From Candidatus Latescibacterota bacterium (GTDB taxonomy: Bacteria > Latescibacterota > UBA2968 > GCA-2709665): a stretch of 64,000 nucleotides of DNA. Where the stretch lies: assembly GCA_965205485.1 (NCBI GenBank), contig OZ242180.1:4160001-4224000 (forward strand). Direction: 5' to 3'. Of this stretch, positions 1 to 64,000 are shown one piece after another. Made by a program: the position numbers and the translations under genes. A model generated the notes under the pieces. The model did no database searches, had not been told where the DNA came from, and saw only the letters and a list, made by a program, of their open reading frames with translations. Within the stretch, counting starts at the first letter, position 1. Every line of letters begins with the position of its first letter.

Positions 1-212
1 GGCTCAGCTTTGATTCCTGCGTAATCGACCCAGCCTCGCGAGTCCACGAATCTGCCCAACATGCGATCGAGGGGCGCAAAGTCGAACGGCGTCGGTTCGC
101 TGCTCCTCGCCGGCGCCGACCACAGCGCGACAAGCATGAGGAGCAGAATCGCGTATCCGTATGTCTTCCAGTACGTTTTCCGTGAGAAAACAGATTTCGT
201 TTTCGGATTCAT
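1..212 (-). CDS. DUF547-like secreted protein, 5' part only (runs off window)
   Basis: Hand translation from ATG at 212: MNPKTKSVFSRKTYWKTYGYAILLLMLVALWSAPARSSEPTPFDFAPLDRMLGRFVDSRGWVDYAGIKAE; hydrophobic signal followed by an L..fV...G.VDY..ik motif typical of DUF547 N-termini. Confidence 0.6.
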   Translation of the reverse strand, partial: MNPKTKSVFSRKTYWKTYGYAILLLMLVALWSAPARSSEPTPFDFAPLDRMLGRFVDSRGWVDYAGIKAE

Positions 213-235
213 CGGTGGATCCCGCCTGAATGCCT

Positions 236-1600
236 TCAATCGAAGAACGTCAGATACGGCTTCCCGTCAATTTCACGCTTCAGCAGCACGGCCAGTTCCA
301 GCGCGTGATAATCTCCCCACATCGAGGCTTCACCGTTTGGCACGTTCTGACCCTCCCGGCGTCGGTCCCAACCATTGGGTCGGTGATAAACCGAATGCAG
401 GATCAGCCCCTCGTGGTTCGCATCGTCCGACAGGTACGGCGCGTCGAACAACGTTCGCGCGACCGTCAACGCCGCCTTCGTGTACGTCGCGCCCGCCACT
501 TCGCCCAGGTACCTGCCCAGACGGTACAGTCCCTGTGCCGCGATCGCAGCGGCCGAACTGTCCACGGGCTCGAATTCATTGAACGGATCCGCGTCCCTTC
601 CCAGGTAATCTCCCATTTGCGCCAATCCCGGCGCTCCCGTATCCCAGTAAGGGATGCCATCCGCCGCGGACGCGCCGTCAACGTAGTAGTCCGCCGTGGC
701 CGTTGCCGCCCGGGTCATGAATTCCGTGACGCGGCCGCGACCACCGCACCCCGAAAGGTCTTCATCATCGACAGCATCCAGGAATTCCAGCAATTCGGAA
801 TATCCGCTGACGATCCATGCAAGGCCCCGCGTCCACGTGGAAAAGGGCGAGTATCCCTGCTGTGTGCCCGGACATCTGTAATTGCCGTCATTGACGTTGA
901 AAATGGACTCGTGCGCCACCCGCCCCCTGATGTCGTATGAATCACGACCGTCGCCGTAATACACATTGAACCTGGCGGTTGTTTCCGCGTGTTCGATCAT
1001 GCGATCGAGAAGCGATATCGCCCGGTCGTTCTCCCCCATCAATACGTGACCCAATTCGTGCGCGAGTCCGAGGGACCTGCAGGTACGGATCGTGTCGGAA
1101 AAAAGCGAATGGGCGCCGTTGAATGACGGAATATACCCCTTTCCGTCCCGGATCGTCGTCCAGCGCGCCCCCTGCACCGCACCGGACGCTTTCAGTGCAA
1201 GCTCATAGAACCGCTGTTCCCAGGAATCGCCCGGGATGGCGCCTTCAAGCATCAGCCGCCTGAGGTTGCCGTACGTCGAAATGTTGTTGAATCCGTGGTC
1301 GTGCACGCCCGTGTGGGTCACGTGCGGCGCCATTCGGTCTACGGTTCCCCGGCGACCGATTTCCAGAAACCGCTTCTCTCCAAGGGCATCGAACAGCAGG
1401 ATCGGGCACCCGTACTGGAATCCCTGCGTCCATTCCGTCCAGCCCCGGGTGGCGTACTTCCCGTCCACCGTATAGACCGGCGCGCCGCGGCAGGGATCCC
1501 ACGTCTCGGATATTAACGTGACTTTGTCCCCCGCGAGTTCGAAACACCGGTCGAGTCCGGAATTCAGGTCCCCCGGGCAAATGAAAGGATCAACGCGCAT
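236..1600 (-). CDS. GH88-like glycoside hydrolase (unsaturated glucuronyl hydrolase-like)
   Basis: WTEWTQGF, HDHGF, WTRGLAW, PYWD, DSSAAAIAA and WGDY motifs of the GH88 (alpha/alpha)6 family. Confidence 0.8.
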   Translation of the reverse strand: MRVDPFICPGDLNSGLDRCFELAGDKVTLISETWDPCRGAPVYTVDGKYATRGWTEWTQGFQYGCPILLFDALGEKRFLEIGRRGTVDRMAPHVTHTGVHDHGFNNISTYGNLRRLMLEGAIPGDSWEQRFYELALKASGAVQGARWTTIRDGKGYIPSFNGAHSLFSDTIRTCRSLGLAHELGHVLMGENDRAISLLDRMIEHAETTARFNVYYGDGRDSYDIRGRVAHESIFNVNDGNYRCPGTQQGYSPFSTWTRGLAWIVSGYSELLEFLDAVDDEDLSGCGGRGRVTEFMTRAATATADYYVDGASAADGIPYWDTGAPGLAQMGDYLGRDADPFNEFEPVDSSAAAIAAQGLYRLGRYLGEVAGATYTKAALTVARTLFDAPYLSDDANHEGLILHSVYHRPNGWDRRREGQNVPNGEASMWGDYHALELAVLLKREIDGKPYLTFFD

Positions 1601-1756
1601 AGCCTGCCCCGGCGACGCGCGCCGCCGCCCGGTCCGCTCTTTCGCGGCGCAATGCGTGCGTGCGCCGCGTGCCGTTACCGATGCGTCTTCGCATTCGTTT
1701 CGATACCCTTCGGCTCCGCTGCCTTTCTGACCGCAATATTGAGATCCTGCGGGGTG

Positions 1757-2092
1757 CTACTGTCTCGCATAGACGAACACCGTGCCATCCGTCGCATAGA
1801 GCGTAAGTTCATCGTTGTCAATGGAGTACCCGAAGTCCAGTGCGTCCAGAAACAGGGCCCCCTGTTCGATTCGCCAATTACCGGTCGACGTGATCTGACT
1901 TCCGTCGAAGATTGTATTGATGAACGTGTAAACGCCGTTTTCTTCGAAAACCAGCGAATAGTTCACCGTCACGGGCTGGTTTCTCGCGTGGGTCAGTTTC
2001 CACGTGCCCAGTATCGCTTCCTCAGGCGACAATGGATCCTCGCCGCAGCCCGGGAGTGATGCAAGAAGGACCGCCATGCAGATTGCTTTCAT
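1757..2092 (-). CDS. Small lipoprotein, lipocalin-like beta fold
   Basis: Start reassigned to ATG 2092: MKAICMAVLLASLPGC lipobox, then ILGTWKL and TGNWRI motifs. Confidence 0.65.
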   Translation of the reverse strand: MKAICMAVLLASLPGCGEDPLSPEEAILGTWKLTHARNQPVTVNYSLVFEENGVYTFINTIFDGSQITSTGNWRIEQGALFLDALDFGYSIDNDELTLYATDGTVFVYARQ

Positions 2093-2136
2093 CAAGCAGA
2101 TGCGCGCGTTGATTCGCGCAGTCCGATACCCTCGGA

Positions 2137-3009
2137 TCATATTCGTGACTCCAGCAGACGTTTCAGGTACCGGCAATATGCATTATCTTCCGAATAGTCC
2201 GCGATTTCCTCGAGCTGCCCCGCGCTGATATATCCTTTTCGAAACGCGATTTCTTCCAGGCACGCGATCTTCAATCCCTGCCGGTGTTCGATAATCTGCA
2301 CGAAATTGCTTGCTTCAAGCAGGCTTTCGTGGGTTCCCGTATCGAGGTACGCGATCCCCCTTCCCAGCAGCTGGACCCGCAATTCGCCCCGCGTGAGGTA
2401 TTCGTTGTTCAAGTCGGTGATTTCCAGTTCCCCCCGGTCCGAAGGCTTCAAGCCCTTTGCGATATCCACCACGCTACCGTCGTAGAAGTAGAGACCGGTA
2501 ACCGCGTAATTCGATCTGGGTCGTTTTGGCTTTTCTTCGATGCCAACGACGTTCATAACGTCATCGAACTCAACCACGCCGTATCTCTCGGGATCCTGAA
2601 CGTAGTACGCGAAAACCAACCCGCCGGCGTCGTGTTCGCCCGCCTCCTCGAGCATTCCGGAAAGTCCGTGGCCGTAGAAGAAATTATCGCCGAATATAAG
2701 CGCGCATGGCTCGCCGCCGATGAAGTCCTCTCCGATGAGAAACGACTGCGCGACGCCTTCCGGACGGGGTTGAATCGCATAGTCGAACCGCAGACCCAGA
2801 CGGCTGCCGTCTCCCAACAGATTTCTGTAGAGCTCGATATGTTCAGGAGACGAAATAATCAGAAACTCCCGGATGTTGGCCAGCATCAGAACCGAGAGCG
2901 GGTAATAGATCATCGGTTTGTCGAATATGGGCAGAATCTGTTTCGAAATCGAAGTCGTGAGCGGATACAGCCGGGTACCCAGCCCGCCTGAGAGTACGAT
3001 TCCCTTCAT
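2137..3009 (-). CDS. rfbA: Glucose-1-phosphate thymidylyltransferase (RmlA)
   Basis: [56 protein letters not shown]. Confidence 0.95.
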
Positions 3010-4400
3010 CGGACGGCCCTTCGCGATCCTCGACGACGTCCCGGGTCGCCTGCGGCTTCGATATTCACGTTCTCCGCGAATGGGACGACCCTTTCGGGAC
3101 TCTGTTGATCCCCCGTCATCAGTACAGGAAGGCGGAACACGCGTTCTCCGCTCCTGTCGCAGAAATAGAGGCGGGAATCGGAAGGTCGACGCGTATGTCC
3201 ATCGGCCCAGAAGGCATAGAATTCCGGATGTGCGTTTACCGGCCTGCGCACGTACGTATGGTTATATATGCTCCCCCGCGTTGCCATGTGGGTCTTCTCC
3301 CACGCGGCCCCCTCGTCATCACTGGTCCACACGGCCACCTCCCCTCCCGTATTGTACGGCTGAGGTCCCGTCCCGGTGGGCGCGATGATCCGCCAGGTGC
3401 CGTCCGGTTCGATATGCAGCCCTCCAGCGTCGTAGTTGTTATCGGACGGGAATGCCTCGCGTACTTCCCAGGCGTCGCCTGTCCAACGGGCTGTGGTCCA
3501 GATGCGCGGATCGTTCCTGGGTCCGGTCTCCATCCCCCGGCTGGTCAGAATCAGGACGACAGGATTGCCATGAACGTCGAAATTCAAATCCTTGACGAAC
3601 ACTTGCAGGCCCTCACTCTCGTAGTCGTGCACGATCGCGCCGTTGCGGGGGTGCGCCAGCGGGAGAATCATGTCCTCTCCCGCGGCATTCTTCCAGGTTT
3701 CGCCGAAATCGTCGGTCTGAAGATAGTACAGATTGGTCCTGGGCGGGCCTGGCGCCTTGACCGGATGATAGTTGAACGCGGTACCGACGCGTTTGCCGGA
3801 TCGCCAGCTGACCTGGTAGTGTCCGTGGCGGATTCTCGCCAGGATCCTGGGCGGAGACCAGTCCGTTCCGTCGGGACTGGTTTGAGCGTAGAGGAACCGG
3901 CCGCCGAGGTAACGGGTGTGCAGAAACAGAAATCCATGGTCCCGAACATACCATGGTTGGGGATAGGAGAAATTCGTCTCCTGCAAACACTCGAATGCAT
4001 CCACGGAATAGGGCTTGTCACTCTTGAAGACATACGCCGGTCTCGCGGTTCCGTGCGCGCTTACGAAGACCCAGATGTATCCCTGGTCGTCCAGCATCAG
4101 GACAGGGTTGTCGTGCGCGTCGGCCGTGCCCTTGTCCATCAGGATGGTCGGTCTCGGGACCGTCCCTGTGGCGTGATCGTAACAGGAAACCATCGCCAGG
4201 ATCCGGTTCCTGTCCCTGTACGTCCCTCCGTAACAGAAGTACGTCTTGTGCGCGGTGTCGGAATAGTACGCCAGCGGGATATGTTTGGCGGTGTAGGTCG
4301 CGAATCCGCCGCTGTAGTAGACGTATTTGTATTCGTCGTCCGCGGGCGTGTCCCACCACCAGATGCCCCGGTAACCGTCGTCGGTTTCGCATTTACCCAC
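3006..4400 (-). CDS. BNR-4 repeat-containing beta-propeller protein (putative lyase/glycosidase)
   Basis: [25 protein letters not shown], Asp-box-like TDDFGETW and [15 protein letters not shown]; stop overlaps the rfbA start (ATGA). Confidence 0.75.
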
Positions 4401-4508
4401 AGATATTCCTGCGTAACAGTTTGATTTCCAGTTTTTTTATGATTCTTTAAAGTTTTGGTTTAGAACCGTTCCGAATCCCGACGTGTGAAGTGCAACTGCG
4501 GACCCGGA

Positions 4509-6224
4509 TCACTCGGGACACCTTGCGGTCGCTTTCCTGAGTGCTTCCGTGGCGGCCCGGTCAATCTCCCGTTTCAGGTTGTCCACCACCACGCCGTACT
4601 CGTCACGGGCCGCCTCGAGCGATACGCGTTCCTGTCGAACGTCGTTCAGCACCAGTTCGGGATCGCGAGTACGTGGAGAAAAGTAGCCGCCCCCGCCTGG
4701 AAGCCTCAGGGTGACCGTCTGTCCCGGTTGAAGATCGTACTTTCCCTTCGGGTGCGGGCGGGACCCGTCTGAAAGAATCACCTCGCCGACGGCGCCGTTA
4801 CCGCCGCCCGCGAAACCGCGCGCCGGGCTCCTGGTGCGGTCATACATACACGAATGCAGCACTGCCGAGTCGGTGTCCATTCGAAGCACCATTTCCTGAC
4901 CCAGCCCGCCGCGGAATCGGCCCGCGCCGCCGGAATCCGGGCGCAGCTCCCGCTTGAGCATCAGAACCGGCGAAACCGCCTCGATGGCCTCTGCGGGCAC
5001 GCCTTTTATTCCGCTTGGAAAGGCCGTGGCCGACAGTCCGTCCGATGCGGGCCCGGCGCCCATGCCGCCGGCCGAAAAGAAGATATAGGAAAACACCCGT
5101 CCTTCCCGATCATGCCCTTCCAGTTGCGTATTCCACAGCCCGGCCGAACCGTCGGCCAGAATCCGGTCGGGAATCGCCCCGGACAGGGCGCCGAATACAG
5201 CCTGGGAGAGAAAGTGCCCGATCAGGTGGCGGGCGCCGACGGCACATGGAAACGTGGCATTCAGAACGGTGCCCGGCGGAGCGGTTACCTGAACCGGCCG
5301 GAAGCTCCCGGCGTTGTTCGGGACGGCGGGGCTGATCGAACACGCCAGCGGGTAGGTCGTATAGGCGTGGGTATAGTTGTAGACCACGTTGATACCACGG
5401 TCCACCTGCGGTGACGTGCCATCGTAGTCGACGACAAGGTCACGGTCCTTTACCTGAATGGAAACCGCGATCTTCAGAGGATGGTCGAAGCCGTCGATCA
5501 CCACTTCATCCCGGTAGGTGCCGTCGGGTATCTCCGCGATCGCCTCCCGCGTGGCGGTCTCAGACCGGTCAAGGATCAGTGACGCGAGGGACTCGATGTC
5601 CTCCATTCCGTATTCCGACATCATTTCCGACAGCTTCGCGGCGCCCACGTCGTTGCCGGCCTGCTGGGCATGGAGGTCTCCCACGACGGCATCCGGCGTA
5701 CGGACATTGGCGCGGACGATTTCAAGCAGATCGCGATTGACATGCCCTTCACGGAAGAGGAACATGATCGGAATATGGAGTCCCTCTTCAAACACCTCGC
5801 GCGCGTCCGCACCCAGCGTCCTGCCTCCGATATCCATGGCGTGGCAGGTATTGGCGAACCAGCCGACGGCCTTTCCGCGATGAAACACGGGAGTGACCAC
5901 GGTAATGTCGTGCAGATGCCCCGAACCCAGCCAGGGATCGTTGGTAAGCAGACTGTCGCCGGGTTTCAGACTGTCTATCGGATGCGCTTTCGCGAAGTGT
6001 CCGACACAGGTTGCCATGGTGTTGATATGGCCCGGAGTGCCGGTCACCGCCTGAGCGACCATATCGCCGGTACGGTTGAAGATTCCCGCGGAAAGGTCGC
6101 CCGCTTCCCTGACCACGGTGGTGAACGAGGCGTGCATCAGTGCGGCGGCCTGCTCGTTCACGATGGATATGAGCCGGTTCCAAAGTACCTCGAGCAGAAC
6201 GGCGTCCAGCTCCTCCTCGAACAT
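4509..6224 (-). CDS. Hydantoinase B/oxoprolinase family subunit
   Basis: NDPWLGSGHLHD, HAMDIGG, EEGLHIP, DSGGAGRFRGG, PGGGGY; start reassigned to MFEEELD at 6224. Confidence 0.9.
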   Translation of the reverse strand: MFEEELDAVLLEVLWNRLISIVNEQAAALMHASFTTVVREAGDLSAGIFNRTGDMVAQAVTGTPGHINTMATCVGHFAKAHPIDSLKPGDSLLTNDPWLGSGHLHDITVVTPVFHRGKAVGWFANTCHAMDIGGRTLGADAREVFEEGLHIPIMFLFREGHVNRDLLEIVRANVRTPDAVVGDLHAQQAGNDVGAAKLSEMMSEYGMEDIESLASLILDRSETATREAIAEIPDGTYRDEVVIDGFDHPLKIAVSIQVKDRDLVVDYDGTSPQVDRGINVVYNYTHAYTTYPLACSISPAVPNNAGSFRPVQVTAPPGTVLNATFPCAVGARHLIGHFLSQAVFGALSGAIPDRILADGSAGLWNTQLEGHDREGRVFSYIFFSAGGMGAGPASDGLSATAFPSGIKGVPAEAIEAVSPVLMLKRELRPDSGGAGRFRGGLGQEMVLRMDTDSAVLHSCMYDRTRSPARGFAGGGNGAVGEVILSDGSRPHPKGKYDLQPGQTVTLRLPGGGGYFSPRTRDPELVLNDVRQERVSLEAARDEYGVVVDNLKREIDRAATEALRKATARCPE

Positions 6225-8311
6225 TATCCCAATCCCTCCACGCGCGTCAGGAGCAGGCTGCCGCACGTCTCCACGGCAAACGACCAGCCGTGCGGCACGA
6301 CGGCGGTGGACTCGTCTTCTTCCACGATTGCCGGTCCGGTCGCTCGAAATCCCGGATCGATCCTGTACCTGTCGAAAACCGGCGCCGGTTCCGGACCGGT
6401 TTCCGCATCGAACAAAACCGGGCGAACGCCCTTAACCGCGTCCCCGCCCGTTGAAGGCGGCAGTTCCGGATCCCCGATATCGGGCTTCGGCCCGGACATC
6501 CGCACACGCCAGTGAACAGACTCGATTTCCACGCCCTCGCACGTGCGCGTGAACTTGCGGACATATTCCGTATCGAATCTCTCATGGATTTCATCCAGAC
6601 TGTCGGGGCCGATTCTGCCGCCCGGAATCGGAATCCTGATTTCGTGGCCCTGTCCCACGTACCGCATGTCGGCCGTGCGTTCAATCCGCATTTGGGACGG
6701 CGCCACGCCGGCATCCCGCAAAACGACGGCGCCCTCGGTTTCCATTGCTTCGAAAAGCGTGTTCAGCCTCGCGTAATTCAGGGCCTCCAGCCGCGCTACG
6801 TAACTCCTCGCGAAATCAAACGAAATCGGCGCAAGCATCAGTCCGAACGCGGAACTCACGCCCGCCGTGGGCGGCACGATCACCGTGCGTATTCCGAGTC
6901 GCTCGGCCACGCCGCAGGCATGCACGGGACCTGCGCCTCCGGTTGCGACCATGGCATAGCCCCGGATGTCGATGCCGCGCTCGGCCGCGTGAACGCGTGC
7001 CGCGTTCGCCATGTTTTCGTTGACCATCCTGTGAATGCCCCACGCCATACGATCGATGCCCGTGCCCAGCCGCTTCGAAAGCCGGTGGACCGCGCTGTTT
7101 GCGCGGTCCAGGTTCAGCGCCATCTTGCCGCCCAGGAAGTAGGCGGGATTCAGCATCCCCAGAACCAGGTCGGCGTCGGTCACCGTGGGCGCCGATCCTC
7201 CGTTCCCGTAGCAGGCGGGGCCGGGAACCGATCCCGCGCTTTCCGGACCGACGGCCGGCAGCCCCATCTCGTTCAGGTGCGCAATACTGCCGCCGCCCGC
7301 GCCGATTTCTATCATATCCAGTACGGGGACAAGGAGCGGCAGCCCGCTCCCGCGTTTGAATCGATAGACACGCGCCACCTCGGACTCGGTTGTTACGGGA
7401 AAAACGCCGTCACTGCCAAGCACGGCCTTCGCCGTCGTGCCACCCATATCGAACGCGAGCACGTCGTTCAGGCTTGAACGGCCGCCCCAATAGGCGGCGG
7501 ACAACGCGCCGCCGCTCGGACCGGACTCGACAAGACGGACGGGAAACGCCGCGGCCGTCTCGGCCGAGCAAACGCCGCCGTTGGACAGCATGATATGCAA
7601 AGGCGCTGCGATCCCCTTTGCCTCCAGACCCCTGGTCAGACCGGAAAGATACCGGCGGGCGAGAGGCTGGACGTATGCATTGGCGACGGTCGTTGACGTC
7701 CTGTCGTATTCCCGCTGTTCGGGCGACACCTGGTGGGATACCGAGACCGATACGCCGGGCATCGCTTTCCCGACAATCCGCGCCGCCTGTCGTTCGTGTT
7801 CCGGGTTGGCGTATGCGTGCAGAAAGCAGATGGCAACTGATTCCACTTCTTCTTCGATAAACGTACTGCATGCCTCCCGGATCGACGATTCATCCAGGCG
7901 TTGGATTGCTTCTCCCCTCACGTTCATCCGCTCGAGCGCCCCGAATCTCAGTCTGCGTTCCACCAGAGGTTCGGGCAACTCCAGGCGGAGATCATAGATA
8001 TCGTACCGACCCTCGCGCCCGATCTCCAGCGCATCCCGAAACCCCGCCGTCGTGATCAGTCCGGTTCTCGCGCCCTTGCGCTCGATCAGCGTGTTGGTCA
8101 CCAGCGTCGTACCGTGGATGACGCGTTGAACGGCGCCTGCGTCGCGGAAATCCGGCAAGGAGTCGATTCCGCTCAACACGGCATCGGAAGGATCCGGATA
8201 AGTCGTAGGCACCTTGGCAACCGACTGGCGGCCGGTACGGCAATCCAGAAGGACGAGATCCGTGAACGTGCCGCCGATGTCAATTGCCAGGACCCACTGT
8301 TCTTCCGCCAT
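6224..8311 (-). CDS. Hydantoinase A/oxoprolinase family subunit
   Basis: IDIGGTFTD, HGTTLVTN, ESGPSGG, FDMGGTTAK, IGAGGGSIA, PGPACYG, DMRYVGQ. Confidence 0.9.
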   Translation of the reverse strand: MAEEQWVLAIDIGGTFTDLVLLDCRTGRQSVAKVPTTYPDPSDAVLSGIDSLPDFRDAGAVQRVIHGTTLVTNTLIERKGARTGLITTAGFRDALEIGREGRYDIYDLRLELPEPLVERRLRFGALERMNVRGEAIQRLDESSIREACSTFIEEEVESVAICFLHAYANPEHERQAARIVGKAMPGVSVSVSHQVSPEQREYDRTSTTVANAYVQPLARRYLSGLTRGLEAKGIAAPLHIMLSNGGVCSAETAAAFPVRLVESGPSGGALSAAYWGGRSSLNDVLAFDMGGTTAKAVLGSDGVFPVTTESEVARVYRFKRGSGLPLLVPVLDMIEIGAGGGSIAHLNEMGLPAVGPESAGSVPGPACYGNGGSAPTVTDADLVLGMLNPAYFLGGKMALNLDRANSAVHRLSKRLGTGIDRMAWGIHRMVNENMANAARVHAAERGIDIRGYAMVATGGAGPVHACGVAERLGIRTVIVPPTAGVSSAFGLMLAPISFDFARSYVARLEALNYARLNTLFEAMETEGAVVLRDAGVAPSQMRIERTADMRYVGQGHEIRIPIPGGRIGPDSLDEIHERFDTEYVRKFTRTCEGVEIESVHWRVRMSGPKPDIGDPELPPSTGGDAVKGVRPVLFDAETGPEPAPVFDRYRIDPGFRATGPAIVEEDESTAVVPHGWSFAVETCGSLLLTRVEGLG

Positions 8312-8556
8312 CCCGCCAGGCTCCAATTAAACTTCCAACGGCCTCGACCGTGCCATAAACTCCTTAAAACAGCTTCTTAGGCGCCGGAGACGTAAATATG
8401 CGCCTCGCGGACATGAATGTCAACTCTAACGCGGGTTCGTCAGCCGTAGACGCCAACAGGTCTTCATCCACGGAAACGACGGGACCCTTCCGTGAGGCGA
8501 AAGCCTCCCCACTCTGATCCGCGTTCCTGAAAGGCGTTCCATTGACGCATTATGCC

Positions 8557-8585
8557 TTGACATCCTGCAGTCCATTATTTAATTT
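8557..8585 (+). promoter_or_regulatory. Sigma70-type promoter for tRNA-Gly
   Basis: TTGACA-17 nt-TAATTT, 30 nt upstream of the tRNA. Confidence 0.6.
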
Positions 8586-8615
8586 TCAATTCACCTGGCG
8601 CAGCAGAACATCGGG

Positions 8616-8691
8616 GCGGGAATAGCTCAGCTGGTAGAGCACAACCTTGCCAAGGTTGGGGTCGCGGGTTCGAGTCCCGTTTCCCGCTCCA
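8616..8691 (+). tRNA. tRNA-Gly(GCC)
   Basis: GCGGGAA/TTCCCGC acceptor stem, CAACC-TTGCCAA-GGTTG anticodon arm, GTTCGAGTC T-loop, encoded CCA. Confidence 0.97.
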
Positions 8692-8707
8692 GTTTTTTCA
8701 CGCGAAG

Positions 8708-8748
8708 GCCCGTTAAACCTGCCCGTTTAACGGGCGCTGTTGTTGTTT
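8708..8748 (+). terminator. Hairpin after tRNA-Gly
   Basis: GCCCGTTAAAC-ctgccc-GTTTAACGGGC 11-bp stem followed by a T/G-rich tail. Confidence 0.6.
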
Positions 8749-8794
8749 GTCGTCCACCCGGCCACCCATGGGATCCTACGCCGGAGGCGGTCCA

Positions 8795-9934
8795 GTGAAA
8801 ACTGCGCTGCACGACGAATTCGCGCAATACCGCCTGCCGGACACCGCCCTGTGGACGCCGGGACCGCACGCGCTTACGCCTGCGGTCGAACGTACAATCC
8901 GGGCCTATCGGGCGACTTTCTCCCACCGTTCGAACGACTTCAAGTCCCTGTACACGCAGGCGGTAGCCCTCCTGCGTGAAGCATTCCACGCGCCGGAAGC
9001 GTACACGCCACTCATCTTCGGCCACACAGGCAGCTACGACTGGGAGATGGTCGCTGTCAATACACCGCCCGATTCCCGGGCGGTGGGTCTCGATATAGGC
9101 GCGTTCTCCGCCCGATGGGCGGAGTTATTCGTGCGCCATGACCGCGCCGTCGACGTACTTCGTGTACCATGGGGACATGGAATCGAACGGAACAGGTGGC
9201 GCACCGCGCTGCGGAGAGGCTACGACGTCGCGCTGCTGACACACAACGAGACCGCCACCGGGGTCATGCTCCCCGTCGATGCCCTCTGCCGGGACGCGCG
9301 CCGCCGGTCGCCGGAAATGCTCGTCGCCATCGACGGCGTAAGTATCGCCGGTGCGGTTGAAGTTGACATTGGTACGATGCGACCGGACTACTATCTCTGG
9401 AGCCTGCAGAAGGACTTCGGGATTCCCGCCGTCGGGTCGGTGATGATCGTCTCGAATCGAGCGCTTGAGACGGCGGCAAGTGTCGCGAAACGCGGATACG
9501 TGCTGGACCTGATCGAATGGCATACCCGCGCCGCTGACGCGCAGACGCCCGTAACCGTATCCGATCTCATGTTGCGCTGCCTGATCGCCCGTCTCGAGGA
9601 AATGCTGGACGAGGGCGATGCCCGCTTCCGGCGACACAGGAATCTCGCGCGAATGCAGAGGGACTGGGCGGCGAAACACGGCCTGGGTCTGCTCGCGCAG
9701 CCGGAATTCTGCAGCCCCACCGTCACCGCCGTTCTGATGCCCGATTCCATCCCGGCGACGGAACTCGTCCACGCGGCGAAAAACGTGCTGAACGTACAGA
9801 TCGCGCCGGGTTACGGCCCCATGCAGAATACCGCCATACGGATCGCCGCAATGGGAAGCACTTCGGAATCGGAAATGGAGCGGTTTCTGGCGGGGCTTTC
9901 GCTGATGATCAGGAACTGGTCGGCCGCAACTTGA
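8795..9934 (+). CDS. PLP-dependent aminotransferase class V (serine-pyruvate/alanine-glyoxylate type)
   Basis: TPGP, HRS.DF, HNETATGV, DGVS, SLQK (PLP lysine); GGAGG before GTG 8795. Confidence 0.85.
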   Translation: MKTALHDEFAQYRLPDTALWTPGPHALTPAVERTIRAYRATFSHRSNDFKSLYTQAVALLREAFHAPEAYTPLIFGHTGSYDWEMVAVNTPPDSRAVGLDIGAFSARWAELFVRHDRAVDVLRVPWGHGIERNRWRTALRRGYDVALLTHNETATGVMLPVDALCRDARRRSPEMLVAIDGVSIAGAVEVDIGTMRPDYYLWSLQKDFGIPAVGSVMIVSNRALETAASVAKRGYVLDLIEWHTRAADAQTPVTVSDLMLRCLIARLEEMLDEGDARFRRHRNLARMQRDWAAKHGLGLLAQPEFCSPTVTAVLMPDSIPATELVHAAKNVLNVQIAPGYGPMQNTAIRIAAMGSTSESEMERFLAGLSLMIRNWSAAT

Positions 9935-9947
9935 ACAGAGGGTCGCA

Positions 9948-10763
9948 ATGCCTCCTACCTCGATGGTCTGTCCGGGCTGCCGCAATCTGATCAGCACGGA
10001 AGAGAAAAAATGTCCGTACTGCGGCGCCTATCGCCCGGGTCTCTGGGGGCTCGGCCCCGCCCTGAGCCGGCTGTTCGGATCGAGAATCGACGTTCTCACC
10101 CTCATTCCCACGGCATGTATCGTCCTTTTCCTGCTCAGTCTGCTCCTGGACCTGGAATCGGCGCTGTCGCTGCGCGGCGGCTTCTTCGGCATGCTTTCGC
10201 CCGGTTTTCATGCGACCGCGATCCTGGGAATGACAGACGGAAACGCGCCGTGGTGGACACTGTTCACGGCCATCTATCTGCACGGCGGGTTGTTACATAT
10301 CCTCTTCAACGTGCTGTGGATACGGCAACTGGGCCCGGAAGTCGGCAATCTATACGGCCCGGCGCGCTATTTCATCATTTTTACGACTGGCGGCGTCGTT
10401 GGCTTTTTCCTTTCCAACGCCGTTTCCGGCTATCCCACGCTGGGCGCCTCCGGCTCGATTTTCGGACTTCTGGCCGCCCTCATCGTCTATGGCCGAAGCC
10501 AGAAGACCAGCTTCGCCGCCCTGATGACGCGTCAGATCTGGCAGTGGGCAATCATGCTCTTCATCTTCGGCTTTCTCATGCAGGGTGTCAACAACTGGGC
10601 CCACTTCGGCGGATTCGCCGGGGGATGGATCGCTTCACGGCTCCTCGTCTCGAGCGCGCGCTGGCACGAGGGGCGCCTCACCGTGGTGGTCGCCCTGCTC
10701 CTTCTCATGATCACCGGAGCCGGTTTCGTGTTGTCGATATACAGCGCGATCCGCGGCCTGTAG
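9948..10763 (+). CDS. Rhomboid intramembrane serine protease with N-terminal zinc ribbon
   Basis: CPGC..CPYC, LHGGLLHILFN, GASG catalytic Ser, NWAHFGG catalytic His. Confidence 0.9.
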   Translation: MPPTSMVCPGCRNLISTEEKKCPYCGAYRPGLWGLGPALSRLFGSRIDVLTLIPTACIVLFLLSLLLDLESALSLRGGFFGMLSPGFHATAILGMTDGNAPWWTLFTAIYLHGGLLHILFNVLWIRQLGPEVGNLYGPARYFIIFTTGGVVGFFLSNAVSGYPTLGASGSIFGLLAALIVYGRSQKTSFAALMTRQIWQWAIMLFIFGFLMQGVNNWAHFGGFAGGWIASRLLVSSARWHEGRLTVVVALLLLMITGAGFVLSIYSAIRGL

Positions 10764-10823
10764 TTTCCGGGTACAGTTCCGCCCCGTCTCCGCCACGGAC
10801 GGACCGGAGTCCGCAGCAACGGC

Positions 10824-11675
10824 CTACTGGAATTTCCGTTCCGCCCAGTCCTTCCGATCCCTGACGACGTTTTCAGCCGCCTTCCCGCTTCTGGCCAAAT
10901 GCCCCAGTTGGGCACGCATCGTAGGCTGAGTCGCGTCCTGGTACCGCCAGTCCATGCTCCAGCGCACCTTACGGGTCCTGTTGGGCAGTCCGCAATGGAA
11001 CATCAGGTTATGAAACAGGACCACGTCGCCCGGGTCCACTTCGATAGAGACCGCCTGTCCCAGACGCGGATCCAGCTCCTCCTGTGATATTTCAAGGTAA
11101 TATTCCCGCTTTTCATGGGGCACGATGCCCAGCTTGTGCGTACCGGGCACAAACTGCATACATCCGTTTTCCTCCGTTGCGGGCACGAGGGGGGCCCAGA
11201 CGTTCAGCATTCTCAGCGTCTCCACGCCGGCGGCGGCCTGCGCCGTGTATCCCCCGTCCTGATGCCACAGGACCAGCGTTCCCTTCCATTCGGGAAACTT
11301 CGGGCGCGCCGTATAATTCGGATATAGCCTGACCTCGGGTCCGAGGAGCAGTTCTGCGACGTCCAGGAGACGAGGGTGAAAGAACAGATCGAAGAGCCTG
11401 GGCCCATGCAATTCAGGCCGGAATGACGTGGGCGCCAGTTCCATGCAGTGTTCGAACAGCCGCGCAATGCGGGTTTCGAACGGCGCGTGCCTGAAAGGAT
11501 CCGTAATTCTCTCCAACGCCAATAACCGCTCCGCCTGACGGTCAACCAGAACGTCGAGTTCCTCCCGGACACCCTCGATAACGTTCGTTGCCAGAAACGC
11601 CTTCAATATCACGTAGCCGTCACGATCGAACGCCTGCTTCAATGCGTCTTCGTCCACCGGTCTAGCGCTTGACAT
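10824..11675 (-). CDS. Phytanoyl-CoA dioxygenase (PhyH) family Fe/2OG enzyme
   Basis: FDRDGY, WHQD, ENGCMQFVPGTH, GDVVLFH..H; GGAGG before ATG 11675. Confidence 0.88.
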   Translation of the reverse strand: MSSARPVDEDALKQAFDRDGYVILKAFLATNVIEGVREELDVLVDRQAERLLALERITDPFRHAPFETRIARLFEHCMELAPTSFRPELHGPRLFDLFFHPRLLDVAELLLGPEVRLYPNYTARPKFPEWKGTLVLWHQDGGYTAQAAAGVETLRMLNVWAPLVPATEENGCMQFVPGTHKLGIVPHEKREYYLEISQEELDPRLGQAVSIEVDPGDVVLFHNLMFHCGLPNRTRKVRWSMDWRYQDATQPTMRAQLGHLARSGKAAENVVRDRKDWAERKFQ

Positions 11676-11683
11676 GTGACCTC

Positions 11684-12802
11684 CTACAGGACAGACAGGT
11701 AAAGCATCCGGCACGCGGCTTCATCCAGCGGCCTCGGGTTTGTCGGGCTGCAATGGTCCGCTGCCGCCTTCCCCGCCAGCGGTTCCAGCTCATCCCGGGT
11801 AACACCCAGCTCCGAAAGCGACTCCGGCATCCCAATCCGCCTGTTTATCGCTTCGAAATAATCCGGCAGATCGGATCCCTTTCTCAGGCGCAGCCGTTGC
11901 GCCATCGTCTCGAATTTGCCGGCGCAATAGTCGAAGTTGAATCTCAGGACGGCGGGAAGAAACAGGCCGTTGAGCGTACCGTGATGCAGTGACCTGCCCA
12001 GAGACCCCAACGGATGACTCAGGCTGTGCACGGCGCCCAGGCTCTTCTGAAACGCGAGGCCGCCCTGCAACGCGCACATCAGCATCTCCTTCCTGGCCTC
12101 CCGGTCCGTCCCGTCCAGACATGCGGTGGAAATGTGACGACAGCCTCGTTCCAGCCCGTCGAGCGCGATCGCGTCGGCAACGGGGTTGAAGCGCGTGCTG
12201 CAGAAGGTCTCCACGCAATGTGAAATGGCGTCCATTCCCGTGCCGGCGCTCAGAGAAGGCGGCATCGTCATTGTCAGTTCCGGATCGCATACCGCGGCCG
12301 CGGGCGTCAGATAGCGGCTCAGGACTCCCACCTTGTCGCCGGAACTCAACGTCACCAGGGCGGCTCTGCCCACCTCGCTCCCGCTGCCGGCGGTGGTTGG
12401 TACGGCGACAATGGGCGGGACCCGGCGCGTGATCCGTTTCGTGCCGCCACACCGCATCGCATACGACTCGAGCGGTCCTGCGTGTCCCGCCAGAATCCCC
12501 GCGCACTTCGCGAGGTCCATGGAGGAACCGCCTCCGACGGCGACCAATCCGTCGCACCGCCCGTTCCGGTAGTCCTCCAGCGCTTTCAGTACCTGCGGTT
12601 CAGAAGGATTGGTTTTGACACCGCTGTACACGGGCGCGTCGCGAAGGCCAACGCGATTGGCAATACCCAGATCCTTCAGACCGGGATCGGTCACCATGAG
12701 CGGCCGGCGTATTCCGATCTGAGCGAGCAGGTCGGGCACGACCTCCGAGACGCCGAATCCGAAATACACGTCGGTCAGATAGGATATCGAGGGTTGAATC
12801 AT
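11684..12802 (-). CDS. Iron-containing alcohol dehydrogenase
   Basis: GGGSSMD, VPTTAGSGSEV, GMDAISHCVE, HSLSH, HHG. Confidence 0.9.
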   Translation of the reverse strand: MIQPSISYLTDVYFGFGVSEVVPDLLAQIGIRRPLMVTDPGLKDLGIANRVGLRDAPVYSGVKTNPSEPQVLKALEDYRNGRCDGLVAVGGGSSMDLAKCAGILAGHAGPLESYAMRCGGTKRITRRVPPIVAVPTTAGSGSEVGRAALVTLSSGDKVGVLSRYLTPAAAVCDPELTMTMPPSLSAGTGMDAISHCVETFCSTRFNPVADAIALDGLERGCRHISTACLDGTDREARKEMLMCALQGGLAFQKSLGAVHSLSHPLGSLGRSLHHGTLNGLFLPAVLRFNFDYCAGKFETMAQRLRLRKGSDLPDYFEAINRRIGMPESLSELGVTRDELEPLAGKAAADHCSPTNPRPLDEAACRMLYLSVL

Positions 12803-14418
12803 AAAAGACCCAGCCGCCTCTCGATCGACTCAGGCATCCATTCCTGACGGACCCCCAGGTCGCGGAGAATCACCTGCGCGCAGTTGTACCCGGGCAGACC
12901 GGTGACGTTGCCGCCGGGGTGGCAACTCGAACCGCACATATACAGCCCCCGAAGGTGCGTCCTGTAGTGACCGGCCCCGGGAAACGGACGGTTGTAACCG
13001 ATCTGGCCGTGTGTGAACGCGCCAACCAGAAGGTCCCCCTCCCGCATATTCGGAAACGTGCGCTCCACGTCCAGCGGGCTGTGGGCGAACCATGAGATGA
13101 GGTTCTCTTTCAGGTTCGGCGCATATCGGCCCCACTCCGCCAGCATCTCCTGTCCCAGACGGTCCCGTTCCGAATCCCAGTTCGCCGGGTCTCCATTCAG
13201 CCGGTACGGCGCCTTCTGCCACATGAACGCGGTATGCTTGCCCTCGGGCGCCTGCGACGGATCGAACAGCGTGGGACAAGTTCCCCACATGATGTTTGGC
13301 GGTTTGCGCCCCGCCTGATGGCAGGCCACCATTTCCAGGTACCGGTCGATGTGATCCAGTCCCAGAATGACCATGAACGCCTTTTCAATGGCCGGGTTTG
13401 ATCGGGCCGCAAAGTAGCGCGGCGGCGCTTTCAGATTCAGATTCAGCGCGGACAGCGGCGCCACCAGATTGTAACGGAACGCGCTCGCACGGTCTCGCCA
13501 TTTCCGGGGCAGCGCGTCGTCGTCCAGGAGGTCCAGAAACGTCTGGTGCGGATTCAGCCCGGAAGCGACAAAACGCCGGGCAATGAAACGTTCGCCGGAC
13601 GTGGCCTCCACGCCCACAACACGGTTTCCTTCCCTGATGAATCGTCCGGGTTCCGTCTCGAGGCGCACTTCTCCGCCGCATTCCCTGACCGCCGACACCA
13701 GCGCCCGTGCGAGGACCGCCGATCCGCCGCGGCACATTTGCGCCTTACCGGAACTGGCCAGCAGCGCCGCAATGTGGTGTCCGAAACCGGGGCACCGCAG
13801 ATCGACTTCACGCAACCCGTTAAAAAAAAGCAATCCGGCCTGAATCACCGGATGCCTGAATTCCCTGCGGACGAACTCGAGGGGCGATAATCGGCTGACG
13901 TCCAGCAGCAACCGGCCCTCCCTGCTTCTTTCGAGCAAGGCGCGCCGCCGGGCCGGTTCCAGCGGGGGCGCCTGCGCTTCGGGGACGATGATCCGTTCGA
14001 CGATTGGCAGGAATGCTTCGCGCCATTTCCTCAACGTCGCCGCGTCGCTGTTGCTGAAACACGCAAAGGAGTCGACGGTTTTTTCAAAGTCCGTCCACCA
14101 CTCCAGCGCTACGCCGTCCTTTGACAACAGGGCGACGTTCAATGCAGGCTCGAGGTATTCCGCGCCGTGTCGTTCCAGGTCCAGATCGCGGTACCACGGC
14201 ATCATGTTCAGCGCACGGTGGTAGAACGAATGGGTATTGTGCAGGAATCCCGGATTTCGCGCGTCCTCGATCGTCGCCAGCGCACCGCCCGGGACGCTCC
14301 TCCGTTCGAGGCACAGCACGCTGAGACCGGCCCGCCCCAGATAAGCCTGCAGGATCAGACTGTTGTGGCCGGCCCCGATAATAATGCCATCATAGATCCG
14401 GAATGTTTCGCTGTCCAT
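12799..14418 (-). CDS. Phytoene-dehydrogenase-like FAD-dependent oxidoreductase
   Basis: IIGAGHNSL dinucleotide-binding motif and C-terminal GLYMCGSSCHPGGNVTGLPG; start taken at MDSETF. Confidence 0.85.
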   Translation of the reverse strand: MDSETFRIYDGIIIGAGHNSLILQAYLGRAGLSVLCLERRSVPGGALATIEDARNPGFLHNTHSFYHRALNMMPWYRDLDLERHGAEYLEPALNVALLSKDGVALEWWTDFEKTVDSFACFSNSDAATLRKWREAFLPIVERIIVPEAQAPPLEPARRRALLERSREGRLLLDVSRLSPLEFVRREFRHPVIQAGLLFFNGLREVDLRCPGFGHHIAALLASSGKAQMCRGGSAVLARALVSAVRECGGEVRLETEPGRFIREGNRVVGVEATSGERFIARRFVASGLNPHQTFLDLLDDDALPRKWRDRASAFRYNLVAPLSALNLNLKAPPRYFAARSNPAIEKAFMVILGLDHIDRYLEMVACHQAGRKPPNIMWGTCPTLFDPSQAPEGKHTAFMWQKAPYRLNGDPANWDSERDRLGQEMLAEWGRYAPNLKENLISWFAHSPLDVERTFPNMREGDLLVGAFTHGQIGYNRPFPGAGHYRTHLRGLYMCGSSCHPGGNVTGLPGYNCAQVILRDLGVRQEWMPESIERRLGLL

Positions 14419-14506
14419 CACGGCCTCTGCGAGGACGATCGAGCCTATCGCCGGACCGCCCGGAGGTCGGTTGCCGGGCGTCACCCCGGTCTGTCGTCCG
14501 GCTCCA

Positions 14507-15322
14507 CTACCAGTACCGCTCGATATGCACCTGACCCGGGATCTTTCGCGTCTGTTCGCTGAATCCTTCCGCTTCGAGCAGAGCGAGCATGTCCTCGCAC
14601 ATTTTCGGGTTTCCGCACAGGAAGACCTGTGTATCCTCCGGCTTCGGGCGTTTCCCCCAGGCCCTGTCCAGAAAACCGCCTGCCCAGAGGTCCTGAACGT
14701 ATCCGGTCATACCGCTCCAGGGGATGTGCTCATTGGCCGGGCGGCTGATCAATGACAAATAGGTCAGATTGCTGCACAGTTGTTGCATGATTGTCAATTC
14801 CGAACGGTAGCCCAGATCCCACGATTGCCGGACGCCGTGCAGCACGGCAAAGCGACGTCCGTTGTCGCGCGGCAGGCGGGTGCGTAACATGCTCATATAC
14901 GGGGCGAGTCCGGTCCCGGTGGCCACAAGCACCACGTCCGTGGTTGGGGGCGCCTGATCCAGCGTAAAGGCTCCTGACACCTTGGGCCCCAGCCAGACGC
15001 GGTCACCCTGTTCCAGCGCAAAGAGTCTGGGCGTCAGCGCGCCTGAACGGACGACATTTATGTAGAACTCCATATGCTCCCGCAACAGGGACGATGAAGC
15101 GATCGAATAGGCTCTTCGTATCAGCCGCTTCGGATCGGGGGTGTCTTCTTCAAGGTCGGAACCTTCGCTCCTCGGTGCCCTGCCGGGAAGGCCCAGGACG
15201 GCGAATTGCCCGGGCTCGAACTCGGGAAGCTCCCATCCGTCCGCCCTCACCTGTAATATGATCAACTCGGGGGCGAGTTCGATCTTTTGAGATACAACCG
15301 CGTTGGTCAGATCCTGCGCCAA
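14507..15322 (-). CDS. fpr: Ferredoxin/flavodoxin-NADP+ reductase
   Basis: RRAYSIAS, GALTP, VATGTGLAPY, FLCGNP.M, terminal ERYW; GGGAGG before TTG 15322. Confidence 0.88.
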   Translation of the reverse strand: MAQDLTNAVVSQKIELAPELIILQVRADGWELPEFEPGQFAVLGLPGRAPRSEGSDLEEDTPDPKRLIRRAYSIASSSLLREHMEFYINVVRSGALTPRLFALEQGDRVWLGPKVSGAFTLDQAPPTTDVVLVATGTGLAPYMSMLRTRLPRDNGRRFAVLHGVRQSWDLGYRSELTIMQQLCSNLTYLSLISRPANEHIPWSGMTGYVQDLWAGGFLDRAWGKRPKPEDTQVFLCGNPKMCEDMLALLEAEGFSEQTRKIPGQVHIERYW

Positions 15323-15490
15323 ACGAACCTCCCTGTTTCTCAGCCTTCGCGCCGTCTCCGATTCGGTCCCGTGTGCAGCACGCAATCCTGCGGCGCCATC
15401 TTCGCAAAATCCGAAACAGCTTCCTCGTCCGGTACTTCGCTGACGTTCATTCGTCCTGCCGCGACGATGAGGCCGACCAGCCGGCGAAAT

Positions 15491-16261
15491 CTACGTGACC
15501 TCAAAGCTGGCCGACGCGTACGTCACGGATTGTCCGGGTTCGAGCTTCGCGACGTTCGTATTGGGAGACAGGAAACCGACCATATCCGAAAACGCGTCGA
15601 TATCGGCCGGCTGACCCACCGCATCACCGTAGTGGCAAGGAATGACGACATCCGGGCGAATCAGACTCGCGGCCCGGGCCGCCTCGCGGACACCCATCGT
15701 AAACAACCCGCCAACCGGAAGAATGGCCACCTGAGGCCCATACATCTGGCTGATCAGCTGCATATCGCTGAACAGCGAAGTATCCGACGTATTGTAGACG
15801 GAAATCCCGTTTGAAAACTGCATCACGATGCCGCAGACGCCCCCGTCGGGCCGGAAGTAATGACCTTCCGGTGCGTCGTCCAGCGCCAGATTCGGCGACA
15901 TCGACACCGAATGGAATGCCTGGGTTGCGGTAATGCGCACGCCTCCCACCTCGATCGTGCCCCCCGGATTCACCGGCCGCGCCCGATCCCCCAACGGCAG
16001 ACCGTGTTTCTCCGCGGTCTGACAAAGCTCGTAGCTGCCCGCAAATACGGCCCCCGTCCTTCTGCAGATTTCAAACGAATCGCCGATATGATCGTCGTGC
16101 CCATGGGTCGCGATCACCACGTCGGCGTGCGTAATGTCTGGCACACCCATTTCGGTCGTGGGGTTGTTGTTCAGCCACGGGTCGAAATAAACCACCTCAC
16201 CGGTATCCGGTTCCAGGCGGAAGGACGCGTGTCCCAGCAGCGTAATCCTGATGTTCGCCAT
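15491..16261 (-). CDS. Metal-dependent hydrolase, metallo-beta-lactamase fold (UPF0173-like)
   Basis: LGHASF, DPWL..NP, THGHDDHIGD, SDT.LFSDM, LPVGG.FTMG, IPCHY. Confidence 0.88.
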   Translation of the reverse strand: MANIRITLLGHASFRLEPDTGEVVYFDPWLNNNPTTEMGVPDITHADVVIATHGHDDHIGDSFEICRRTGAVFAGSYELCQTAEKHGLPLGDRARPVNPGGTIEVGGVRITATQAFHSVSMSPNLALDDAPEGHYFRPDGGVCGIVMQFSNGISVYNTSDTSLFSDMQLISQMYGPQVAILPVGGLFTMGVREAARAASLIRPDVVIPCHYGDAVGQPADIDAFSDMVGFLSPNTNVAKLEPGQSVTYASASFEVT

Positions 16262-16281
16262 CGGTATCCTCTCCCGTTCAG

Positions 16282-17349
16282 TTACGAATCATTGGCCGTC
16301 TCACGCTGGACGGCCGCTCCCGTTCCGTCGCCCGTATCGCAGATCTGACGCCAGGTTTCGTCATCCACGAATACGCCGTCTTTCTCACGTTTTCGTCGAA
16401 GCCGGAATTCGATTTCACCTGGCAGGTGGATGCGGTCGAACCCCGGCATCAGCCTTGAATCCTTCAAATAGCCGACGAAGCCGTCCACTTCGTCCCGGAA
16501 TCGCTCCGGCGGCGTAAACGCCTGGATATCGATCGCCATCAGAAACACGCCGTTTCCACCGGACGGCGCTCCGGCGCGGCTGCATCCGCCGCCGCCCAGG
16601 GCGCCGGACAGAATGTCGATGACGACAGCGAGCGCATAACCCTTGTGCGCCGCAATCCCGCCGAACGGCAGAATCGCCCCTCGCGGCGGACCGTAGAAGT
16701 CTTCAGGCCGTTCCACGGTTCTGCCCTGCGCGTCTATCGCCCAATCCTTCGGCAGGGGCTCGCCACGGTTGCGCTTCACGCGGATCTTGCCTTCAGCAAC
16801 CACGCTGGTTGTCATATCCACGACGATCGGAAAGTCTCCACCCGTAGGAACGCCCACGGCGACGGGATTTGGCGACATCCGCGCGTCGATCCCGCCGAAT
16901 GGCGAAAGCAGGCGGCCGCCACCGTGGTTGTTGCACATGACAACACCGACCATGCCGCTTTCAGCAGCCTGCTCCACGTATTCCCCAAGGCGACCGATAT
17001 GGCTGCTGTTGAACAGCTCCACCGCGGCGACGGATCTTTCCCGTGCCTTTCGGATTGCCAGTTCCATGGCCTGCGCGCAGACGGTCTGCCCGAAGCCCCA
17101 CCGCCCGTCGACCACCGCCGATGCGTCCGCCTCGCGGACAACGCGAATGTCGCGTCCGCCCTTTACGATGCCGTCCTCCAGCGCCTGCACGTACTGGGGA
17201 AGCCTGATCACGCCATGGGAATCGTGCCCCATGAGATTCGAGAGAACGAGCGAACGGGAGATCCTGTGCGCCTCCGCGCCGGATAACCCCGCCCCTTTCA
17301 TAATTCTTGCACAGACCTGTTCGAGCGATTCAACGTCTATGACCGGCAT
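16282..17349 (-). CDS. Ldh_2 family oxidoreductase (malate/L-lactate/ureidoglycolate dehydrogenase type)
   Basis: GHDSHG, HIGRLG, PNP, DMTTS.VAEGK, HKGYAL, LPGE. Confidence 0.9.
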   Translation of the reverse strand: MPVIDVESLEQVCARIMKGAGLSGAEAHRISRSLVLSNLMGHDSHGVIRLPQYVQALEDGIVKGGRDIRVVREADASAVVDGRWGFGQTVCAQAMELAIRKARERSVAAVELFNSSHIGRLGEYVEQAAESGMVGVVMCNNHGGGRLLSPFGGIDARMSPNPVAVGVPTGGDFPIVVDMTTSVVAEGKIRVKRNRGEPLPKDWAIDAQGRTVERPEDFYGPPRGAILPFGGIAAHKGYALAVVIDILSGALGGGGCSRAGAPSGGNGVFLMAIDIQAFTPPERFRDEVDGFVGYLKDSRLMPGFDRIHLPGEIEFRLRRKREKDGVFVDDETWRQICDTGDGTGAAVQRETANDS

Positions 17350-17407
17350 GGCCTCTCCAATGCAACCCGGGCGGGCCCCCCGGGCGTCCTTCGCATCCGG
17401 ATTGTCC

Positions 17408-17797
17408 TCATACCATTGGATCCTTCCGCTTCAGGACCTGGATGGCGACACCCCACGGGTCGCGCAACATCGCCAGCTGGTCGCCAACATCCGTCGCATA
17501 CACGTCGTCAACGACCGACGCCCCCGCGGCAATCAGCCGGTCGCGTTCACGTTCGATGTCATCCGTGTAGAACGCGAAATGGAGAACCGAAACATGCATC
17601 GAAGCGTAGTCGGGGGTCTTCAGCGTATCCTTTTCGTAGATTTCAAACATGGTTTTACCGGAGGCGTCTCTGAGAAAGGTCATGTGAGAAGGTGGACCCC
17701 CGTAACGGACCACTTCCATGCCCAGATGCTCGCACCACCAATCGGCTACGGCCTTTGCATCCTCAACGAGAAATGCCGTATGCTCAAAGTTCAACAT
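17408..17797 (-). CDS. VOC/glyoxalase family protein
   Basis: FEHTAF, LHFAF, LRDPWG; AGGAGAGGAG RBS. Confidence 0.85.
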   Translation of the reverse strand: MLNFEHTAFLVEDAKAVADWWCEHLGMEVVRYGGPPSHMTFLRDASGKTMFEIYEKDTLKTPDYASMHVSVLHFAFYTDDIERERDRLIAAGASVVDDVYATDVGDQLAMLRDPWGVAIQVLKRKDPMV

Positions 17798-17947
17798 GAC
17801 CGGAATCTCCTCTCCTGTTGATGTAGCGCGTCCCGCCGGCGCGCGACTTACCGCGAGTTCGCAATCTGACGAAACTGACTAAAATAGGGTCTTTCGGGCG
17901 ACCGGGCAAGTGATATCGAGGCTTCGGGGTGCCTCCCTCCGCTATAA

Positions 17948-18046
17948 CAGTCCGTTGATAAAGTCGCTCTGCAGGCGAGGCCGAGCAACGCAGTATTTCG
18001 ACCGCAAGGGCCGGCCGTAGCCCGGATGGGCTTTTTCAACGGGCTG
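17948..18046. mobile_element. 99-bp MITE-like element with 18-bp imperfect TIRs and ATAA target duplication
   Basis: CAGTCCGTTGATAAAGTC ... GGCTTTTTCAACGGGCTG (15/18 complementary), flanked by ATAA at 17944-17947 and 18047-18050. Confidence 0.75.
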
Positions 18047-19058
18047 ATAACCCCCTGCGCTCAAGGGGAATCGGGAGATCCACCCTGGCATTTCCCAGCC
18101 GTTGCGATTCCAGGAATCCAACCAGGATCTCAACGACCCGGTGCGCGTCCTTTGCAGGCGAAACCGGCTGGCCGCCTTCATTGACCAGGCGCACCAGTTC
18201 CCGGACTCCGGCGGGAATGCCGCTGACGGGCCAATCGGGCGCATGGATCGATTCCCGTTCGTTGCCGCGAACGAGCAGGGCGTTGTCGCGGCCGATCTCG
18301 ACGTACCCTGTTGTGCCCACGATTTCGCAATTGAACTTCGGGCCCGCGGAGACTTTTGATCCGCCCGCGAAAAACCCCCTCACGCCATTGGCGAAATGGA
18401 CGTATCCGCTTGCCGACGGCTCGGTAGCGGGGTCGTGGCCGCCATCGCCCCTGTACTCCGTGTAGTCCTCATAGCCTGCTTCCAGCTCCGCGAACACCCA
18501 ATCCGGCTCGGAATCCGCAAAGTAACAGATCGAATCCACCAGGTGGGTACCGTTTCTGAACAGCATCGAACGCCGTCCGTTCAGCGCCCCCACGATGTAC
18601 TGTACGGCTCCGATTTCTCCACCGTCGACAATCTGCTCCTTGATATGGCGCCATAACGGCTGGAAGCGCCTCGTGTGATCGACGGAGAGAATTGCGCCGT
18701 TGCGTTCAGCGGCGTCCACCATCCGGTCCGCGTCCGCCAGATTGGTCGCAAGGGGCTTTTCGCAAAAGATCCCCCTGACGCCCGCGGTGGCCGCATCCAC
18801 GACCAGGTCCGCGTGCCGGTGGTCGGACGTGGCCACGGTTACAATGTCAAGGTCCTCTCTTGCCAGCATTTCACGGTGATCCGGGTAGGGTTTGAGATCC
18901 GGCCATTCGGATTGCCACCGGTCCCTGAATTCGTTCAGTGTCGACTCCTCCAGGTCGCACGCCGCCGCCAGGGTGGCATTCCCCAGACCCAGAATGCCCG
19001 ATGCATGTTGTACGCCAATGCCACTGCATCCGATCACGCCCACGCGGTACGTAGCCAT
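18036..19058 (-). CDS. Gfo/Idh/MocA family oxidoreductase
   Basis: VGVIGCSGIG, IFCEKPLA, HTRRF, NGTHLVD. Confidence 0.9.
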   Translation of the reverse strand: MATYRVGVIGCSGIGVQHASGILGLGNATLAAACDLEESTLNEFRDRWQSEWPDLKPYPDHREMLAREDLDIVTVATSDHRHADLVVDAATAGVRGIFCEKPLATNLADADRMVDAAERNGAILSVDHTRRFQPLWRHIKEQIVDGGEIGAVQYIVGALNGRRSMLFRNGTHLVDSICYFADSEPDWVFAELEAGYEDYTEYRGDGGHDPATEPSASGYVHFANGVRGFFAGGSKVSAGPKFNCEIVGTTGYVEIGRDNALLVRGNERESIHAPDWPVSGIPAGVRELVRLVNEGGQPVSPAKDAHRVVEILVGFLESQRLGNARVDLPIPLERRGLSAR

Positions 19059-19813
19059 CAGTCGCCCCTTTCCTGTGATGCGTAGTCTCCACTCAGGTAT
19101 CGAAGGGTTTCCGCCATGCCCCCGTCCACGGCCGCCCGGCAGAACCGCATCCGCCGGTCTTCATCCAGAAACGGCGCGGCGGTCGCGACGTTCCGCTCCC
19201 AGGTGCGCCGCGCCTCGTCTTCCGGTGTGTCGCAGCGCCGTAACCTGAGAAATATGCGCTCCAGTTCCCAGGGGTCGTCCTCGAGCGCCCAGGGCTTGAC
19301 CAGATCGAGGTATTCGCCCACAACCCTGCAGTCGATAAAGCCAACGCTGTCGTCGCGTCCGAAACGGTGGACCTCGGTCAAGTAACGGGCATTGCCGATG
19401 CTGAATCCGTCCACCATGGACCACAGACCCATTACAATCGGTCGCCAGTCTTCGATGCCGTAGACGTGGACGGTGACTTCGTCCCGGAACGCCTCGTCCG
19501 CCGTCAGGTGAGAAATGTACCCGAGCATTACGGCGACATCCGCACCGGAAAGCCGTCCCGGGTCGGCCAGGTCGGGGTGGGCGCCGAACAGCCCCGAAAC
19601 CGACCGCCCCCACGTCTCACGGCGGTCGTCTGAATAGAAATGCGTGGCGAATTTACCCCTATTGCCCACAAAACGCAGTCCGTCCGGCGCGCACGTGCCG
19701 GCAAGCAGGTCGGGCGTGTGCGCATCCGCGAACGCCGCCGCCTCGGGACATTCATCCCGGAATCGTTCGTGCAGTGCTGCCATCAATGCAAAATGACATC
19801 GGCCTCTTGGCAT
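19058..19813 (-). CDS. Zinc-dependent phospholipase C/S1-P1-like fold protein
   Basis: MP...H start, G..APD, THF and GYISHLTAD motifs; start reassigned to ATG 19813. Confidence 0.65.
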   Translation of the reverse strand: MPRGRCHFALMAALHERFRDECPEAAAFADAHTPDLLAGTCAPDGLRFVGNRGKFATHFYSDDRRETWGRSVSGLFGAHPDLADPGRLSGADVAVMLGYISHLTADEAFRDEVTVHVYGIEDWRPIVMGLWSMVDGFSIGNARYLTEVHRFGRDDSVGFIDCRVVGEYLDLVKPWALEDDPWELERIFLRLRRCDTPEDEARRTWERNVATAAPFLDEDRRMRFCRAAVDGGMAETLRYLSGDYASQERGD

Positions 19814-19988
19814 CGGGTATTTCCGCGGCTTGCGAAATATGACGTCGACTCCGGTATAAATCCTCTCAAATCTAAGGGAAGTGCCCCGTCCGGTCAAGAT
19901 TGAACGGGCGCACCCTCGTCCTCCGGCTCGTGTCCGGATTTCGTACGACGCCGCACGCCGGAAAAGCCCCCGTTATCTGTTTTTTGAG

Positions 19989-20017
19989 TTGACGCGCGTC
20001 AGAGGAACGTCTAAGTT
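19989..20017 (+). promoter_or_regulatory. Sigma70-type promoter for the second hydantoinase pair
   Basis: TTGACG-17 nt-TAAGTT, about 50 nt upstream of ATG 20067. Confidence 0.5.
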
Positions 20018-20066
20018 CTGACTGTCGTCCAACATCCAACTCTCGACGCTTCTCCCGGATGTAGCC

Positions 20067-22163
20067 ATGTCCAGATTCATCGGGGTCGACATAGGGGGCA
20101 CCTTTACGGACATCCTGGTTCTGGATGATTCAGCGCCGTCCCTGGACGTCAGGAAAGTACCAACGACCCCTGGCGATCCATCGCAGGGATTGATCGACGG
20201 GATCGACGCGCTCGGGCACGCGGACCGGGGAATCGAACTCGTTATCCACGGTACCACCGTGGCAACGAACGCCGTTCTCGAACGCAAGGGCGGACGATGC
20301 GGACTGATCGCCACCCGGGGGTTCCGGGATATCCTCGAGCTCCGGCGGCGCGACCGCCCTCATCTCTACGGGCTTACCGGAACCTATGAACCCCTGGTTC
20401 CGCGCGACCGCCGCCTGGAAGTCGCCGAGCGTATCTCGGCCGAGGGCGAAGTGCTTGTCCCGCTTGACGAAGACGCTGTCGTCTCGTGCGCGGAGAAGCT
20501 CGCGGCGGAACGCGTCGATGCCATCGTCGTCTCGTTCATGAACGCGTACGCCAATCCGATCCACGAACGCAAGGCAAAATCACTTATCGAGAATCGCTTC
20601 CCGGGAATCTACGTTGTCGCTTCCGCGGAGGTCCTTCCTCTGATTCGTGAATTCGAGCGAACCAGCACGGCCGTCGTGAACGCGTACGTCCAACCCGTTG
20701 TCAGCCGGTATCTGGCCAACCTGGAACGCAGCCTGAAGCGCAGGGGATACCGCGCAAATCTGCTGGTCATGCAATCCAACGGAGGCATGATACCTGCCGA
20801 CGAGGCAGGCAGATACGCCGTTCAGACCGTATTGTCCGGGCCGGCGGCGGGCGTAATCGCGGCGACGGCGATCGCCGCGGAAAACGAAGTTCGAAGTCTC
20901 ATTGCCTACGATATGGGCGGGACGAGTCTGGACGTCTCTCTGGTCACGGATGGCATTCCGGTGCAGGCTCACGGAACAGAGCTCGATTTCGGCATCCCGG
21001 TCCTGCTATCCATGATCGACATCCAGACCGTTGGCGCCGGCGGCGGCAGCATCGCGCGCATCGACGAAGGCGGCATCCTCAAGGTCGGCCCGGAGAGCGC
21101 CGGCGCGGACCCGGGTCCGGCGGGGTACGGACGAGGCGGGCATCTGCCGACGCTTACCGATGCGAATCTTTCGCTGGGTCGAATCAACCCGGAATACCCC
21201 ATCGGAGGACGGGCGGGATTCTCCTTTGACCTGCCGAAGGCCAGGGTTGCGCTGGAGAAGCACGTCGCCGTTCCGCTCGGACTTTCAGCCGCGGAAGCCG
21301 GGCACGCTGTCGTCGCCGTATCCAATAACCGTATTGCGGGCAGCCTGCGCCGGATTTCTATCGACCGCGGCCGGGACCCCGTTGACTTCACCCTCTTCGC
21401 CTTTGGCGGTAGCGGACCTCTCATGGTGGGGTTTCTGATGAATGAACTCGGTATCCCCAGGGGTCTCGTCCCGTATCAACCCGGTATCGCATCCGCCTGG
21501 GGCTGCGCGATCGCGGACGTGAAACGCGACTACGTGACGATGGTCAATCGCCGCCTCGACGAACTGGACGCGACTGAAATCCGGCGTATCTTCGACGACG
21601 ACCGGTCGCGCGGAAATGCGTTCCTCAGGCAGGTCGACGTCCCTCTCGGCCATATCCATCTGCTCCGCGAAGCTGACATCGCGTACGAAGGTCAGACCCA
21701 CGTCATCCGTACTCCGTTGACGGATGACGACACCAGCCCTGAAGGCATCGCGACGCGGTTCAGAGCGTCGTACCTTCGGCGTTACGGAAGCGCTCATCGC
21801 GGTTTCGGCGGCCTGGATGCACTGCTCGACGGTATTCCCGTTCGATTGCTGAACCTGCGGACCACCATTATCGGGGTGAGAAAACACCGTCCTTTGAGCT
21901 CATTGCTGGCCCCGCCGGAAACAACGCTGGATCAGGCGTTCAAAGGCCGCCGGGACGTTTGGATCGACGACGCGTTCGTTCCGTGTCCGACTTACGAGCG
22001 ATCCAGAATCCCCTGGGGTTCGGAAGTCTCCGGGCCGGCCGTCATCGAACAGTCCGATACGACCGTCTGGCTGGACCCTTTCCTCCGCGCCAGCGTTTTG
22101 GACGGCGGCACCTTCCTGGTCGAGTCAACCCGACGGGCGAACAGAGGCCGCGCCGAAGTCTGA
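20067..22163 (+). CDS. Hydantoinase A/oxoprolinase family subunit (second copy)
   Basis: VDIGGTFTD, HGTTVATN, LSGPAAG, DMGGTSLD, VGAGGGSIA, PGPAGYG. Confidence 0.9.
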   Translation: MSRFIGVDIGGTFTDILVLDDSAPSLDVRKVPTTPGDPSQGLIDGIDALGHADRGIELVIHGTTVATNAVLERKGGRCGLIATRGFRDILELRRRDRPHLYGLTGTYEPLVPRDRRLEVAERISAEGEVLVPLDEDAVVSCAEKLAAERVDAIVVSFMNAYANPIHERKAKSLIENRFPGIYVVASAEVLPLIREFERTSTAVVNAYVQPVVSRYLANLERSLKRRGYRANLLVMQSNGGMIPADEAGRYAVQTVLSGPAAGVIAATAIAAENEVRSLIAYDMGGTSLDVSLVTDGIPVQAHGTELDFGIPVLLSMIDIQTVGAGGGSIARIDEGGILKVGPESAGADPGPAGYGRGGHLPTLTDANLSLGRINPEYPIGGRAGFSFDLPKARVALEKHVAVPLGLSAAEAGHAVVAVSNNRIAGSLRRISIDRGRDPVDFTLFAFGGSGPLMVGFLMNELGIPRGLVPYQPGIASAWGCAIADVKRDYVTMVNRRLDELDATEIRRIFDDDRSRGNAFLRQVDVPLGHIHLLREADIAYEGQTHVIRTPLTDDDTSPEGIATRFRASYLRRYGSAHRGFGGLDALLDGIPVRLLNLRTTIIGVRKHRPLSSLLAPPETTLDQAFKGRRDVWIDDAFVPCPTYERSRIPWGSEVSGPAVIEQSDTTVWLDPFLRASVLDGGTFLVESTRRANRGRAEV

Positions 22164-22201
22164 GGGGAGAAGATTCATCCGCAACGAGGGGCAATTTCGC
22201 A

Positions 22202-23926
22202 ATGGATCCGATCATTCTGGCCGTTATCCGCGGCAGCCTGGAGCAGATCGCCGACGAGATGGATGCCACGCTCGAACGCATGGCTTTTTCTCCGGTGATT
22301 TCCGACGGATTCGACCGGGCCAGTGGCATCTATGCCGCAAACGACGGAGCGGTCATCGTTCAGGGGCCTCGCGGCCTGCCCAATTTTATCTGCGTGATGC
22401 AACACACCGTGCATTCAACCATCGCCCATTTCGATGAGCCCGCCGAGGGCGACATATATATCGTCAACGACCCCTACCTGGGCGGCACGCACCTGATGGA
22501 CGTAAAGCTGATCAGACCATTCTTCTATGGAAACAGGCTCGCGTTTTACCTGGCCAACAGCGGGCACTGGCCTGACATCGGCGGCCGGGTTCCAGGCGGG
22601 TTCTCTTCGAAGGCCACAGAGGTATTTCAGGAAGGATTGCGGCTGCCTCCGCTCAAGCTCATGGACGAGGGCAGGCTCAATCAGGAAGTGGTCGACGTCA
22701 TCCTGCACAACGTTCGCGTACCCGGCGAACGACAGGGGGACATCATCGCTCAGGTGGCATCGCTGAACCTCGGCGCCGATCGGCTGACGGCATTATTGGA
22801 CCGTTACGGCGAAGCGACCGTATTCGAGGTCGTCAGCGAACTGGAGCACCGTTCCGAGAAGATGATGCGGAAACACATTGCCGCCATTCCGGATGGTCGT
22901 TACGCCTTTGACGAATACATGGACAGCGACGGCGTGGATTGGAAGCCGTTGCATATCCGTCTCGAAATGACAGTTGACGGCGACAGCGTTCACATCGACC
23001 TCTCGGACAGCAGCCCGGCGTGCCGCGGTCCTCTCAACAGCGTATTGAGTACGACAATGGCAGGCGTTTTCATCGCGTTCAAGCACTTCTTCCCGGATGT
23101 ACCCATCAACAGAGGCTGTTTCAAACCCTTTTCCTTCAATATTCCGTCCACCACCTTTCTGCACGCCCTGCCGCCGCGTCCCGTGTCCGGCTGCGCGGCG
23201 GAAGTCTGTCAGCGAATGATCGACGCGGTACTGGGCGCAATGAGCCAGGCCGTACCGGACCGCTGCTACGCCGGTCCCATGGGAACCGTCACCAATCTCT
23301 CCGTGGGCGGCGACGATCCGGAAGGGGGATATTTCGTATTCTATTCCTTTATTGGCGGAGGCTACGGCGGAAACTACCGGACGGACGGGCTCACCAACGG
23401 CAATCCCACCATCGCCGTCGCCCGCACGCAGGCGTTGGAGATCTTCGAATCCCGGTACCCCGTACTCTTCGAATCCTACGCCCTCCGCGAGGACTCCGGC
23501 GGGCCCGGGCGCCGCAGGGGCGGATTCGGCGTGGTACTCGAATTCGTGCTCAGACGCGGCGAGGCCAGCGCCTCCCTTCTCGGAGACCGGGGTCGGTTCC
23601 GTCCCTTCGGCGTACTCGGCGGCAAGCCGGGCAGGAATGCCGAACATACGTTTACGCTGCGCGGCAAACCTTACCGCCCACCCCACATCACGAAGGACGA
23701 GGGCATCCATATGATCGAAGGCGACCGCCTGCGGCTCGAAACCCCGGGCGGCGGCGGATACGGTGCTCCCATCCTGCGATCGGCGGAAGCCGTCCTGGAA
23801 GACGTAAGGCGGGGCTATTATCCGAGTGAGGTCGCGGAAGCGGAGTACGGCGTTGTAATCAGGCCCTGCACGCTTGAAATTGACGGCCCTGCGACAAACA
23901 GGCTGCGGAACTCACGAGCGGATTGA
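22202..23926 (+). CDS. Hydantoinase B/oxoprolinase family subunit (second copy)
   Basis: MDPIILAVI start, NDPYLGGTHLMD, HWPDIGG, QEGLRLPP, DSGGPG..RGG, TPGGGGYG. Confidence 0.9.
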   Translation: MDPIILAVIRGSLEQIADEMDATLERMAFSPVISDGFDRASGIYAANDGAVIVQGPRGLPNFICVMQHTVHSTIAHFDEPAEGDIYIVNDPYLGGTHLMDVKLIRPFFYGNRLAFYLANSGHWPDIGGRVPGGFSSKATEVFQEGLRLPPLKLMDEGRLNQEVVDVILHNVRVPGERQGDIIAQVASLNLGADRLTALLDRYGEATVFEVVSELEHRSEKMMRKHIAAIPDGRYAFDEYMDSDGVDWKPLHIRLEMTVDGDSVHIDLSDSSPACRGPLNSVLSTTMAGVFIAFKHFFPDVPINRGCFKPFSFNIPSTTFLHALPPRPVSGCAAEVCQRMIDAVLGAMSQAVPDRCYAGPMGTVTNLSVGGDDPEGGYFVFYSFIGGGYGGNYRTDGLTNGNPTIAVARTQALEIFESRYPVLFESYALREDSGGPGRRRGGFGVVLEFVLRRGEASASLLGDRGRFRPFGVLGGKPGRNAEHTFTLRGKPYRPPHITKDEGIHMIEGDRLRLETPGGGGYGAPILRSAEAVLEDVRRGYYPSEVAEAEYGVVIRPCTLEIDGPATNRLRNSRAD

Positions 23927-23973
23927 TCCGTATCGTCCGGCGTATTGCATCGTCAACGCGGCGGGTTTTCCGG

Positions 23974-24744
23974 TTACATTGTACGCGCCAGCAGTCCGCC
24001 ATCCACGACGAGCGACGTGCCGGTGATAAACGACGCCTCGTCGGAAGCCAGGAAGAGTACGGCGGACGCGATGTCGGCCGGCGTGCCAACCCGTTTCGCC
24101 GGCACCATTTCGGCCAACCTGCGCCGTTCATCGGCGGAGACTTCAACCCGGTCCCAGAGCGGCGTCTGAATTGCGCCGGGAAGCACGGCATTTACGCGGA
24201 TTGAGGGCCCGTAATCCAGCGCCAGGACCCGTGTAATGCCCAGCACGCCGGCCTTGGCGGCATCGTAGGCGGTGTTGGTCTCGAACCCGACCAGCGAGTG
24301 CACCGAACCCGTGTTGACGATCGACCCGCCACCGGTCTTCAACATTGCCGGTATCGCGTACTTGGCGGCCAGGTAGATCGCTTTCAGCCCCGTGTTCAAC
24401 GTCCTGTCCCACACGGATTCTTCCAGTTCCGTGGCCGGCGCATTGCGATACCAGATCGCGTTGTTGTGGAGAATATCCAGCCTGCCGAACGCTTCCACCG
24501 TCCGCGCGACCATCCGGCGCACCTGCCGTGCCTCACTCACGTCGGCTTCGACAAAAACCGCCTCTCCACCGTTGGCTTCAATGCTGTCCACGGTCTGCAA
24601 ACCGCCCGTCACGTCGACGTCCGCCACGGCTACGCGGGCGCCTTCCGCAGCCAGAAGGGTCGCCGTACTCTCGCCGATTCCCGATGCCGCTCCCGTTACA
24701 ATGGCGCCCTGACCCGCGACGCGTCCCGATATGTGATCTCCCAT
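23974..24744 (-). CDS. Short-chain dehydrogenase/reductase
   Basis: TGAASGIG, HNNA, YDAAK, IRVNAVLPG, ITG..LVVDGG; AGGGAGG RBS. Confidence 0.92.
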   Translation of the reverse strand: MGDHISGRVAGQGAIVTGAASGIGESTATLLAAEGARVAVADVDVTGGLQTVDSIEANGGEAVFVEADVSEARQVRRMVARTVEAFGRLDILHNNAIWYRNAPATELEESVWDRTLNTGLKAIYLAAKYAIPAMLKTGGGSIVNTGSVHSLVGFETNTAYDAAKAGVLGITRVLALDYGPSIRVNAVLPGAIQTPLWDRVEVSADERRRLAEMVPAKRVGTPADIASAVLFLASDEASFITGTSLVVDGGLLARTM

Positions 24745-24998
24745 TGCGTACCTCCCTTGTGGTAGTCTTACCATACCTCACTTGCCGAAGTATTCACGAA
24801 TTATCCGCAGCTCCGCCCGGAAATGCCTATCTTTAGGTGGAGACGAACGCATACCTGCCCCCGGGTGTCGAACGAAGACATTCACTGCGAAGCAGGTTTT
24901 TGCCCGCAGCGGGGCGAAAGAACAGTTGAACGGGCGGAAACGCCCGGGGCTGCCGGATGACTCGGACCCGTCGACGTGGTCCGGCGCCGATAGACAGG

Positions 24999-25778
24999 AT
25001 GAAACCCATGGCGCCAGTCGCACTCGTAACGGGTTCGAGCCGGGGGATCGGCCGGGCTATCGCAATTTGTCTGGCCGACGCCGGTTATGACATCGTCGTC
25101 AATTACGAAAAAAACCGTGATGCCGCGAAGCAGACTGCCGGCGAGATCCGAAAGAGAAATCGCCGGCCGCGCATCTGCGGCGCGTCTGTCGCGGTTCGCG
25201 AGGACAGCCGGCGTCTGGTCGAGTTTACGATGGAAGCGTTCGGCCGTATCGACCTGCTCGTGAACAACGCCGGCATCGCCCCGCGCGCCCGTGCGGATAT
25301 CCTCGAAACGACGCCCGAAAGTTACGATGAAGTTCTGGACACCAACCTCAAGGGCCCCTACTTCCTGACCCAGCTTGCAGCCACGCAAATGATTCAACTC
25401 ACCAGAAACGGGATCGTGCCGAAGGCCAGAATCGTCAACATCACGTCGATCTCAGCCTTCGCGGGCTCCACGTCCAGGGGCGAATATTGCGTCTCCAAGG
25501 CGGGCCTCAGCATGATGACAATGCTCTTCGCGGTCAGATTGGCGGAACACGGAATCACCGTCAACGAAATCCAGCCCGGCATCATCAGAACGGATATGAC
25601 GGGCCCGGTCAGGAAGAATTACGACCGGCGGATCGCGAAAGGCCTTACGCCCATTCGGCGCTGGGGCCTGCCCGACGACGTTGGGAAAGCCGTAGCCGCC
25701 GTGGCTCTGGGTTATTTCGATTTTACAACAGGCGCGGCGATCCCGGTCGACGGCGGCTTTCACCTGCGGCGCCTCTGA
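24999..25778 (+). CDS. Short-chain dehydrogenase/reductase (3-ketoacyl-ACP reductase-like)
   Basis: TGSSRGIG, NNAG, YCVSK, PGIIRTDM, VDGG. Confidence 0.9.
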   Translation: MKPMAPVALVTGSSRGIGRAIAICLADAGYDIVVNYEKNRDAAKQTAGEIRKRNRRPRICGASVAVREDSRRLVEFTMEAFGRIDLLVNNAGIAPRARADILETTPESYDEVLDTNLKGPYFLTQLAATQMIQLTRNGIVPKARIVNITSISAFAGSTSRGEYCVSKAGLSMMTMLFAVRLAEHGITVNEIQPGIIRTDMTGPVRKNYDRRIAKGLTPIRRWGLPDDVGKAVAAVALGYFDFTTGAAIPVDGGFHLRRL

Positions 25779-25810
25779 TTCCTGGAAAACATCTGTTCTC
25801 GACCGGGAAA

Positions 25811-25839
25811 TTGACTTATCGGCAGTCCGTCGTTATATT
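25811..25839 (+). promoter_or_regulatory. Sigma70-type promoter upstream of the Cys-rich protein
   Basis: TTGACT-17 nt-TATATT. Confidence 0.6.
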
Positions 25840-25992
25840 TTAACCGACCTGTCAACGTCGGGTCTTGTGTTTTTTGAAAAGCCGCTTCGCAGGCAACAAA
25901 CGCGGGATCAGGGCCCGTTTCAGCGGTATTCAGCGTTCGTCTATCCGCCTGCGAGTTCAAGTGACGCGGGCTTTAAATTCGGGTGAGGCCTT

Positions 25993-26766
25993 ATGTTAAA
26001 GGGGATCTTCAAGCGCGACGAGGAAGAAAACCCGGCTTCGAGTCGCGAGAAACAAATCGTTATCGAGGGCCAGACGGAAGAAGTCGAAGAAGCCATGCAC
26101 CTGCTTTCCGAGACCGACTCGGACGACCTCGACGAAACGATGGAAGAGATCGACGCCGCCGTCAGGAAGGCCGCCAAAACCACACTCCAGGACATTCGGA
26201 TGATGGAGGAAGGCCGTTGCCCGGCCTGCGGCCAGAAGACGCGGCAGTTCCTCTTTACCAGCGTCTGCGCAGGCTGCGGATGGTTTTCGTTCATCTCGCC
26301 CGAAGAGGGCAAGTCCATCATCCACCTCAAAACCGGGCATAATATCGAATGCGGCACCACGTTCGACACCCAGGGCGACTATATCCTGGGAATTACGGAC
26401 GGCGTGGTACGTGCGAAAGTCACCAAAGATAACGTGCAGCACATAGAATACGTCTGGTCCGACGAGGAAATTGAAAAAAAGCGCACGGCGCGCGCGCGCG
26501 AGCAGGCCGGCATCTGCAGCTGGTGTGAAAAGAGCCTGATACAGGCCGAAGAGGACGTCATCGTCGTCTACGCCGCGTTCGGCAGCTATCAGGACCGGTA
26601 CGTCTTCTGCTCGCAACGATGCTGTGAAGCGTTTCAGGGGCAATACCCGATCCGGGTGCACAAGAACTGCTACAACCGGACCTGTCCGGATTGCGATCTG
26701 TGCATCAAGAAATTCAGCGGCGAAGACGAGACGATTCTCCGTCAGCTCCACACGGTAGACGAATAA
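25993..26766 (+). CDS. Hypothetical Cys-rich multi-zinc-finger protein
   Basis: GGGTGAGG RBS; acidic helical N-terminus; CPAC, CAGC, CSWC, FCSQRCC, HKNC.4.CPDCDLC. Confidence 0.8.
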   Translation: MLKGIFKRDEEENPASSREKQIVIEGQTEEVEEAMHLLSETDSDDLDETMEEIDAAVRKAAKTTLQDIRMMEEGRCPACGQKTRQFLFTSVCAGCGWFSFISPEEGKSIIHLKTGHNIECGTTFDTQGDYILGITDGVVRAKVTKDNVQHIEYVWSDEEIEKKRTARAREQAGICSWCEKSLIQAEEDVIVVYAAFGSYQDRYVFCSQRCCEAFQGQYPIRVHKNCYNRTCPDCDLCIKKFSGEDETILRQLHTVDE

Positions 26767-26785
26767 GTACGTTCCGGACGTCCTG

Positions 26786-28714
26786 TCAAGTCACGTCGCC
26801 GGTGATCCCGCGTTCAGATCCGCCTGCAAACGCGCCTTCCGGCTGCTGCTGCTCGTCGTAGAGCCTGCCGTATACCCCGCCGCGGGACAGCAGTTCTTCG
26901 TGGGTTCCCCATCCCGCCATTCGTCCCCTGTCGAGTACCAGAATCCTTTCCGCACGGGCGGCCGTTGAGATCCGGTGCGTGATGACGAATGTCGTCCGTC
27001 CCGCCATGACCCGATCCAGGGTCTCCTGAATCCGCGCCTCGGTGCCGGCGTCGAGGGCGGACGTCGTGTCATCGAGAATCAGAATGGCGGGGTCGGTCAA
27101 TAACGCCATGGCCAGCGCCAATCGCTGCTTCTGGCCGCCAGACAGGTTGCCGCCGCCTTCTTCGACCATGTACTCGTATTTTTCGGGCAGGCTCATGATG
27201 AAGTCGTGCAATTCCGCTCGCCCTGCAGCCTCCATAATCTGATCCGGCGTTGCGCCGTCCCGGCCGTATACGATATTCTGGGCGATCGTACCTGAAAACA
27301 GCACGGGCTCCTGCGGCACCATGCTGACGTGCCGGCGGATGCTCGAAAGACGGACGTCGCGAAGATCGTAGTCATCCAGCAGAATATTTCCCCCGGTCGG
27401 TTCGTACAGCCTCAGCAACAGGCTTAACAGCGTACTCTTGCCGGAGCCCGAAGGCCCCACGACCGCCACCGACGCGCCGGCCTGCACTGAAAAGGTCAAG
27501 TCCTCTATTACGTCACCCGCGACGGCGCTGTATTGGAACCGGACGTTTCGGAAAATGACTCGACCCCGCACCTGTTTCAGCGGGATCGCGTTGGGCCGGT
27601 CGCGGATCGAAATCTCCTCGTCGAGGACTTCGAATACCCTCGAGACAACGACCGCCATCTGCCGGAAGACCATATTCACGTTGGCAAGCGCCACCAGCGG
27701 CATAAACAGACTGGAGAGCGACATATTGAAGAAAATCAGTTCGCCCACCGTCAGGTCCCCCCTTCGAACCATCAGCGCGCCCCAATATAGAATGAGCGCA
27801 ACGGCGATAGCGCTTATGGACGCGCAGGCGGCACGAAGACTCGCGTTCAACATGGAATTGCGAATTGAAAGCCTGAAAATCGTGACCAGGCGTTTGAAGA
27901 ACATCCTGCGTTCGTACCGTTCTTTCGCAAACGAATAGACCACCCGTATGCCGCGGACCCGTTCCTCCAGAACTCCGTACGTGTCGGAATACGCTTCTCG
28001 CATGCGGGCGAACGTCTCCGAAACAGGCCGCTGGAACAGCTTGTAGGTAATCGCGTAAAGGGGCAGCGCCAAAAACGCCAGCACCGCGAGTTCCACGTTT
28101 ATCAGCAGCAGGACCACAATGCCTATCACGATCTTGGAAATATGGCCGATCGCTTCGACGAGTGTCGTGGTGACCTCGCTTTCCAGCAATTGAACGTCAT
28201 CCAGGATACGCGACATAATCTTGCCGGTCTGCTTTCTGTCGAAAAACGTCATTTGCAACTTCTGCACCTTCTGGTGCAGATCGAGCCGCACGCGGTACAC
28301 GATTCGATTGCCCACAAAAGCAATGTTGTAGTTATATAGCCAAGTCAGCCCCGCGAATGCGAAACGTACCGTCAGGTACAGGGCAAACACCGCCCAGAGC
28401 CATTGGATTTTCTCGGTGCGGCTCTTCGTCGCCGCAGGGCGGTCTACGTCCCACCCGTGCGGCAGAACCCGCTCCGGGTCCCGGGCCGCGCGGTCTTCCG
28501 CCGAATCCGCCCGAGGCCCGTCATTCGACCTGCCGCTGGACGTTTCCTCCGCCAGGGGCCTGATCTGCAGGACGTCGTCAATCGTTGTCTTGGTGATGAA
28601 TCCCAAAACGTAGAAATACGATCCGGATATCCCTGCAAGGCCCATGACCAGCACAACGCGAAAACGGAACGGCCGTACATACGTCCTGATGAATCTGGAG
28701 AAATTGGAGTTCAT
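26786..28714 (-). CDS. ABC exporter half-transporter (TMD+NBD), degenerate Walker B
   Basis: Multiple TM helices; GPSGSGKST, LSGGQKQR, ILDDTTS, ITHR. Confidence 0.92.
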   Translation of the reverse strand: MNSNFSRFIRTYVRPFRFRVVLVMGLAGISGSYFYVLGFITKTTIDDVLQIRPLAEETSSGRSNDGPRADSAEDRAARDPERVLPHGWDVDRPAATKSRTEKIQWLWAVFALYLTVRFAFAGLTWLYNYNIAFVGNRIVYRVRLDLHQKVQKLQMTFFDRKQTGKIMSRILDDVQLLESEVTTTLVEAIGHISKIVIGIVVLLLINVELAVLAFLALPLYAITYKLFQRPVSETFARMREAYSDTYGVLEERVRGIRVVYSFAKERYERRMFFKRLVTIFRLSIRNSMLNASLRAACASISAIAVALILYWGALMVRRGDLTVGELIFFNMSLSSLFMPLVALANVNMVFRQMAVVVSRVFEVLDEEISIRDRPNAIPLKQVRGRVIFRNVRFQYSAVAGDVIEDLTFSVQAGASVAVVGPSGSGKSTLLSLLLRLYEPTGGNILLDDYDLRDVRLSSIRRHVSMVPQEPVLFSGTIAQNIVYGRDGATPDQIMEAAGRAELHDFIMSLPEKYEYMVEEGGGNLSGGQKQRLALAMALLTDPAILILDDTTSALDAGTEARIQETLDRVMAGRTTFVITHRISTAARAERILVLDRGRMAGWGTHEELLSRGGVYGRLYDEQQQPEGAFAGGSERGITGDVT

Positions 28715-28763
28715 GAATCGCGCCTGAGTTGCCGCATCCGGCTGCTTCCGACCACGTCGTTTC

Positions 28764-30530
28764 TCAACCCGCCTCTTCCATTGCCGGTTTGCCGGCGAAC
28801 TGCTGGTTGATGAGGTCTCTGTATTTCCCGTTCGGGATTTTCATCAATGACTTGTGGTTTCCGCGTTCGATGATTTCACCCTGGTCCATGACCAGGATAA
28901 GATCGGCATTTACGACGGTTGACAGCCGGTGGGCGATAACGAAGGACGTCCGTCCTTTCAGTACGTTGGCCATCGCGCTCTGTATCAGGGCCTCGGAGAG
29001 CGAATCCAGCGCCGACGTGGCCTCATCCAGAATCATTATTGCCGGATCGGTCAGCACCGCCCTGGCAATGGCCAGTCGCTGCTTTTCTCCCACCGAAAGC
29101 CTGATGCCGCCGTCTCCCACCCTGGAGTCGTATCCGTCCCGTGTTCGCATGGCGAATTCGTGGATTTCGCCAACCTTTGCGGCTTCTACGATCTGCCGTT
29201 CCGATGCCCCGGAATTTCCGTATAAGAGATTCTCGCGCAACGTCGTGTTGAAAAGTACCGAGTCCTGCAGCACCTGCCCCACCTGTTTCCGGAGGGACGT
29301 CATCCGGACGTCGCGAATATCGTACCCGTCCACCGCAATAGCGCCTTCAGAAACGTCGTAATAGCGCATCAGCAGGCTGGTCAGCGTAGACTTTCCGCAT
29401 CCCGTGTGCCCCACCAGCGCAACCATCTGACCGGGGTGCACGTCGAGGCAGATATTCTTCAATACGGGTTCGCCGGTATTGTACTCGAACCAGACGCCGT
29501 CGAAAACGACGTGCCCGCGCAACGGGGGAAGATCGACCGCCAGAGACGCGTCCCGGACGTCAACCGGATGGTCCAGCACCTCGTAGATCCGGTCCACGGA
29601 TACCATCATCTGTTCGAATCGAATCCCGACGTTCATCAGATTCAATATCGGCTGGAATACGCGCATCGCGTACGAGAGGAACGCCATAACGGCGCCGTAC
29701 GTCATTTCCCCCTGGATAACGAAATAACAGCCCAGGCAGAAGATCAGGGTATTGCGCAGCCCCGAGACCACCCAGAAGCCCGCGCTGGCCGACGCCCGGT
29801 GCGTCTGCGTCTGCATCGCGTACGAAAGCCCCTCCCTGGTTTCCGCCGCGAACGCACGGTCCTCGCGTCTTTCCCGACCGTAGGCCTTGACCAGCCTCGC
29901 GCCGCTCAGACGCTCCTGCAGCCCCACGGATACATCGTCCATCTGCCGCCGCCACCGCCGGCTCGTTGCACGTATGGGTCCTACGAATATCCTGTAATTG
30001 ACCAGATACAGGGGAATCAGAACGGTCATCAGCAGCGCCAGTTTCCAGTTCAGCCCGTAGCAGATCCCCACGGCTGCGACGACCGATACGAAATCGGTAA
30101 TCACGCGCAGCATCTGCATGGAGACCATCTGCCTCACCGTTGCAACGTCTCCCATCATCCGCGACATGACTTTGCCTGTGCCCATTTCGTCATGGTATCC
30201 CAGGGAGAGCTTGAAAATGTGTTCATATAACGTCAGCCGGACCTTCATGATCAGGCGGCTGGATACATAAGAAAACGTAAATGCATTCAACACCCGCAGT
30301 CCGGCGGCGAGTACCGGTACGAGGATCAGCAGCGCCAGCGCCGCCTCCAGCATTTCCCATCTGCCCACCACGATAATCTCGTCGACGACATACATGGTAA
30401 TCAGCGGCGGCGCCATTTCAAGGAGGGCCAACAGAACGATCAGGCCCAGCGCAGTCGCGAGTCGCGGTGCGTAGGGTCGGACGAATTGCAGCAATTTTCG
30501 GAAGTTTTCAGATTTCGAACGTGGTTCCAC
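28764..30530 (-). CDS. ABC exporter half-transporter (TMD+NBD), degenerate signature
   Basis: Multiple TM helices; GHTGCGKST, LSVGEKQR, ILDEATS, IAHR. Confidence 0.92.
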   Translation of the reverse strand: MEPRSKSENFRKLLQFVRPYAPRLATALGLIVLLALLEMAPPLITMYVVDEIIVVGRWEMLEAALALLILVPVLAAGLRVLNAFTFSYVSSRLIMKVRLTLYEHIFKLSLGYHDEMGTGKVMSRMMGDVATVRQMVSMQMLRVITDFVSVVAAVGICYGLNWKLALLMTVLIPLYLVNYRIFVGPIRATSRRWRRQMDDVSVGLQERLSGARLVKAYGRERREDRAFAAETREGLSYAMQTQTHRASASAGFWVVSGLRNTLIFCLGCYFVIQGEMTYGAVMAFLSYAMRVFQPILNLMNVGIRFEQMMVSVDRIYEVLDHPVDVRDASLAVDLPPLRGHVVFDGVWFEYNTGEPVLKNICLDVHPGQMVALVGHTGCGKSTLTSLLMRYYDVSEGAIAVDGYDIRDVRMTSLRKQVGQVLQDSVLFNTTLRENLLYGNSGASERQIVEAAKVGEIHEFAMRTRDGYDSRVGDGGIRLSVGEKQRLAIARAVLTDPAIMILDEATSALDSLSEALIQSAMANVLKGRTSFVIAHRLSTVVNADLILVMDQGEIIERGNHKSLMKIPNGKYRDLINQQFAGKPAMEEAG

Positions 30531-30897
30531 CGTTCAATCTCCCACCCTGTATGCGGGAATTTTTGCGATCGAAACCGGCCGCAAGGCCGCTTAATATATA
30601 TATAATAACCCGGGTTTCCAACTCTCGCCAAATGGAACGATGAACTCGCGTTCCGAGGATGTTTCCGCGTGTAAAGTGGCCGCGCGCAGTGAAAAACCTC
30701 CCGATCCGGTCGCGAGTTACTTTTGACTCTTCCTGCCGCCGCCGAAGGGCAGGCCGCTTTCACTTGCATGTTCACGCGTGTTCGGACATGATTTAACGGT
30801 GGAACGCCTCTGGCCTGTCTTCAGGCGTTCGTTCATGATAAAACTCGCGTGAGAATAGCTTCGTTCTTTCTCGACCGCCTCCCGGATCTTCGCCCCT

Positions 30898-32121
30898 GTG
30901 GACGTTTCCAGCCTGACCATCTCCCGGATTCGCGATCTCCTGCGTCGTCCCGAGGATATCGACGCGGTCCTCCTGGATTTACTGGATGCCGATCCTCGCG
31001 CCGGGGTGCGCCTCCTGGCCCTCAGGGAGCGTCGCCGCCGTAAATCCGTCGCGGCGGAACGCGCACGGCTGGAAAAAATGCGGGCTCTGGAAAAACGACT
31101 GCATGCGCGGGGCCTTCACCGCATCGCCGGTGTGGACGAAGCAGGTCGCGGGCCCCTGGCAGGCCCCGTGGTGGCCGCTGCGGTGATCCTTCCGCGGGAG
31201 GCATTGATCCCCGGCCTGAACGACTCCAAAGTGCTCACAGCCCAGAGGCGGTCGGGACTCTACGAGCGGATCACCGAAACCGCGGTCGCCCACGGCATCG
31301 GTGAAGCGTCCGCGGCGGAAATCGACCGCATCAATATCCTGCAGGCCACCTATCTCGCCATGCGCCGCGCGATCAGACGGCTTGGCGTCCCGCCCGACCG
31401 CGTTCTTGTGGACGGCCCCGGGGTGCCGGGGAGTCCCTTTCCCGAATCCGCCGTGATCGACGGCGATGCCGCTTCGCTATCCATTGCGGCCGCATCCATA
31501 CTCGCCAAAGTGACAAGAGACCGCAAGATGGCTGTCTTCCACAGCGAATTTCCGGAATACGGTTTCGCAGACCACAAGGGGTATGGAAGCGCGGACCACC
31601 GGCGGGCCCTCCGCGTTCACGGCCCGTGCCGGATCCACCGGCTTTCCTTTAGAGGAGTCCGGTACGACACCCAATCCGGGAGCGTGTTGGAATCGGCCGG
31701 ATCAACCGGAGGCGTAGCGGGAAAGGATGGACGTGCGCCTCGCGTGGTGAACGTGCAATCTCAACTTTTCCGGACCGGCAGGAGGGGGGAGAACGCTGCC
31801 GCGGCCACTCTCGCAAGAACGGGGTACCGGATTCTCCGTCGAAATTATCGGGCGGCTGGAGGAGAAGTCGATCTGATCGTATCTAACGATCATACGATCG
31901 CGTTTGTCGAAGTGAAGACCCGCGCATCAGAGGGCTTCGGCCCGCCCGAAATCCGCGTGACGCCTGAAAAACAGCGCCAGATCGTACGTGTCGCCAGGGC
32001 GTATCTTCAACGCCACCCTTCACACGGCCTGGCGCCCCGTTTCGACGTGGTCGCCGTCCACTACCGCGGCGGTTCGCCTCGAATCCGGCATCTCGAATCC
32101 GCATTCCGGCCGGAAATCTGA
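30898..32121 (+). CDS. rnhB: Ribonuclease HII fused to a C-terminal YraN (UPF0102) nuclease domain
   Basis: GVDEAGRGPLAGPV, LNDSK, SIAAASILAKVTRD, HKGYG, HRLSF; then G..GE..A, GEVDLI, FVEVKTR, RFDVVAV, H.ESAF in one frame. Confidence 0.9.
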   Translation: MDVSSLTISRIRDLLRRPEDIDAVLLDLLDADPRAGVRLLALRERRRRKSVAAERARLEKMRALEKRLHARGLHRIAGVDEAGRGPLAGPVVAAAVILPREALIPGLNDSKVLTAQRRSGLYERITETAVAHGIGEASAAEIDRINILQATYLAMRRAIRRLGVPPDRVLVDGPGVPGSPFPESAVIDGDAASLSIAAASILAKVTRDRKMAVFHSEFPEYGFADHKGYGSADHRRALRVHGPCRIHRLSFRGVRYDTQSGSVLESAGSTGGVAGKDGRAPRVVNVQSQLFRTGRRGENAAAATLARTGYRILRRNYRAAGGEVDLIVSNDHTIAFVEVKTRASEGFGPPEIRVTPEKQRQIVRVARAYLQRHPSHGLAPRFDVVAVHYRGGSPRIRHLESAFRPEI

Positions 32122-32127
32122 TAAATC

Positions 32128-32156
32128 TTGACATCGGGTCGACTTGTGTGTATGTT
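32128..32156 (+). promoter_or_regulatory. Sigma70-type promoter for hisS-aspS
   Basis: TTGACA-17 nt-TATGTT. Confidence 0.65.
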
Positions 32157-32206
32157 TGTCGATTTGGCTGAAAATCAAGGGCTTACCCAACAGAATCCGG
32201 AAGACA

Positions 32207-33490
32207 ATGGCGACAGACCTCATCCCCCGCGTCAAGGGCGTCAGGGATTTCTACCCTGAAGACTGGGCCCTGCAAAAGTGGCTGGGCAAAACATGCATCG
32301 GGCTTGGCGCCGGCTTCGGCTACCAGGAATACGAGGGTCCCATCCTGGAGCACCTGGACCTCTACCTGGGCAAGACCAGCGAGGAAATCGTGGGCCGGCA
32401 GACGTTCATGCTGTCCGGACGCGACGAAAAGCCCCTGGTCCTTCGTCCGGAACTTACGCCGACGCTGGCGCGCATGGTGGCGGCGCGGGAAGATCGGCTG
32501 GTCTTTCCTTTGCGCTGGCAATCCTTCGGTCGATTCTATCGGTACGAACGCCCGCAACGCGGCAGGGGAAGATCCTTCTTTCAGTGGAACATCGACCTGC
32601 TCGGAAGCGATACGCTGCATGCCGACGTCGAAATCGTCACGATCGCCTGTGAACTATTGAGGACCTTCGGATTGTCTCCCGATCAGGTGACCGTAAGGCT
32701 CAACGATCGCGAGGGCCTCGAATCCCACCTGATCGGGTCCCTCGGTCTTCACGCCGGGCAGATCCGGCCCCTTTTCGCCATCGTCGACCGGATCGACAGG
32801 ATGCCCTGGGAGAAATTCAGCAGCGGGCTTGCCCAGGTCGGTCTTGGTTCAAAGCAGATCGACGAACTTGTCGAGACGCTGGAAAACAGAGATCCGGGGT
32901 TTTCACCCCGGCTCGAACGCATCCTCCGGCTGCTTGAAATGAACGATGTCTCGGACTATGTGGAACCCGACCCCAAGATCGTGCGCGGATTCGACTATTA
33001 CACCGGCATCGTCTTCGAAGCCTGGGCGAAGGGATCACTCAGACGCGCCCTGTACGGGGGCGGGAGATACGACAATCTGACCGTGCAGGTCGGTGGCAGA
33101 AAGCCGGTACCGGGCGTCGGTTTCGCGGTTGGCGACATGGCAATTACCGAACTGCTGAAAGAATCTCATCTGCTCGATCACATAACGACGTCGATCGCGG
33201 ACCTGCTGGTTTCGGTCTTTTCGGAAGAGACAGCCGGACACGCCGCGGCATATGCGCGCCTGGCAAGGTCACAGGGTCTCGCCGTGGAGCTCGGTCTGAG
33301 ACCCGGCCAGCGCCTTGACAGGCAACTGAAATACGCTGACCGTAAAGGAATCCCCTTCGTTGCGATCATCGGACCCGACGAAATCCGATCTCAGACGGTC
33401 CTGCTGAAAAATCTGGCAACCGGCATACAGACCGTCCTCCCGTCGGACAACGCCTGCAGACTCACAGAACACATCGGAAATTCACGGTAA
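32207..33490 (+). CDS. hisS: Histidine-tRNA ligase
   Basis: KGVRDFYP, LRPELTP, YRYERPQRGR, RGFDYYTG.VFE, GGGRYD; start at MATDL. Confidence 0.95.
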   Translation: MATDLIPRVKGVRDFYPEDWALQKWLGKTCIGLGAGFGYQEYEGPILEHLDLYLGKTSEEIVGRQTFMLSGRDEKPLVLRPELTPTLARMVAAREDRLVFPLRWQSFGRFYRYERPQRGRGRSFFQWNIDLLGSDTLHADVEIVTIACELLRTFGLSPDQVTVRLNDREGLESHLIGSLGLHAGQIRPLFAIVDRIDRMPWEKFSSGLAQVGLGSKQIDELVETLENRDPGFSPRLERILRLLEMNDVSDYVEPDPKIVRGFDYYTGIVFEAWAKGSLRRALYGGGRYDNLTVQVGGRKPVPGVGFAVGDMAITELLKESHLLDHITTSIADLLVSVFSEETAGHAAAYARLARSQGLAVELGLRPGQRLDRQLKYADRKGIPFVAIIGPDEIRSQTVLLKNLATGIQTVLPSDNACRLTEHIGNSR

Positions 33491-33568
33491 CGCTGAAAAC
33501 ATGATGCGCGGCCGGGCCTCGCCGGCATGCCTTCGAAACGTCTCGTACAATTTTTGGAGCCTTTGAAT

Positions 33569-35365
33569 ATGGCCGAATCCCTTGGCGACTGGAAACGCAC
33601 GCACTCCTGCGGCGACCTGAGGGTCCGCGATATAGGCAGACAGGTCACCCTGATGGGGTGGGTCTCCAAACGCAGGGATCACGGCGGCGTGATTTTTGCC
33701 GACCTGCGCGATCGGGACGGGCTGACGCAGGTCGTGTTTCGACCCGATCTGAATCCCGGGATCCACCTGAAGGCGGAAGCCATTCGGAATGAATTCGTCC
33801 TGGCGATCAGAGGAAGGGTGGAATCGCGTCCGGAAGGCATGGCCAACCCCAACCTGCCCACGGGCGAAATCGACGTCGAGGCGTCGGAACTGAGAATTCT
33901 GAACGAGTCGGAAACGCCGCCGTTTCTCATCGAAGCCGAGTCGGACGCCAACGAAGAGATCCGGCTCCGTCATCGTTACCTCGACCTTCGCCGTCCGGAT
34001 CTGCAGGCCGACATCCTGCTGCGGCACCGCCTGTCGCAGGCAACGCGAAGATTCCTTTCGGACGATGGCTTTATCGAGGTCGAAACCCCGTTTCTGATGA
34101 AGAGTACGCCGGAAGGAGCGCGTGACTATCTGGTGCCCAGCCGGATCAACCCGGGGCACTTCTACGCGCTGCCACAATCCCCGCAAACCTACAAGCAGTT
34201 GATCATGGTGGCAGGATTCGACCGGTATTTTCAAATCGTGCGCTGCTTCAGGGACGAAGACCTGCGAGGTGACCGGCAGCCGGAATTCACGCAAATCGAC
34301 ATTGAGATGTCATTCGTGAACGAAGAAGACGTTATGGAAGCGGCCGAGCGGCTCACTGCCGGCCTCTTCAAGGCAATCCTGGATATCGACCTGCCTCGCC
34401 CCTTTCCCCGCCTCACCCACAGGGAAGCGATCGACACCTACGGATCCGACAAGCCGGACACCCGATTCGGCTTTGAAATCGTCGACCTGGCGGCTGCGGC
34501 CGAAGCCTCCGACTTTCAGGTGTTCAAACGGGTGCTTTCCGACGGCGGCCAGGTTCGCGGAATCAACGCAAAGGGATGCGGCGCGTTCTCGCGCAGACAG
34601 ATAGACGATCTGGGCGTCTTTGCCGGCGAATTCGGCGCCAGGGGACTCGCGTGGATCAGGGTGACCCACGGCGGTTTGGAATCAGCCATCGTAAAATTCT
34701 TCCCTGAACAGGCGCAAGTCCTCCTGAAGCGCGCCCTCAAGGCCGAACCAGGCGATCTGCTGCTGTTCGCGGCCGACCAGCCGACGGTTGTGGCGGAGGT
34801 ACTCGGCAACCTTCGTCTGAAACTGGCGGATCAACTGAATCTGCTGGACCGCGATCGTTTCAGCTTCGGCTGGGTAACGCATTTCCCCCTGGTGGAATGG
34901 GACCCGCGCGAGAAACGCTACGCGGCGTGCCACCACCCGTTCACCTCGCCCCTGGACGAGGACATCGGAAAAATGGAAACCGACCCCGCAGGCGTGCGGG
35001 CGCGGGCATACGACCTCGTGCTGAACGGGAACGAAATTGCAGGAGGAAGCATTCGTATCCACCGAAGGGAAATTCAGGAAAAAATGTTCGACCTTCTGGA
35101 CATCTCTCCGCCTGAGGCGGAAGAAAAGTTCGGTTTTCTCCTCGATGCGTTCCGGTATGGCGCGCCTCCCCACGGCGGAATCGCCTTCGGGTACGATCGC
35201 CTGGTCGCACTGATGGCGGGGCGGGACTTCATCCGCGACGTGATCGCCTTTCCCAAAACCAACAATGCCGCCTCCTTGATGGACGGTGCTCCGTCAGCAG
35301 TCGACGCGGACCAGTTGAAAGAACTCGGAATCCGGTTGGCGGGCGGTGAATCGACCCGTCACTGA
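33569..35365 (+). CDS. aspS: Aspartate-tRNA ligase, probably non-discriminating (Asp/Asn)
   Basis: RTHSCG, RRDHGG, STPEGARDYLVP, LPQSPQ, FRDEDLR.DRQPEFTQID, GAPPHGG, RDVIAFPK. Confidence 0.96.
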   Translation: MAESLGDWKRTHSCGDLRVRDIGRQVTLMGWVSKRRDHGGVIFADLRDRDGLTQVVFRPDLNPGIHLKAEAIRNEFVLAIRGRVESRPEGMANPNLPTGEIDVEASELRILNESETPPFLIEAESDANEEIRLRHRYLDLRRPDLQADILLRHRLSQATRRFLSDDGFIEVETPFLMKSTPEGARDYLVPSRINPGHFYALPQSPQTYKQLIMVAGFDRYFQIVRCFRDEDLRGDRQPEFTQIDIEMSFVNEEDVMEAAERLTAGLFKAILDIDLPRPFPRLTHREAIDTYGSDKPDTRFGFEIVDLAAAAEASDFQVFKRVLSDGGQVRGINAKGCGAFSRRQIDDLGVFAGEFGARGLAWIRVTHGGLESAIVKFFPEQAQVLLKRALKAEPGDLLLFAADQPTVVAEVLGNLRLKLADQLNLLDRDRFSFGWVTHFPLVEWDPREKRYAACHHPFTSPLDEDIGKMETDPAGVRARAYDLVLNGNEIAGGSIRIHRREIQEKMFDLLDISPPEAEEKFGFLLDAFRYGAPPHGGIAFGYDRLVALMAGRDFIRDVIAFPKTNNAASLMDGAPSAVDADQLKELGIRLAGGESTRH

Positions 35366-35411
35366 ACCCGATATATGCGTATTTCCGCAAGCGTTCATGT
35401 GGATTTTTTTC

Positions 35412-35440
35412 TTGACTTCAGCCCTTTCTTGTAGTAATTT
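35412..35440 (+). promoter_or_regulatory. Sigma70-type promoter for the lipoprotein-LysM operon
   Basis: TTGACT-17 nt-TAATTT. Confidence 0.55.
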
Positions 35441-35576
35441 GGTGGCATAAATGTAGCCCCGTCAGACGGTGATTTGGCGCGTATTTTTGCAGCGTTAAAC
35501 GCAGTCGCCATTTTCGGTTTGCCTGTCAAACCATCGTCCCATCAACGCATGAACACGTGTCCCCAAGGAGACATCG

Positions 35577-35852
35577 ATGGCAAAGCGCAACTTGATGGAT
35601 CGCTTTACGGGATTTGGCGTCGTGCTGGCGCTGTTCCTGCTGCCCCTTCTGTCGGGCTGTCATATCATGGCATCCGAAGAAGACCTCCAGATGCTGGAGG
35701 AGGCGCGGAACAACGCGCGAGCGGCCGAAGCGGATCTGAATGCCTGTCGGCAGAAGCGGGCTGAACTGGAACGCACACTGGCCGAGAAGAAACAGGAACT
35801 TCAAAGACTGACCGCCGATAGGGACGCCGTGCAGAACGCCATGAATCCGTAA
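35577..35852 (+). CDS. Small coiled-coil lipoprotein
   Basis: AAGGAG RBS; LLSGC lipobox; heptad-rich helical remainder. Confidence 0.8.
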   Translation: MAKRNLMDRFTGFGVVLALFLLPLLSGCHIMASEEDLQMLEEARNNARAAEADLNACRQKRAELERTLAEKKQELQRLTADRDAVQNAMNP

Positions 35853-35868
35853 TGGAAAGGAGTTTCCA

Positions 35869-36717
35869 GTGAAGAATCGTAAACACATCGGGTTTTCGCT
35901 TGTCTGCACCGCGCTGGCAGTAGCCCTCGTTCCGCTGGCCGCCATTGCCCAGTCGGACGGAATGACGTACGAAGAATATGAAATGCAGCTTGCAAGCGTG
36001 CAGCAGGAGATTCAGGAAATCAAGCAGAAAACACAGGAGTGCAAGGACGCGGGCGACAAGGTCGCACAGCAGATCGCCGACGTCGATGCCCGGATTGCAA
36101 GCACCATGCAGGAGATCCTGGATCTGGTCGGCTGCCCCGATCAGGCCTGCATCGACGCCTACATGGCCGCACTGGATCGTGTCGAGGGTCAGTTGAGGGC
36201 CCTGATGAATCTTCCCGATGCCGATCTCTTCGACCAGCGTGACCACTTCGATTCAATCTCCGAAGAGGTCGAGGGCCTCAAGCAGAACAAGATCCGCCAT
36301 CTTCCCAAAGCGAGCATGAAGCTCAAGAGCATCGTGCAACTGGTTGAGAGAATCGCCGCGCGGATGCCCGCGAAGAAGATCAAGGACTACACCGTGCTTC
36401 GCAACGACAATCTCTGGAACATCGCCAAGAGCGAGGATATATACGACAACGCCTACCTCTGGCCCCGCATCTATCTCGAAAACCGCGACAAGATCAGGCA
36501 TCCGGATCTGATCTACCCCGATTGGGTGCTGCAGATTCCGTTTGGCGTAGACAGAGGCCAGCACCTGGTCCTCCAGGGGCATACGCTCACAAGTATTGCC
36601 GGCATGATCTACAACGACCCGACGAGATGGCACCGCATTTATCGGGCTAACAAATCGCAGATCAGGGATCCAAACCTGATCTTCCCTGCGCAGGTCATCG
36701 ACGTACCTGAAGACTGA
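35869..36717 (+). CDS. Secreted coiled-coil protein with two C-terminal LysM domains
   Basis: AAGGAG RBS, signal peptide, YTVLRNDNLWNIA..IY..W..IY..N..I.HPDLIYP and HLVLQGHTLTSIA..IY..W..IY..N..IRDPNLIFP. Confidence 0.88.
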   Translation: MKNRKHIGFSLVCTALAVALVPLAAIAQSDGMTYEEYEMQLASVQQEIQEIKQKTQECKDAGDKVAQQIADVDARIASTMQEILDLVGCPDQACIDAYMAALDRVEGQLRALMNLPDADLFDQRDHFDSISEEVEGLKQNKIRHLPKASMKLKSIVQLVERIAARMPAKKIKDYTVLRNDNLWNIAKSEDIYDNAYLWPRIYLENRDKIRHPDLIYPDWVLQIPFGVDRGQHLVLQGHTLTSIAGMIYNDPTRWHRIYRANKSQIRDPNLIFPAQVIDVPED

Positions 36718-36804
36718 CAGATATCGGGACCCCACGGCTCCGAACCGCGGAGAACTGCGTCCTCAAAAAATGGAAAGCGACTCACACCACGAATAAGGCT
36801 TCTG

Positions 36805-36849
36805 AAAAGCTCTCGTTCCCGGAGTCTGGCCGGAACGAGGGCTTTTTTT
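36805..36849 (+). terminator. Rho-independent terminator
   Basis: AAAAGCTCTCGTTCC...GGAACGAGGGC followed by TTTTTTT. Confidence 0.8.
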
Positions 36850-36853
36850 ATTT

Positions 36854-37873
36854 GTGAAAAGACCCGACCTGTTGAGAAATCCAACCTTATCCCATCAGCT
36901 GTCCATTCAGGGCGTTGATCCCCTCACACTGTACGGGCACAACGACGTCAACCTTCTGGCGCTCGAAGCCAGGTACGGCGTCCACGTTACCGCCCGCGGC
37001 GAAACCGTCACGATCACGGGCCCCGCGTACAAAGTCCGGCATGTTTCCGGACTGTTGGAGGAGATGGTCTCGTGCCTGCGGCGCGGCGACGCGCCCGTTC
37101 AGACAGACGATTCGGGGGAAACGAATCACCACAACGGGCCTTCCGAAGCGAACATGACCGTACTGGTCACACAGAAATGCGTAATTCGGCCCCGTTCGGA
37201 CGCTCAACGGCGATATGTGACCGGAATTGAGAAATTCGACATCGTCTTCGGAATCGGCCCTGCCGGGACCGGCAAGACCTACCTCGCGGTCGCCTGCGCC
37301 GCGGCGGCTCTGAAGCGCAAGGAAGTGTCGAGGATCATCCTGACCCGTCCCGCGGTTGAGGCCGGAGAAAACCTCGGCTTCCTGCCAGGCGACATCCAGG
37401 ACAAGGTCGACCCCTATCTGCGCCCGTTGTACGACGCGCTGCGGGACATGATTCCCGGCGAACATATGCAACACCTGCTGGAAAACCGGACACTGGAAAT
37501 CGCACCGCTGGCATTCATGCGGGGACGTACGCTCAACAACGCGTTCGTCATTCTGGATGAAGCCCAGAATACGACCATCAGCCAGATGAAGATGTTTCTC
37601 ACGCGGTTGGGCGCCAACTCCAAGGCGGTTGTCAACGGCGACGTCACTCAGATCGACCTGCCAACCGACGAAGTGTCCGGACTTGTACATGGTCATCAGA
37701 TTCTCTCGCATATCGAGGCCGTGCGGTTCGTGCAATTCACGGAGGAAGATGTCGTACGTCACGCCCTGGTCCGGAAGATCATCTCTGCGTACGACCGGTA
37801 TGAGACTGAAATACGGCTCCGGTCGGCGGATGGACCCGACCTGAACAACGGCGCTGAAGCGCATGATATCTAA
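36854..37873 (+). CDS. phoH: PhoH family ATPase (YbeZ-like)
   Basis: GPAGTGKTYLA, RPAVEAGENLGFLPG, APLAFMRGRTL, DEAQN, DVVRH; exact start uncertain. Confidence 0.93.
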   Translation: MKRPDLLRNPTLSHQLSIQGVDPLTLYGHNDVNLLALEARYGVHVTARGETVTITGPAYKVRHVSGLLEEMVSCLRRGDAPVQTDDSGETNHHNGPSEANMTVLVTQKCVIRPRSDAQRRYVTGIEKFDIVFGIGPAGTGKTYLAVACAAAALKRKEVSRIILTRPAVEAGENLGFLPGDIQDKVDPYLRPLYDALRDMIPGEHMQHLLENRTLEIAPLAFMRGRTLNNAFVILDEAQNTTISQMKMFLTRLGANSKAVVNGDVTQIDLPTDEVSGLVHGHQILSHIEAVRFVQFTEEDVVRHALVRKIISAYDRYETEIRLRSADGPDLNNGAEAHDI

Positions 37874-37894
37874 ATTAACCGGGTAACCCGCTCT

Positions 37895-40207
37895 ATGATG
37901 CGTCGTCTCCGACAACTGCTCCTGTACACAGGACTCGTGGAATCGGACGCAGCCAATGACGACCGAGGTGCGCCAACCCGGCGCAAGCTTCGGCTGCGCC
38001 CGAGGGTTCTGTTGCGCATCGGACTCATGTTGACCCTGGTTGCCCTGCTGACGTATTTTTTCCCGATTTCCAGAACGGACTTCGAACACGGCGCCTTCAG
38101 TGAGGGTACAATCGCGCCCTATGAAGTCATTGCGCCGGAAAACTTCAAGGTGCTCAAGAACGAATCCGAATACGTCCGGGAAGTGGAGGCGGCCCGTGAC
38201 GACGTTCTTCCGGTCGTGATCCTTGATGCGGAGGTGTCGGCCGATCGGCAACGCTCGCTCGACGGATTCCTGGAAGATCTGAATCGGGTGAGCATTCTGG
38301 CCGTTCCGGATTCGGCCGTTCATCACCTCCAACAGGCCCACTCGGAAATCGGCTCGGTGTCCCAGGTGAGCCTGCGCTTTCTGATCAACCAGGCAGCCAA
38401 CTACCCCACCGGATTCGAAAGGCTTCGTTCGACCGTCCGCGAATTGCTGGTATCCAGTTACACTGCCGGCGTTCTGAACCGGGACTCTGAAATCCTAGGC
38501 TCCGACCGCGGGGAGGTGGTCCTCGTCGAGGGGGACCGGGAGCGCCGTATAACGTCAGAGCCCATCCGGGGCCTGGAATGGTATGAGCGCAGCCTGCAGG
38601 ATGAAATCGACAGACAGTTTCCTCAGGGCACGCCTGCGGAAATAAAGTCCGTATACGAGCTTGTCGTCGTCTTTCTAACGCCCAATCTCACATACAACGT
38701 GGAAGAAACGGAACGGCGCAGAGACGCGGCTGCGGCAAGGATCTCGCCGTACAAGGGAACCGTCCTTGGCGGCGAACGCATCGTCGACAAGCACGACCGG
38801 GTAACCTCGGATCACATGGACCAGTTGCGGTCTCTTTCCATTCATATGAACAGAGCAATCGACCGTGTCCCCTATCTGTACCATCTCCAGGTCGCGGCCC
38901 AGGCCGCGGTCAGCGCCCTGCTAATTGCCATTCTGTTCGTGTTTCTTCAGGTGTCGCGTCCAACGGTCATCGCGTCAACGTCCAACCTCGTCCTTTTCGG
39001 CATTCTGATCATCATGCCGTGCCTGGTCGCTTCATATGCCGCAACGGTGTCCGCGGTTACACCCTTGCTGGTGCCCGTCGCACTTTCGGTGATGCTGGCG
39101 ACCGTACTCTTCGATACCGAAGTCGGCCTGGTCGTTTCATTTGTGTGCGCCACGTTGTGTGCGAGCATCGTGGGAAGTCTTTCGTTCGGCCTGATCTACC
39201 TGGTTACGGGTGCCGCCGGGGCTTACTCCGTGCGGCCGGTCAATCGCCGGAGCGATTTCTTCTACCGGTCCATCGCCTTCCTGGTCTGCGCCTACCTGCT
39301 TTCAACCCTGGCAACAGCGATCCTGTTGTTCAGCTATTCCAGCTTCGGAGAATTCTTCCAGAAAGTCAGGTGGGACCTGGTTCTGGGCACGTTCACGGCC
39401 TGTGCATCCTCCGTCCTCACCATCGGCCTCCTGCCGATCTTCGAAAGCGCATTCAGCGTGGTCACTGCCTACACGCTGCTCGAGCTTTCGGACCTGAACC
39501 GGCCATTATTGCGCAATCTGGCCATTCGGGCGCCCGGCACGTACAGTCACAGTATCATCATGGCGAGGCTTTCGGAGGCGGCCGCCGAAGCCACCGGAGC
39601 CAACGGCCTGCTGGCCCGGGTTGGATGTTATTACCATGACATCGGCAAGATGATCAGACCCCACTATTTCATCGAAAACCAGAAAGGCGTGAATCCGCAC
39701 GATGAACTTCAGCCTCGTCTGAGCGCCCTGATTCTGATCTCCCACGTGAAGGACGGCATCAGTATGGCCGAAGAGGAAGGGCTTCCGCGGGTCATCATCG
39801 ACATGATATCCCAGCATCACGGTACCAGCGAAATCGCAGGCTTCAAGAAGAGCGCCCTTGAAAGCAGCGCGCCGCACGAGGTTCGCGACGCCGACTTCCG
39901 GTACCCGGGACCGAGGCCCCAGACCCGGGAAGCCGGCATTGTCAGCCTGGCCGACGCGGTTGAATCCGCAAGACGCAGCCTCAATGCCAGTACCCCCGAA
40001 GAAACCCGGAAGATGGTTCAAACACTTGTGAAAGCAAGATTTACAGCCGGGGAGTTGGACGAGTGCGACCTCACGCTCAGAGACCTTACCCGGATTCAGG
40101 AAGCATTTCTGCCGATTCTCGATGCCACCTGGCACAGCCGCGTTGCCTATCCGTGGCAGCACGAACGGAAGCGGGTTCAACCCGGGCGCAGGAAGGAAGT
40201 TCTGTGA
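37895..40207 (+). CDS. 7TM-HD phosphohydrolase (PgpH/YqfF-like c-di-AMP phosphodiesterase family)
   Basis: Extracellular domain, TM bundle, APGTYSHS, YYHDIGK, HVKDG, QHHGT, FRYPGPRP, LADAVE. Confidence 0.9.
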   Translation: MMRRLRQLLLYTGLVESDAANDDRGAPTRRKLRLRPRVLLRIGLMLTLVALLTYFFPISRTDFEHGAFSEGTIAPYEVIAPENFKVLKNESEYVREVEAARDDVLPVVILDAEVSADRQRSLDGFLEDLNRVSILAVPDSAVHHLQQAHSEIGSVSQVSLRFLINQAANYPTGFERLRSTVRELLVSSYTAGVLNRDSEILGSDRGEVVLVEGDRERRITSEPIRGLEWYERSLQDEIDRQFPQGTPAEIKSVYELVVVFLTPNLTYNVEETERRRDAAAARISPYKGTVLGGERIVDKHDRVTSDHMDQLRSLSIHMNRAIDRVPYLYHLQVAAQAAVSALLIAILFVFLQVSRPTVIASTSNLVLFGILIIMPCLVASYAATVSAVTPLLVPVALSVMLATVLFDTEVGLVVSFVCATLCASIVGSLSFGLIYLVTGAAGAYSVRPVNRRSDFFYRSIAFLVCAYLLSTLATAILLFSYSSFGEFFQKVRWDLVLGTFTACASSVLTIGLLPIFESAFSVVTAYTLLELSDLNRPLLRNLAIRAPGTYSHSIIMARLSEAAAEATGANGLLARVGCYYHDIGKMIRPHYFIENQKGVNPHDELQPRLSALILISHVKDGISMAEEEGLPRVIIDMISQHHGTSEIAGFKKSALESSAPHEVRDADFRYPGPRPQTREAGIVSLADAVESARRSLNASTPEETRKMVQTLVKARFTAGELDECDLTLRDLTRIQEAFLPILDATWHSRVAYPWQHERKRVQPGRRKEVL

Positions 40208-40656
40208 CCCGGGTCCGCATCGAGCAGGAAGCGCCGCTACCCGAAGCCTGTGACCCGACGGACCTTTTATTCCTCCTCGACAGTGTGCTCGAGGAACACG
40301 ACGCCATCGGAACGGTTACACTGGTTCTGGCCGACGACGCGACGCTTTGTCGTCTGAACGGGCAGTTCAAGGGCGTATCGGAGCCGACGGATGTTCTTTC
40401 CTTCGATCTGGCTGATCCGGTCCATCCGGATTGCGAAGATCTGGGTGAAATCTACATTTCCGTGGATCGCGCTGCGTTACAGGCCCGCGAAGGCTCAAGG
40501 CGCCTGTCCGATGAAATCGCCTCGCTCGCCATACACGGGGTCCTGCATCTGCTGGGGTACCGACACGACTCAACCGGGTCGACGGCCTCGATGCGGAACA
40601 GGGAGAGAGAGTATATCGCCCGGTTTCAAGCAGGCATACACCTGAAAGGAGTGTGA
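40204..40656 (+). CDS. ybeY: rRNA maturation endoribonuclease YbeY
   Basis: PTDVLSF, LGEIYIS, HGVLHLLGYRH; GTG start overlaps upstream TGA. Confidence 0.92.
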   Translation: MTRVRIEQEAPLPEACDPTDLLFLLDSVLEEHDAIGTVTLVLADDATLCRLNGQFKGVSEPTDVLSFDLADPVHPDCEDLGEIYISVDRAALQAREGSRRLSDEIASLAIHGVLHLLGYRHDSTGSTASMRNREREYIARFQAGIHLKGV

Positions 40657-40663
40657 GTGCATT

Positions 40664-41953
40664 TTGGATGACTCCGAGTGGTTGGCCGCACTCGTCGCGG
40701 GGGGTTCTCTGGTGGTTACCGCGCTGATCGCCAGGCTGGGCGCAATCGGCAGTACCATATCACGGGCGACGCTTGAACGTCTCCGCGACGAATCCGTACC
40801 ACGCGCGAACCTCCTGCTGTCGATGTACCGCACAAGATACGCCCTGGGTATGACGGTCTCGTTTGGACAATCCCTGTCCATCGCGTTGGGTGCGCTTGCG
40901 TTCGCATTCCTCGCCGGATTCGGATTGCACGAATTCGCATGGCCGCTACTCCGGGACCTTCTGAGCATCGCCGCGTTCGTACTCTTCTCTCTGCTGATCG
41001 CCAATGCAATCTCCTTCTACAAGCGCGAAGAGGGTTCCGACCGGCCCCTGCCGCACCTGATTGCCATTTACTATCCTCTGTATCTGCTGCTACTGACCCC
41101 GGCGCTGCTCCTGCTGAAAACACGGAGTATTTTTGTCAGTGAAACCGATACGAGGGCGATCAAGGAGGAAGAGTTGCGGCAGATCGTGGAAACCGAAACC
41201 GAGGAAGGCACTATTGAAGAGGAAGAGCGGGACATGATCGCCGGCATATTCGAGTTCGGCGATACGACCGTAAAGGAAGTGATGGTGCCGCGTATTGACA
41301 TGGTGTGCGGGGAGGTCTCCTCCAAACCGGAGGAAATCCTGGCCCTGATTCAGGAGAAACGGCATTCCCGCATTCCCATATACCGCGAACGCGTGGACCA
41401 TATCGAAGGCGTAGTGTACGCCAAGGACCTGCTCGAGCTTCTAAGCACGGGACAAGCCTGGACGCCCGAGAACGCCATGCGAAAACCGTATTTCGCGCCT
41501 GAAAACAAGAAAATCGCTGAGTTGATGCGAGAGTTCAAAACCAACAAAGTACACATGGCGATTGTCATCAACGAATTCGGCGGCACTTCCGGGCTGGTCA
41601 CGCTCGAGGATCTCATTGAAGAGATCGTCGGCGAGATCCACGACGAGTACGACGAGGAAGAGCAGTTGTTCCACTGGGACGAAGACGGGCACGTGCTGGT
41701 TGCCGACGCACGGCTCGATATAGACGATCTCAACCTGATCCTGAACATAGAGCTTCCTCGCGACGGATACGAGACCCTCGGGGGGTTCATCTACAACCAC
41801 CTGGGTCGGGTACCGGGCCCCGAGGAGACGTTCGTTTTTGAAAACCTCACCCTGTGGGTCGAGGAAGTGGTCGGCCAACGCATTACCACGGTTCGGATCG
41901 TCAAACAGGAACCGGACAGGAACAAACAGGACAAAACCCAAGAAATCGCTTGA
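40664..41953 (+). CDS. HlyC/CorC (CNNM-CBS-CorC) family membrane protein
   Basis: N-terminal TM helices, EVMVPR, HSRIP, HMAIVINEFGGTSGLVTLEDLIEEIVGEI.DEYD, YETLGG. Confidence 0.92.
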   Translation: MDDSEWLAALVAGGSLVVTALIARLGAIGSTISRATLERLRDESVPRANLLLSMYRTRYALGMTVSFGQSLSIALGALAFAFLAGFGLHEFAWPLLRDLLSIAAFVLFSLLIANAISFYKREEGSDRPLPHLIAIYYPLYLLLLTPALLLLKTRSIFVSETDTRAIKEEELRQIVETETEEGTIEEEERDMIAGIFEFGDTTVKEVMVPRIDMVCGEVSSKPEEILALIQEKRHSRIPIYRERVDHIEGVVYAKDLLELLSTGQAWTPENAMRKPYFAPENKKIAELMREFKTNKVHMAIVINEFGGTSGLVTLEDLIEEIVGEIHDEYDEEEQLFHWDEDGHVLVADARLDIDDLNLILNIELPRDGYETLGGFIYNHLGRVPGPEETFVFENLTLWVEEVVGQRITTVRIVKQEPDRNKQDKTQEIA

Positions 41954-41977
41954 CAAAACGTCCCGGTTTGATAGATT
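41950..41977 (+). promoter_or_regulatory. Promoter for tRNA-fMet; the -35 box overlaps the CorC-family gene's stop codon
   Basis: TTGACA-16 nt-TAGATT with TG extended -10. Confidence 0.65.
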
Positions 41978-42000
41978 CTCCTATATAGGAAATGAATGGT

Positions 42001-42077
<77 letters not shown>

Positions 42078-42087
42078 AAAAAACAAG

Positions 42088-42117
42088 AAGGAGGCCGATA
42101 ACTTTCGGCCTCCTTTT
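42088..42117 (+). terminator. Rho-independent terminator after tRNA-fMet
   Basis: AAGGAGGCCGA-taactt-TCGGCCTCCTTTT. Confidence 0.8.
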
Positions 42118-42416
42118 GCGTACCTGATGCAGAAACAGGAACTTACATGGGTGGATGGGTTGATCAGGATAAGGGCCGGAAGATGCGACAATTCACATTG
42201 CAACGAGTTGACGGTACAATCGCACTGACGGGAGATTCTTCGCTACGCTCAGAAAGAAATGACTGCCACTGGATACGGAACCCTTGCCAGTCGACGGTAA
42301 GAACGCAAAATCAGACAGAAAATGCAGTAGACGCGATTGTTGTTGTCTACGTCAACGGAGTATAACAACATCCAACAAACCACTGCCATGTCACACTCTA
42401 ACACGGAGAGGATCAA

Positions 42417-43844
42417 ATGAGCACCAGGACGCTTTTGCCGGCAATTGCCCTGTTATCACTCGCAACGGCGGTTCTGGCGACTCCCGCCGCTGCCCAGCAG
42501 CCATTGCCTGAGGGCACTGTGGAATCTCGGGTCTCTATGGAAGATAGTATCCGGTTGGAGACGATTCTGGCTGAAATTGAAAGTATGAAATCCGACCTCC
42601 AACAATTACAAGACGAGATTGGGAAGCGTGCGACCGCCTATCAGCTCACGGAACTTGACGGGACGGTGAGTCTGTTGCTGAAACGGTACGAGACACTGGA
42701 TGACAGTGTAGCGCATCGTCGGCGCGAACTGAAAAGCCTGACCATAGAGACACGGAACATGGCTGAAGACCTGGAGAATATGCGGATCGATACGGACGAG
42801 CACGGACAATCGATCCTGACCATTACCAGAAAAGAGCTAGCTAAAGGAAAAACGAAATACGAAAGTGACGTGAAGGATCTGCGAGCTCATCAGAAGCTCC
42901 TGACTGCGATGCGAAATACACTGAACAGCCTTGACAGCGCAATAAAACAGGAAGACTATGCGTCCGCGGTTCGCCAGATTACAAGCCCGACAAGCGACTC
43001 GCTCGGGTTCTCGATCTTCACGGGCGCCAGATTCGCGTTGCAATCATTGGAGACGGAACTCAGGAAGAAAAAGGTCAAAAAGCTGGGCGGCGTTCCATTC
43101 CATCGCATTGCGGATTTTGTAACTCAAGCCTTGAAGTCGCCGCTTGCATCCGCAGGAGCGATTACGCCGCTCTCGGCCGGGCTGTCGAGTGTCGCCTCAT
43201 TCGTTACCAGTCTTGCAGTCAGAGAAAAAAAGGTTAACGAGACGCTCAAGCCCTACGTGGATTACTATGCAAGGCTCGACGCTGCCAATGCACAACTCAG
43301 AGCCAACCTGGATGTTACCGAAGCTCAGTCGCGTGCCGTCCGTGTATCCATGAATAATTGGATCTTCGAGAAAATGGAGCAGATGAAAATCCAAAGTGAC
43401 CTGTTGAAAGAGAAGGACGTTCTTTCTGCTAAACCTGAGACGACGAATAGGCTATTGAACGAGGGTGGTCCGTATTCCCAGAAATCGTTGAATACGAGAA
43501 TCGCTGAGATCACCTTCGGCAATAAAGCTGAGCCGAATTACGAAGCATTGGCGGACGATTCACGGCTCCATACGTCGTTCCTGGCACAGAATCAGTTGGT
43601 AGGAATCGCCCAGCATTTGGAGTCGGTTGTTAAGGATTACCGAGAGGCGTTTATCCTCTATCAATCTACACTTGCCACCGTGTTTGACGATGGCACACGA
43701 GGAATCACGGGCGCCGATCGGGACAGAATCAAAAGGGTCATAGAAAATCTTGGCAACAAGCACAAAACCGCCCTTTCTTCGTTTGACAACGCTGTCAATC
43801 TCGACCAGATTCGCACGATGCTTGCCGCCGTCAGGGCACAATGA
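42417..43844 (+). CDS. Hypothetical secreted alpha-helical/coiled-coil protein
   Basis: GGAGAGG RBS, signal peptide ending PAAA-Q, heptad-rich, visibly more A/T-rich than flanks. Confidence 0.75.
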   Translation: MSTRTLLPAIALLSLATAVLATPAAAQQPLPEGTVESRVSMEDSIRLETILAEIESMKSDLQQLQDEIGKRATAYQLTELDGTVSLLLKRYETLDDSVAHRRRELKSLTIETRNMAEDLENMRIDTDEHGQSILTITRKELAKGKTKYESDVKDLRAHQKLLTAMRNTLNSLDSAIKQEDYASAVRQITSPTSDSLGFSIFTGARFALQSLETELRKKKVKKLGGVPFHRIADFVTQALKSPLASAGAITPLSAGLSSVASFVTSLAVREKKVNETLKPYVDYYARLDAANAQLRANLDVTEAQSRAVRVSMNNWIFEKMEQMKIQSDLLKEKDVLSAKPETTNRLLNEGGPYSQKSLNTRIAEITFGNKAEPNYEALADDSRLHTSFLAQNQLVGIAQHLESVVKDYREAFILYQSTLATVFDDGTRGITGADRDRIKRVIENLGNKHKTALSSFDNAVNLDQIRTMLAAVRAQ

Positions 43845-44297
43845 TTCAGACACATCCTGTCTTTACTTCTGAGAAACGGCATTTCCGTCAGAAGGGCCGG
43901 GCGCCGACAAGTGACGCCCCGCCCTGCCTCCCAGCAACGCCAGAAAATCCCGCCTGAGCCGTTCACACGCGTCGCCGACGGTCGACTCCAGGGAAATTGC
44001 CCGCCTCCGGTCGCCCGGTTCAAGATTCAGCCGTTTTCACACCTTGCCGCATTTTCCTTCGACGTTATATTTTATAGAAACCGGCAACGAGACAACCGCC
44101 CGATGTCCCGACAACCGGTTTCGTTGAAGCGAGATCCTGCCCCCCTCCCCATCTGGAATCGTGAAAAACCCCCTGAACTCACCCGTATAGTCACCGAAAA
44201 CGAGGGCGGCCGACCGATTATCGTCGGCACAGGCTGAAAAGAAAGCAACACTGTCTGTTTTTTCAATCCGGCATGATTGAAACAGGAGAATCCCGTT

Positions 44298-47153
44298 ATG
44301 CAGTTCCGACCAAATTTCCTGCGGTTCGTGCTGGTTCTCTTTGTGGTGGGAAGTGCGTTCGTATTCCAGGCGTACGCCGAAGAATCCGACGACGTCGAGG
44401 AAGGCACCGAAGCGGAAGAAACTGCCGAAGAAGAGTTAATCGTTTATGAACTGGATGCCATTACCGTCACCGGGTCGCGGATCAAGAGCGAGGATCTGCT
44501 TACGCCCGCCCCGGTGATTGTCATGTCGCGGGATGAAATCAAGGTGCGGGGCCTGGCGTCCATAGGTGACGTCCTGCAGACCCTGACCGTTCAGTCCAAT
44601 GCGATCAATACCCAGGCTAATAATGGCGGAGACGGCTCGACCCGTATCAGCCTCCGGGGGCTGGGCGCTCATCGAACGCTTGTCCTGCTCAACGGACGCC
44701 GCTTCGTCCCGGGCGGCACCGGAGCGAATTCCTCGGTCGATCTTAACGCGATTCCCGCTTCCGCCGTCGAGCGCGTCGAAGTGCTGAAGGACGGCGCGTC
44801 GGCCGTATATGGTTCGGACGCGGTCGGGGGCGTCGTCAATGTCATTACGAGGGCAGAGACCGAGGGGCTCGAATTCGAAATCTATCGGGGCGTCGCGGGC
44901 GAGGGCGACGGCGAGACGCTGGATATCAGCGTAACCGCCGGTTTGAAGAGCGAGAAAGGCAGCGTCCTGTTTTCGGCCGGCTACCACAATCAGGGTCCCG
45001 TATGGACCGGCGACCGGCCCTTCAGTGCCGAAGACAAGACGTACGACTGGGAAACAAACGACGGTACCTACGCCACCAGCGGCAGCTCGGCCACCCCGGA
45101 AGGACTCATCATCGACCGGACGGGCGACCCCGGCAACGATGCGTGGCAGGCCGTGGTTTCCGCTGCCGGCGAAAACGCTGGCGACTACCACCGCGACCCC
45201 AACGCCGGCTGGCGCCCGTTCAACTGGGCGGGCAATTCCTCGGACGGCAGCGGCGACCTTTACAACTATCAGCCGGAAAACTACCTCTACACACCCCAGA
45301 CCCGGTATTCGACCTTTCTCAGCGGTTCGTATAAATTCGCAACGAGCGCGAATGGCTTCTTCGAAGTCTCGTATACCAACCGGCAGTCCGACCAGAAGCT
45401 CGCCCCGACCCCCCTCTTCATCATCAGTGAAGGCCTCTCCGTATCTTCTACGAATACCTACAATGAATTCGGTCGTGAGTTCTACGACGTCCGTCGCCGG
45501 TTTGTGGAAGCGGGCAACAGGAATTTTCTTCAGGATATCAACACCTATAGAATTGTGCTGGGTATGGAATATCCGCTTCTGGACTTCGAGAGCGACGTCT
45601 CGTTCACGTACGGGCGCAGTGAGGGTACGAATATCAACGAGGGTCGATTTGTCCGCAGCCATCTCGCACACGCGCTGGGGCCGGCCGATGAATGCGCCGC
45701 CATCGGTGACTGCGTGCCCCTGGATCTGCTGCACGGCGCCGGCACCATCACCCAGGAAATGCTGAACTACATCCAGTATACGGGCATCGCCACGGGCTAT
45801 TCAAAGCAGAAGATCCTGCAGTTGAACGTGACCGGACAGCTCGCCGAACTTCCGGCCGGACCTCTGGGTGTGGCAGCGGGCGTGTCTTCCCGCTGGGAGA
45901 CCGGCGCCTATCTTCCCGATCCGATAACGAGATCGGGGAACACGACCGGCAACAAACAGGAAGCGACCGAAGGCGCCTATTCGGTGAGGGCTCTTTACGG
46001 CGAGGCCTCCTTGCCGATTCTCAGAGCCGACGCCGCGGGCCTGGACCTGACGGCAGCCGGCAGGGCATTCGATTACGACACCTTCGGGAGCGGATTCACG
46101 TACGAGGCGGGCGCCCGCTGCGAGCTTCCCCGCGGGCTGACGCTCCGGGCGACAATATCCAATGCGTTTCGCGCGCCCGGCATCGCCGAGATGTTCCTCG
46201 GCCAGAGCGATGCCTTCCCTCTGGTAAGCGATCCGTGCAGCGTAGTCGACGAAGCGGGCAGCACCCGGACGTTGACGACCGAGCAGCAAAGGAATTGCGC
46301 GGCAGCCGGCGTCCCTCCCGACTTCAAGGACTCACGCGCACAACTGCGCGCCAAGGTCGGCGGCTCTACGGACCTGGATCCGGAAACCGCCGCCATGGTC
46401 ACGGCGGGGCTGGTTTACCAGCCTGATTTCGCCGAAGACCTGGATATTGCCATCAGCTACTATGCCAACAAGATTGAGGATGTGATCGGGGCGCTGCCCG
46501 CGGGTCTCATTCTGAGCAACTGCTATTCACAGGAAACGCCATCCTACTGCGATCAGATCGTACGGGACCCGAACACGAAGCTGATTACGACCATCTTTTC
46601 ACAGGGCGACAACGTGGGCGAAACCGAGACCAGCGGACTGGACATCGAACTGGACTACAAGGTCGACACACCGCTGGGATTCCTGACGACCCGCACGGAG
46701 AGCAATCTGCTGTTCAAATACGAGCAACTCGTGCCGGCCCCGGGCGGCCTGGAACTGGTGAAGGGCAGGGGCTATTACGACCTGGGCGTCTTTCCGAGAT
46801 GGCGACATGCGCTTACGGCGGGTCTGAGCCAGCCGCGAATCTCTTTCGGTCTGAACCTGAAGTACGTCGGCGGATTCCTGGAATGCGAAGACGACGATTG
46901 CAAGGGCCTGTACCGCGACGACGTATCGGTAACGCCCGTTAGCCGCAAGGTCAGCTCAAACAGCACGATCGGCCTGTACGGATCTTACAGACTGGGTACT
47001 CGCGCGGGGGCGTCCGTGCTGACCGTTGGTATCAACAACGTCTTCAATCAGCGGCCGGCGGTGATATTCAACGGCTTTCTCGGCACGTCGGATTCCAGCA
47101 CCTATGATTTCATGGGCAGATACCTGTACGCGCGTCTCTCGCACTTTCTGTAG
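44298..47153 (+). CDS. TonB-dependent receptor
   Basis: AGGAG RBS, signal peptide, TonB-box-like DAITVTGSR, plug motifs ISLRGLG..RTLVLLNGRR and VEVLKDGASAVYGSDAVGGVVNVIT, GINNVFN, GRYLY..L..F. Confidence 0.93.
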   Translation: MQFRPNFLRFVLVLFVVGSAFVFQAYAEESDDVEEGTEAEETAEEELIVYELDAITVTGSRIKSEDLLTPAPVIVMSRDEIKVRGLASIGDVLQTLTVQSNAINTQANNGGDGSTRISLRGLGAHRTLVLLNGRRFVPGGTGANSSVDLNAIPASAVERVEVLKDGASAVYGSDAVGGVVNVITRAETEGLEFEIYRGVAGEGDGETLDISVTAGLKSEKGSVLFSAGYHNQGPVWTGDRPFSAEDKTYDWETNDGTYATSGSSATPEGLIIDRTGDPGNDAWQAVVSAAGENAGDYHRDPNAGWRPFNWAGNSSDGSGDLYNYQPENYLYTPQTRYSTFLSGSYKFATSANGFFEVSYTNRQSDQKLAPTPLFIISEGLSVSSTNTYNEFGREFYDVRRRFVEAGNRNFLQDINTYRIVLGMEYPLLDFESDVSFTYGRSEGTNINEGRFVRSHLAHALGPADECAAIGDCVPLDLLHGAGTITQEMLNYIQYTGIATGYSKQKILQLNVTGQLAELPAGPLGVAAGVSSRWETGAYLPDPITRSGNTTGNKQEATEGAYSVRALYGEASLPILRADAAGLDLTAAGRAFDYDTFGSGFTYEAGARCELPRGLTLRATISNAFRAPGIAEMFLGQSDAFPLVSDPCSVVDEAGSTRTLTTEQQRNCAAAGVPPDFKDSRAQLRAKVGGSTDLDPETAAMVTAGLVYQPDFAEDLDIAISYYANKIEDVIGALPAGLILSNCYSQETPSYCDQIVRDPNTKLITTIFSQGDNVGETETSGLDIELDYKVDTPLGFLTTRTESNLLFKYEQLVPAPGGLELVKGRGYYDLGVFPRWRHALTAGLSQPRISFGLNLKYVGGFLECEDDDCKGLYRDDVSVTPVSRKVSSNSTIGLYGSYRLGTRAGASVLTVGINNVFNQRPAVIFNGFLGTSDSSTYDFMGRYLYARLSHFL

Positions 47154-47449
47154 TGTCCGATCATCCCTTCGGTCGGGCAAATGCAATAAGCCGTCATCAA
47201 GAACCGTAATTCCTCCATCGTCCGCAGTTTGCCCGCACCGGCAAAGACGAGCTAACCTTCGTTGAGTCGAGTTCGTGCCTCCCACGCGCTCACCGGCGCG
47301 GCACCTTCGCAGCCTCCCCTCCGCCTGAATTCAGATAGCCGCTATTGTACAAACGGTATTGACGGATACCATCCGTTTTGTGATATTCCAAATGTAGCAT
47401 ATACCTGGCCGGATGAGACTTTCGTTCAAGCCTTGAATGAGCCGGAACA

Positions 47450-47755
47450 ATGAACCCACTTCTATCGGTATCCAAGAAGGCTCTCGCGATTTTCTGTCAA
47501 GACCACGGAATCAAGCGGCTCGCGGTTTTTGGCTCGGTACTGAGAGAAGACTTCGGCGTTGATAGCGACATTGACGTACTTGTCGAGTTCAATCCGGATC
47601 GCATACCAGGACTGTTCGGCGTAGCCGGAATGGAGTTGGAGTTATCTGAGCTGTTTCCGGGACGTAAAGTGGATCTGCGGACACCAGAGGACTTGAGCCC
47701 ATACTTCAGGCAGGAGGTTCTGGATACGGCGGAAGTTCAATATGAACAGGGTTAA
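47450..47755 (+). CDS. Minimal nucleotidyltransferase (MntA-type antitoxin)
   Basis: [37 protein letters not shown]. Confidence 0.9.
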
Positions 47756-47791
47756 CAATACTCCTCTCGTATACTGAATTCGGGTCGTCAC

Positions 47792-49024
47792 ATGGTCCAG
47801 CGAATCATCGCCATCGGCTTAATTTTTGTGTGTATTTCAGTCGCCTGGCTCATTCTGGGACAGACCATCCACATGCGCACGCTGGAACAGGACGGCAAGC
47901 TCAAAGACGCCGTGGGGCAACTCTGGGGCACGGCCCAGACCCAGCAGGCCCCGCAGATTTACCGGCTGGAACGCGTCACACGAGTGGAACCCGGCGAGGA
48001 CGGTCAGGCCGTCACTCGTACGGTGGACGAAAAGCACTTTCATAGCCTGGACGCCAGCCGCATCGACGTCGACCTGTCCCTGGAGTACCGGCGAAAGGGC
48101 TTGTTGTGGTATTCGACTTACAGGGTCCAATTCGCCGCATCGTACACCCTGTCCAACCCAACCGACCGGAGTCTCAGACTCTATTTCGATCTGGAGTTGC
48201 CCGCCCATCGCGCCGTGTATGACGACTTCACCCTGAGCGTAGACAGCCTGCGGATCGCCGAGGTCCCGGTCCGAGCCGGCCATCTGGTCCAGCCTGTCGA
48301 TCTCGCGCCCGGCCAGTCGGTTCCCGTCTACGTGTCCTATCGCTCCCGGGGCCTGGACGAGTGGCGCTACAGTTTCGGAGAAGACGTCAACCAGATGACG
48401 GACTTTGAACTCATGATACGAACAGACTTCGACGCGATCGACTTTCCCGCCGACAGCGTATCCCCCACTTCCAAGACCCGGACGGGCAACGCGTGGACGT
48501 TGAAGTGGCGATACGATCATCTCCTGACCGGCGTCGATCTGGGCATGATCATGCCGGCCCGCCTCAACCCGGGGCCATGGGTCAGACAGGTTGTCCTCGC
48601 GGCGCCGATATCCCTCTTCCTGTTCTTCTTCCTGCTCTTTGTCTTTACCACCGTGCGCCGCCTCGACCTGCACCCGATGCATTACTTCTTCATCGGGGCC
48701 GCGTTCTTCAGCTTCCACCTGCTGCTGGCCTATCTCGTCGACCACCTGCTCATCCATTACGCGTTTGTACTCGCCTCCGCGGTCTCGATATTCCTCGTCA
48801 CGTCGTACATGCGCCTGGTCGTGGGCACGCGCCTGGCCTTTGTTGAAATCGGCGCGGGACAGTTCGTCTACCTGGTTCTTTTCTCCTATACCTTTTTCTT
48901 TATCGGTTACACCGGCCTGGCCATAACGGTTTTGTGCATCGCCACCCTTTTTGCGGCCATGCAGTTCACCGGACGTACCGACTGGAACGCGGTTTTCGAA
49001 AGGAAGGCCGCACCGTCGGATTGA
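47792..49024 (+). CDS. CreD-like inner membrane protein
   Basis: N-terminal TM, periplasmic domain, C-terminal TM bundle with LHPMHYFFIG..FF.FHLLLAYL.DH. Confidence 0.75.
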   Translation: MVQRIIAIGLIFVCISVAWLILGQTIHMRTLEQDGKLKDAVGQLWGTAQTQQAPQIYRLERVTRVEPGEDGQAVTRTVDEKHFHSLDASRIDVDLSLEYRRKGLLWYSTYRVQFAASYTLSNPTDRSLRLYFDLELPAHRAVYDDFTLSVDSLRIAEVPVRAGHLVQPVDLAPGQSVPVYVSYRSRGLDEWRYSFGEDVNQMTDFELMIRTDFDAIDFPADSVSPTSKTRTGNAWTLKWRYDHLLTGVDLGMIMPARLNPGPWVRQVVLAAPISLFLFFFLLFVFTTVRRLDLHPMHYFFIGAAFFSFHLLLAYLVDHLLIHYAFVLASAVSIFLVTSYMRLVVGTRLAFVEIGAGQFVYLVLFSYTFFFIGYTGLAITVLCIATLFAAMQFTGRTDWNAVFERKAAPSD

Positions 49025-49106
49025 CGACGACCCGATAAACTCCCCTGCCCTGCTTCTGAAGTTGCATAGTCTTACGACGCCCTCTCTCTTTCCTCTGGAT
49101 CGAACA

Positions 49107-51500
49107 ATGTCTGCACGAGTCCTGATCCGGCAGTGCTTTGGAACGTTTCTGTTCGTCATTCTGGCGTTCTCCGCCGCATGGCCGGGTGTGCCGGGGGACT
49201 TCACCGGTGACGGTCACGTGGGCTTCGAGGACTTCGTCGCCTTCGTCCGCAACTTTGGCACGTCCGCGTCCGATGACGCCTTCGACGAACGTTTCGATCT
49301 GAATCTCGACGGGCGCGTCGGTTTCAGTGACTTCGTTCTATTTGCGGCGGCATTCGGAGCGGCGCGTACCGATCTCCGAGAAGATCCCCTCTACCTGGGC
49401 GAACAGATCAAGCACATCAGCGATCCCGATCTCTTTGCCGCGATGGATCTGAACCGCGCCGGGCTCGAGGCGGTCAAGCGCAACGTGGCTCAGGGAGACT
49501 ACGCCGCCGCCTACAGGGCGTGGGGGGCGTACTGGGACGCCCGATCCGGATTCGACTATATAAACGTCGGCATCCCCTATCGCACCATCGACCAGGCATA
49601 CAAGTACTTCAGCACCAGAAACTACACGGCGGCGGCGGATCGCGTGGCCGCTCACAACATCACCGGATGGGGCGGCGTCACCATACAGCACGGCCCGGTC
49701 GTGGATTTCAACGCGGACTACGGCAGGAGCGGCAAATACGGTTTTCACTACTGGGGTTGGTCGGGGCCGCTGTTGTGGGCGTACCTTGGCACGCGAGACA
49801 CGAAATATCTCGATGTTTTCGACAAACTCTTCAATCAGTGGTACGAACAGCGGGACGACATCGTGGGCGCTTACACGCACCTGGATCCGATCTGGTACGA
49901 ACTCGGGCTCGGGTCGCGCCGGAACCGCGTATTTCTGGAGTTCTACAAGCTGAACCGGGGCCGACTCTCGGTGCAGACTCACGAGCGGATGCTCAAGAAC
50001 TACCTGGGTTCCGCGCGCTGGCTGTACGAGCTGGAAAAACAGGGATACCGGTCGGGCAACTGGCAGGTGATGGGTTCCTACGCCCTGGCGGAACTGGGTA
50101 TCAATCTGCCCGAGTTCAAAGAGGCGGAACGGTGGGTCTCACAGGGCGTTTACCGGATTGAAGAGCATCTCCAGAAGGATTTCTATGAAGACGGCTGCCA
50201 TTCGGAGCGCTGCCCGTCCAGCTATTCCAACATCGTCTATCGCGACCCCCGGAATCTGGCCTTTCTTCTCGAACGTTTCGGAGGCAACGAAGACCGGGCT
50301 GCCGCCCTTCGTCCGCCGCTCGAACGCACGTTGAACCACTGGATGTACCTGATCAGTCCCCTGGGCACACAGCCTGCCGTGAACGACGGCGGACGCGGCC
50401 GTTTCAACCGGGATATTTTCATCGACGGCGGACGCGCCTTCGATCGACCGGACATGCTGTGGGTGGCCAAAAACCTGCTAGGCGCCGGTATCGACGACCA
50501 CGTCGTGCCACCATCCAGAACGTCAATTGATTTCAGACCGTCCGGATTCGCAGTCATGCGCCAGGACTGGACCCGTGAGAGCCCCTATCTGGTCATCAAC
50601 TACGGAGAATACGGCGGAGGTCATTCTCACCCCGATGTCCTCAGCTTCGAACTCTTCGCCTATGGCGATGCGCTGGCCGTCGACGCCGGCATCGGCGTCA
50701 GCTACGACGACCCGCTCCACGGACCTTGGTACAAGACGTCCAGGGCGCACAATATGCTGGTGATAGACGACGCGAACCTGGATCGCAAGATTGCCGTAGG
50801 CCAGAAACCGGTATGGAGCACCCAGGCCGGATTGGACTACTTTTCCGCAGAGCACGAAGGCTATCGATCACGGGGCGTTTCTCATCGCCGGCACATTCTC
50901 TTCCTAAAGCCGGCAGCCGGGACCGATCCCTACTTCCTCGTATTCGATGCCTTCTCCTCCGTCGACGGCGGCAGACGAGCTTCGTTTTTCCTGCATTCCC
51001 CCACGCCGTTGCAGCGTGGCGGAACCGCGGTGTTTTCCACCGAGGCGCCCGGCTTGCTCGTGGCCACGCCGGATGCCCCGTCCGTTCGTCTGGGCACTGG
51101 AATGGCGCACCTCGGGGGCTTACCGAACCAGCGTCCGGCACGGCGGCCCATCCGGTGGGCTTCGCTCGACGTGAGCACGTCGGGCGATGGCCTGACGGAC
51201 GACCTCGCCGTGTTGCTCTTTCCGTTCAGGAGCATGCCGCTGCCAGGCGTGCGAATCCTCCGTGGAGAAAACGATGGGCCCGGCGGCACCGCGTACCTGA
51301 TCGTGGAACACGGCGGCGGCGTGGATCACATCGTCATATCGGACGGAACAGACAGGACGTTTGGGGCAAACGCGATTTCCACCAATGCAATCTGCGCTGT
51401 TGTCAGGACCGATTCCGACGGCGCCTACCTCTCGCACGCGACCGTCTCCGGCACAAGATTAATATTCGGGGACCGGAACCTGGACGTGACATCGCCTTGA
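49107..51500 (+). CDS. Secreted heparinase II/III-like lyase with N-terminal EF-hand/dockerin-like pair (copy 1)
   Basis: Signal peptide; GDFTGDGHVGFEDF and DLNLDGRVGFSDF; GNWQ, DGCHSE...SY, SGFAVMR, GHSHPDVLSF, DAG, AHN, HRRHILF. Confidence 0.85.
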   Translation: MSARVLIRQCFGTFLFVILAFSAAWPGVPGDFTGDGHVGFEDFVAFVRNFGTSASDDAFDERFDLNLDGRVGFSDFVLFAAAFGAARTDLREDPLYLGEQIKHISDPDLFAAMDLNRAGLEAVKRNVAQGDYAAAYRAWGAYWDARSGFDYINVGIPYRTIDQAYKYFSTRNYTAAADRVAAHNITGWGGVTIQHGPVVDFNADYGRSGKYGFHYWGWSGPLLWAYLGTRDTKYLDVFDKLFNQWYEQRDDIVGAYTHLDPIWYELGLGSRRNRVFLEFYKLNRGRLSVQTHERMLKNYLGSARWLYELEKQGYRSGNWQVMGSYALAELGINLPEFKEAERWVSQGVYRIEEHLQKDFYEDGCHSERCPSSYSNIVYRDPRNLAFLLERFGGNEDRAAALRPPLERTLNHWMYLISPLGTQPAVNDGGRGRFNRDIFIDGGRAFDRPDMLWVAKNLLGAGIDDHVVPPSRTSIDFRPSGFAVMRQDWTRESPYLVINYGEYGGGHSHPDVLSFELFAYGDALAVDAGIGVSYDDPLHGPWYKTSRAHNMLVIDDANLDRKIAVGQKPVWSTQAGLDYFSAEHEGYRSRGVSHRRHILFLKPAAGTDPYFLVFDAFSSVDGGRRASFFLHSPTPLQRGGTAVFSTEAPGLLVATPDAPSVRLGTGMAHLGGLPNQRPARRPIRWASLDVSTSGDGLTDDLAVLLFPFRSMPLPGVRILRGENDGPGGTAYLIVEHGGGVDHIVISDGTDRTFGANAISTNAICAVVRTDSDGAYLSHATVSGTRLIFGDRNLDVTSP

Positions 51501-51651
51501 GGCGAACGCGTCCCGTTTCCGGTGGCGCGAAAACGCGACGACGACAGGCGTGCCCTCGAGCGGTTGTCTTTCGATCGTCTCAGTGGCGAACGTTCCAGCG
51601 ATCCGCTCGAACCGGCCGGATTCTCCACCGCAAAGACCATCGGAATTCCCA

Positions 51652-54054
51652 ATGACCGGAAAAGTCGCGCATGGGATGTGGTTGAGCCTGCTTGCGGCGG
51701 CCCTGCTGATGGTTGCCGATGCCGATTCCGGTGTGCCCGGTGACTTCACCGGAGACGGTCACGTGGGCTTCGAGGACTTCGTCGCCTTCGTCCGCAACTT
51801 TGGCACGTCCGCGTCCGACGACGCCTTCGACGGACGATTCGATCTGAATCTCGACGGGCGCGTCGGTTTCAGTGACTTCGTTCTGTTTGCGGCGGCTTTC
51901 GGAGAGGCGCGTACCGACCTCCGTGAAGATCCCGTCTACCTGGACGAGCAGATCAAGCACATCAGCGATACCGATCTCTTTGCCGCGATGGATCTGAACC
52001 GCGCCGGGCTGGAGGACGTGAAGCGCGCCGTCGACCAGGCGGACTACGACGCTGCGTACAAAGCCTGGGGTACTTACTGGGACACCCGACCGGGATACGC
52101 CTATATCAACGCCGTCATCCCCTCTTTCACCGTGGAAGAGGCCTTCCGGTTCTTCAGTACGAGATCCTATACCGCGGTGGCTGACCGTGTTGCCGCCCAC
52201 AATATCACGGGATGGGGCGGCGTCAACATCCAGCACGGACCGGTCGTGGACTTCAATGCGGACTACGGCAGCGGCGGGAAATACGGTTTTCACTACTGGG
52301 AGTGGTCCCAGCCCCTGCTGTGGGCTTACCTGGGCACGCGGAACACGAAGTATCTGGACGCTTTCGACCAACTCTTCAACCAGTGGTACGAACAACGTGA
52401 CGACGTCGTGGGCGCCGACGCGGACAAGCATCCGATCTGGTATGAACTGGGACTCGGAGCACGCCGGAACCGTGTATTTCTGGAGTTTTACCGTCTGAAC
52501 CGCGGAAGGCTCACCGCAGCGACCCACGAACGGCTCCTGAAGAACTTCCTGGGATCGGCGCGCTGGCTGTACGAACTGCAAAAGCAGGGGTACCGTTCGG
52601 GCAACTGGCAGGTGATGGGCTCCTACGCCCTGGCGGAACTGGGCCTCAACTTCTCCGAGTTCCGGGAAGCCGGCCGCTGGGTCTCACTCGGCGTTCACAG
52701 GATCGAGGAGCATCTGTCAAAGGACTTCTACGAAGACGGCTGCCATTCCGAACGTTGCCCGTCGAGCTACTCCAATGTCGTCTATCGCGATCCGAGGAAT
52801 CTCGCCCACCTTCTGGAGAAGTTCGGCGGTCACGAGGAGCGGGCGGCCGGCCTGCGCCCGCCTCTCGAACGGACCCTGAATCACTGGATGTACCTGATCA
52901 GCCCGCTGGGCACCCAACCCGCGGTCAATGACGGAGGCCGGGCGCGGTTCGACCGGGACGTCTTTGTGGACGGCGGGCGCATCTTCGACCGGCCTGACCT
53001 TCTGTGGGTCGCCAGAAATCTGCTCGGGGCCGACATTGACGACAACGCCGAACCGCCTTCCAGGACGTCAATCGACTTCCGTCCATCGGGATTCGCCGTC
53101 ATGCGTATGGACTGGACACGGGAAAGCCCATATCTGGTTGTCAATTACGGCGACTGGGGCGGCGGGCATTATCACTACGACATTCTCAGTTTCGAAATGT
53201 TCGCGTACGGCACAGCGCTTGCCGTCGACGCCGGGCTGGGCGTCAGTTACGACGATCCGCTACACCGGCCCTGGTATATAAGCTCCAAAGCGCACAACAT
53301 GCTCGTAATAGACGACCGGAATCTCGATCGTCGCATCGCCGTGGGCGAGCAACCCATATGGAGCAGCCAGGGAGGCATGGACTACTTTTCCGCAGAACAC
53401 CGGGGATATCGCGCTCTGGGAGTCCGGCATCGGCGGCACCTTCTGTTCGTTAAACCTGTGAGATCCGTGAACGAGACAAAACCCTACTTTCTGATATTCG
53501 ATTCCTTCTCCTCCGTCAATGCCGGCAGAACAGCTTCGTTTTACCTTCATTCCCCGACGCCGCTTCAGCGAGGCGGAACGGCGGTGTTTTCCGCGGAAGC
53601 GCCGGGTTTGCTCGTGGCCACGCCCGATTCCCCGTCCGTTCGCCTGGGTACGGGAATGGCGCATCTCGGGGGCATCCCCGGCCGGTGGCCCGCCCGGCAA
53701 CTCATCCGGTGGGCTTCCCTGGACCTGATCACGTCGGGCGACGGCGTGGTGGACGATCTCGCCGTGTTGCTCTATCCGTTCAGGAGCATGCCGCTGCCGG
53801 GCGTGCGAATCCACCGTGGAGAAAACGAAGGTCCGGGCGGAACCGCGTACCTGATCGTGGAACACGGCGGCGGCACGGATCACATCGTCATATCGGACGG
53901 GAGGCACAGGACGTACGGCGCAAACGACGTGACCACCGATGCAATTTGCGCCGTTGTCAGGACCGATTCCGACGGCGCCTACCTCTCACACGCGGCCGTT
54001 TCAGGCACGAGGCTGATTTTCGGTGATCGGAACCTGGAGGTGCCATCGCCTTGA
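51652..54054 (+). CDS. Secreted heparinase II/III-like lyase with N-terminal EF-hand/dockerin-like pair (copy 2)
   Basis: Collinear paralog of copy 1 with the same motifs; GHYHYDILSF variant. Confidence 0.85.
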   Translation: MTGKVAHGMWLSLLAAALLMVADADSGVPGDFTGDGHVGFEDFVAFVRNFGTSASDDAFDGRFDLNLDGRVGFSDFVLFAAAFGEARTDLREDPVYLDEQIKHISDTDLFAAMDLNRAGLEDVKRAVDQADYDAAYKAWGTYWDTRPGYAYINAVIPSFTVEEAFRFFSTRSYTAVADRVAAHNITGWGGVNIQHGPVVDFNADYGSGGKYGFHYWEWSQPLLWAYLGTRNTKYLDAFDQLFNQWYEQRDDVVGADADKHPIWYELGLGARRNRVFLEFYRLNRGRLTAATHERLLKNFLGSARWLYELQKQGYRSGNWQVMGSYALAELGLNFSEFREAGRWVSLGVHRIEEHLSKDFYEDGCHSERCPSSYSNVVYRDPRNLAHLLEKFGGHEERAAGLRPPLERTLNHWMYLISPLGTQPAVNDGGRARFDRDVFVDGGRIFDRPDLLWVARNLLGADIDDNAEPPSRTSIDFRPSGFAVMRMDWTRESPYLVVNYGDWGGGHYHYDILSFEMFAYGTALAVDAGLGVSYDDPLHRPWYISSKAHNMLVIDDRNLDRRIAVGEQPIWSSQGGMDYFSAEHRGYRALGVRHRRHLLFVKPVRSVNETKPYFLIFDSFSSVNAGRTASFYLHSPTPLQRGGTAVFSAEAPGLLVATPDSPSVRLGTGMAHLGGIPGRWPARQLIRWASLDLITSGDGVVDDLAVLLYPFRSMPLPGVRIHRGENEGPGGTAYLIVEHGGGTDHIVISDGRHRTYGANDVTTDAICAVVRTDSDGAYLSHAAVSGTRLIFGDRNLEVPSP

Positions 54055-54167
54055 AGACGAAAGGCGGATGGCGTTTCGTGAATTTCAGATGAATCCCGCA
54101 ACACCCACCGCTGTTGAGATGCCGATTTCACGCCGCGAACTACCTTAAAGAATTTTGAAATTTTCAC

Positions 54168-54222
54168 TTGACAAAACTCTATATTTGGTATTATAATAGC
54201 AATACCCCACAATATAGGGTCC
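54168..54222 (+). promoter_or_regulatory. Consensus sigma70 promoter of nrdR-nrdJ with two NrdR boxes
   Basis: TTGACA-18 nt-TATAAT (54168-54197); ACTCTATATTTGGTAT (54176) and CCACAATATAGGGTCC (54207) resemble acaCwAtATaTwGtgt and start 31 bp apart. Confidence 0.8.
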
Positions 54223-54286
54223 TTTATCCCGAGGACCCTATATCTGTCCTTATCCCCGCTCTCCGTGTGGTTTCGGGAGAACTCAC

Positions 54287-54751
54287 ATGAGATGTCCCTA
54301 CTGTGGAACAGTGGAGGACAAGGTCGTAGACTCCAGGTCCAGCAAAGAGTCAACGGCCATTCGCAGACGCCGGGAATGTCTGAATTGCGGTCGGAGGTTT
54401 ACCACCTACGAATCCATAGAAGACACGCCGCTGATGGTCGTCAAGTCGGACGGTCGACGCGAACCGTTCGACAAGAACAAGCTCTTTTCGAAGTTGCATC
54501 TCGCATGCAACAAACGACCCATTTCGATGGACCGGCTTGAAGAAATCGCAGACCGTATCGAAGCCAGGCTGAGCGGCACCGGCGAACGTGAGGTTGAGGC
54601 TAACGATATCGGCGAACTGGTGATTAATGAACTAAAGGACCTCGACCAGGTCGCCTATGTCCGTTTTGCATCAGTCTACAGGCAGTTCAAAGACCTGAGC
54701 GATTTCGAAAAGGAACTTCGGCAACTCGCTTCCCCTCAAGCCGGCGGCTGA
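54287..54751 (+). CDS. nrdR: Transcriptional repressor NrdR
   Basis: MRCPYC, KVVDSR, IRRRREC..CG.RFTTYE, ATP cone, DQVAYVRFASVYRQF. Confidence 0.97.
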   Translation: MRCPYCGTVEDKVVDSRSSKESTAIRRRRECLNCGRRFTTYESIEDTPLMVVKSDGRREPFDKNKLFSKLHLACNKRPISMDRLEEIADRIEARLSGTGEREVEANDIGELVINELKDLDQVAYVRFASVYRQFKDLSDFEKELRQLASPQAGG

Positions 54752-55165
54752 ACCGGATTCACTCCCCTCTCGCTGTCGTCACCGGACGCGCCTTTCCCCT
54801 TCAGATGCGTCTCAGGAAGCTGTTTTAAAAACCCCAGCGGCCTTCGCGCGGCTGCAAGTGCGCCGGTCGGCGTTCGTCAAAACCGGCCTTAACGGTGGAT
54901 GAAGGCGGATTCTCCCGTCGGCGCTACGCGCCCCTCGCCCCTCGGCACTGCGCGCCCCTCGTGCCTCTTAACCGCCACTTTTTTGCTCGCGCTCCAGAAC
55001 TTACCAGGAATACAAGGACAACATCCAAATCTTCAATATAGACCGACTGCGGTCCAGCATGAACAGGCGGTGCAGGACCTTTGCGGCTCGAATGCAGTTT
55101 AAAAGTCTGATCCTCATTGCCTTGCCGTTTCAAATCGATTCCAGATTTCCGGAGGAAGTCCACAT

Positions 55166-58100
55166 ATGAAGCTTGAACGCAGGCAGACCACACCCGGCCG
55201 GAATCCGTTGGATCAGGTCGAATACGTAAAGAAAACTTCCGTCATCACCAACCCCGACGGATCTGAAGTCTTTCGCATGGACCACGCCGAAGTCCCGGCC
55301 GAATGGTCCCAGCTGGCAACGGATATCGTCGTATCCAAATACTTCAGAAAACGGGGTGTGCCGGATACCGGACACGAAACTTCCGTGCGACAGGTGATGC
55401 ACCGGGTCGCCCGCACCATCCGCGGGGCCGGGGAGGACCAGGGCGGATATTTCGACTCGCCCGAAGACGCGGACACCTTCGAAGCCGAACTTGCCTACCA
55501 CCTCGTGCATCAAATGGGCGCGTTCAACTCGCCGGTCTGGTTCAACTGCGGGCTGTACCACGAATACGGCATTCAGGGAAGCGGCGGCAACTGGCACTGG
55601 GACAGGGAATGCGTATCCGAAACCGAAGACTCATATTCACATCCGCAGTGTTCCGCCTGCTATATCCAGTCCGTCCAGGACGACACCATGGACATTTTCG
55701 AATTGTTGAAGAGTGAAGTCCGACTCTTCAAATACGGATCGGGCACCGGTACCAACTTCTCCAGGATTCGTGGAAAAATGGAGAAGCTCTCCGGAGGCGG
55801 CGTCTCATCCGGCCTGATGTCCTTTCTGGAAGTCCTCGACCGGGGCGCCGGCGCCATCAAATCGGGCGGGACCACAAGACGCGCCGCCAAAATGGTCTGC
55901 CTGGACATGGATCACCCGGAAATACTCGACTTCATCAATTGGAAAGTAAGGGAAGAGAAGAAGGTCGCCGCACTTATGGCCGCCGGCTACAGTTCGGACT
56001 TTAACGGTGAGGCGTACCAGACCGTTTCCGGACAGAACTCCAACAACTCCGTTCGCGTCACCGACGCATTCATGCAGGCCTGTAAGGATGACGGCGAGTG
56101 GCACACCCGATTGCGCACAACCGGCGAAGTCCACGAAACGCACAGGGCCCGCGATCTCATGCGGCATATCGCGGAGGCCGCCTGGGCCTGTGCCGATCCC
56201 GGTATGCAGTACGACACCACCATCAACCACTGGCACACGTGCGCCGGCACCGACCGTATCTACGGGTCCAACCCGTGTTCGGAATTCATGTTCCTCGACG
56301 ACACGGCGTGTAACCTGGCCTCCATCAACCTCATGAAGTTCCTCAACGAAGATGGCACCTTCGATATCGACGGCTTCCGTTATGCGTGCGAAATCTTTTT
56401 CATTGCCCAGGAAATTCTGGTCGATTTCGCATCCTATCCCACACGGAAGATCGCTCGGAACAGCCACGATTACCGCCCCCTCGGCCTCGGTTACGCCAAC
56501 CTGGGTACTCTCCTGATGGTACAGGGGCTGCCCTACGACAGCGAGGGAGCAAGGGCGATCTGCGCCGCCATCACCGCGGTCATGTGTGGACAGGCCTACG
56601 CTACGTCGGCCCGAATGGCAGCCGACAAGGGTCCATTTCCCGGCTTCGACAAGAACCGCGGCCCCATGCTCAACGTCATGAACATGCACAGGGACGCCGC
56701 TCACAATATCGATGCCCGCGCATGCCCCCGTGAACTGCTTCGCGCCGCACAGGAAGACTGGGACCTGGCGGTCGAACTGGGAGAAAAATACGGCTATCGC
56801 AATGCGCAAGCCACAGTTATAGCGCCAACAGGCACCATCGGCCTGCTGATGGACTGCGACACAACCGGCATCGAGCCGGACTTCGCCCTGGTCAAGTTCA
56901 AAAAGCTCGCCGGCGGCGGCTATTTCAAAATTGTCAACCACGCCGTGCCCAAAGCCCTCGAAAGGCTCGGCTATTCCTCCGATGAGATCTCAGATATCCT
57001 CACCTACCTCAGCGGACGGCTGTCCCTGAAAGGCGCACCACATATCAACGTAGAGTCATTAACCGCAAGAGGTTTCAGCCCCGTGGACCTGGCAAAGGCG
57101 GAGGGTGCGCTACCCGGCGTCCTCGAGCTGGAATTCGCCTTTACGCCCTGGATTCTGGGAGACGGTCTGATGGGACGTTTGGGCTTTTCGTCCGAACAAT
57201 ACAGTGCGCCCGGATTCAACCTGCTTGCCGAACTCGGCTTTACCGGATCACAAATCGACGAAGCCAACGAATTCATTTGCGGTCGTATGACCGTCGAGGG
57301 AGCGCCCCACCTCAAGGATGAACATCTGCCCATATTCGACTGTGCGAACAAGTGCGGCAAACACGGCAGGCGCTTTATCGCACCCAAGGCCCATCTGGGC
57401 ATGATGTCCGCCGCACAGAAGTTTATCTGCGGCGCCATTTCCAAAACCGTAAACGTCCCCAATGAAACCACAGCCGAGGAAATCGAAGACCTTTATATCA
57501 AGGGCTGGGATCTGGGGTTAAAGGCCGTGGCCATCTATCGGGACGGCTCTAAACTTTCTCAGCCCCTTAGTACGGCCACGAAATCCGACGCCGACACCGA
57601 AGCAGCCGAAGCCGAAGAATCGCCCAAGCAATCAGCGGATGTCGGCCACGTTAAGTCAGCACCTGCGCCGGTCACGCTGGCGAGCCGGCCGACAAGACGC
57701 CGGCTCCCGAAAAAACGAAGCGGATTCACGCAGGAAGCGCGTGTCGCCAATCAGAAGGTCTTCCTTCGCACCGGTGAATACGAGGACGGCACCCTCGGGG
57801 AGATCTTCATCGACATGAGCAAGGAAGGAGCGCCTTTCCGCGCCATGCTGGACTGTTTCGCCATTGCCGTCTCCAAGGGCCTTCAACACGGCGTACCTCT
57901 CGAAGAGTTCGTGGACCGCTTCACCTTTACCCGTTTCGATCCCTGGGGTACCGTCGACCATCCCAATATCAAATTCGCCACCTCCGTTGTCGATTACATC
58001 TTCCGCGTCCTGGGCTACGAATATCTCGGGCGGACCGATTTTCTGCAGGTTAAACCGGAAGATATCGCATCCGATATCAACGATCATCACGATCTGGAAA

Positions 58101-58426
58101 ACGAAATGATTTCGCTCTCAACACAAAATCAGGAAGTCCCCGATACTCATGCCGAATCGCCGGGCGCTTCACCGCCGGCGGACCCCGCACCGAAAGCCAA
58201 TCCGGCGTCCAACGGCGCGTCGGGTGTGGGTTCACAACAATCGGCGTCCAACGGATCGTCGTCCCAAATGGAAGCGCACGCGCATCCCCAAACGGTGGTT
58301 CTGGACGGTCAGCTCTCGCAGATGATGGGAGACGCTCCATTTTGCGATACCTGCGGTCATATTACCGTACGTAACGGCTCGTGCTATCGCTGCCTGAATT
58401 GCGGGAATTCCGTTGGCTGTTCATAG
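55166..58426 (+). CDS. nrdJ: Class II (adenosylcobalamin-dependent) ribonucleotide reductase
   Basis: FNSPVWFN, QCSAC, GGTTRRAAKM, SNPCSE, IAPTGTI, AISKTVN, YRDGSK, C-terminal TSCPD-like domain and CxxC/CxxC ribbon. Confidence 0.96.
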   Translation: MKLERRQTTPGRNPLDQVEYVKKTSVITNPDGSEVFRMDHAEVPAEWSQLATDIVVSKYFRKRGVPDTGHETSVRQVMHRVARTIRGAGEDQGGYFDSPEDADTFEAELAYHLVHQMGAFNSPVWFNCGLYHEYGIQGSGGNWHWDRECVSETEDSYSHPQCSACYIQSVQDDTMDIFELLKSEVRLFKYGSGTGTNFSRIRGKMEKLSGGGVSSGLMSFLEVLDRGAGAIKSGGTTRRAAKMVCLDMDHPEILDFINWKVREEKKVAALMAAGYSSDFNGEAYQTVSGQNSNNSVRVTDAFMQACKDDGEWHTRLRTTGEVHETHRARDLMRHIAEAAWACADPGMQYDTTINHWHTCAGTDRIYGSNPCSEFMFLDDTACNLASINLMKFLNEDGTFDIDGFRYACEIFFIAQEILVDFASYPTRKIARNSHDYRPLGLGYANLGTLLMVQGLPYDSEGARAICAAITAVMCGQAYATSARMAADKGPFPGFDKNRGPMLNVMNMHRDAAHNIDARACPRELLRAAQEDWDLAVELGEKYGYRNAQATVIAPTGTIGLLMDCDTTGIEPDFALVKFKKLAGGGYFKIVNHAVPKALERLGYSSDEISDILTYLSGRLSLKGAPHINVESLTARGFSPVDLAKAEGALPGVLELEFAFTPWILGDGLMGRLGFSSEQYSAPGFNLLAELGFTGSQIDEANEFICGRMTVEGAPHLKDEHLPIFDCANKCGKHGRRFIAPKAHLGMMSAAQKFICGAISKTVNVPNETTAEEIEDLYIKGWDLGLKAVAIYRDGSKLSQPLSTATKSDADTEAAEAEESPKQSADVGHVKSAPAPVTLASRPTRRRLPKKRSGFTQEARVANQKVFLRTGEYEDGTLGEIFIDMSKEGAPFRAMLDCFAIAVSKGLQHGVPLEEFVDRFTFTRFDPWGTVDHPNIKFATSVVDYIFRVLGYEYLGRTDFLQVKPEDIASDINDHHDLENEMISLSTQNQEVPDTHAESPGASPPADPAPKANPASNGASGVGSQQSASNGSSSQMEAHAHPQTVVLDGQLSQMMGDAPFCDTCGHITVRNGSCYRCLNCGNSVGCS

Positions 58427-58446
58427 CAATGCCGCGAGATAACATG

Positions 58447-58486
58447 CAGAAGGGCCGGACGAGTCGTCGTCCGGCCCTTCTGTTTC
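58447..58486. terminator. Hairpin terminator between convergent nrdJ and cytochrome genes
   Basis: Perfect 16-bp stem CAGAAGGGCCGGACGA-gtcg-TCGTCCGGCCCTTCTG. Confidence 0.8.
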
Positions 58487-58505
58487 CTGTACCTGTATGA
58501 ATCGT

Positions 58506-59105
58506 CTATTCACCGGTCGAACGCGGCAGGAATTCAGCCGCGCCCGCATGGCAGGTTGCGCAGGTGACCGGCGTCCCGTCCGATGTGACCAGCGATCCCT
58601 CGTAGTGGTCCATCATATACTTCGCCATCTGCTTATGCCTTGTGGGCTGTTCCGGCGCGAGGCGTCCGTCCTCCCGCCTGACGTGACAAAACTCGCAGTT
58701 TACCCCAAGCGCCGACTCAATCGCCTTCATCTTCCGGTAAATCTCCCTCCGGGGCATACGCTCGGACAGATTGGAGGGTTTGGCGTTGGTGAGGTCCCGC
58801 GGAATAAAACGGGCGTTGCCGCGGTGGCAGGACATGCAGTCCAGCGCCTTTCCGTCCGGTGTTCTCAGGCCGTCCACAAAATGAACCTTCATGTGGACGG
58901 CTGTCTGCTTAAACAACGAAGGCGCCTTGAAATCAGGTTTTCCATCCGGTCCGCGTACCGTGTGACAATGAGTACACCGTACCCCTAGTGACGCGGCAAT
59001 TCGTTTCATATTCTCTTCGCTCGTGTCCATCACGTGGTCCCGGTCGGCGTGCGCGCCTGCCGTCGCGACGCCCATTACGAGCAAAATCAGCAACAGTTTT
59101 GTCAT
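58506..59105 (-). CDS. Secreted tetraheme c-type cytochrome, PufC-like repeats
   Basis: GAGG RBS, signal peptide; CTHCH, CMSCH, CEFCH, CATCH; repeated MK.I...LGV.C..CH. Confidence 0.85.
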   Translation of the reverse strand: MTKLLLILLVMGVATAGAHADRDHVMDTSEENMKRIAASLGVRCTHCHTVRGPDGKPDFKAPSLFKQTAVHMKVHFVDGLRTPDGKALDCMSCHRGNARFIPRDLTNAKPSNLSERMPRREIYRKMKAIESALGVNCEFCHVRREDGRLAPEQPTRHKQMAKYMMDHYEGSLVTSDGTPVTCATCHAGAAEFLPRSTGE

Positions 59106-59206
59106 AACGCTACCTCGGAAGCCGTTTTAAATTTCCCATCGGACTTCGCTCGGCTGAAAACGGTCCACGTACACCCATGTATGCAATTACCGCATCCGCC
59201 TGAGAC

Positions 59207-60568
59207 TCAGTTCACACCGCCGGCAATTACGGACCGTCCGTCCACGCCAACGGGAACGTCCAGACCGACGGCGTCAAAAAGCGTTGGAAACACGTCGATC
59301 AGCCGGATCTGTTGCGGTAAGTCCGCTTTGCGATTGATGAAGAACATCGCGTCAGAAAACGTATGGGTGCCATTCACGGGGCCGCGATCCATCAATACCT
59401 CCTTATCGAAGCCGCCCTTCAGATCGTACCCCTCCGCTGGCATGGCAATCAGGTCCGGCGCCAGGTCGAAGGCATCGCCGGCATAGAGTTCCTCGCGTCT
59501 GAAGACCCTGTGGATCACCGGTTCACCCGTTGCCGGATTCCGGATCTGCATCAGACCGTCCGCGATGTCCCGTCTAAGCGCCTCGTATTCGGCGCCTGGC
59601 TCCACTCGCCCCCCGCGCTCACGACCCCTAAGGGAAAGATAGATGCGCCCGGGCAACAGCGAATAACATTGCGTTTCGGGCGCCAGGTCGCGAAGCCCGC
59701 TGGCCGTTCGACCGTGGAAACGCAGGAAACCGGCCTGGCGCAACCAGTAATTCAGATGCACTTCATACTTCAACTTGCAGAACCCATGGTCAGATACGAT
59801 CATCAGCAACACGTTTTCGTCAAGCCGGGACGCGACCTCACCAATGGCACGGTCAACCCGGGCATAAAACCTGTGGAACCAGGGCAGATACGACTCGCTG
59901 CCGTCCTCCGCCAGACCCCACAGAAAATGGTGCAACCTGTCCGTTTCCAGGACGTGGGCGACAAACAGCCCCCATGGCTCCCGGTCCAGGTAGTGAAACA
60001 TCGCGTCGAACCGCCGTTCCATGGCCTGGAAGACATCATCCAGAAACCGCTCCCGGTCCCTGCGGGCAAGCCACGCGTCGATGTCAATCCGATATCCCAT
60101 CGCAGACAGCTCGCTCGCCACCGCGGCGGGATAGGTCGCCCCGTTCAGGTCCGGCGCCAGGAATCCGGAAATGAGAATTCCGTTCACCGCCCCTGGCGGA
60201 TAGGTCGTGGGTACGCCCATGGAAAAGACGCGCCGGCCCATCCGGCTGAAAATCTCGGTCCAGGTTCTTGCCCGCATCGTTCTGGCCGTCGGAATGTACA
60301 TTTCATGGGTGTCCGGTACACGATCTATAAAGCCATAGATATTGTGCCTGCCCGGATTGCACCCGGTTACCATTGACGCCCATGCGACCGACGATACCGT
60401 TGGCAGGACCGACTCCATTCCCGCCAGGCTTCCGGTTTGCAACAGCGCCGAGAAGTTCGGCATCCGGCCTTCGGCGACAAACCGGTTCATCAGACTGCAG
60501 GGCGTGCCATCCAGCCCGATAATCACAGCCCGTGACGGCACGTCGCGAAGGCGGTTGAGCGGAATCAT
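59207..60568 (-). CDS. Alkaline phosphatase superfamily / type I phosphodiesterase
   Basis: IIGLDG, P.VSSVAW.S..TG.NPG.H, DRLHH, VSDHGF, G.H. Confidence 0.88.
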   Translation of the reverse strand: MIPLNRLRDVPSRAVIIGLDGTPCSLMNRFVAEGRMPNFSALLQTGSLAGMESVLPTVSSVAWASMVTGCNPGRHNIYGFIDRVPDTHEMYIPTARTMRARTWTEIFSRMGRRVFSMGVPTTYPPGAVNGILISGFLAPDLNGATYPAAVASELSAMGYRIDIDAWLARRDRERFLDDVFQAMERRFDAMFHYLDREPWGLFVAHVLETDRLHHFLWGLAEDGSESYLPWFHRFYARVDRAIGEVASRLDENVLLMIVSDHGFCKLKYEVHLNYWLRQAGFLRFHGRTASGLRDLAPETQCYSLLPGRIYLSLRGRERGGRVEPGAEYEALRRDIADGLMQIRNPATGEPVIHRVFRREELYAGDAFDLAPDLIAMPAEGYDLKGGFDKEVLMDRGPVNGTHTFSDAMFFINRKADLPQQIRLIDVFPTLFDAVGLDVPVGVDGRSVIAGGVN

Positions 60569-60646
60569 TTGAAATTACGGACGCTAAAAAAACCTCTGGC
60601 TCCCGAATCCACAGGGAACCAAAGGCGAGTGAAAGCGAAACGAAAA

Positions 60647-60724
60647 TGGGGTGAGTGAGGGGACTTGAACCCCCGACCTCCTGGGCCACAACCAGGCGCT
60701 CTAACCATCTGAGCTACACCCACC
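60647..60724 (-). tRNA. tRNA-His(GTG)
   Basis: Encoded G-1, CCTGG-TTGTGGC-CCAGG anticodon arm, GTTCAAGTC, CCA. Confidence 0.95.
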
Positions 60725-60740
60725 ACAAGCCTATGAAAAA

Positions 60741-60814
<74 letters not shown>

Positions 60815-60858
60815 CACAAGCCCCGCGCACGAAGCCGTCTGCTGGAAATCGGTGGATA

Positions 60859-60887
60859 AAGATAGCCGAATCTCCCGGTGGTGTCAA
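60859..60887 (-). promoter_or_regulatory. Promoter for tRNA-Arg/tRNA-His
   Basis: Minus strand TTGACA-17 nt-TATCTT. Confidence 0.65.
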
Positions 60888-60965
60888 GCAAAAACGGCGC
60901 AACCCATGGTTATGTAAAGAGCTGTAAATTTGAGCTCTATGTAGACACGTGAACGTAAATCCGTC

Positions 60966-60994
60966 TTGCTATCCGGACGCATGTAAGGTATATT
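60966..60994 (+). promoter_or_regulatory. Candidate promoter for the beta-barrel/beta-propeller operon
   Basis: TTGCTA-17 nt-TATATT; GAGGA RBS at 61044-61048. Confidence 0.5.
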
Positions 60995-61056
60995 TCAACC
61001 CGGAAAACCGGCACGGCCCCGGTGAGTTCATAACTTACGTATCGAGGAAACCCCGA

Positions 61057-62022
61057 ATGCGGACGTTCACTGCACTCTTGCTGTTCCTTCTGGCGGGATC
61101 AATTGCGACGCCTGCCGCCTATGCCCAGGGCGGTGTCAGCTGACGGCGCCCCGTGCTTCCGGGCGGAAGCCTGATGAAGAACAGTCTGGCTGTACAGGAT
61201 CAGTTGAAGTTCAGCGTACATTACGATTACGAATTCCTGTCCGACCCCCACTACGGGTCTCGCGCCATACCGAACGTCAATCGCGAGCGAACGGATAATG
61301 CCACAACCACCGTGTTCGCCGCCCTCGGCGTTACCGGGCACATCGGTGTTGCGCTCGCCGTACCCTTCCGGTCAGTTACCAACGAAAAGGTACTGTTGCG
61401 CGGACAGAACCCCAATCAGTATGAGGGCGGGAAGTATGTCAGGCATGCTTCCGGTCTCGGCGATATCGTGGTTATGTTGAATTACGCCGTACCCTTCGCG
61501 GCGGGCTTTCCCGGGATGCATTTCGGCATTGGTTTGAAGCTGGCAAACGGATCCGTCGATGCCAAAGACCATTACGGTGAGCGTTTTGCCGACAACCTGC
61601 AGATCGGGTCGGGAAGTGTGGACCCCATACTCGCGCTCAATATACTCCATCGCTTTGAAAGCCTGACGGTTTCTGCAAGCGTGTTTACGCGCATCACCTC
61701 AAGACAGAACATCTACGGCTACAAATACGGAAACGAACTGCACGCAAGCCTTTCCCTGGAGTACGAGAGCGAAGGCTGGCTGTACGGCGGAGTGAGCCTG
61801 AAAAACCTGATCACCTCGAGGGACCGTTATCAGTTCGGCCAGATAACCAGAGAACGCGGAGGTAAGTGGATGTATCTTTCGCCCGAATTGGGGTTCAACG
61901 TACTGGACAATCTGAGCGTTGAATTTCACCTTCCCGTTGTCGTATTCCAGAACGTGAACGAGAGCCAGCTGACGTCGGACTATCTGGTCGAGCTGAGCAC
62001 GTCATATGTATTCTCGCTCTAG
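61057..62022 (+). CDS. Outer-membrane beta-barrel channel (COG4313/MetA-pathway 'transporter'-like) with in-frame UGA at codon 29, putative selenoprotein
   Basis: ORF-track pieces 60949-61143 and 61153-62022 share one frame: MRTFTALLLFLLAGSIATPAAYA-QGGVS-[TGA]-RRPVLPGG...; barrel motifs SGLGD, GLKLANG, LQIGSGS.D, YKYGN, terminal SYVFSL. Confidence 0.75.
61155..61170 (+). promoter_or_regulatory. Candidate bacterial SECIS hairpin
   Basis: GCTTCC-GGGC-GGAAGC, stem starting after an 11-nt spacer from the UGA, loop begins with G. Confidence 0.55.
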
Positions 62023-62032
62023 GCGATCCGGC

Positions 62033-63109
62033 ATGCACCGAATTGGAAAGAAAAGCGGCCGGTTCATTTTTTTTGTCCTGTGGGCAACCCTTTTTGCGGC
62101 GGGCTGCTCGCTCTATCTTGACGATGAAGAGCCTGAGCAGTTCTACGAGATCGAAGATTTCGAAATCCTCGAACTCGGTGTGAATATCTCCGATATGGTC
62201 GTGGATCCGAACCAGCCATATCTTTATCTGGCCGATTACGGAAACAACCGGATACTCCGTATCCACCTTGGCAGACAGATGGCAGTAGACGGGAGCCTTC
62301 AGGTTGGTTCCCACCCCGTCGACCTCGACATCACGCCGGACCAGGGCCGTCTGGTGGTGGGTTTGAACGGCGAATCGAACCTCAAGGTCATCGACCTGAA
62401 TTCATTCGCCATTGTCAAGACGGTTCCTTATTCGCTGAATGACATTTCCCACATCGTCTGCGGAACCGACTCGATCGTATATGTTTCCTCTCTGGATGAA
62501 CCGCTGCTTATCGCCGTATCGATTGTGGATAAACTCGAAACGAGCGGGAATGTGCGCTCCGGCGCACTTCAGATGAACCACGGAAACCGAAAACTGTTTG
62601 TTGCCGCCAGGAACAACGTGCTGAAATACGACGCTTCAGGACAGTTTCCCTCTACCGAGACCACCTCCACCCGATTCAGTTTCTCAGCCAGGATCAACGA
62701 TTTCGTCATTGGCCCCCTCAACGAGCATCTATATCTGGGTCTGGAGGATCCGGAGGACCGCAGCCACGTTAAGGACCTCTGGTCGTTCAGCGCCGACGAC
62801 CTGACCCTGACGGGGAAATACGAAATCAAGTCGGCCGCACTGGGGCTCGCGCTGAGCCGCGACGGCCGCCGTTTGTTCGTTGCACCTACCGACGCCGATG
62901 AAGCAGGCGTCTTTATAGTTGAATTCGATACGCAGACCAAACTGGAGAAGAACTACTTCCTTGCGGCAGGAAACCTCAGAGAACGAGGCATCGCCATCGA
63001 CAACAACGATGAGTATCTGTATCTGGCGGTGTACACGCCTGGAGATGACGATACCTTCGAACCCTACAATATCGATTCCTACGACCTGCAGCGAATCAGG
63101 ATAGATTGA
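62033..63109 (+). CDS. YncE/YVTN-like beta-propeller lipoprotein
   Basis: FAAGC lipobox; repeats such as YLYLADYGNNRI, VGSHPVDLDITPD..RLVV, GLALSRDGRRLFV, GIAIDNNDEYLYLA. Confidence 0.8.
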   Translation: MHRIGKKSGRFIFFVLWATLFAAGCSLYLDDEEPEQFYEIEDFEILELGVNISDMVVDPNQPYLYLADYGNNRILRIHLGRQMAVDGSLQVGSHPVDLDITPDQGRLVVGLNGESNLKVIDLNSFAIVKTVPYSLNDISHIVCGTDSIVYVSSLDEPLLIAVSIVDKLETSGNVRSGALQMNHGNRKLFVAARNNVLKYDASGQFPSTETTSTRFSFSARINDFVIGPLNEHLYLGLEDPEDRSHVKDLWSFSADDLTLTGKYEIKSAALGLALSRDGRRLFVAPTDADEAGVFIVEFDTQTKLEKNYFLAAGNLRERGIAIDNNDEYLYLAVYTPGDDDTFEPYNIDSYDLQRIRID

Positions 63110-63120
63110 CAGGCTTATGC

Positions 63121-63140
63121 CGTTGCGCGCCGGCGCAACG
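63121..63140. terminator. Hairpin between convergent genes
   Basis: CGTTGCGC-gccg-GCGCAACG. Confidence 0.45.
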
Positions 63141-63175
63141 CTTTCGCGATGAATGTTTCGGAACGGTTCCCGCGA

Positions 63176-63904
63176 TCAGACGTCGCCCCCCTGAATTTCG
63201 CGAAAGTACCGGCACAGACGGGAGACGGGACACGCGCTGCAGGACGGATTCCTGGCGGTGCAGACTGTCTTCCCGAACTCAACCATGTTGATATGGAAAG
63301 ACCGGGCCTGGCCCTCCGGGATCAGAGGCGCGAGTTCCAGGTGTGCTCTTTCACGGCTGCATTTCGCTGAAACAACCCCCACCCGGCGAAGAACGCGATA
63401 TACATGGGTATCCACGGCGCACAGGTCGCGATCAAACGCAAAAGCAAGTACGATGTAGGCCGTCTTGATCCCGATGCCTCGATGTTCGGTCAACAGGGAT
63501 ACCGCGGTCTGAGTTGGCAGGTCCCGCAGGAAATCCAGGTTCAGGTTTCCGCGTTTTTTCTTCAGCCAACGCAGGAACGCCTGCATATTCGGGGCCTTTG
63601 AATTCACCAGTCCCGCCACCCTTATGGCGTCCTTCAGCTGTGCTTCGTCCGCGGCCATCACGTCGCCCCACTCCGGAAACCGCGCACGCATCCTGTCAAA
63701 AGCCCTGTCCCTGTTTTCGTCGTTCGTATTCTGGGACAGGATCGTCCGCATCAGTGCGTCGAGACCATCCGGCCGCGCGCGCTCAAGGTCCCATGAGGCT
63801 CCACCGAATGAACCGTCGAGTACGCCGGACATTTCAGCGATAACGGCGCCGCGTGTCTGAGGCAGCGGGCTTTCCCACCACGTCTCTATAGAACACATCG
63901 GCAT
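63176..63904 (-). CDS. nth: Endonuclease III family (HhH-GPD) DNA glycosylase with 4Fe-4S motif
   Basis: TILSQNT.D, GIGIKTA, AVDTHV.R, C-x6-C-x2-C-x5-C; start uncertain. Confidence 0.88.
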   Translation of the reverse strand: MPMCSIETWWESPLPQTRGAVIAEMSGVLDGSFGGASWDLERARPDGLDALMRTILSQNTNDENRDRAFDRMRARFPEWGDVMAADEAQLKDAIRVAGLVNSKAPNMQAFLRWLKKKRGNLNLDFLRDLPTQTAVSLLTEHRGIGIKTAYIVLAFAFDRDLCAVDTHVYRVLRRVGVVSAKCSRERAHLELAPLIPEGQARSFHINMVEFGKTVCTARNPSCSACPVSRLCRYFREIQGGDV

Positions 63905-64000
63905 CTTCTCCGAAATGCCAGGATCTTCACTAAGAAGCTACTTAGAAAATAACACGATAAACTGCGAAGAAACGAGACTACGAGAAACAAAAAGCGAAAC

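What the first reader, a model, noticed from the sequence alone, without database searches (positions are those of the whole stretch)
61057..62022. Putative selenoprotein outer-membrane channel: in-frame UGA just after the signal peptide, followed by a SECIS-like hairpin
Seen: RBS (GAGGA) and ATG 61057 give a clean 23-aa signal peptide ending AYA, then QGGVS, TGA (61141-61143), and the same frame stays open to 62022. The downstream piece alone has no signal peptide or RBS, yet looks like a beta-barrel that needs export. After an 11-nt spacer comes GCTTCC-GGGC-GGAAGC, with the loop 17 nt from the UGA and starting with G. The protein contains no Cys. Known: the E. coli fdhF SECIS upper stem-loop starts 11 nt after UGA, and bacterial SECIS loops usually open with G. 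COG4313-type barrels have an N-terminal segment that plugs the lumen. Inference: Sec sits at mature residue +6, inside the plug, acting as a soft-metal ligand or redox gate. I do not know this as a described selenoprotein family. The hairpin lacks the fdhF-type bulged U.
Basis: partly seen in the sequence, partly recalled or inferred. Interest (0 to 1): 0.92.

Follow-up and report, generated by a model that had tools for sequence, protein, structure and literature searches.

The report
Selenocysteine-tipped outer-membrane barrel protein
This gene very probably encodes an outer-membrane channel-type protein whose sixth residue after the export signal is selenocysteine, and it belongs to a widespread, mostly marine family that gene callers cut short and that the selenoprotein lists I read do not include.

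Summary
ATG 61057, a 23-residue signal peptide, QGGVS, TGA 61141-61143 and an open frame to TAG 62022 are all present. The TGA is not an error or a pseudogene lesion. It stands in contigs of 4 independent studies. It sits at the same column in 33 of 33 loci from relatives, 59 of 59 genome loci labelled as five FCB-group lineages, and 65 of 65 assessable metagenome loci. It is never TAA or TAG. 19 of 58 of these genes also end in TGA, so TGA is still a stop codon there.

A 5-bp hairpin (CTNCC-NGGN-GGNAG) follows 12 nt later. Its third pair shows all four Watson-Crick combinations at synonymous sites and no mismatch. Its apex and spacing match the selD and fdhA elements of the same genome. The genome has selA, selB, tRNA-Sec (TCA) and selD.

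Sister clades carry CC or CSC at the same spot.

The model is a 12-stranded COG4313-type barrel (Z 25.6 to PDB 4rl8). Function is inferred only. A TlpA-like thioredoxin gene upstream and a lipoprotein beta-propeller gene downstream suggest a periplasmic redox or ligand site. The Sec's place relative to the plug is undetermined.

The parts
61044..61048 (+). Shine-Dalgarno-like GAGGA, 8 nt before the start codon
   Evidence: Read directly from the sequence.
61057..61125 (+). Start codon and 23-residue signal peptide ending in AYA (signal peptidase I type)
   Evidence: An open, variable signal peptide precedes the TGA in all 33 relatives' loci and in 58 of the 59 genome loci; for L108 no start codon was picked.
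61126..61140 (+). Mature N-terminus QGGVS
   Evidence: The motif AQ[GP]G[VI]S is conserved.
61141..61143 (+). In-frame TGA, read as selenocysteine (residue 29, mature residue 6)
   Evidence: TGA at this column in 33/33, 59/59 and 65/65 assessable loci. No difference here in contigs of 4 studies. Sister clades have Cys at this position.
61144..61154 (+). 11-nt spacer (codons RRPV) between the TGA and the hairpin
61155..61170 (+). SECIS-like hairpin: stem GCTTCC/GGAAGC, loop GGGC (61161-61164). The conserved core is the inner 5 bp.
   Evidence: Covariation: pair 21:30 reads CG 33, UA 18, UG 2, AU 1, GC 1, unpaired 0, in 55 distinct sequences. RNAalifold finds the same 5 bp unaided. The apex CC-GGNC-GG and the spacing match selD and fdhA of the same genome.
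61057..62022 (+). Whole gene: 321-residue precursor of a 12-stranded outer-membrane beta-barrel (stop TAG 62020-62022)
   Evidence: Pfam PF13557: 26.4 bits against a cut-off of 22. AF2 model: pLDDT 84, pTM 0.79. VIA-align to 4rl8_C: Z 25.6, rmsd 2.4 A, 255 of 268 residues.
62006..63109 (+). Downstream partner gene, overlapping the barrel gene by 17 nt: a beta-propeller lipoprotein whose only invariant Cys is the lipobox Cys
   Evidence: A homolog lies directly downstream in 24 of 26 sampled loci. Alignment A6. Weak Pfam Lactonase/SGL matches.

Best explanation
The gene 61057-62022 is one intact gene for a selenoprotein.

How it is read. The ribosome reaches UGA at codon 29. SelB, carrying Sec-tRNA(Sec), binds the hairpin that begins 12 nt downstream (core CUNCC-NGGN-GGNAG) and inserts selenocysteine instead of terminating.

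What is made. The product is exported by its 23-residue signal peptide and cut after AYA. It folds into a 12-stranded COG4313/PF13557-type outer-membrane barrel. Selenocysteine is the sixth residue of the mature chain, and it is the only selenol or thiol in that chain. It sits in the roughly 25-residue segment before the first strand.

Shown here: the recoding signal, its conservation, the Sec machinery, the fold class, and Cys at the same site in sister clades.

Inferred only (about 0.4). The N-terminal selenol is the working group of the protein. It would be a reduced, soft nucleophile on the periplasmic side or lumen of the channel that binds or hands over a chalcophilic substrate (a metal or a sulfur/selenium species), or that gates the channel by forming a Se-S or Se-Se bond. 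The TlpA/ResA-like thioredoxin encoded next to many family members would keep it reduced. The lipoprotein beta-propeller encoded downstream would be its partner.
For: (1) TGA conservation. The ortholog and a paralog of about 52% identity in all 15 genomes of the genus, plus 2 genomes of another genus, each carry one in-frame TGA. It is at the same column in 33 of 33 loci. 59 of 59 loci from genome contigs have TGA and never TAA or TAG; their record titles name Latescibacterota/'Gemmatimonadota', KSB1, Calditrichaceae, Fidelibacterota and Marinimicrobia. 65 of 65 assessable metagenome loci (of 71) have TGA.

(2) TGA is still a stop. 19 of 58 of these genes end in TGA.

(3) Hairpin. 93.9% of cells are paired against 87.8 +/- 0.9 in shuffles (0/500), and against 26-70% when the partner is slid. 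The third pair reads CG 33, UA 18, UG 2, AU 1, GC 1, unpaired 0, at synonymous Leu/Gly third positions. In the metagenome set it reads CG 28, TA 23, TG 7, AT 5, GC 2. RNAalifold predicts the same helix.

(4) Same-genome comparators. selD has one TGA, stem TCAGTCC, loop GGTC, with the loop 17 nt after the TGA. An fdhA-like gene has one TGA, stem GTTGCC, loop GGTCT, 18 nt after. The barrel gene has stem GCTTCC, loop GGGC, 17 nt after. Three family members even have a GGTC loop.

(5) Machinery. SelA 470 bits, the SelB wing domain, and tRNA-Sec at 73.4 bits with anticodon TCA lie in one cluster, and selD is present. SelB was found in 30 of 32 carrier genomes outside the genus.

(6) Cys counterparts. 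Of 70 more distant relatives aligned at the column, 51 have CC and 7 have CxC right after the signal peptide, usually as the only Cys. In the same phylum, AQTCSCAGAPLPGSL forms align S-C with S-U.

(7) Not an error. Contigs of 4 studies show no difference at 61141-61143.

(8) Fold..

(9) Context. A TlpA-like WATWCxxC gene lies upstream in 11 of 26 sampled loci and at the genome's own paralog. The lipoprotein partner lies downstream in 24 of 26.
Against: - There is no direct evidence of selenium in the protein, and no expression data.
- No relative with a single Cys exactly replacing Sec in an otherwise identical motif was found. The Cys forms are a more distant clade (E about 1e-25 to 1e-18; about 30% identity), and the short N-terminal alignment is uncertain by 1-3 residues for the CC forms.
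- Two close database homologs (P0016, P0017; about 50% identity) have Ser at the column. Intermediate relatives have S, E, A or P. So the residue is dispensable for some family members. I could not see the DNA of the Ser forms (one search found nothing).
- SelB is present in 59 of 61 relatives whether or not they carry the gene, so co-occurrence does not discriminate.
- The hairpin is short (5 conserved bp, tetraloop). In the window sequence it is not the MFE fold.
- Part of the protein-motif conservation (RRPxLPGG) may be imposed by the RNA element rather than by protein function.
- The window's own locus has tRNA genes upstream, not the TlpA-like gene.
- The Sec position in the structure is undetermined (pLDDT about 50).
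Confidence: 0.9

Rival explanations
1. The UGA is mainly a selenium-dependent expression gate. Sec is inserted by SelB, but what is selected is the early checkpoint: without selenium, translation aborts after 28 codons. The chemistry of the residue in the finished protein would be secondary.
For: The UGA is very early, so an abort is cheap. Some relatives do without Sec or Cys at this site: Ser in P0016 and P0017; S, E, A or P in P0083, P0100, P0114 and P0076. The Sec segment is not confidently placed in the model. Earlier notes of this scan proposed such gates for UGA codons inside signal peptides of other barrels; these are unchecked leads.
Against: Here the residue is in the mature protein, not in the discarded signal peptide. 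Sister clades keep CC or CxC at the same spot as their only cysteines: 58 of 70. A thiol-disulfide oxidoreductase gene is a recurrent neighbour. Both point to chemistry at this site.
Confidence: 0.07
2. SelB-independent stop-codon read-through: the hairpin stimulates near-cognate decoding of UGA (Trp, Cys or Arg), and no selenium is involved.
For: Only sequence evidence is available. The hairpin is short. Nine database proteins show W at the column.
Against: The W forms correspond to loci that have TGA. The read-through of L090 is identical to P0037 over the first 50 residues apart from the column, and L089 differs from P0033 by 2 residues. They are therefore best explained as table-4 gene calls; that is my inference. 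The apex and spacing match the selD and fdhA SECIS elements of the same genome. SelB is present in 30 of 32 carriers outside the genus and in the 18 carriers among the relatives that share the in-frame TGA. Only TGA is ever used, in 59/59 and 65/65 loci. Cys-bearing sister clades fit Sec.
Confidence: 0.025
3. Nonsense pseudogene, sequencing error, or two separate genes (a 28-codon leader peptide plus a barrel gene that restarts downstream).
For: Database gene calls start downstream (282-residue forms).
Against: The TGA, the frame and the upstream signal peptide are kept at 46-96% protein identity across genera and phylum-level labels. Contigs of 4 studies agree. A barrel without a signal peptide could not reach the outer membrane. 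The presumed restart Met is not conserved.
Confidence: 0.005

Closest known systems
COG4313 / Pfam PF13557 (Phenol_MetA_deg) outer-membrane channels, e.g. Pput2725 of Pseudomonas putida F1 (PDB 4rl8; PMC4493636, passages read)
   Same: The Pfam match is above the gathering score (26.4 against 22 bits). The model is a 12-stranded barrel that superposes with Z 25.6, rmsd 2.4 A, over 255 of 268 residues. Like Pput2725, it has a pre-barrel N-terminal segment; in Pput2725 about 14 residues occlude the lumen from the periplasmic side.
   Different: Only about 10% sequence identity, and no PDB hit by sequence. The pre-barrel segment is about 25 residues long and carries a selenocysteine followed by RRPxLPGG. 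The Sec lies N-terminal of the part that aligns with the Pput2725 N-terminus. The gene context is a thioredoxin, a lipoprotein propeller and a T9SS cargo protein, not aromatic-compound degradation.
FapF, the Pseudomonas functional-amyloid secretion channel (PDB 5o65)
   Same: Best Foldseek match (E 1.3e-12, TM 0.61/0.66). VIA-align Z 23.5. It is a 12-stranded barrel of the same structural class.
   Different: 13-15% identity. No Fap operon here. FapF has no Sec.
Catalogued outer-membrane selenoproteins: the GSU2204 family (MtrB/PioB-type barrel, NF041027) and the FCYXU-motif TonB-dependent receptor (NF049945), both listed in the table of PMC13188914 (passages of the table read)
   Same: They are exported outer-membrane beta-barrel proteins that contain Sec, so an outer-membrane selenoprotein is not unprecedented.
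   Different: They are different barrel families. The NCBIfam scan of this protein and two relatives gave no match to any model. The Sec here is a lone residue at the mature N-terminus, not part of a CxxU motif.
Bacterial SelB-dependent SECIS elements: selD and fdhA of the same genome. The E. coli fdhF type is recalled only and was not checked here.
   Same: A hairpin directly downstream of the UGA. The loop begins 17-18 nt after the UGA. The apex reads CC-GGNC-GG, with G at the first loop positions.
   Different: Shorter conserved stem (5 bp against 6-7). The loop is usually NGGN rather than GGUC(U). No bulged U.
Cys-pair (CC / CSC) PF13557-like barrels, mostly from Bacteroidota (Atlas clusters), and the G124/G125 forms of this phylum
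   Same: Same barrel family (profile E 1e-25 to 1e-18). A thiol motif lies right after the signal peptide, usually as the only Cys of the protein. S-C aligns with S-U.
   Different: Two cysteines instead of one Sec. The RRP motif is absent. The two forms examined are followed by a DUF3179 gene rather than the propeller lipoprotein, and the two partners are unrelated.

Membership tests
Bacterial selenoprotein gene (SelB/SECIS-dependent UGA recoding) | An in-frame UGA conserved among orthologs, with coding sequence conserved on both sides | tested here: met
   33/33, 59/59 and 65/65 assessable loci have TGA at the same column. The flanking motif is AQ[GP]G[VI]S-U-RRPxLPGG.
Bacterial selenoprotein gene (SelB/SECIS-dependent UGA recoding) | A stem-loop directly downstream of the UGA with G in the apical loop at SelB-compatible spacing. 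The criteria are recalled from the bSECISearch model and were not checked in a paper; same-genome comparators were used instead. | tested here: met
   A conserved 5-bp hairpin with compensatory changes. The loop lies 17 nt after the UGA, as in selD (17) and fdhA (18) of G000, with the same CC-GGNC-GG apex.
Bacterial selenoprotein gene (SelB/SECIS-dependent UGA recoding) | selA, selB, selC and selD in the genome | tested here: met
   SelB was found in 30 of 32 other carrier genomes.
Bacterial selenoprotein gene (SelB/SECIS-dependent UGA recoding) | Homologs with Cys at the Sec position | tested here: met
   Met at the level of sister clades. CSC forms place the second Cys at the column. 58 of 70 distant relatives have CC or CxC within 1-3 residues. 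No Cys form was found inside the close subfamily, where the only non-TGA forms have Ser (P0016, P0017).
Bacterial selenoprotein gene (SelB/SECIS-dependent UGA recoding) | Selenium shown in the protein (75Se label or mass spectrometry) | not testable with these tools
No RNA run was listed either.
COG4313 / PF13557 outer-membrane channel | Match to the family profile above the curated cut-off | tested here: met
   26.4 bits against 22, residues 93-291. The match is modest and partial.
COG4313 / PF13557 outer-membrane channel | 12-stranded beta-barrel fold | tested here: met
   The AF2 model has pLDDT 84. The best structural match is 4rl8_C: Z 25.6, rmsd 2.4 A, 255/268 residues. This is a prediction, not a solved structure.
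COG4313 / PF13557 outer-membrane channel | N-terminal segment folded into the barrel lumen | tested here: inconclusive
   Model residues 35 onward align with chain residues 1 onward of 4rl8. Residues 21-40 have pLDDT 50-54, and the model coordinates could not be inspected.
Selenoprotein families with an NCBIfam model (including GSU2204 NF041027, TonB receptor NF049945, GOS_B, GOS_C) | Match to any such model | tested here: not met
   0 families at E <= 0.01 for P0001, P0033 and P0016, and for 10 Cys-form or other relatives.

The most novel reading that the evidence does not exclude
The Sec-tipped N-terminus is the working part of a dedicated outer-membrane system, made of the barrel, a lipoprotein propeller and a TlpA-like reductase. 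This system would capture or pass a chalcophilic substrate, for example a selenium or sulfur species or a soft metal, through covalent Se-X chemistry at the mouth of a channel. That would make it a first example of catalytic or ligand chemistry by selenocysteine in an outer-membrane channel. The Cys-pair barrels of Bacteroidota would be its sulfur-based counterparts.
Probability: 0.3. Interest if true: 0.85.

Novelty: new member of a known kind. Interest (0 to 1): 0.66.

Why it matters
If the reading is right, a whole protein family of abundant, mostly uncultured marine and sponge-associated bacteria (Marinimicrobia, Fidelibacterota, Latescibacterota, KSB1, Calditrichota by record titles) is systematically mis-annotated. 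The genes are truncated at the UGA (282-residue calls) or read with Trp at that codon.

It adds a selenoprotein family that Sec/Cys-pair searches would tend to miss, because the close subfamily has no Cys form.

It places a lone selenol at the outer membrane or periplasm, an oxidising compartment, next to a dedicated thioredoxin-fold gene. That gives a concrete, testable handle on what selenium chemistry does at the cell envelope.

It also links to a larger set of Cys-pair barrels of unknown function.

For selenoproteome counts in ocean metagenomes, the family would be a non-trivial addition.

Tried and rejected
- Alignment A2 was invalid because I gave wrong strands for loci that are not oriented. 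It was redone as A3 and A4.
- Searches failed on coordinates and were corrected.
- NCBIfam: no match for the protein or its relatives.
- PDB by sequence profile: no hit at E <= 1.
The Ser codon and the state of the hairpin there remain unseen.
- RNA evidence: no RNA holder listed, so nothing can be said on expression.
- Single-sequence folding: not significant, and it prefers another register. I rejected it as evidence either way and relied on covariation.
- SelB co-occurrence as a discriminating test: rejected, because SelB is in 59 of 61 relatives regardless of the gene.
- Lipoprotein reading of the Sec (a lipobox with Sec in place of Cys): considered and rejected. The residues before U (G-[VI]-S, with Q or G further up) do not fit a lipobox as I recall it. 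The hydrophobic core ends about 11 residues earlier, with an AxA site in between. This rests on inspection only.
- Relation between the downstream propeller lipoprotein and DUF3179: hhalign probability 0.15%.
- Earlier notes of this scan, searched by place and by sequence: nothing.
- Papers pairing PF13557 with selenocysteine: 0. Two papers were listed for selenoprotein + Marinimicrobia (search listing only, not read).
Full report
**Observation**

- GAGGA at 61044-61048.
- ATG at 61057.
- A 23-residue signal peptide ending in AYA.
- QGGVS, then TGA at 61141-61143.
- The same frame stays open to TAG 62020-62022, giving 321 residues when read through.
- An 11-nt spacer, then GCTTCC-GGGC-GGAAGC at 61155-61170.
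- The translation has no cysteine.

By table 11 the region falls into a 64-codon ORF that ends at the TGA and a 289-codon ORF that starts at GTG 61153.

**Is the TGA real and conserved?**

Contigs from four independent studies cover the codon, and none differs at 61141-61143. Two of them span the whole gene with 32 and 38 other differences. The nearest are 61120 T>C and a synonymous 61146 G>A.

I searched the read-through protein in 61 related genomes.
- All 15 genomes of the genus (the window's own included) have an ortholog at 78-100% identity.
- All 15 also have a paralog at about 52% identity.
- Two genomes of another genus have copies at 46-62% identity.
- Every one of these has exactly one in-frame TGA.

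In 33 of 33 of these loci the TGA is at the same column. It is flanked by AQ[GP]GVS and RRPVLPGG and preceded by an open but variable signal peptide.

A pattern scan of one genome per species returned 70 loci.
- In 59 the N-terminus could be read. The record titles name Latescibacterota (some filed as Gemmatimonadota), KSB1, Calditrichaceae, Fidelibacterota, Marinimicrobia/Neomarinimicrobiota and 'FCB group'.
- All 59 have TGA at the column, never TAA or TAG.
- The other 11 were L109, whose N-terminal motif was not found, and ten distant PF13557-like hits (L111-L120) without the motif; L118 gave no tblastn hit.

A second scan of metagenome contigs gave 71 loci. Of these, 65 were assessable, and all 65 have TGA.

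19 of 58 full-length genes end in TGA as their terminator. One of them, L076, ends early and may be a damaged copy. So TGA is not a general sense codon in these organisms.

Nine database homologs show W at the column. P0037 is identical to the read-through of L090 over the first 50 residues apart from the column. P0033 differs from L089 by two residues. I read these W's as gene calls made under table 4; that is an inference.

**The hairpin**

Twelve nucleotides after the TGA, every locus has CTNCC-NGGN-GGNAG.

On 61 sequences (55 distinct) the named structure is paired in 93.9% of cells.
- 3'-shuffled columns give 87.8 +/- 0.9 (0 of 500 reach the observed value).
- Sliding the partner gives 26-70%.
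- The covariation score is 0.249 against 0.124 (0 of 500).

The third pair reads CG 33, UA 18, UG 2, AU 1, GC 1, with none unpaired. Both sides are synonymous third positions of Leu (CTN) and Gly (GGN). In the metagenome set the same pair reads CG 28, TA 23, TG 7, AT 5, GC 2.

The sequences are related, so the shuffle figure is not a probability. However, all four Watson-Crick types and the wobble intermediates occur in different lineages. RNAalifold predicts the same five pairs unaided.

Against this, the hairpin is not the minimum-energy fold in the window sequence alone. It scores -8.8 against -14.5 kcal/mol for another register. The 40-nt stretch has a z-score of only -1.05, and 31 of 200 shuffles fold as well.

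**Same-genome comparators and machinery**

The genome has the full Sec machinery.
- selA (470 bits), selB, and a tRNA-Sec (73.4 bits, anticodon TCA) lie in one cluster near 3.225-3.229 Mb.
- selD is present and itself has one in-frame TGA.
- An fdhA-like molybdopterin enzyme also has one in-frame TGA.

The elements compare as follows.

| Gene | Spacer after TGA | Stem | Loop | Loop starts after TGA |
|---|---|---|---|---|
| selD | 10 nt | TCAGTCC/GGACTGA | GGTC | 17 nt |
| fdhA-like | 12 nt | GTTGCC/GGCAGC | GGTCT | 18 nt |
| barrel | 11 nt | GCTTCC/GGAAGC | GGGC | 17 nt |

All three have a CC-GGNC-GG apex. Three family members carry the GGTC loop itself.

SelB was found in 30 of 32 carrier genomes outside the genus. 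The two misses are MAGs of 3.4 and 1.6 Mb whose completeness is not given. SelB is in 59 of 61 relatives whether or not they have the gene, so co-occurrence is consistent but not discriminating.

**Cys counterparts**

Within the close subfamily I found no Cys form. The only non-TGA forms have Ser (P0016, P0017; about 50% identity), and I could not obtain their DNA.

A profile search of 1.84 billion representatives gave 2318 hits at E <= 0.001. I looked at 70 proteins aligned at the column: the newly returned ones plus P0016 and P0017.
- 51 have CC and 7 have CxC directly after the signal peptide (for example AQGCCSGGTP and SQSCSCGGPP). This pair is usually the only cysteines in the protein.
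- 12 have neither. These are 3 W forms, the 2 Ser forms, 2 with wider-spaced Cys pairs, 1 with a single Cys, and 4 with P, S, E or A.

Two genomes of the window's own phylum have AQTCSCAGAPLPGSL forms. Aligned on the shared P-x-LPG-SL, they put S-C opposite S-U. The profile alignment puts five of the six other CSC forms on the same column.

So the usual Sec/Cys relation exists, but between clades rather than between close orthologs. That may be why Cys-pair-based searches missed the family (inference). Atlas clusters place the Cys forms mostly in Bacteroidota.

**What the protein is**

- Pfam gives PF13557 at 26.4 bits against a cut-off of 22.
- An AlphaFold model built on 44 sequences has mean pLDDT 84 and pTM 0.79, and it is a beta-barrel.
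- Foldseek ranks FapF first (E 1.3e-12), then the COG4313 channel 4rl8.
- VIA-align ranks 4rl8_C first: Z 25.6, rmsd 2.4 A, 255 of 268 residues, with model residues 35-319 on chain residues 1-268.

The structure paper (PMC4493636, passages read) describes a 12-stranded barrel whose N-terminal ~14 residues fold into the lumen from the periplasmic side.

Here the segment between the cleavage site and the first strand is about 25 residues. The Sec lies six residues before the part that matches the Pput2725 N-terminus, in a stretch with pLDDT of about 50. Whether it sits in the lumen or hangs in the periplasm is therefore open.

In 57 of 58 family members the mature chain has no cysteine. The exception is L076.

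**Neighbours**

I sampled 26 loci across the lineages.
- 24 have, directly downstream, a homolog of the window's gene 62006-63109. That gene overlaps the barrel gene by 17 nt. It encodes a beta-propeller with a lipoprotein signal, and the lipobox Cys is its only invariant cysteine.
- 11 have, directly upstream, a TlpA/ResA-like thioredoxin-fold gene with WATWCxxC.
- 16 have a gene for an FG-GAP/ASPIC-UnbV protein with a type-IX secretion tail.

The window's own locus has tRNA-His and tRNA-Arg upstream instead. The genome's paralog locus does have the TlpA-like gene, with an NHL-repeat gene beyond it.

The two Cys-form barrels examined are followed by DUF3179 genes. The 2026 review's table lists DUF3179 as a selenoprotein family in some organisms. 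DUF3179 is unrelated to the propeller lipoprotein.

**Mechanism**

Shown by sequence comparison: a conserved UGA with a covarying SelB-type hairpin, in genomes that decode Sec, in a gene for an exported COG4313-type barrel, with Cys at the same site in sister clades.

Inferred: Sec is inserted by SelB and becomes residue 6 of the mature protein.

More weakly inferred (about 0.4): the selenol is the functional group. It would be either a ligand or nucleophile for a chalcophilic substrate, or a redox latch for the N-terminal segment, kept reduced by the TlpA-like protein.

The Ser forms and the S, E, A and P forms show that the barrel can exist without it. That keeps alive a minor rival in which the UGA serves mainly as a selenium-dependent expression checkpoint.

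**Known or new**

The table of the 2026 review of prokaryotic selenoproteomes (PMC13188914; passages of the table read) lists two outer-membrane selenoproteins: the GSU2204/MtrB-type barrel and an FCYXU TonB-dependent receptor. In the passages I saw it lists nothing of PF13557 type.

- No paper in the library pairs PF13557 with selenocysteine.
- NCBIfam has no model that matches.
- I did not read the supplements of the cited surveys. The family could be hidden there under a 'hypothetical protein' label.

Earlier, unchecked notes of this scan report Sec-tipped PF13557-like barrels in other genomes. One of them describes a sixth-residue Sec and mostly marine phyla. These notes are not independent evidence, and sequence look-ups did not link them to this window.

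**Verdict**

This is a real gene and very probably a selenoprotein (0.9). It is a new family within a known kind of system. Its function is open.

Noticed in passing
G000:C1:2394761-2395684 (-) and G000:C1:4123721-4124992 (-), both outside the window: selD and an fdhA-like molybdopterin enzyme of this genome each carry one in-frame TGA, followed by a GGTC or GGTCT-looped hairpin. They are selenoproteins themselves.
   Followed up: partly
G000:C1:4798820-4799755 (-), locus L035: A second Sec-barrel paralog (53% identity, same TGA column). A TlpA-like WATWCKSC thioredoxin gene lies directly upstream, with an NHL-repeat beta-propeller gene beyond it.
   Followed up: partly
Database proteins P0033, P0034, P0037, P0039, P0041, P0058, P0075, P0163, P0187: Public gene calls show Trp at the Sec column, and P0041 runs on into an upstream ORF. 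This is most simply explained by gene callers choosing table 4 on short AT-rich contigs. Most other calls of the family are truncated to 282 residues or fewer.
   Followed up: partly
L128 (G125) and L129 (G124), same phylum: Cys-form (CSC) barrels are each followed by a DUF3179 gene (280 and 308 bits). The review's table lists DUF3179 as a selenoprotein family in some organisms.
   Followed up: partly
window 62021-62022: In three other studies (X5, X6, X7) the laid contigs stop or start exactly at the end of the barrel gene, with unlike sequence beyond. The junction with the downstream gene seems to differ between strains, or to be a graph break (tables 7 and 8).
   Followed up: no
window 60647-60723 (-) and 60741-60814 (-): tRNA-His(GTG) and tRNA-Arg(TCT) lie directly upstream of the barrel gene. 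In many other lineages a TlpA-like gene occupies that place.
   Followed up: no
window 58506-59105 (-), 59207-60568 (-), 63176-63904 (-): The neighbours are a small multihaem cytochrome c-like protein, a type I phosphodiesterase/nucleotide pyrophosphatase (142.7 bits) and an endonuclease III-like HhH-GPD protein. The phosphodiesterase gene recurs upstream in three of the three same-genus loci sampled.
   Followed up: no
L076 / G018:C408: This copy is split into two frames (residues 21-270 and 267-321 match separately), and it ends early at 287 residues with one Cys beyond residue 50. It is probably a frameshift or assembly error in an 80%-complete MAG.
   Followed up: no
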